Shown here: piece after piece, positions 1 through 33,000 of the stretch | How positions within the stretch are numbered: the first letter of the stretch is position 1 | Layout: each line of letters begins with the position of its first letter | Origin: Antechinus flavipes | Taxonomy: Eukaryota | Direction: 5' to 3' | Length of the DNA: 33,000 nt | Assembly: GCF_016432865.1 (NCBI RefSeq) | Contig: NC_067404.1 | Location: 31,930,001-31,963,000, forward strand | Notes under the pieces: model-generated | What the model saw: only the letters and a program-made list of their open reading frames with translations | Told to the model about the DNA's origin: nothing | Databases searched by the model: none | Program-made: the position numbers and the translations under genes

Positions 1-94
1 GACAGGGTACTTCCCCAAAGCCAACTTATATTATGAACTCCTTGAAACCATTTCCTTTTTATCTTTATATATCTTGATTGTGACATCATTGTCT

Positions 95-212
95 CCCTCA
101 ATTAAATCCAAACTTTGTGAGGGCAGGGATTGATATTGCCCTACTTTGTATCCTTAGTACTTAATACAGAGCCTGGTACACAGTAGGTGCCTAACATGCT
201 TGTTGAGTTGAC
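95..212 (+). mobile_element. L2 3' tail fragment
   Basis: GTGAGGGCAGGGA...CCTGGTACACAGTAGGTGCCTAA...TTGTTGAGTTGA matches the recalled L2 tail pattern. Confidence 0.7.
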
Positions 213-306
213 TCCCTGGGGGCTATGTTGGTAGTGTTTCCTTATGTCACAGAGGAGAAAATAGGTAGAAGGAAACATTTGTTAGTATTCAAGTTTATAG
301 CCCTTA

Positions 307-669
<363 letters not shown>

Positions 670-1974
670 TTAGAACATACATTTCTGCATTACTGTTAGC
701 GTAATAAGACTGGACTGGGCCAGAGCATGCACAGATATTCTCTGTGTGGTTCCAGTTCAAATTGCCATGGATTGAACCTACTTTCAGCCATTATGATTCA
801 AGGGTTTGTAATGGGAGATGACTGAGAGTTCCTACATTAGCTTCTGATGACTCAGGGGCTGGTGAACCAGATCAGAGTGTATATAAAAAAGGGAAATGTG
901 TCCCTTGGTCACATTAATCCCTAGCACACCTACATAGTAAGTGCTTAATAAATATTCATTTGACTAACTGATAGCTCCTTCTTTTCTTTCCCCTTGAGGT
1001 GACAGGACTAATTTGAACTGCTTTTGAGAGCTGAGAGAAGGGCAGTTACCCTGTCTCCTACCTGACCCATGTGGCTTTACATATGTGGTTCTCTCTGTCT
1101 CTTTGTATTTGTTCCTTCCTGATCCTAGGAAAATAAGTATTCAGAGATGGAAGTGTCCAGGCAACCTTATGAATCTGGGAAATCCAGAGGTTCCATTGGA
1201 AAGTCCATTGATAGTTGGAGCCAAATGGTAGTGGTAGCTGCAGTGCCTACAGGGCCGCTGCCCTTCTCCTCTCCTGCCCTTTTTCTCTGGGGCAGCTCAA
1301 AGTAATCGAGAAAGAGAAAATTACTAAAATGCAAATATTCCTTTTACAAATCTATTGAGTTCTGGTCCAGAATTCCCTGAGTCATCAGATTTTCCAACTT
1401 CAGTAGTCATTTAGAGCACTCTGGGTCATCTACCATTGCAAACTCTAAAGTCAACAAGGTCAAAAGTAGGCTCACCTCCAAGCTCTATGTGGTCACATGG
1501 ACTACAGCCAAGCAGGGAATACATGTGTATGTTCCAAACACTGACCCCAGAGGCTAGTCCACTCTCACTACAGCTTCTGTTTAAAGCTTTCTAATGAGAG
1601 TAGGCATCTTTCCTCCTGGGCATCCCATTCTACTTTTGGACAGATCAAATTATTAGGAACTTTTCCTTCCCTTGTTTGTCATTTTCTCCCATTGCTCCTA
1701 ATTCTAACCCCTGGAATCAAGGAGAACAAAGCAAATCCCTCTTTCACAAGAGGTCCCTTTACATACTTGAGCACAGCCATTGTAGTCCTCAAATTTTCTC
1801 TTTTCCAGATAACACATAGCAGGCACTGTATAAATTTGAGTCATTGTTAACTCATATTGAGTTTGTGGATCATTTCTTTAAGACAGCCTGCTCTCTAGCT
1901 ATCCCTCTCACACCTTATACACGTGAAACTTATTTTTAAGCCTAAGGGCAAAACAATTTACCTTAATAATAACA

Positions 1975-2044
1975 ACAATGCATATTTGTGCTTTTTAAGG
2001 TTTACAAAGTGCCCTATATTTTATTTCTTTGACCCTCACAACAA

Positions 2045-2076
<32 letters not shown>

Positions 2077-2200
2077 CCATTTTACCAGAGGAAGCTGAGG
2101 CAGCCAAAGGTTAAGTGATTTGACTAGGGTCAAACGACTATGTAAGCATCTGAGGCTAAATTTGAAATCAGGTCTTCTTGACTCCAGATCAAATATCCTA
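1975..2200 (-). mobile_element. MIR-type CORE-SINE containing an (ATT)10 microsatellite at 2046-2075
   Basis: CCCATTTTAC-AGAGGAAGCTGAGGC...GGTTAAGTGATTTG is the reverse complement of the CORE motif. Confidence 0.75.
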
Positions 2201-2699
2201 TCCATGTATCATCTAGTTGCTTCTTGAGATCCAATCCCAAAGTTTAGCACAAGATCTCTTTTGGTCCTGACTTTATCATTTACTATTTTGACATTAAGTA
2301 CCCATTCTTCTCCCTCCCCACATACTCTTTTGTTTAAGCTTCCTTGAAAACACATGGAAATTCTGATAAAGTTGTAAATCTTGATAGAGCAAAAATCCCA
2401 TTCACTTTGTAATGAGCATCTTAAATGTGAAAGGCAACCTCGAAATCTTTGTCTTCCAAAACACCCCAGCAGAGGGCACCAGTCTAAGAATGCTAGGAAC
2501 TTTGCATACTGCACAGACAGCATCTATAGAAAAAAGCTCATTTTCCACTTAGATACAGATGGGTGCTCTTTCTAGTCCCCAAGCCATGAGAAAAAGCACT
2601 GATGTGCTCCCCCTTGACCGACACCTAGCACATGGTAGTCTCTCAACAAAGATAGACATATTGAAAGCTTCCTATGGCCCAAATCTGGGAGGTTTGTGC

Positions 2700-3490
2700 A
2701 ATTGACAGATTGTACTATAAAATGGTAATTAACAAAATATCTTGTATTAGAATTAAAAAAAAACAGGAAAATATATCAGTGGAACAGGATGAGAATGAAA
2801 GGGAAACAATATTGTTTGTTAAATCCAAAATTACAAAACAGTGGGAAAGGCATTATACAATAAAGCCTGCTACAGAGAACAATAAATTCCAAGTGGTTCA
2901 ATGATATAAATATATTTTTAAACACTCCATAAGAACATAAAGTTCAATTGTGGAGAGAAAGAAAATTCTTCTTTATTAAACAAATGGAAAAGATTTCAAG
3001 GAGACAAACTAAATGGATTTGAATATAAAAATGAAAGGATTTTGACAACAACAAATTAATGTCCCCAACATAAAAAGGAAAGAAATAGACTAGAAGCAAA
3101 TCTCCAAAGTCATTGTTTCTGATAGAAATCCAGCATCCAAACCGTGTAAAGAATGTACAGAAATATTTCAGTAATGACCCTTCCTCATTTCTAAACAAAA
3201 GACATGAACAAGAAGTTTGTGAAGAAAAACAATTTGTCAACGACCCCCAAAACTCAATAATAATCAGAGAAATGAAAAATAAAAACAGGTTTGAGATAAG
3301 GTTAGTAAAATCAGGAAAAAAAATCAATAAGCTGTGATGGTGGCCGGACTGTGGGGAAACAAACACACTGTTACATTTTTGGTGGACCTGTTTAGTTGGG
3401 TAATCTTTTTGGAAAGCATTCTGGCATGAAACAAGAGCTGTTCGATTGTTTGCACACTTTGACCCCGCTATTAGGACAATATATTCTACC
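2700..3490 (+). mobile_element. Old degenerate L1 ORF2 3' fragment
   Basis: A-rich plus strand with TAATAATCAGAGAAATGAAAAATAAAAAC, TTGGAAAGCA and CACACTTTGACCC motifs typical of the L1 ORF2 C-terminal region. Many stop codons. Confidence 0.7.
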
Positions 3491-3604
3491 GTAGTGTCAC
3501 AGCTACCATATTAGGTTTCCTAGAATCCTTTTATTCAGAACCACTGTTCACCAGCTCTTGTTTGCTTCTAAATCTCCAGCTGTGCAGACTTTAGCAGATG
3601 GTAT

Positions 3605-4360
3605 TGTAATAAGGGAAAAGGACATTTACTTAGAATAAAAGGCAAGGGTAATGAAGCAGGGGGCATTCCTGGCAGTCACTCTCCTCCCCAAATGGTTGCC
3701 TCCCACAAATCTCCAGAGAAAGATAATCAACTCCTAGTTAAAAGCTCAATCTCCTCAGCCCAGGGGGAGGGGGCACATCCGTTTCAACTCCCTCTCTCTG
3801 GTCCCTTAAAAAGGTTATTGTCTTGTTAATGGCTCCTTCCTTTTGGTCTGGGCCCTGCTGGATAGTGGGTGCTATTCACACAACTCCTATCCATCCCTCC
3901 ATCTCCCCAGGGACTTCTCCTGCAGTTTTTCCCCCAACTCTCATTTCTTGTCAGCAGTGTTAGATGGCCATTCACAAAACTGGTTTGGGGAGTCCCTGCC
4001 CTCTCACTCTTGGCACTGCAGGATCAGAAATGTTGAAGCCTCAGCTGCTTGGATCGTGCTGCTGAGAAAGTACAGCCAAGACCTTGTTACTTCCACTCTC
4101 GAGAGAGAGGAGGAGTTGGAGGAGGAAACGCCTCCGGGAAGTAGAGGCAAGCTTGAGAGCCAGGCCAAGGAAAGCCTCCTGCTTCCATTTTCCTCTCCTT
4201 CCCTCGAATTTCTTGCCAACTCTCATCTCTGGCCCCAGCTCCCAGGCTTCCCAGCTGCAGTTTCCTCTCAAGATTTCCAGCCTGCTTCCATTCAGAACCT
4301 CTGGGCACTGGAGAGCCCATTCCCCAACCACCTGCCAGGGATCTGGAGAGGCCCCTTACA
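3605..4360 (-). mobile_element. Candidate solo LTR (ERV-like)
   Basis: A ~756-bp GC-richer block bounded on the minus strand by TGTAAGGGGCC...CTTATTACA, with an AGTAAA variant poly(A) signal near the 3' end. No clean 4-6 bp TSD. Confidence 0.5.
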
Positions 4361-4949
4361 CTGCGGATGTTATTGGCAAGAAAAAAAGGCCCATCTGTGC
4401 GCAAATATTCCCAGTGGCTTTGTCCTTAAAGCAAAAAACAAAATGGAAACAGTCCTTCGGTCCAAAGACTGAATAAGTCAAGAGTATGTGAACATACTGG
4501 AATATTGTTGCATTACAAGAAACGCCCCGCAAGATGCTTACAAAGCAATGGGGCAAATTCAGTTGAAACGCTTCGCAGAGAAGAAAGTAGATCATTCCTT
4601 CCCCCAAACCAATCTGCGTACTGCCCGGACGCCTATGAAGTAACAGATCAGCAAAATCCGATGGAGTCCAGAGGAAGACAAAGACACCAAAAAATGCAAC
4701 GTAGGTGATGGTTATTATTTTGTAAAAGTGAACATAAATGCTCCTTTTGGAATAAGTTCAAATCCTTTGGCGCACACTTTGATGGCTTCCCTTTTGCTTG
4801 TTCAAATGTTTGATGTGTTGATGGTTACCAAATTTATATTATACAGTTACATGGTTTCCTTTAATATTTTCTTGATAATTTTGGTCTTTATTTTAAAAGG
4901 CACTCAAATGTATTCATTTTGTATATGAATCCTGGACATATTTAACTGT

Positions 4950-5125
4950 GTGCATAGAATCCAGTCTTGGATACTAACTGTGTGACATATCACTTACCTA
5001 ACTCTTTCTGCTTCAGTTTCCTCATCTGTGAAATGGACATAATAATGGCACTTACTTCCCAGAGTTGTTGTAAGGATAAAATGAGGCAATATTTGTCAAA
5101 TACTTCATAGGCCATAAATATTAGC
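4950..5125 (+). mobile_element. MIR
   Basis: CTTCAGTTTCCTCATCTGTGAAATGGACATAATAAT...GTTGTTGTAAGGATAAAATGAG CORE and tail motifs. Confidence 0.8.
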
Positions 5126-5403
5126 CATTATTTATCATTGCCATCATCATGATGTTGTCTCTCCCATTAGGATGCAAGCTTCTTGTGGGAAGAAATAGCT
5201 TTTTTGTATTTGTTCCACTACTAGTACCTAACAAATGCTTGTCAGTTGACTGATTGAAATAGATTCCTCCCCACTCCCTTTTCCCGAGAGGTATATCATG
5301 TGAAAAAGAATAAAAAAGGAGGGGGAAGCATTTCAGTAAAACTAGTAAATATATGGACCTAATCTGATACCATATGTACTATTCCCCACTCATAGGTCCA
5401 CTT

Positions 5404-5652
5404 GGGGCAGCAGGGTAGTGTTGCAGTGGACGGATCACTGGGCCTGAAATTAGGAAGACATAAGTTCCAATCTGGCCTTAGACACTTACTAGCTGGGTGA
5501 CCCTAGGCAGGTCATTTCACTCTGTTTGTCTCAGTTTCCTCACATGTCAAATGAGCTGGAGAAAGAAATGGCAGATCACTCCAGTATCTCTGCCAAAGAA
5601 ACCCCAAATGGGATCACAAAGACTCAGACATGACTGAAATGACTGAACAAAA
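5404..5652 (+). mobile_element. Mar1-type marsupial CORE-SINE with RTE-derived tail
   Basis: GGGGCAGC head, CORE, then GAGAAAGAAATGGC...ACTCCAGTATCTCTGCCAAAGAAACCCCAAATGGG...GACTGAAATGACTGAACAA. Confidence 0.85.
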
Positions 5653-5744
5653 TGTCCCCTTTCTTGGAAAAAGTGGCAGCAATAGGATGTGTAATGGAGA
5701 AAACCACTGTGATTCTCTGCAGCTTCCAAGAATGAGGGACTGCT

Positions 5745-6040
5745 GGTCCTTTAGTATTCTGGAGCACTGTGGTCCATTGTGGGTACCATATCTCAAGAAG
5801 GACATTGGTAAGCTAGAGTAAGTCTAGAAGAAGGTAACTAGGATGGGAAAGGGCCTTGAATCTGTGCTATGTGACAATGAGTTGTAGGAACTGGTCGTGT
5901 TTAGCCTAGGAAAGAAAAGGCCAATGATGGTGGCACTCAAGGGCTGCCAGGAGGAGAGATTAGCCTTGTTCTTTTGGGCCTTGCGGGGGAAAAGGCAAGG
6001 AGTAAAAGTTGCAAAGAGGTCAATTTAAGCTTGAAGTCAC
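5745..6040 (+). mobile_element. CR1/L3 ORF2 3' fragment
   Basis: Translates LEHCGPLWVPYLKKDIGKLE, similar to the CR1 motif LEYCVQFWAPHFKKDIDKLE, followed by TTTAGCCTAGGAAAGAAAAGG. Confidence 0.75.
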
Positions 6041-6046
6041 AAAAAA

Positions 6047-6340
6047 CCTTCCCCCCCTTGGGGGTTAGGGGCACTTGCGATCTGGAAAATCACCGAAACA
6101 TTTTTTTGACCTTCCCTTTGTACTAGAGAAGAAATTTGAATTATTATGGTATTAAAAATAAAATATGTTGATATTATACAATTCTATCCATATATTTTAT
6201 GTATTTCTGAGTTTCTAATTTTTTTGTGTTGCCTGCGGCTTCCTCGAAACTCCCCCAAATTCCCCTTTAATTTCTTATGCTAACGTGAGATCTATCAAAA
6301 ACTGTATGGGGAAAGTTGCAATGTAGAAAGGATGACTGTA
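6047..6340 (+). mobile_element. Tigger/pogo-like MITE
   Basis: Ends in GCAATGTAGAAAGGATGACTG-TA (TIR plus TA). Homologous along its length to the element at 29172-29489. Confidence 0.65.
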
Positions 6341-7258
6341 ATTAGATCTGTTTCAGAGCATAATGGGCAGCTTGGAAGACCGCAAGCAGAGGCTGGATGA
6401 CCCCATATTGAGTTATAATGAGGATTCCCAGGGAATGCTTAAATTCTGGTTTCAAAGAGATGGGAAGTCTAGATGCCCCCAATTAGATCTAGGCCCAAAT
6501 GAAGAAAGGGAGATTTCCTGGGGAAGAACAGAACGGATTTGTTGTTTGCTTTTCTCTCTCCCCATATCCTTCTGTTCGGTCACGCCTAATCATCTGACAG
6601 GTATATTGGGCACAGATGGATAAGAACATTACAATCCATTTACTGGCGGGGTCAGATTGCCAACAATATCAGCTGGGACGGAGGACTGCGAACCTGGAGA
6701 TAGTTGAAGAAAAGCTCTGAACCAAAGCAGCTGTCAGAACCCAGTCATATTCCTTTACAGAGAAGCCCTCAGGGCCTATTGACCTTATTTTGCACACTGT
6801 TATAACAGAGCTGGTTATCCATTTTCCAAACACATGATCGAACAATTCAATTTAATATAGATCGGATGCATAATGTGTGCTAGGTCCTGGCAATACAAAA
6901 AGCACAAATTCTCCAAGCTCTCTCAAAGAGCTTCTATTCTCCCATTACAACAGATCAGAATGAGGGAAAACAAAGAGACTACTAGAGGCAAATATATTAA
7001 CAGTGATGAGACATGATAGCTGGTAGCAAAGGAGGAGCTGACAGAACTATTAAGCTGCCACAAGAAAAATCGAAGTACGATAGTCTGGGTCCATTATGGT
7101 AGAAGCAAACAATCCTCCGTGCCTCACAGAATCATGAAGTCTCAAGAATTAAAAAGAGCTTCAGAGGTCATTTATTACAACCCCTTTTCCCATTCCTCGT
7201 TTCCCTCTACGATGCTCTCGAAATAAGTGGTCATCTAACCTTTGAATATATACAATCT

Positions 7259-7403
7259 GGGGCAGCTAGGTAGTGTAGGCCCTGAGTTTAAACAAACAAA
7301 CAAACAAACAAATAAATAAATAAATAAATGAAAGGCCTCAGACATTTACTAGCTAGCTCTGTGACCCTGGACAAGTCACTTAACCCCAACGACCTCAAAA
7401 AAG
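7259..7403 (+). mobile_element. WSINE1-type SINE with internal deletion and (AAAC)n(AAAT)n expansion
   Basis: GGGGCAGCTAGGT head and GTGACCCTGGACAAGTCACTTAACCCCAA...CCTCAAAAAA tail. Confidence 0.75.
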
Positions 7404-7749
7404 AGGAATATTTACAATTAGAGGGAATATTTACAATATTTACAATAATTACAATTATGACAATGCCTTCTCTCACAGGGCAGATACAACAATCAACATT
7501 AGAAAATTCTACTTTATCAATATAAGGTCTGATATCCCTGACCTTGTAACATATACTTACTACCCCTGATTGGATACATTTTAAGCCTCCACCACTGGGG
7601 CCAAGCAGAATAAATGAAATTCTCCCTCTATGGAACAATCTTTCATACGTGTGAAGGCCTTTGTCCCATTCTTCTTTGTTCTCCCTCCCTCTCTTCCCCT
7701 TCTCTTCTATAGCCTAAACACCCCTGGTTTCTTCACAGAACTTGGGGAG

Positions 7750-7920
7750 AGGAAGACCTGAGTTTCACTCTCGACCCAGGCACTTATTAGCGGTGTGACC
7801 CAGAACACATTTCTTAACTTCTTCTAGCCTCAGTTCCTTCATCTATAAAATGGGGATAATAATATCTATCTCAACAAAAATGAGATGAGATTGTAAAGCA
7901 TTTTAAAATTTTAAATCTCT
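7750..7920 (+). mobile_element. MIR
   Basis: GCCTCAGTTCCTTCATCTATAAAATGGGGATAAT CORE motif. Confidence 0.75.
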
Positions 7921-7937
7921 CTATATAAATGCTAACT

Positions 7938-7982
<45 letters not shown>
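7938..7982. repeat. (ATC)15 microsatellite
   Basis: Direct read of the sequence. Confidence 0.97.
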
Positions 7983-8404
7983 TCCCCCTCCTACTTTGTA
8001 GAGGGGAAATAGTTGGTTGAATGGCAGGTGTTGTCTCCTGGAACAGGCTGCTTAAATCTGCCCTTCAAGGCTCAGAAGAGGAGATATTATACAGGATTGT
8101 GGAAACACAGAGATCAGGACCCTGAGCAGGGACAGGTCACAAGGGAAGTAAGTCTAGCTAGGAAACTACAGGAGTGGTCCCTGGGTCACTAGGGGTTGAC
8201 ACGAAGTCCCGGGGCACTCTGTAGACTGGGGAGCTGGAAAAAAGGAAGGAAAATGCAGGAGGGCAAAAGGTGGGGACTAATGAGAGATACTTTAGTCCAG
8301 CCAGAGACCGACCCTGCCTGGGGACAGGTATACAGGATTCATCTCCTCCCTTCCCAAATGATGAAGTGAGGGATTTTGGGGTGCAGGCGATTATTTCGTC
8401 TTAC

Positions 8405-8512
8405 CTGAGAAGTCCAGCTACATCTTCCCCGAACATCTCTCGTATGCACCACTTTTAGACACTGACTGATTGCCTTTTCCTCCATACTCTGAATACTGAG
8501 GCATGGGTAGTG
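8405..8512 (-). CDS. VSIG1: Putative alternative (cassette) exon of VSIG1, a 36-aa in-frame insert in the IgV domain
   Basis: Acceptor CCCATTTCTGCCCAAATGCAG|CAC and strong donor CAG|GTAAGA. It is 108 nt, phase 0/0 like the host intron, and stop-free: HYPCLSIQSMEEKAISQCLKVVHTRDVRGRCSWTSQ. It resembles the insert of the long human isoform as recalled from memory (not verified here). Confidence 0.8.
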
Positions 8513-8929
8513 CTGCATTTGGGCAGAAATGGGCCAGTCGGAGAGTTGAATGCTCAACAGATATTGCCACAAAACCCAGAAGCCCCTTCATGCAGCCGCT
8601 TCAAAATGGCACCTTCCATGGCACTCCCACTGTTTATAGGGATGCCATTTTCACTTTCTACTCCCAAACCCACACCTATATACACTGCTCTGGGAATTGC
8701 CATTTGAAAAGGGTTAACTCCATTTCTTATGATCAATTTTTTTTAGCATGAGCTAATCTTTAAACGTCTTAAGAGTTTCGCTTCCAGTATTCTTTCCACT
8801 CTGCCCTACGCTCCTGCGTCCCAGAGAAGTTATAATCCAATGGGACCCGAGCCACAAATCTCCTCTGTAACAACTGGAACAAGAAGATCTCCAATAAGGT
8901 GGCGTTGGTCAGATCCCAAGTAGCCCATT

Positions 8930-9300
8930 CTCCTTTTGGACACAAATCTAAATGACTCCCAGGAACTTCTGCCCACTGCTTCTGGGATCAAACAGAAGAA
9001 GCCCAATCCCTCTACTTGACAACAGCCTTTCAAATACCTGTACAGAGATCTCTTGTCCTCTCTGAATTTTCTCTTCTCCAGACTAACCATTTCCAATTCA
9101 TTCAATAGATTCTTTTTTTGCTGAAACAATTGCGGTTAAGTGACTTGCCCAGGCTCGCACAGCTAGTAAGCGTTAAGAGTCTGAGACCAGATTTGAACTC
9201 AGCTCCTCCTGACTTCAGGGTTGGTGCTCTATCCACTGCACCACCTAGCTGTCCTATTCAATAGATCTTTCTATGTTTTGTTCCTACAATACAGCTTTAT
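8930..9300 (-). mobile_element. CR1/L3 ORF2 3' fragment interrupted by a SINE
   Basis: Minus-strand peptide LEMVSLEKRKFREDKRSLYRYLKGC resembles the CR1 motif [24 protein letters not shown]. Confidence 0.75.
9113..9254 (-). mobile_element. WSINE1-type SINE, full length
   Basis: Complete head-to-poly(A) match on minus. TSD ATTCAATAGAT at 9100-9110 and 9256-9266. Confidence 0.9.
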
Positions 9301-9504
9301 TCTCCCTTTTACCTTCAGCACAGATTGTTCCAAGCAAGAAATAAATTTGTTATCTGTTAAATCCCCTTTTGACTAATGCCGATTACCTAATAACAACAAC
9401 ACGGATATTTCTTGCACTGGTAGTCCTTCCGCGTGGTGAGCTCATGAGTTCACTCATCACCTACTTGGCCATTATCTCTCATGACCCACAGGGTTTTGGG
9501 AGTT

Positions 9505-9700
9505 GGCTGAACAAGGAAGAAAGAAGAGTACTAGACTTGGATATAAGAAGATCTGAGTTCAAATACACTCCAGACATTTACAAGCTGTGTGATTCTGAGC
9601 AAAACACTCAACCTCTCTCAATCTCAGTTTCTTCATCTGTAACGTGAAGGGGTCAAACTCAATAGCCTTTAAGTGTCCTTCTAGCTGTAAATCTAAGATT
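9505..9700 (+). mobile_element. MIR-type SINE
   Basis: GAAGATCTGAGTTCAAAT...TCTCAGTTTCTTCATCTGTAA motifs. Confidence 0.7.
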
Positions 9701-10604
9701 CCATAACCCTAGCAGTTGAGTTCACAGTGGAGCTAGAAGGGAAAGGATCCCTAGTCTGAAAACCTCCTGAGCCTAGAGAAAAATACAGTGGAGTCTTGAA
9801 TTGGTAATAAAATCACCCCGAAAGCATTCTGCTTCAGGGCTGAATTGTTTTGCTTATTGAATGAAATCAAAGACAGCAAAGCGCTTTGAAAACCTTAGCA
9901 TAAATGCCAGGTCATTTTGCTTGATTCATCTTCAATGAGATAGCTCATTGAGCTTAAACAAACCCGACTCTCGCTAACCAAGGTGTCACAGCCATGCTTT
10001 TTCATCTTAGAAGAGATGGCCACCAGTTCCTTCCCAATCAAACCATGGACTAGTCATCTCAAATTCAGACCACAGGTTGGTTTTTCATTTCGAGTACCGA
10101 TGTTACAGTTGAAGATCGATTTCTCTTCCTAAAGACTGGCAAGCCCCATTCCATCTTGCTCTGAACCAAGGGATAAAGGTCTGCGCACTCTACATTTAGG
10201 GGCTGGTGGAAGGGGGAAGAGAAGATCCTTGCCCTAAGGGATGGCAGCTGGGAGGGGGATTCTTTTCCCTAGGGAAAAGACCTCTTCCTCTCCCCAAAAT
10301 GCCCAAGGTGTGCCGTTAGTGGGGTGGGATTGCCCAGTATTCAGCTCTCTTCTCTCATGAAGGGGTCACGGTGACATATTCTGTGAATGTTTTGTATCTC
10401 TGACCTTCTAAGAAGGGAAGACTGCATCAAGGCAGTCAATGACTGATTTTTAAATATTCAAACGGCACTCCCAGGGAAAGTTCATAGAAATGCCCAACTT
10501 TCTTCCCAGCTTTCAACAGTATTTTCAACACCCCGACTGCCTTCCCCTTTTCTCATTTACTGTTCTATTCTAGTTCCCTTGCTGTACCAATTACATATAA
10601 TATT

Positions 10605-10775
10605 TTCTCCTTGCATCATGGGATCATAATTTCAGAGCTGGAGGCCTTCTAGTCCAGAACCCTAATTCTACAGATGAGGCAACTGAGGCTCAGAGAAGCA
10701 AGTGACTCTCCAAGGCCAAGCTAGTAACAGCACAACTGGGATCTGACTTCAAATCCAGTATGCTTTCCCCTCTGC
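10605..10775 (-). mobile_element. MIR-type SINE
   Basis: CTACAGATGAGGCAACTGAGGCTCAGAGAAGCAAGTGACT is the reverse CORE. Confidence 0.7.
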
Positions 10776-11875
10776 CCTATTCTCTCTCTGTGTGAACTAA
10801 AGGACCTTCCCTATCTTTGTCGGGTTCAGTGGTGGGTAGCATGGCAGCCTTGAGGAGAACCAGGGTCAAAGTTCAGAAGGTCAGCAGCCATGCAGGGCTC
10901 AAGGCAACATGCCGCAGGGAGGGGGTTCGAAGGCAGCCACATCCAAATACAGCTTTTTCTAAATGCCCACATTGTCAATCCAGAATAGACCACACTGAGC
11001 TCACTTAGGAAATAACATTATGTTTTAGAGATAAAATTGGACATTTTGAGGAGAGGGAGGGAAGAAGGGGTAGGATTTCAGAAACATCTCATCCCTCTCG
11101 TATTCTGGGAAATTCTATTGTCTTCTTATTATCGTAAGATTGTAAAATCACTAATCTCTGTAGGGAATATGGGGCAACACTAGGTTAGCAGGGAGCCTGA
11201 TTAACTGGCTAGAGATAGTTACTGGACAGGGGATTTCACGGATAGAAGATAGAGGAAACTCCCTTTACCAATGCAAGTTGCCACCTGCTCTGTAGCTGAC
11301 AGTCTTAGAAAGTTGCCTGGGGCACTGAGAGGTTAAGTGACCTACCCAGGGTCACATATGTAACTAGTACATCGGACTCCCTCTCCTCCATGAACTGGAT
11401 AGTTGCAAAATAGAAAAACTGGATAAAACCACATTTCTACATCAGAGAAATGATTCATGAGCCCTTCAACCCTGGCTTTAGCAGCAAGGGGGTTCTATTT
11501 ATAAGAGAACTTGCTTTTTCCACTCCAGGAAATGCTGTTTAGAGTCAAACACTTCCTGGAAGAATAGCCATCTTTGTTCTAATGGGTGGTTCTTTGGGAG
11601 GGGAGGGAGGAAAGACACATGTGGGAAGTGCTGGCTGTACAAAAACAAAAGGTAACAATAAAAACGTGGCCAAAAATCTTTCTCACAGTAGAGGGTTCTT
11701 TTTTTTGGAAATGAATAAACTGCCAACTCAGAAAGTTTTTCAAAATTAAAAAAAAGACAAAAGTGTGAGATGGGAAGTTCCCACGTTCACTTTCACACTT
11801 AGCTGAGCAGTCCTTCGGTCACAATGAACATCTGGAACCCAATGTAAACAAAGACTAAGTCTGTAAAATGTTACA

Positions 11876-11931
11876 TAAGGTGTCCCAAAAGTTTTTGTAC
11901 AAAACTGCACTGACTTTGGTGCCATCCTGTA
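11876..11931. mobile_element. Short mariner-type MITE
   Basis: TA-AGGTGTCCCAAAAGT...GACTTTGGTGCCATCCTG-TA: imperfect terminal inverted repeats with TA flanks. Confidence 0.65.
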
Positions 11932-12647
11932 TGTATGGAAAATCCAGCAGACCATTTATAGAAATGTCTCAGCCCCTGGGGACTGTATCATGGCATTTAC
12001 AATGTTTAACACACTGATCAATTATCAAATCCTAGTGCGAGATCGTTCGCTCTTCTCAGGGATGTGGGAAAGGAGAAAGAACTACAACGACCTCCGGTCT
12101 CAGGAGGCTGGGGAAGCTGGGGAAATAAGAAAATGAACAGTCATAAAAATACAAGTGGTGTAAAGCAGGGCGGGCAGGCAGGCAGGCAGGCCAAGGAGCA
12201 GGCTAGGTTGGCGAGGACACAGACAGGATGGACAAAGCCCGGCCTTAGGTGACAGAAGGGCCTGGCTACTCAGTGAAAGCTTCCCAGGGCTCTGAGGAGG
12301 AGCATTCCAGAGGCTGACGCAAGGGAGAGTTGGTCAGTTAAGCAATCTGGGCACACGGGGACAGCAGTAGGGGGTACTGCAGGATGGGCAAGATGGCCAG
12401 AGAGTTCTTGGGCCAGAATTCTGAGGTAAAGGGTGAACGAGAAGTGTTTAGGGATAGAACTGGGTGGCTTGAGAGCAGGGTTGGTCGGGTTGCTTGCATC
12501 AGATTGCACAGGGCCCTGAATACTGGAGGAAAAAGTCAGACTTTATCTTGTCCGTGATTTTTGATGAGAGGGCTAGAGGATGGGGGTAGGATTTGAGTCT
12601 GTGCTTCCATTGATATAGGGAACTTCTCATCTGAAGTACCTCCCTAA

Positions 12648-12785
12648 GGGCAGCTAGGTGGCGCTGCAGTGGATAGAGCATTGGCCCTGGAGTCAGGAAG
12701 ACTTGAGTTCAAAAACTGCCTCAAATATTTAATACTTCCTGCCTGTGTTTCTCTGGGCAAGTCATTTAACCCCACTTGCCTTCTT

Positions 12786-12790
<5 letters not shown>
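12648..12790 (+). mobile_element. WSINE1/Mar-type SINE
   Basis: GGGCAGCTAGGTGGCGCTGCAGTGGATAGAGCATTGGCCCTGGAGTCAGGAAGACTTGAGTTCAAA head. Confidence 0.85.

Positions 12791-12842
<52 letters not shown>
12790..12842. repeat. (GA)n microsatellite, ~26 units, at the SINE tail
   Basis: Direct read. It explains the ERERER stretch in the ORF track. Confidence 0.97.
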
Positions 12843-12847
<5 letters not shown>

Positions 12848-12944
12848 GAATCTCCTTCTATCACTAAGCTCAGCATCTTATTTTTGTAACTTAAAGATTG
12901 GACTGGAGGATCCTGAGAAGACACTTGCTCAGGTCATGTGACCA

Positions 12945-13330
12945 ACATGTGTTGAAGATGGGCCTTTATGGTTTTGAGATCATCCTGCTATCCATTACAC
13001 CATCTTGCCTCTTTATGCTTCGAAATTATCGGGGTTGGGGAGGGGGGCTGTTTGTTAGCAACTATGTGGTGTGGATCTATCAGGTAATGATGCCTCAAGA
13101 AGTACAGACAGATCCCAATCAACAATATGGGGAATCTTGCAAGGGGCAATAGGGAGCCACAGAAGACATTTGAGCAAGGTAGTGACATGGTTAGACCTGA
13201 GGCAAAAGAATCTTATTGTGGTATCCATGTGGAGGATGGATTGGAAAGAGGCCAGGAAGATCAGTTAAGAGGCTAGTGACTGAGAGAGACAATGAGGGCA
13301 ATCGAGGGTGGTTGTAGTGGAAGTGAAAAA
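12945..13330 (-). mobile_element. L2 fragment
   Basis: GGGAGCCACAGAAGACATTTGAGCAAGGTAGTGACATGG...GTGGAGGATGGATTGGA is typical antisense L2. Confidence 0.7.
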
Positions 13331-14809
13331 AAGGTAAGTGTAAGATAATGAAGTATCATCAACTAGCTTCTTTTCCTCTTTATTGAATTGCTCTCTAATC
13401 ATTTCCTGCATATAAAACTTTTTTTCCAGCCTCTTACACCAATGCTGGTTGCAATTTATAGTCTTATATGTCTGGGGTCTGAGAGGTTACATGACTTGCC
13501 CAGGGTCATACAACCAAGATACATCAGAAACTGGACTTGAACCTAGTTAACCCTGACTTTGAAGGCAGCTCCCCACCCACTATTACATGCAAGTTTTGTC
13601 TTTCTCAGTTCTAAACTCCCAGTGACCAGGACCTATGTTGTTTCTTTAACTCCCTGATCCTGAGCGCAGCGCTAGGCCCAGAGAAAGTACTCAACAAATA
13701 CTTGTTGATAGATGGCATGCAAATCTTAAAGGGGAAATTGCTAGCTGATCTGGTTTCTCAGCCTTCAGTGTGGCTAGGAGGGGCCTTTCCTCAGATCTCC
13801 ATCTTGGCAGTAGCCATGACTTTGGACACCCTTACCCCCAGACTGTGGGGAGGGAATGGGCTCTGATGCTCCTATTTGGGACATTGCCTCTACTGTCCTG
13901 AGAATCCCTGAGGCCGGGGTCTGCCTCTTGCCTCAACTTTGTATCTCCCTAGAGACAGGGTCCAGTAAAGAAATGTTTGTCAAAAAGAAATGTTTGTCAA
14001 ATGACTGTGGGACTCTTTGCCATAGGAGGAAGACCAAAAATTAAAGGAGATTTTAGTAAGCCAAAGATGTATTTCCTAAACCAGGAGTCTCCAAAGTTGG
14101 GGAAGACATGCCATGATGGCAGGGGGACTATGGGATGATCTCAAGAAGTGTGGGATCAGTTAGTGGGAGGGTGGGAAAATGGATCCTATCCCACATTCTC
14201 TACAGTTCTTAACCAAGGGGCTAGTCTTCAACACAACCACATCTATCCCTCACCCATGGGGATCCAGCTTTCCTCTCCCTCTACCATCAGTCCCTCCAGA
14301 TTGTTATAGATTAATCATCTGGCACCAAGAACAGCAACTGCGCTGGTACTGTTAGGAAAATCCCACCCCCAGCCCAGCATCCCCAACCCCTGCCCCTTTC
14401 ACTTCAAGGCCAGGGCAGTGACTGCTGAATAAGAGCAGTCATTTGTCCTCCTTTTTTGTTTTAGCCGACATATACTGGATCGCACAATAATACCTGAATT
14501 TACTTGATCAATGTATATTTCTTGCCAGTGCGCACTCCAAAAACGTTTTACCGATGGGCTACACAACCAAGCAACTGCCTCATCTACTTGTGGGTATGAT
14601 AAGCCCGCCTAGTTACCCAGATCCTAATAAAGGTGAAACCATTTGCAAGTGAAGATATGTGCTGACACAATGCTCTTAAACTAAACAGTCCACACAGTTG
14701 TTTCTCTAATTCAGCCTTTGGCTCCTGCTCTCAGAGAAACCAAGCCCACTAAGCACAAACTCTAAGCCAAACCTACTGAACTGTACCAGTCTTGGAATAT
14801 AGTCCTTAC

Positions 14810-14973
14810 CGAGATTATATTGAATTTCTTGATGTGGTAGAAGGACCACTGGATGGTAAACTGGCTCGTAGAGGGGGCGGTACTGGTGTATGTGCAGAGC
14901 AGAGTGGCGTCCATCCCAGCCGTCACGTTCACCATCTTCACTGGGATGGTCACCTCCACAGAGGTGACAGAGC
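14810..14973 (-). CDS. VSIG1: VSIG1 exon encoding the N-terminal half of the IgV domain
   Basis: Acceptor CTTTCAG|G and donor TCG|GTAAGG; 164 nt. Encodes GSVTSVEVTIPVKMVNVTAGMDATLLCTYTSTAPSTSQFTIQWSFYHIKKFNIIS, with the B-strand Cys, C-strand Trp and an NVT sequon. Closely matches recalled human VSIG1 ([27 protein letters not shown]...IQWSFFHKKE). Confidence 0.95.
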
Positions 14974-15099
14974 CTGAAAGGGTAATGACACCAGTTATGA
15001 CACCTTGCTTCCAGTCTATGGAGTACAATCACTTACATTCTCTTATTTAATGAAGCCAAGGAGATAAGGGGAAGTTAGAGTTCAACTCATTGCTGGTAA

Positions 15100-15350
15100 G
15101 TCATTTTTCAGTCATGTCAGTCTCTTCATGATCCCGTTTGGGGTTTTCTTGGCAAAGATATTGGAGTGGTTGGCCATTTCCTTTTTTTGCTTATTTTACA
15201 GATGAGGAAACTGAGCCAAACAGGGTGAAGTGACTTTCCCTGGGTCACACAGCTAGTAAGTATCTAGGGCCACATTTGAACTCGGGACAATGAGTCTTTC
15301 TGACTCAAGGTCTAGCACTCTATCCACTGCATCGCCCTCTAGCTACCCCC
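15100..15350 (-). mobile_element. Mar1-type SINE
   Basis: Reverse RTE-like tail (GGGGTTTTCTTGGCAAAGATATTGGAGTGG), CORE and head (CTAGCTACCCC). Confidence 0.85.
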
Positions 15351-15425
15351 CAGAGTTCAATTCAGTCAAGGTTTATATTGGATTCTAGATGAAAAGCTAG
15401 AAAAGACATCACAGTCCATCTAATC

Positions 15426-15600
15426 CAGTGGTATTAAACTTAAATAAAAATGGGGACCCCTAAACTGTATATAAGAATCTCGGTGGAACCCATATTGACT
15501 TAGTTTTGTATTTTTGTTTATATTGTTAAATATTTCCCAATAACATTTTAACGTAGCTACACCTGGAAGTGTTGGGGGCCACTTGAAGGTTTCAACATAT
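15426..15600. mobile_element. hAT-type MITE relic
   Basis: CAGTGGT...AAACT start and AAATATTTCCCAATAACATTTTAA interior match a recalled marsupial hAT MITE pattern. Confidence 0.5.
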
Positions 15601-15969
15601 TTGGTCAAATCCAGCCTTCTCATTGTTGAGAGGAATAAGATGGAGCTAATAGAGGGGAAGTGGCAGAACTGGGATCCAAAAGTAGACCCTCTGACGAGAT
15701 TCATCACTCTTTACATGATGCCAGTGATTTTCAAGTGAGAAAGACTAAAGGATTTTCTTGGTTTTAGAGGGCATGAGGATCCATGGTGCACAATCATTAG
15801 TTTACTTGGAAATACCATCTGGCTGTGACTACTTGTCTCTTAGAATTCCCCTTTATAACTTATTATGTGTTGGATACTGAAATAGTGACTTAGGGAATAA
15901 TCAGAGAGCTCAAGTCCAGTAGCTTACTTTTTGTGGGATAAGGATAAAGGAAAAGACTATTCTTACACT

Positions 15970-17340
15970 TGGACTCTTAGCTGCCAAATCCAAAGGCCTT
16001 TTCTCAATCCTCATTTTCCTGGATGTCTCGGTGGTCCTTGACATATTATCATCCCTTTCTCTTTAATGCTCTCTTCCTTCTACACTTCTGCAATATTTCT
16101 CTGTCTCTATATCTGTCTCTGTTTCTATATCTGTCCCTCTCTTTTTCTCCTAGTTTTCCTCTTATTTATCTGATACTCCTTCTCGTCTAACCTTCTCTGT
16201 GTCCTCTTCTCTTTTCCCTCTATACCACTTCACTTGGTGATCACATCAGCTCCCATGGATTTAATTCCCATCTCTGTTGATGATTCTGAAATTTATCAAC
16301 CATATCCCAAACTCTCTGCTGACCTCTAATCTTACATCTCCAACAGCCTTTCAGATACCTCGAATTCACTCTCCAATCTTAAACTCAATGTGTCCAAAAC
16401 AGAACTCACCATCTTTCCTCCTGAGCCCTAAACCCCATTTCCTGTTATTGTAGAGGGAACCGCCATCCTCCCAGTTTTTCAGGCTCACAACCCAAGAGTC
16501 ATTCTAGTCTCTCCCCTCTCCAGTCCATTCTCCATTCAAATCATTGAAAGTGATTTTCTCCTGGTCATCTTCAGCAATGAGATGAACCAAATCAGTTCCA
16601 ATGGAGCAGTAATGAACTGAACCAGCTACGCCCAGTGAAAGAACTCTGGGAGACGACTAAGAACCATTACATTGAATTCCCAATCCCTATATTTTTGCCG
16701 CCTGCATTTTGGATTTCTTTCACAGGCTAATTATAGAATATTTCAGAGTCCGATTCTTTTTGTACGGCAAAATAACGGTTTGGTCATATATACTTATTAT
16801 GTATCTAATTTATATTTTAATATATTTAACATCTACTGGTCATCCTGCCATGTAGGGGAGGGGGTGGGGGAAGGAGGGGAAAAATTGGAACAAAATGTTT
16901 TGCAATTGTCAATGCTGTAAAATTACCCATATATATAACTTGTAAATAAAAAGCTATTAAAAAAAAAAAAAAGAAAGTGATTTTCCTAAAGTGTAAGTCT
17001 AATCATGTCACCCCTACTACTCAATAAACTCCATCGGCTCCCTATTGTCTTCAGAAGCAAATACAAAATGCTCTGTTTGGCATTCAAGGTCTTTTATTGC
17101 CCACTCCCTCCTGTTTTTCCAGTCTTATTACACCTTCCTCCCCCACACATACTTTTCAATCCAGTACCAGCCACTTCTTAGCTATTCCACAAATGAGACC
17201 CCTCCGTTTCTCTCGCTCTGGCCATTCTCTCTAACTGTCCCCCATTCCTGGAGCTCTCTCCCTTTTCTGCTCCAACCATTGACTTTCCTGCTTGCCTTTG
17301 AGTCCCAACTGAAAACCCACCTTGTAGGAAGCCTTCTCTC
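15970..17340 (+). mobile_element. L2 body fragment, interrupted by an L1
   Basis: Pyrimidine-rich plus strand with CATCAGCTCCCATGGATTTAATT, CTTAAACTCAATGTGTCCAAAACAGAACTC and CATGTCACCCC...CTCAATAAACTCC L2 motifs. Confidence 0.8.
16559..16972 (+). mobile_element. 5'-truncated young L1 (3' end plus poly(A))
   Basis: G-rich 3' UTR tract, AATAAA and poly(A). 13-bp TSD GAAAGTGATTTTC at 16546-16558 and 16973-16985. Confidence 0.92.
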
Positions 17341-17365
17341 TTATATTTATATATAATATAATATT

Positions 17366-17400
<35 letters not shown>
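17341..17400. repeat. (TA)n-rich tract, continuing at ~17680-17760
   Basis: Direct read. TA tracts flank the duplicated arm on both sides. Confidence 0.95.
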
Positions 17401-17905
17401 GGTGATATGGGATATGGTGGATAAATTTCAGAATCATCAACAGAGATGGGAATTAAATCCATGGGAGCTGATGTGATCACTAAGTGAAGTGGTATAGAGG
17501 GAAAAGAGAAGAGGACACAGAGAAGGTTAGATGAGAAGGAGTGTCAGATAGATAAGAGGAAAACTAGGAGAAAAAGAGAGGGACAGATACAGAAACAGAG
17601 ACAGATATAGAGACAGAGAAATATTGCAGAAGTGTAGAAGGAAGAGAGCATTACAGAGAAAGGGATGATAATATGTCAATTATATATATATATATTATAA
17701 TATAATAATTTCATATTATATATATATAATGAACTATATTACATATAAATATATTAAATACATGTCAATTAATGTACACATCTATGGATATAAGTGAAAT
17801 CCCATTATTTTATGAATTTCAAAACTCCCTTCTGAGAAGGGGTCACTAGCTTTGGAACATCACCAAATGGGTCCATATAGCACAATTGTTAAGAATTCTG
17901 TCCTA

Positions 17906-18200
17906 CAAAAGCAGCTACACCCAAAGAAAGAACACTGGGAAACGAATGTGAACTATCTGCATTTTTGTTTTTCTTCCCGGGTTATTTATACCTTCTGAAT
18001 CCAATTCTCCCTATGCAACAAGAGAACTGTTCGGTTCTGCAAACATATATTGTATCTAGGATATACTGCAACTTATCCAACATATAAAGGACTGCTTGCC
18101 ATCTAGGGGAGGGGGTGGAGGGAGGGAGGGAAAAAAAATTGGAACAGAAACGAGTGTCAATATAAAGTAATTATTAAATAAAAATTAAAAAAAAAAAAAA
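17906..18200 (+). mobile_element. 5'-truncated young L1 3' end inserted in a MER5-like relic
   Basis: 15-bp TSD AAGAATTCTGTCCTA at 17891-17905 and 18201-18215, G-rich tract, AATAAA and poly(A). Confidence 0.92.
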
Positions 18201-18390
18201 AAGAATTCTGTCCTAGAGGATTGCCTGGGGACCACTGAAAGGGACCTGAGACAGGATTGGAGTCCTGTGTCTTCTTGCCTCCTAGGCCTGTTGGGAAGTC
18301 TTTAGGGCCATGCTGCCTTTTAGCCCAATCCCTTTTCTAATCAGCTTCAGAGTATTGTGGCTTGGGAGTAGAGCAGTTTCTTGGACTCAC

Positions 18391-18439
18391 CTAGAAGGCC
18401 CACCATGAAGAGAATCATCCTTGAAACCACGAAAATCAT
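18391..18439 (-). CDS. VSIG1: VSIG1 first coding exon (signal peptide)
   Basis: Minus strand reads ACCAAG-ATG (A at -3), then MIFVVSRMILFMVGLL-G and the donor G|GTGAGT. It is 49 nt, phase 1, hydrophobic, and resembles the human VSIG1 leader MVFAFWKVFLILSCLAG (recalled). It joins the next exon in frame. Confidence 0.9.
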
Positions 18440-18720
18440 CTTGGTAGAGGGGAGTCTGGCAATCGGGGCTGCCTGCTGCCTGCCGCCTACTCTGGACTGA
18501 ACCTCAACTTGACTTTTCTTTTTCCTCACTGAGTCTTTGTTGTTCTTATCTCATGACCATCACCAAGTCAATACGCCTCTAAGCACTCATTTTTCTTCTT
18601 TATCGGTTCAGACCTTTCCCAGAGTAGGTCTAGGTTCTCCGAAACCTTTGTCATGGGGTATGTGTATACTTGGTACGTTTGTTAGTGTGTTAATGATAAA
18701 CCCTTGTGGGACCGGAAAAC
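18440..18720 (-). promoter_or_regulatory. VSIG1 5' UTR and proximal promoter region
   Basis: Non-repetitive sequence directly upstream of the ATG, with GATA-type motifs (AGATAA on minus at 18546-18551, TGATAA near 18693). The transcription start cannot be placed from sequence. Confidence 0.45.
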
Positions 18721-19299
18721 CTTAAAGTGTTGTTAAGAGTTTCTCAGGAGTTTCTGCATATATGTTGTTGTAGCTTTAATCCCAAAAGCTCTTCTTGGAA
18801 AGAGGCTAAAAGCTGGGGGAAAGTTGGCAGGCCAAATGTGGCAGCTTTGAATATTTAGATCAAAGTCTGAAGTTTATTCTCTGGGGTGGTTGAATGGGAA
18901 TCCAAATTTCTGCATGGAACAGAGGAAAGAGAACTCAGAACCGGCTTCAAAACCCACCTCCCACTAATTGTGTGACTTTGGGCAAGTCAGTCACCTGATC
19001 TCTATGAACTTTAGTTCCCTCCTTTGTAAAATAATGATGTAGGGAACCATATGAAGCTATCCATAACCAAAATGACATGAAAAATAAGTTCAATCCTTCT
19101 GTAGTCTTCTTTTAATCCTTCAAGGGATCAGCCCAGTATTAAACACAGCATCTGGGCATAGCAGATGCTCAATAAATGCTGATTGATTAGGCACCTCAGC
19201 ACCTGGCAGGAGATCCAGGAAAGCCCAGACCTTCAGTTCAGGTGCTACTGGTCAAGTTGAGCTTAGGGAGTGGGCCAGTTTAACTGCTATAGAAAATGA

Positions 19300-20060
19300 A
19301 CAAAGAGGAATGGTGTGAAGCTTATCTGGATAGGTGGCAACGTGTGGAGGCCCTCAGATCCCAGGCTAAAAGCCAAAGGGCCCACGGGAGCCACTGAAGT
19401 GATATGGGCAGTGTCGGGCTTTAGGAAAAACCTCCCAGATAGCTCTGTGGAGGATGGATTGGAAAGACGAAAGATTGGAGTCAGGAAGAACAACTAGGAA
19501 GTTATTGTAAGAGTCCAGGTGAGACATAATGAGACCTTGAACTAGAGTAGGGGCTCCATGAGTGGGAAGAAGGGGAGAGGTGAGAGTGATATTGCAAAGG
19601 TAGAAATGACACCTTGTAACGACTGAATGTGTCTCTCACTGGGGTGAAAAAGTGAAGAGTCAGGGACAACACTGAGGTTTTAAAAACCATTTCAATGGAA
19701 CCAGTTGTTTTCCGAGTCAGGAAGTACACAGGAGATTCACTGACATGTGTGTATTTTCTTTAAAATTGATATGGAAGATGGCAGCAAAGGAGTGTAACAG
19801 AGGATGACCAGTGAGTGTGGACAAACCCAGAAGCAGACTCAGGGGAACAAAAGCTCTGAATGGGCTGAGCTGGAGAGAACTAAAGACAGCAAGGAGGGTG
19901 GGGAGTGGGGGCAAGAGGAAGATCAAAGCAGATCTAGGACTCCCACTTTGGGTATATGAGATAATGATATTAGCTTTAGCTTTGAAAACAACATGTACAA
20001 GATGTTAGAAAGGACAGCACACAGTAGGTAAACCCCAAAGTATGGTCACTTGTAAGAGTT
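19300..20060 (-). mobile_element. L2 body fragment
   Basis: Purine-rich plus strand with GTGGAGGATGGATTGGA, GTCCAGGTGAGACATAATGAGACCTTGAACTAG and AGATGGCAGCAAAGG antisense-L2 motifs. Confidence 0.75.
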
Positions 20061-20661
20061 GTGGAAGGAATACTGAGGCTCCCAATGAGCTGAGCTACAG
20101 ATGAAGGCTAAGGACACAAAGAGGATTTAAAAAAAAACATTCTTTGGGGGAGCTTGAATCCAAAGAAGAGATACAGTTGGAGACTCCACTCTTCTTTGCA
20201 AAGATAAGGGACCATAGATACGGAAAACTGTCGATTGTGTCCAATTTTTTGATATATTGGCTTCAGAACTTGGCACTGGGCTTTGATTATAGTAAGCATG
20301 TAATAAATACTTGTTGATGGATTAATTTTCCTGAACTATTTAAAAAAACAATTCTTTGTTCTAAGGGAGGGAAAAGGGAATAACATTTACTCTTTTTTGT
20401 TTATTTGGTTTAGTTTTATTTTAAAATCTATTTATTTTTAACATTCTTCTCTTAAAATTTTGAGTTCCAAATTCTCTCCCTCCTTCCCTTCCTTTCCCCT
20501 ACCCATTGAGAAGGCAAGCAATATGATATCAATTATACATCTGAAATCATGCAAAATATATTTCCATATTAGCCATGGTTCAAAAAAAGGAAGAAAAAGA
20601 AAGGAAGTGAGAAAATTGTATTTCCGTTTGTACTCAGGGCTCAAAAGATCTCTCTCTGGAG

Positions 20662-21161
20662 AATTGTGGGAATTGAATGTAGATCACAACACAGCATTTT
20701 CACTCTTTTTGTTGTTGTTTGCCCGCATTTTGTTTTCTTTCTCATTTTTTCCCTTTTTGATCTGATTTTTCTTGTTTAGCAAGATAATTGTATAAATATG
20801 TATACATATATTGGATTTAACATAGACATTTTAACACGTTTAACATATATTGGATTACTTGCCATCTAGGGGAGGAGATGAGGGAAAGGGGGACAAATTT
20901 TGGAACACAAGGTTTTGCAAGGGTCAACATTGAAAAATTATCCATGCATATGTTTTTTGTTTGTTTGTTTTTGCTGTGGCAATTGGTTAAGTGACTTGCC
21001 CACGGTCACACAGCTAGGCAGTGTTAAGTGTCTGAGCCCACATTTGAACTCAGGTCCTCCTGATTTCAGGGTTGGTGCTCCATCCACTGCACCACCTAGC
21101 TATCCCCATCCATGCATATGTTTTGAAAATAAAAAGCTTTAATTTAAAAAAAGGGGAAAAA
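20662..21161 (+). mobile_element. Younger L1 3' UTR fragment inserted into the older L1
   Basis: 19-bp TSD AAAAGATCTCTCTCTGGAG at 20643-20661 and 21162-21180. Confidence 0.9.
20957..21107 (-). mobile_element. WSINE1-type SINE inserted into the younger L1
   Basis: TSD ATCCATGCATATGTTTT at 20940-20956 and 21108-21124, with a full SINE between. Confidence 0.9.
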
Positions 21162-23885
21162 AAAAGATCTCTCTCTGGAGGTGGAGAGCACTTTTTCAAT
21201 ATGAGTCCTTTGAATTGTCTCAGATCACTGTCTTGATCAGAGAAGCCAAATCTTTCACAATTGATTGTCATTATAACATTGCTGTTATTGTACATAATGT
21301 TCTTTGGTTCTTCTCACCTCATTCTACCATGCTTTTCTGAAGTGATCCCTCTTGTCATTCCTTATAATACAATAGTACTCCATCACAATCATATGTTGTA
21401 ACTTGTTCAACCATTCCACAATTGATGAACATCCCCTTAATTTCCAGTTCTTTGCCACCACAAAAAGAACTGCCATGAATATTTTTGTACATAAAGGTTC
21501 TTTTCCTTTTTCCTTGGTAGTAATGCTAGGTCAAGGAGTGCAGCGTTAGAGCTCTTTGGACCCAGTTCCAAATGGTTCTCCAGAATGGTTGACCCAGTTC
21601 ACTACTCTACCAACTATTCATTAATATACCTCTTCCTCTCACCTTCTCTAGCATTTGTCATTTTTGATAGGTGTGAGATGATACCTCAGAGTTGTTTTAA
21701 TTTGCCTTGCTCTAATAAATAGTGATTTACAACATTTTTAATATGACTCTAGATGGCTTTGATTTTTTGATTTCTTTGATTTTCTGAAAACTGCCTGTTT
21801 ATGTCCTTTGACCATTTATCAACTGAGGAATGACTCTTCTTTTTATAAATTTGACTCAGTTCTATACTTAGTATATATTTGATAAATGAAACTTTATTAG
21901 AGAAACATGCTATAAAATTGTTTTGATGTTACTTCATTGCCTGTGGTACCTTTTAGCAAAATATAGTTTCCCTGACTATCTCTGTTAATTAGCTCTATAG
22001 TTGCTTTTGCTTTGTGTGAGATCATAATTGCTACCTCTACCTTTTTTACTTCAGCTGAAGCATATTGGATCCTGCTCCAGCCCTTTATTTTAACTCTGTG
22101 TGTATCTTTCTGTTTCAAATGTGTCTCTTGAAGATAGTAATCCATTCTGCTATCTGCTTCCATTTTAGGTGTAAGATCATCCCATTCACATTCAAAGTTA
22201 TGATTCCAAATCATGTTTTTCTCTTCATCTCACTTTCTTGTGTTTTTTTCTTGTCCCTCTCTTTTTATTTGAACCAATTCCAATGAATGAGGTTCAAGCA
22301 TTGCCCTCTGCCCATTTTCTCCTTCACTGTAAAAGCTTTTCCTTTCATGCTTCTTTTATGGGAGAAAATTTTCCCCATTCTGCCTCTCCCTTCATCCTTC
22401 TCAGGAACATCCTTCCTTCTCATTTCTTCAGGTTTTTTTTGGAGATCGTTCTAACATAATCAACTCACAAATGCGGTCTCTATATACATAGGAGAGGAAT
22501 GAATGAGGAATCAGACCACTTGAGGTGAATGAGAAGATTCTGGCAGACAACATTAGGAAGGCTGAACTGAGCAAATCAGTTAAGCCCTGGGGTCTTTCAT
22601 CAAGAGCTGGAAGGGGTCTTAAACACCATCTTGTCCTTCATCTGTCCACAGATGAAGAAAGTGAGGCCCAGAGAGGTGAGGTATCCAAGGGCATACAAAT
22701 AGTAATCAAATGGAGTGAAATTTGAACCAGGGATTTGGGGGCCTTTCTATGGGTCTCTGTGACCTTGGCAAGTAAAACAAGGGAGTCTATTGCTAAGGTC
22801 CCTCTAAGTTGCAAATCTAGGGTCTTACAGATGGAATGGTCCTAAAGAAGTTTCCATTCTATAACCTTTCCAAGGTACGATCAATTTGAAATCTGATACC
22901 TGTTTCTGGTTCTTGCATTGCCAAGCCATTGTCATCTTTGAGATACCTCTGGGTCCACCCCTTTTCCAAGAATCCCCGGACCTGGTCATTATAGCTGAGA
23001 ATGATGGGAAATATTCACTTTTATGAAAAGAATAAATTCACAAATAATATAGAGGTACCCAAAGTTAAGGTAACAGAATGTTAAAAGGGGAACTTTCTGG
23101 CCTGAAGAATTTGTGCAGTATTTGATTTTTAATCGATGCCACAAATATTGAGTTTAATAGAGACAGGATTGTACAATAGCTGTATCATTGGCTCTACAGT
23201 TAGATGTTATGGGTATACGTTGTTCCTCCAATGGTTGCTACTTGCATCACTTATCTTTAGCCAAATCACTTCTCTCTCAGCTCAGTTTCCTCTTCTGTAA
23301 AATGAGGGATTTGACCAGGTGGCCTCCAGCTCCAGATGCTTGTGTGTGATCTTGGCAAGTCACTGTCCCTCCCAGGGCCTCAGTTTCCTCTATGGCACTC
23401 TTATCATGAAGCTTTTCCAAGTATTTCCCAGTATCCCAAGTATCACCCCAACTTGCCTAAACTAGCCATCAGACAACTTTTGAGGGTTGGGGTTGGGGGC
23501 TGGAAGGGGGAAGATAAGGGAGTCTGGGAAGGAGACAATGATGGTATTTAGCATCATGGAAGGGAATATATGGGGAAAGAGAAAGTTAACTCTTATTCCT
23601 TCACATTGGGGAATTCCTACTTTCTGACTTGGAGAACAGAATCCAGTGGGAAATTCCTTTTCAGGCAGAATGTCTTTAAGCAAGAAGCATGAGTCAGTTT
23701 GTGCTAAGGGGCCTGGGATTGCTTACCTAATGATAGCGGAGAAGATGGAAAGGGTTAGTACCAGGAACTATATGTTAACTGATAGTATGACTCAACACCA
23801 CTGTGTGCCTTGAAGTGTTTGGGTACGCCCACTCCTTCATGTTTGTGTCATATACAAATGTTTGTCATGGAAGACCCTGCGTTGG

Positions 23886-23887
<2 letters not shown>

Positions 23888-23930
<43 letters not shown>

Positions 23931-23963
23931 CACACATACACAGACACAGACACACACACACAC
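23888..23963. repeat. (CA)n compound microsatellite
   Basis: Direct read. It explains the THTHTH ORFs. Confidence 0.97.
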
Positions 23964-24662
23964 CTCTAACCCAAAGAGGCCTAGGACCTAACAATCAATT
24001 CTTTCCACTCCCCAGAGGCAAGGTTTGATTTTTTTTTTAAATAAGAAAATTAAGCCAAACACCTATTGGCATAACGCCAAGATGAGGTCGGTTCCTTAGT
24101 TTCATTATGTAGGACTTGTTAAAGGCTTTATGAATAATAATCTTGAAACCACAAAATCTCTGAGCAGGAAAGTACTTTAAGTACCATCTAGCTAAGCCTG
24201 TACCAGAACAGAAAGTTGTTTTACAAGTATACTAAAAGCTGGTCATCCATTTGCTTTTGAAAACAACTAGTGATGGGAAATCCAGTACCCTAGAGGCAGT
24301 CCATTTGTGTAGGCAAAAAAAAAGGTACTTCTTCCCAGTACTCAATACCCTGTCACTGAGCTTAATTCCCAGAAAACTGAGGAGTAGAGTGCTGTGAGCA
24401 GACTGAGATCTCAGATGGCACTTCCATTGTAGCTTGCTTCATGGAAATAGTAATGGAGATATTTCCTGGGATAGAGACCCCCCATGATTCATTCTTTACA
24501 TTTGCCCATGTCAGGTGACTTGAAATAATAAATCTAAGATGCAAATCGATGACAGATGGTAGCATTGAAAGGGAAGTTGCGAGATAAATCCTAGAATCTC
24601 AGAATTGGAAGAGACTTCAAAGGCTACACAGCCCAACCAGTACTAGAATAAGATTCCATTCT

Positions 24663-24850
24663 TTTTTTTTTATCTGCTCTTTTTTATGATTTGTTTTTTT
24701 ATTATAGCTTTTTTATTGACAGAACATGTGCATGAGTAATTTTTCAACATTGTGCCTTGCACTCACTTCTATTCTGACTTTTCCTTTCCCTCCCTCCACC
24801 CCCTCCCCTAGATGGCTGGCAGTCTCATACATTTAAACAAGTCAAAGTAT
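24663..24850 (-). mobile_element. 5'-truncated L1 3' end inside a CR1/MIR3-like relic
   Basis: Poly(T) then reverse 3' UTR. 16-bp TSD AATAAGATTCCATTCT at 24647-24662 and 24851-24866. Confidence 0.9.
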
Positions 24851-25169
24851 AATAAGATTCCATTCTACAGAATTACCACGAATGGTCATCTAACTTTTGC
24901 TTGAAGACTTCTAATGAGGGGCAAACCGCCATCTCCCAAGAAGAACAAATCCAACCCTTCTTTTTACGAGAAACCCTTCAAATGCTTGCAAACTATTCTC
25001 ACATCACCCTTGAGTCTTCTCTGGGCTAGACTTCCCCAGTTCCTTCAGCCAGTCTTTATATGGCTTCAACTCAAATTCCCTCACCATCCTGGTCATGCTC
25101 CTTAGTTCTGGATATTCTACATTTTTCCATGTAGCTTGAGAGCAACCATAGAACATTGGTAATAATGCT

Positions 25170-25850
25170 AATGATGCTAAATGCTATTTCTATAGCCCCT
25201 CAAGGTTTCTAAAGCACTTTATGTACATTACTTCACTGGGTCTTCATAGCAACCCTTTGAATTATGTATCACACGTATCGTTACTTACATTTTATAGTTG
25301 GGAAAACTGAGGCTCTTGGAGGTTAATAGACACAAAGCTGGGAAATGTCCATGATAGTATTCAAACCCATATATTTCCAGACTCCAAGGTCAATCCTCTT
25401 TCAAAATACCACAACTGTCTCTAGATGTTGACTCACACTGAACCTGCAGTTCACTAAGACTCACAGATCTTTTTCATTGAAACCACTGGCTACTTGTAGC
25501 TCTCACATATTGTATTTTTGAAGTTGATCTTTTGGTGCCCCACGTATAAGAGATCAATGGTGCAGTGGAAAGAATGTTGGATTTGGCATCAGAATACCTG
25601 ACTTTGAATCTCAACTCTGTTATTTACCACCTGAATGATCTTGGTGAAGTCCCTTCCCCTTCTTGGACCTCAGTTTCTTCTGTGGAATGAGTGAGATGAA
25701 TCAGATGAATTATAGGATTCCTTTCAACTCTCCTTCTTGGATCCTGTGTGTGATCTTGGTCGAGACACTACCTCACCTCTATGTTTCCTGCTCCGTAAAA
25801 TAAGAGGGGCTAGACGCGATAGCCTCTGAGGTTTCTTCCAGCTCTGATGT
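25170..25850. mobile_element. Cluster of MIR-type SINEs (minus ~25170-25400; plus ~25550-25850)
   Basis: CORE motifs GGAAAACTGAGGCTC and GGACCTCAGTTTCTTC. Confidence 0.7.
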
Positions 25851-26599
25851 GGGAATTTATTCTCTCTATTCTGTCATGTTAAATCTGGGCCATAGAAACT
25901 TTTACCTGAGTCATACATATAAATGATGACTAATAAAGGGTCCAAAGATATACCTCTTGGAGTATTCCACTAGAGATCTCCCTCAAAGATGAACTTGAGG
26001 CATTAGCAATTTGAGCTGGTCATTTGTCTCTTCTGAATTCATATAACTGTACTATTGTCCAGATCCCATCTGTGCATCTTGTCCACAGAGATAAGATGGG
26101 AAACTTTGTCAAATGGGTTGCTGAAATCTAAGTATACTACATTTAACAGCATCTTTCAAATCTAAGAAAAGAAGTTAGTCTGGTATGACCTATTCTCTCT
26201 CAGCTAGAATTTTCTCTGTCTGTCTCTCTCATACCATTTTATTCTCCTTTTATATCATTCTAAGTTGCATAATATTTATCTCTGAGTTTTTCCTATATTA
26301 GACTATAAGCACTTTTAGGGCTGAATCGCTGCTATTTTTCATCCTTGTAGCTCTCCCAGGTCCTGGAAGAGACAGCATGGTGCACTTGAGAGAACAGTAC
26401 ACTGTCAGGTAGGACAGCTATATCTGTGACCTGGTTCCACCATTTACTAGCCGGGAAACCTTAGAAAAGTCAATTTGCCAATTTGAGCTTTAGTTTCTTC
26501 ATGCATAAAATGGAAGTATTTATAGCACCTAGCTCGTAGAATTGTTGTGAGGTTTGCTCCCATAAAACACCTCATCCATCCTCAATCCAACATTTACTA

Positions 26600-27130
26600 A
26601 ATGCTCACAATCTATTTTTAATAGTATGTCCTAGAATTTTGCCAGGAATCAGACTGAAGGCCCACAGACCTCCGGTTTGTATATTCTATCCTTTTCCTAA
26701 AAAATGGGGACATTTCTCTATCTCCAGTCCTTTTTCAATTATCACCAAGAGTCATTCATTAGTTGGACCTAGCAGTTGTTATTTCAGTGCTGAAAGATGG
26801 ATAGTTCATGTGGGTCTAATGGCTTGAATTCATTAAGAACAGCTAGGTTTTCTCTGCCTAGTAGTTTGCATATTGTAGGTTTCAATTCCCTGCTAACCAT
26901 TTTTTGTTCCATCCTTCCCATTCCAAAGATATATCTCCTTGGCAGTGAAAAGAGATGCAAAATGGGAGTTGAGTAGTTTTGTCTTTTCGCCATCATCCAT
27001 TATCATTAGCCCTTCTTTGATGTCCCTTCTTCTCCAAACATAGCTTTTGAAAAAGTCCATTTTGTAATTCATAGTCAGTGGCAGCCTGTTCTGAGCTTTA
27101 ACACTTATGACATTGTTCTTAGAAGACCAT
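26600..27130 (-). mobile_element. CR1/L3 ORF2 fragment
   Basis: Minus-strand peptide LAVLNEFKPLDPHEL resembles the CR1 motif LxxLNEFKSPGPDELHP. Confidence 0.7.
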
Positions 27131-28329
27131 TCTACGAGTTGAGGGACATTGAAGCTCTGTGTCTGTTGGCAGACATAAATTCCCCAGTGTCTGTCTACTC
27201 GGTCCCCTGGGGGCTGGGACTGTTTGTGAAAGGTCAGTCTCCCTGCCTCTCATCAGAAAGGACTAGCAGAGCTGAAACCTGGCAAGGGGCAAGAAGTGAG
27301 CAAACATGTAGGGGAAGGGCAGGAAAAGTTAGCCCTGAGGAGCATGGGTCTGTGTGACTCAGGCTGAGTAAAAGACAAGAGTGACTGCAGTGGCCATGGA
27401 AACAGAACCTGGTGAATTATGCAGCCTCATCCTCTGTTTCTTCCCCCACTCGGATATTCTCTGAGGAGAGATGAATCTACTGTATCAATCCTTGTTCATT
27501 AAGAACCTCTTTGCTTTCTGCTTTGCCATTTACTTTAAAAGAAATTGGTTTCTCTCAGACTGTGGTCATTATTACTGTATTAATTTTTGTGTGCCCTTGT
27601 CAGGTAAGGTACCCCAGGAGAGAGATGGATAGATTTTCATAACTGTTGGGAACATTCACAGTATGAAGTCTCAGGGCTAGATTGGAAAAAAAGAGATTTT
27701 ATTGATTCATATTTTATAACTTCTCATACAGAGAGGAAGATTAAGTAAATTCCGACCAAAAGAAACCCAGGCCCAACTGAGCAGTCCCTCTGTGGGAAGA
27801 ACTGGAGTTGGCTTTGCTGAGTCCAATTGTTTCAGCCATCTTTCATCCCTTTATCCTTCTAGTATAGGCTAAAGAACCTGGTTTCCCCTCTCTCCAGGGG
27901 CAGAGGTGAGAGCTCTGACTAGAGAGAAAGTCGCCCGAGGAAGGAGTTGGGAACTTAGAGTCCTGCTCATAAGAAGAGAGGGGAGAATAAAAAGAGAGGA
28001 ACTAATTTTCCCATTCACCAACACTTTCACTTTTCCCCCTCTGCTCCCATACTGCTGAAAGAATATAATTTACCATTAGGTACTCCTTTGTTATCATCTT
28101 TTGGCTTTTGTCCTTGATTCTGTAACAGCCCCATGGCTTAGTAGGGGGTGAGTTCACCCTCTCCCACTGAGGGATCCTAGTTTTAGCTTCATGCAGATAA
28201 GATTCATTTCTTAGTGAATCCTGAAAATAGAGGATCAGGTTTCCCCCCCCACACACACACATTGTCTTGGGCTGACTGCCACGGAGTGGAACTCTGGAGA
28301 TAATTTCTTAAACAAAGCTTAGGTTCTGG

Positions 28330-29640
28330 CTTGTGTTGAGCATCTCCCCAAAAAAGCTTTCTAGGGTCCTTTCCAGAAGGGTACTTAATGGATATAGATG
28401 TAAATATGTTAAAAGTAGATCAGTGCACTTGTCTACACTGTTGTCTACATTTGAATCCCTTGCCCCTTTATTTTCTCATGATTGTACTTTGCCAAGCTCT
28501 GACTTTAGATTCCTCCTATCATCTAATGACTCAGCTCCTACTCACATGCTGCCGAACCAATGTAGAGAAAGTTACAAAACCATGACCCCCATTGACTTAT
28601 AAATTTGGGGTACACTCTCAATTAAGCTCACATTGAAGCAAGACTATTTTTCATATCATCCTAATTAGTTAACTCTCCCAATCACTACAATGGGCATTCC
28701 AAATCTTTTTATCCCTCCTCAAAAGTTCCATGGTATTCCCTCCCCACCATCCTCTCAGCTGAAAAACTCGGGTCATAGATTACCAAAAAGAAATGCAGGC
28801 CATTTTCTTTCTCCCTTCCTCTTCATCTCTTATCACCCAGATGTCTTCCCTCCCTTTCTCCTCTTTTGCCCCTGTATCACAAGAAGAGGGAACCCTTCTT
28901 TCTCCTTGCCAAGACAAACCGCTCTATGTGAAAACCTGATTCCATCTCCTCCCATCTTCTCCAGCAGATCTCCCCTTCTTTTGTCCCTACTCTCTCACTA
29001 AACTTCAACCTCCCTCTATCAATAAGGAAGTTTCCTTGTTGTTTCCCACAAACATGGCCTTACCTCCCCTGATCCTCAAAAAACCCTTATGGGGGCATAC
29101 CATCCCTGTTAGCTCTTATCCTGGATCTCTCCTCCTTTTCAAAGTCAAACTGCTGGAGAATGTTCTTTCTATACAGCTCCCCTTCCACATCACAGGGATT
29201 AGGGGCATGGCATCCCCCCCCCATCTGAAAAATCCACATAAAAATTTCTCCTTGTACCAGAGATGAAGTCGCAATTATTATATTATTAATATAGCGATAG
29301 CATACAATACTAAACTATATTTGATACATTTCTGACTTTCTAAACTTTTTCTGTATTGTCTGTTGACCTTCTCATGTCATCTGTAGCTTCCATTAAACTA
29401 CTCCAAAATTCCTATATAATTTCTTAGGCCAACCCATGACACATAGAAACTGTAATAGAGAAAGCTGCAATGTAGAAGGAATAACCATAATATCTGCTTC
29501 CTTTCATATCACTGCAATCTGGGATCTGACCCCATCATTCTCCCCAAATCACCAAATCCGATGGCCTTTCCTCGACCTTCATCCTTCTTCCTTCTGAATT
29601 CTCTCCCTCCTTACCTCTACCTCCTGGCTTCCCTCAAGGC
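28330..29640 (+). mobile_element. L2 ORF2-region fragment, interrupted by a MITE
   Basis: Pyrimidine-rich, with AAACCATGACCCCCATTGACTTATAAATTT, CCTTTTCAAAGTCAAACTGCTGGAG and CCAAATCCGATGGCCTTT L2 motifs. Confidence 0.7.
29172..29489 (+). mobile_element. Tigger/pogo-like MITE
   Basis: TA-CAGCTCCCCTTCCACATCAC ... GCAATGTAGAAGGAATAACCA-TA imperfect TIRs. Same family as 6047-6340. Confidence 0.7.
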
Positions 29641-29734
29641 TAAGTTCAATTTGCATCTACCGTGGGAGGTGTTTACTGGCTCCCCACCTGCACCTCCTAT
29701 GGAAGGAGTTGGGAAAGGTTCCTTCCAGGAACTT

Positions 29735-29965
29735 GGGGCAGTTAGGTATCAGCGGATAGAGTGCTGGGCCCGGAGTCAGGAAAACTCCTCTCTAGCTGAC
29801 TTCAAATCTGACCTCCTCTACTTACTTGACTGGGTGATCCCAGGCAAGTCACTTCACCCTGTTTGTTTCAATCCCTCATCTGTCAAATGAGCGGGAAAAG
29901 GCAAATCACTCCAGTATTTTTGCTGAGGAAATCCCAAATGGGGTCACATGAGTAAAACAAGCATA
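29735..29965 (+). mobile_element. Mar1-type SINE
   Basis: GGGGCAGTTAGGT head, CORE and ACTCCAGTATTTTTGC...CCCAAATGGGGTCAC tail. Confidence 0.85.
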
Positions 29966-31799
29966 GTTTATTTGCATGTTATCTCCCTCTTTAAAATGTC
30001 AGCTCCTTGAGGGCAGAGACCATGTTTTTGGACTTTCCTTGCATCCCCAGTACTTAGCATGGTGCCTGGAACATAGTAAGCACTGAATAAATTCTTGTTG
30101 ACTAGATCACATTTAGGACAACGATTTAATTTCCTGTCACAAAAATGCTTAAAACCCCAAAGACTTGTAAACACACTTTGACAAATACTTCAAACATTAT
30201 AGACCGATCCGTCATCATTCGACTTTCCCAGGAGGAGGACGCTTACAACATTAAAATGTGAACCACCTTGTTGAACAAGCATATCAATTTCATCTTGACT
30301 CTTCCTGTTCCAAACAACTTCCTCAAGGCCTATATATATTCCAGGGAGCCAAGACTTGTTGGCTAATCTTCATGTCGGTGGTCATTCTCTCCTCCAAAAT
30401 TCAGTGCCATAGCTACAGGAGGCACTCCCGCTGCGCAACTAGCACTCAGACTGATGAGCAAATCGCAATATTGCCAGCAATGCTAGAGATATCCGTCTCA
30501 GGATCCCTGTTTGATCACCTGAGTTCGGGAAGCCAAATAAAATGCAGAAGAGGCAAGTAGAGACTTGAGGTCCAATTCCCAGCTCTTCGAAGCTAGCAAG
30601 TGTGCTTTCTGTCACATTAGGCAGTCCCCTCCCTCCCTCCCAAAAGAATTCCAAGGGAGAACTTTTAGACTCTTAAACCATGCATTCGATAAAGGACAGT
30701 GAGTGGAAATCATCTTTTTCTTTAAGGACTGTTGCTATTCATTGGTTAATGTTTCTTGCTGCAACAGCATGGGGTGGGTGTGAAGGAGCACACGTGGGTA
30801 CAAGCTAGAAGCCTCTGATTGTGCACGACTTTTTATGCTAAAGCATATGTCTACCGGGAAACATATGATGGGCCAGGCCCCTAGTAGAACTAGGGAGCTC
30901 CACACTCCCACAGTACCATCCCACACTAGCGTAACTCAAACCTGTACAGCAACCCTATGGCGGTCTGAGTTAACTTTGCTTCCGGGGGGGATTTACGTGG
31001 GACCCAGATGTGGGTCATTTGGGCAAGGGAGGTATCAAAACAGTTGCAGGATTATCTTGGAGTAATCCTAAAATCCCAGGGAACTCCCTGTGAGTGCTTT
31101 TCTTCTCTTCCTTGGTGACTTTGATCTGATTTTACTTTCTGGGACTGCTTTTTTTCTTAACCACTTTGGGGACTGCTTTCATCAAGAGAATGTTAGATGT
31201 GCTTTTATTAAAGGGATTCTTTATCCGAACCCTCAGGCTCTGTGTGATTCCAGGTGTGGAATCACAATGAAGACCCAAGTGGACAAGTTATGGGCACATC
31301 CATGGGATGCTGCCCCTACCAGGACACGTTCTGGAAATGGCCAAGGTATAGGACCCTCCCCAAGCACGTGCCATGGGAGAGCCGCCTTTACAATTCCATC
31401 TTCTGAGCATTCATTTTAAAAGTCAATGAATCCATCATGTATCCAACAATACCAAAAACTTCCATTGCTACATCTCCATCTCCATGTTACTTCAATAACT
31501 CCTTCTTGTCAGCTTCTGAAAATCATGGGATTTTGTCCAGATGAAATGTTTTAACAAAGGCTCTAAAGTTTGCTCTAAGTAATTGCCTGGAGGCAATTGG
31601 GATATTTGCTGAAGTGACCACTATGTTCTTTTTCTCCGGCTCAATACTCTTGTCCTTTTCTTGGCTACCCGAGAGACACAACCATCGAAAATGAGCAGGC
31701 AGACTTTTCCTGGTTCCATCCAAATTTCCTGAAGTGATCTATTTTTAGGAAACCTTAATTTTACTATCTATCTCATCTATATTTCAGGATATATCTCTT

Positions 31800-32380
31800 C
31801 TCCTTGCCTCCCCAGCAAACAATTCCTTGTAATAATGAAGAGAACAAAAATTCATTTCAACAAAGCACATCAACCATATCTGCCAATAAGTACAATAGTC
31901 CACAACTAGAGCCCCCTGCCTTTGCCAAGAAGGACCAGAGTTCCATTTTCTAAACTCTTTTTCTGGAGCCACGCTTGGTCGTAATAATTACACAGCATTT
32001 AATTTCAGTTTGGTTTTTTTTCCAGTTACATCATCATATTGTATATATTCTTTTATGCTTATTTCACTTCTCACTGGTTTATGATCTTCCCATATGTCTT
32101 GGATTTTTTTATATTTGCTATTTCTTACTGTGCAATTATATTTTGTGACATTCACATGCCACAATTTATTCAGTTATTCCCCAACGCATGGGCATCTATT
32201 TGTTTCTAGTCCTCTGCTAACACAAAAACCGTACTAAGAATGTTTTGGCAAATGTGGAACCATTCTTTCTGGTTCTGACTGTCTTGGTACCCCCAAGGGA
32301 TTTGTGTGTCAGAGAGTATGAACCTCTTAGTCATTTTAAAGGCATAATTCCATATTGTTTTCTAAATGAGCTAAACTGAA
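31800..32380 (-). mobile_element. Old L1 3' region
   Basis: CCACAATTTATTCAGTTATTCCCCAA...GGGCATCTATTTGTTTCTAGTCCTCTGCTAACACAAAAA and CATATTGTTTTC antisense-L1 motifs. Confidence 0.7.
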
Positions 32381-33000
32381 TTGGTCTATTTTTATCAGGA
32401 CAATTCTTAGAAATCCAATCAGCAGTGATGAGCTCAGAAACATGACTGATTTCTTTTTCTTTAACATAGATTAGTCAAACCTACCCTGAAAAAGTGTTCT
32501 CACTACTCATTCCATCATGAACTTTGGAACAGCTGCCTATTTGCCCAATTCTCGTGTGTCCCCTAGAACACCATAGTCTAAGAGGAATTTAGGCCCTTTC
32601 CATTGGGACCAAATATATTTTCCATCAGAGTCAACAAAATATTTCTGTTGAGGTGTTTATTAGAAGCACACTTTTTTTTTAAAGGAGCCATTTTGCTTCT
32701 AGAAAATGCATGTTGATATTCATAAGCATTCCCTGTGATTCAACTGATAGCAGGACCTAAGAACCTACAATCTCAGAACTAGAAAAGAATCAGATTATTG
32801 GGGTTCAACAGGTTGGAATTATCCAAAGAGGAAATTATTTATTTTCTTCTTGAAAATGTCCACAGCATCTATCCATTGCTCATTCAAATGTTTGACCCGC
32901 ATATGATCACGGAAAATTCCTCTTCCACCTGAAATTTCCCTGCCTCAGAGTGTTGACAACTCAGTGGTTGCTGTCCCGGTTGGATACTATTGGAGAGAAA

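What the first reader, a model, noticed from the sequence alone, without database searches (positions are those of the whole stretch)
8405..8512. Intact three-cysteine cassette exon that would insert 36 aa into the middle of the VSIG1 IgV domain
Seen: a 108-nt stop-free segment with CAG| acceptor and CAG|GTAAGA donor, phase 0/0. It sits in the 14.2-kb phase-0 intron between the half-V exons, so inclusion gives ...[50 protein letters not shown]... in frame. The polypyrimidine tract is short and weak, as expected for a regulated exon. Established: CTX-family members encode the V domain on two split exons. Recalled but unverified: a long human VSIG1 isoform carries a 36-aa insert at this junction (about HSSCLSTEGMEEKAVxQCLKMTHxRDARGRCSWTSE), with Cys at the same positions 4, 18 and 31. 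Inference: retention of frame, length and all three Cys between marsupials and placentals would mean purifying selection on an overlooked isoform. It would be a splice switch placing a Cys/His mini-module in the C-C' region of the adhesion domain, possibly altering homophilic binding, forming disulfide-linked dimers, or acting as a redox- or metal-sensitive loop.
Basis: partly seen in the sequence, partly recalled or inferred. Interest (0 to 1): 0.78.

Follow-up and report, generated by a model that had tools for sequence, protein, structure and literature searches.

The report
Known VSIG1 alternative exon, conserved in marsupials
The 108-base segment is a real exon, the marsupial counterpart of the already published extra "exon 3" of human VSIG1 (the minor variant 1), and it is conserved mainly at the DNA/RNA level, so it is not an overlooked protein module.

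Summary
Observation confirmed. On the minus strand, 8512..8405 is a stop-free 108-nt, phase 0/0 segment with a weak acceptor and a CAG|GTAAGA donor. It lies in the 14,230-nt intron that splits the VSIG1 IgV domain.

The window is Antechinus flavipes. The exon is orthologous to the 36-aa insert of VSIG1 long isoforms annotated in 48 placental protein clusters and in Sarcophilus (100% identical), Vombatus and Dromiciops. A 2017 paper measured human variant 1 (with this exon) as the minor form in stomach and testis. So it is known, although the Antechinus gene model skips it.

New here:
- The synonymous rate in the exon is 6-7 times lower than in the flanking V-domain exons. dN/dS is about 1 and third codon positions show no excess change.
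- About 85 nt of upstream intron are conserved.
- Pig has lost the exon (frameshift and destroyed donor). Muroid rodents lost the first Cys.
- AlphaFold places the insert inside strand C' as a low-confidence loop.

Best reading: an ancient therian cassette exon whose conservation is largely RNA-level. Selection on the protein is not demonstrated. No RNA reads were obtained for this species.

The parts
8405..8512 (-). Cassette exon. It is 108 nt, phase 0/0 and 36 codons, and is orthologous to human VSIG1 'exon 3' (variant 1-specific).
   Evidence: It is 100% identical in nucleotides to Sarcophilus and 81-85% identical to placentals, against about 61-69% for the flanking exons.
8513..8597 (-). 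Conserved upstream intronic block that includes the weak polypyrimidine tract and the acceptor (catttctgcccaaatgcag).
   Evidence: Alignment A4. Identity to placentals is 0.60-0.62 here and below 0.30 further upstream. The acceptor context is conserved in all loci.
8399..8404 (-). Donor site gtaaga, with the exon end CAG.
   Evidence: Invariant in 9 of the 10 therian species read. Changed to ACAAGG in pig.
8456..8485 (-). Nearly invariant purine-rich exon block (ATGGAGGAAAAGGCAATCAGTCAGTGTCTA, codons 10-19). It is a candidate exonic splicing enhancer; that role is an inference.
   Evidence: All third codon positions are unchanged across the nine species with an intact exon. The enhancer role is not tested.
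8405..8431 (-). Nearly invariant 3' exon block (CGGGGAAGATGTAGCTGGACTTCTCAG, codons 28-36, peptide RGRCSWTSQ).
   Evidence: There is one synonymous difference (ACT/ACC) among the nine species with an intact exon.
14810..14973 (-). VSIG1 exon 2, the first half of the IgV domain. It ends in phase 0.
   Evidence: The peptide is identical to Antechinus flavipes VSIG1 (P0127).
381..579 (-). VSIG1 exon 3 of the short form, the second half of the IgV domain.
18391..18439 (-). VSIG1 exon 1 coding part (MIFVVSRMILFMVGLL plus the first base of Gly17).

Best explanation
The segment is the Antechinus flavipes orthologue of the alternatively spliced 108-nt cassette exon of VSIG1, called 'exon 3' in human and present only in transcript variant 1 (the long isoform).

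The exon predates the split between marsupials and placentals. It has a weak acceptor and a near-consensus donor. Two almost invariant purine-rich stretches lie inside it, and about 85 nt of conserved intron lie upstream.

Inferred mechanism: inclusion depends on exonic and intronic splicing signals. Those signals constrain synonymous sites as strongly as replacement sites, so the exon is conserved as RNA.

When the exon is included, 36 residues are inserted two residues into strand C' of the IgV domain. This lengthens the C-C' connection from about 5 to about 40 residues, on the sheet that related CTX/CAR/JAM-family proteins use for homophilic contact (family knowledge). The product is probably a minor isoform with an altered or disabled adhesive face (inference).

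Shown: orthology, splice-site and frame conservation, depressed dS, and loss in pig. Inferred: enhancer-dependent regulation and the effect on adhesion.
For: Orthology and annotation:
- phmmer with the 36-aa peptide against 1.84 billion representatives finds only VSIG1-locus sequences (E 1e-10 to 2e-6). These include full-length long isoforms with the insert at the identical junction.
- 48 placental clusters are named VSIG1 isoform X1 or precursor.
- The Sarcophilus, Vombatus and Dromiciops models include the exon. The Sarcophilus insert is 100% identical to the window peptide.
- Window 1-20439 is 100% identical to the A. flavipes assembly. That species' own 320-aa model skips the exon.

Sequence conservation:
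- Splice sites are conserved in 9 of the 10 therian species read.
- Identity peaks on the exon (0.81-0.85) and falls to 0.53 within 30 nt past the donor. It is 0.60-0.62 over 85 nt upstream.
- Synonymous changes per site on the tree are 0.33 in the cassette, against 1.98 and 2.20 in the flanking exons. Replacement changes per site are 0.40, against 0.85 and 0.53.
- Pig carries a 1-nt deletion and a donor changed from GT to AC. It has 11 mismatches in 78 nt against horse, while horse and cheetah differ at 2 of 108. The low rate elsewhere is therefore selection tied to use as an exon.

Structure:
- In the short form the V domain has pLDDT 80-89, and the junction S70|I71 lies in strand 69-76.
- In the long form the insert has pLDDT 32-34.
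Against: - No transcript evidence was obtained in this species. Three raw RNA runs of the source species gave 0 reads on the stretch, which is no test. The one contig from a related species was unspliced.
- Marsupial support rests on gene models whose evidence I could not inspect.
- The splicing-enhancer role of the purine-rich blocks is inferred from sequence only.
- dN/dS of about 1 means a protein function is not demonstrated.
- Transcript-derived (Logan) full-length proteins in the searches all lack the insert.
Confidence: 0.85

Rival explanations
1. One reading: conservation reflects purifying selection on a Cys/His mini-module of the protein, acting as a disulfide, redox or metal loop that changes homophilic binding.
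For: - Cys18, Cys31 and S32-W33-T34 are invariant in 48 of 48 long isoforms, and H1, S16, L19, R25 and Q36 are too.
- The replacement rate in codons 10-36 (0.28 per site) is lower than in the flanking V-domain exons (0.53 and 0.85).
- The frame is kept in 9 of 10 genomes, and the ruminant models differ by whole codons.
Against: - dN/dS is 1.24 on the tree and 0.7-1.7 in marsupial-placental pairs.
- Changes by codon position are 20/12/10. This differs from the flanking exons (89/75/197; p = 1.6e-4) and is compatible with a uniform spread.
- Cys4 is lost in Muroidea, which leaves two Cys.
- The exon is lost in pig.
- It is the minor isoform in human.
- The insert has pLDDT of about 33 and lowers confidence for the whole V domain.
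Confidence: 0.3
2. In marsupials the exon is constitutive or predominant rather than alternative, and the Antechinus model that skips it is an annotation omission.
For: The Sarcophilus, Vombatus and Dromiciops RefSeq entries list only the form with the insert.
Against: - The Antechinus flavipes model and a Sarcophilus-like metaclust protein lack the insert.
- The weak acceptor is conserved.
- In human the skipped form dominates.
- No reads were available to decide.
Confidence: 0.2
3. The conserved block is a non-coding element, such as an enhancer or another DNA or RNA element, that happens to be open in one frame. Exon use would be incidental.
For: - There is no coding signature in the substitutions.
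- Conservation extends 85 nt into the upstream intron.
- Stop-free AG...GT segments are common by chance: 475 in this intron.
Against: - Conservation peaks on the exon and drops at the donor.
- AG and GTAAGA are invariant.
- In pig, loss of the donor goes with decay of the whole block.
- Human transcripts with the exon have been measured.
- There is no Rfam match, and folding is no better than shuffled sequence (z = 0.34).
Confidence: 0.07
4. The segment corresponds to the testis-specific alternative first exon 1b of mouse Vsig1C, which lies in the same intron.
For: PMC3186807 places a 61-bp exon 1b with an internal promoter in intron 2.
Against: The published exon 1b primer maps at L005:18181-18200 in Mus caroli with 1 mismatch. 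That is 4.2 kb downstream of the cassette (13894-14001) and 3 kb upstream of exon 3.
Confidence: 0.01

Closest known systems
Human VSIG1 transcript variant 1 (long isoform, 423 aa) with 'exon 3'. Variant 2 (387 aa) lacks it.
   Same: - Same intron between the two half-V exons, same 36-codon length and phase, and same junctions.
- 67% identity to the chimpanzee 423-aa precursor insert, with Cys at 4, 18 and 31.
- The variants are listed in NCBI and were quantified in PMC5543479.
   Different: - The marsupial sequence differs at about 12 of 36 residues, mostly in the first nine.
- Marsupial proteins have a much shorter cytoplasmic tail (356 aa with the insert).
- Inclusion level in marsupials is unknown.
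Conserved alternative cassette exons as a class (named from established literature, my knowledge: Sorek and Ast 2003; Xing and Lee 2005; Yeo et al. 2005).
   Same: - Length is a multiple of three.
- Flanking intron is conserved for about 85 nt.
- The exon is more conserved than its constitutive neighbours.
- The synonymous rate is lowered and dN/dS is raised.
   Different: The synonymous depression is strong, 6-7-fold over roughly 160 million years. That is nearer to what is reported for highly conserved regulatory exons than to the average alternative exon.
Small alternative exons inserted within Ig domains of adhesion molecules, for example the NCAM VASE exon (my knowledge).
   Same: An in-frame mini-exon is placed inside an Ig domain of a cell-adhesion protein and is expected to modulate binding.
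   Different: It is unrelated in sequence and much longer (36 aa against 10 aa). No functional data exist for the VSIG1 insert.
CTX/CAR/JAM family of two-Ig adhesion proteins. The closest solved structure is CXADR D1-D2.
   Same: - The short isoform matches CAR ectodomains at E 4e-17 over residues 23-227.
- The V domain is encoded on two exons.
   Different: The 36-aa peptide found nothing outside the VSIG1 locus in 1.84 billion representative proteins.

Membership tests
Orthologue of human VSIG1 variant-1 cassette exon ('exon 3') | Lies in the intron between the two exons that encode the IgV domain of VSIG1. | tested here: met
   The flanking exons are identical to Antechinus flavipes VSIG1.
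Orthologue of human VSIG1 variant-1 cassette exon ('exon 3') | 108 nt, phase 0/0, and an insert at the ...S|I(Y/F)Y... junction. | tested here: met
Orthologue of human VSIG1 variant-1 cassette exon ('exon 3') | Significant sequence similarity to the insert of annotated long isoforms. | tested here: met
   E is 1e-10 to 8e-9 in a search of 1.84 billion proteins, with 67-100% identity.
Orthologue of human VSIG1 variant-1 cassette exon ('exon 3') | Spliced into mRNA in this species. | tested here: inconclusive
   There were 0 reads in three RNA runs (no test) and one unspliced contig from a related species.
Conserved alternative cassette exon (class) | Conserved flanking intron and exon conservation above constitutive neighbours. 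| tested here: met
Conserved alternative cassette exon (class) | Both inclusion and skipping forms exist. | tested here: met
   In human, by qRT-PCR in PMC5543479. Many placentals have isoform X1 and X2 models. In marsupials the evidence is gene models only: Sarcophilus with the insert, Antechinus without.
Protein module under purifying selection | dN/dS clearly below 1 and an excess of third-position change. | tested here: not met
   The tree ratio is 1.24 and changes by codon position are 20/12/10.
Protein module under purifying selection | Reading frame preserved in genomes regardless of annotation. | tested here: met
   The exon is intact in 9 of the 10 species read. These include Cavia, where only the short form appeared in my searches, and Antechinus, whose own model skips the exon. 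It is broken in pig.
Structured RNA or Rfam family | Match to a covariance model, or folding energy better than shuffled sequence. | tested here: not met
   One search gave only a chance-level hit (E 0.49). One search gave z = 0.34.

The most novel reading that the evidence does not exclude
The exon is kept chiefly for an RNA-level role and not for its peptide. Its 6-7-fold synonymous constraint, position-independent substitution pattern and conserved upstream intron would mark a tightly regulated splice switch, or another function embedded in the RNA. Inclusion would mainly serve to disable or divert the adhesive IgV face of VSIG1 in particular cells, such as germ cells or tumours. Pigs, and possibly other cetartiodactyls, have dispensed with it.
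Probability: 0.3. Interest if true: 0.5.

Novelty: already known. Interest (0 to 1): 0.27.

Why it matters
VSIG1 is a stomach and testis adhesion protein studied as a cancer marker, and almost all functional work uses the short form. This analysis shows that the long-form exon is at least as old as therian mammals, and that it is more conserved in nucleotide sequence than the constitutive V-domain exons around it. That argues the splice choice is regulated and biologically meaningful.

The substitution pattern warns that the peptide may not be what selection sees. The pig loss offers a natural knockout.

For annotation, the Antechinus flavipes gene model lacks an exon that its relatives' models include. 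None of this overturns current knowledge.

Tried and rejected
1. Mouse testis exon 1b as the same element: rejected. The published primer maps 4.2 kb away in Mus caroli.
2. Structured RNA, miRNA or snoRNA: no Rfam family reached threshold and folding is no better than shuffled sequence.
3. A conserved Rbfox-type TGCATG: it is present about 80 nt upstream in the three marsupials (window 8594..8589, minus strand) but has no counterpart at that position in the placental rows of the alignment.
4. A conserved upstream ORF or start codon, as the bilby model and read-through ORFs suggested: the ATGs are not conserved in Mus and the frame is broken in Antechinus.
5. RNA evidence:
   - The run search had only 5 sampled words.
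   - Three raw RNA runs of the source species gave no reads.
   - The 'RNA?' run X4 of a related species gave one unspliced 378-nt contig.
   - Neither junction partner fits in a 6,000-letter stretch together with the cassette, so joints could not be tested.
6. Non-therian origin: the peptide search found no non-mammalian protein. I had no way to fetch echidna, sauropsid or amphibian introns.

Handling notes:
- The window has no N.
- One read-through ORF (P0002) looks primate, possibly human. After it was listed I did not fetch its contig or use it further.
- No human contig was fetched. Human and chimpanzee entries were used only as database proteins in one alignment.

Full report
**1. The observation**

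The minus strand of the window reads aaatgcag|CACTACCCA...ACTTCTCAG|gtaaga between 8512 and 8405. This is 36 codons with no stop, and the peptide is HYPCLSIQSMEEKAISQCLKVVHTRDVRGRCSWTSQ.

The upstream exon ends ...AATATAATCTCG|gtaagg with its last base at 14810. The downstream exon begins tctcag|ATATATTAT at 579. The acceptor is weak: pyrimidines make up 0.65 of positions -20..-4, with AAA at -8..-6. Exon 3 has 0.82. The donor is near consensus.

The bare pattern is not rare. The intron contains 475 stop-free phase-0/0 AG...GT candidates of 60-300 nt. All four candidates with a MAG|GTRAG donor share the single donor at 8405.

**2. Identity of the locus**

Window 1-20439 is 100% identical to the VSIG1 locus of Antechinus flavipes (GCA_016432865.2, CM028223.1). 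Exons 2 and 3 translate exactly to that species' VSIG1 model, P0127, which is 320 aa. That model joins ...KKFNIIS directly to IYYSVNG..., so it skips the cassette. The start codon is at 18439 on the minus strand.

**3. What the exon is**

A phmmer search with the 36-aa peptide against 1.84 billion representative proteins gave six hits (E 1.2e-10 to 2.3e-6), all from VSIG1 loci.
- Two are VSIG1 models with the insert at the same junction: a full-length long isoform (P0003) and a 735-aa fusion prediction (P0004).
- Four are read-through ORFs of unspliced sequence.

A word search centred on the insert listed 48 placental clusters named VSIG1 isoform X1 or precursor. They span carnivores, afrotherians, primates, rodents, lagomorphs, bats, perissodactyls, pangolin, colugo, shrew, mole and ruminants.

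A profile search also brought in marsupial RefSeq proteins. Sarcophilus harrisii (356 aa), Vombatus ursinus (358 aa) and Dromiciops gliroides (356 aa) all contain the insert. The Sarcophilus insert is identical to the window peptide. These proteins are short only because marsupial cytoplasmic tails are short.

For human, PMC5543479 states that NCBI lists variants 1 and 2 and that variant 2 lacks exon 3. It also reports that variant 2 is dominant in stomach, testis and MKN45 cells by qRT-PCR. Variant 1 was at least 2-fold higher in 4 of 69 lung adenocarcinomas. The chimpanzee 423-aa 'precursor' (P0054) carries HSSCLSTEGMEEKAVSQCLKMTHARDARGRCSWISE, while the human 387-aa entry lacks the insert.

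**4. Conservation at the DNA level**

I fetched the gene from Sarcophilus, Dromiciops, Acinonyx, Trichechus, Mus caroli, Cavia, Sus, Equus and Sorex.

The acceptor context (catttctgcYcaaaYRcag) and the donor (TCTCAG|gtaaga) are conserved in all species except pig.

Identity of the window to placentals, by region:

| Region | Identity |
|---|---|
| Further upstream than -85 | below 0.30 |
| 85 nt upstream of the acceptor | 0.60-0.62 |
| Exon | 0.81-0.85 |
| First 30 nt after the donor | 0.53 |
| Beyond +30 | about 0.3 |

The peak sits on the exon and ends at the donor. This fits an exon with regulatory upstream intron and does not fit a generic non-coding block.

**5. Kind of selection**

Pairwise Nei-Gojobori estimates between marsupials and placentals:

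| Exon | dS | dN |
|---|---|---|
| Exon 2 | 0.9-1.3 | 0.34-0.44 |
| Cassette | 0.10-0.28 | 0.14-0.21 |
| Exon 3 | 1.4 to saturated | 0.17-0.26 |

The cassette ratio is 0.7-1.7.

Parsimony counts on a 9-species tree:

| Exon | Synonymous changes per site | Replacement changes per site | Ratio |
|---|---|---|---|
| Exon 2 | 1.98 | 0.85 | 0.43 |
| Cassette | 0.33 | 0.40 | 1.24 |
| Exon 3 | 2.20 | 0.53 | 0.24 |

Changes by codon position are 20/12/10 in the cassette against 89/75/197 in the flanking exons (chi-square p = 1.6e-4). The cassette pattern is compatible with a uniform spread (p = 0.14).

The exon is very slow at every position and carries no coding signature. The cause, however, is a depressed dS and not a raised dN.

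The protein may still matter. Cys18, Cys31 and S32-W33-T34 are invariant in 48 of 48 long isoforms, and replacement change in codons 10-36 is lower than in the constitutive V exons. The data cannot separate this from nucleotide-level constraint.

Two nearly invariant stretches are purine-rich: ATGGAGGAAAAGGCA... at 8485-8456 and CGGGGAAGATG... at 8431-8405. I infer they act as exonic splicing enhancers that compensate for the weak acceptor. This is not tested.

No Rfam family matches, and the region folds no better than shuffled sequence.

**6. Lineage losses**

- Cavia appeared only as a short form in my searches, yet its exon and splice sites are intact. Conservation is therefore not an artefact of looking only at annotated long forms.
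- In pig (Sscrofa11.1) the exon has a 1-nt deletion that shifts the frame after codon 26, and the donor is ACAAGG. There are 11 mismatches in 78 nt against horse, while horse and cheetah differ at 2 of 108. Pig exons 2 and 3 are normal. The short pig isoform was found on 13 short contigs under 5 kb (sources include Logan), which I take for transcript assemblies.
- Other cetartiodactyl inserts are unusually divergent. Ovis lacks 3 residues, Moschus lacks 4, and Balaenoptera has R28W, G29E and S35C.
- Muroid rodents replaced Cys4 and Leu5 (HGSHPNTEG and similar), leaving two Cys.

**7. Structure**

With similar alignment depth, AlphaFold2 models the short Antechinus protein with V-domain pLDDT of 80-89. 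It places the exon junction (S70|I71) inside strand C' (residues 69-76).

The long Sarcophilus protein keeps the Ig strands, but the insert (residues 65-106) has pLDDT of 32-34 and the V domain drops to 46-71. The insert is thus predicted as a long, unconfident C-C' excursion.

The nearest solved relative is the CAR D1-D2 ectodomain. In that family the GFCC'C'' sheet mediates homophilic contact (family knowledge), so an effect on adhesion is plausible but inferred.

**8. Transcript evidence in marsupials**

The run search had only five sampled words. Three raw RNA runs of the source species gave no reads on 8189-8728, which is no test because the tissue is unknown and 6% of each run was read. 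A run of a related species gave one unspliced contig. The cassette and either partner exon are more than 6,000 nt apart, so joints could not be examined.

Among marsupial models, three include the exon. One (Antechinus) and a Sarcophilus-like metaclust entry skip it. The bilby model starts in the upstream intron and reads through the acceptor, which is probably an annotation artefact.

**9. Rejected alternative**

Mouse Vsig1C uses a testis-specific exon 1b in the same intron (PMC3186807). Its published primer maps 4.2 kb downstream of the cassette in Mus caroli, so the two are different elements.

**10. Verdict**

The segment is a real, ancient (therian) cassette exon and is already known from human and annotated widely. 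It is missing from the gene model of this species.

The idea of an overlooked, protein-selected Cys module is not supported by the substitution pattern. Conservation is mainly at the nucleotide level, consistent with a regulated alternative exon.

The search of earlier findings never opened.

Noticed in passing
L008:48781-49011 (Sus scrofa NC_010461.5): The pig copy of the cassette is a dead exon. It has a 1-nt deletion and the donor GT is changed to AC. It differs from horse at 11 of 78 nt, while horse and cheetah differ at 2 of 108. Pig exons 2 and 3 are intact.
   Followed up: partly
window 16038-16309 and 17408-17679: Two direct copies of a 272-nt sequence, 97.4% identical and 1.37 kb apart, lie inside VSIG1 intron 1. 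The origin is unknown; it could be a local duplication or an interspersed repeat.
   Followed up: no
window 8589-8594 (minus strand), about 80 nt upstream of the acceptor: A TGCATG (Rbfox-type) motif is conserved in Antechinus, Sarcophilus and Dromiciops. The placental rows of the alignment have no counterpart at that position.
   Followed up: partly
P0125 (Macrotis lagotis VSIG1 model, 321 aa): The bilby model starts at an ATG in the conserved intron block upstream of the cassette and reads through the acceptor. It lacks the signal peptide and exon 2, so it is probably a mis-annotation. In Antechinus the same stretch is in a different frame.
   Followed up: partly
L005:18181-18200 (Mus caroli): The published primer for the mouse testis-specific exon 1b maps here, 4.2 kb downstream of the cassette and 3 kb upstream of exon 3. 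Intron 2 therefore holds two separate alternative elements in mouse.
   Followed up: yes
P0103, P0110, P0119 and P0127 compared with placental VSIG1: Marsupial VSIG1 has a much shorter cytoplasmic tail, about 60 residues after the membrane helix. It lacks the long acidic Pro/Glu-rich repeat region of placental proteins.
   Followed up: no
P0074, P0076, P0085 (cetaceans) and P0043 (Perognathus): Several VSIG1 models are flagged LOW QUALITY PROTEIN. I did not determine where their corrected frameshifts lie. Together with the pig loss and the divergent ruminant and whale inserts, this hints at relaxed constraint in Cetartiodactyla.
   Followed up: no
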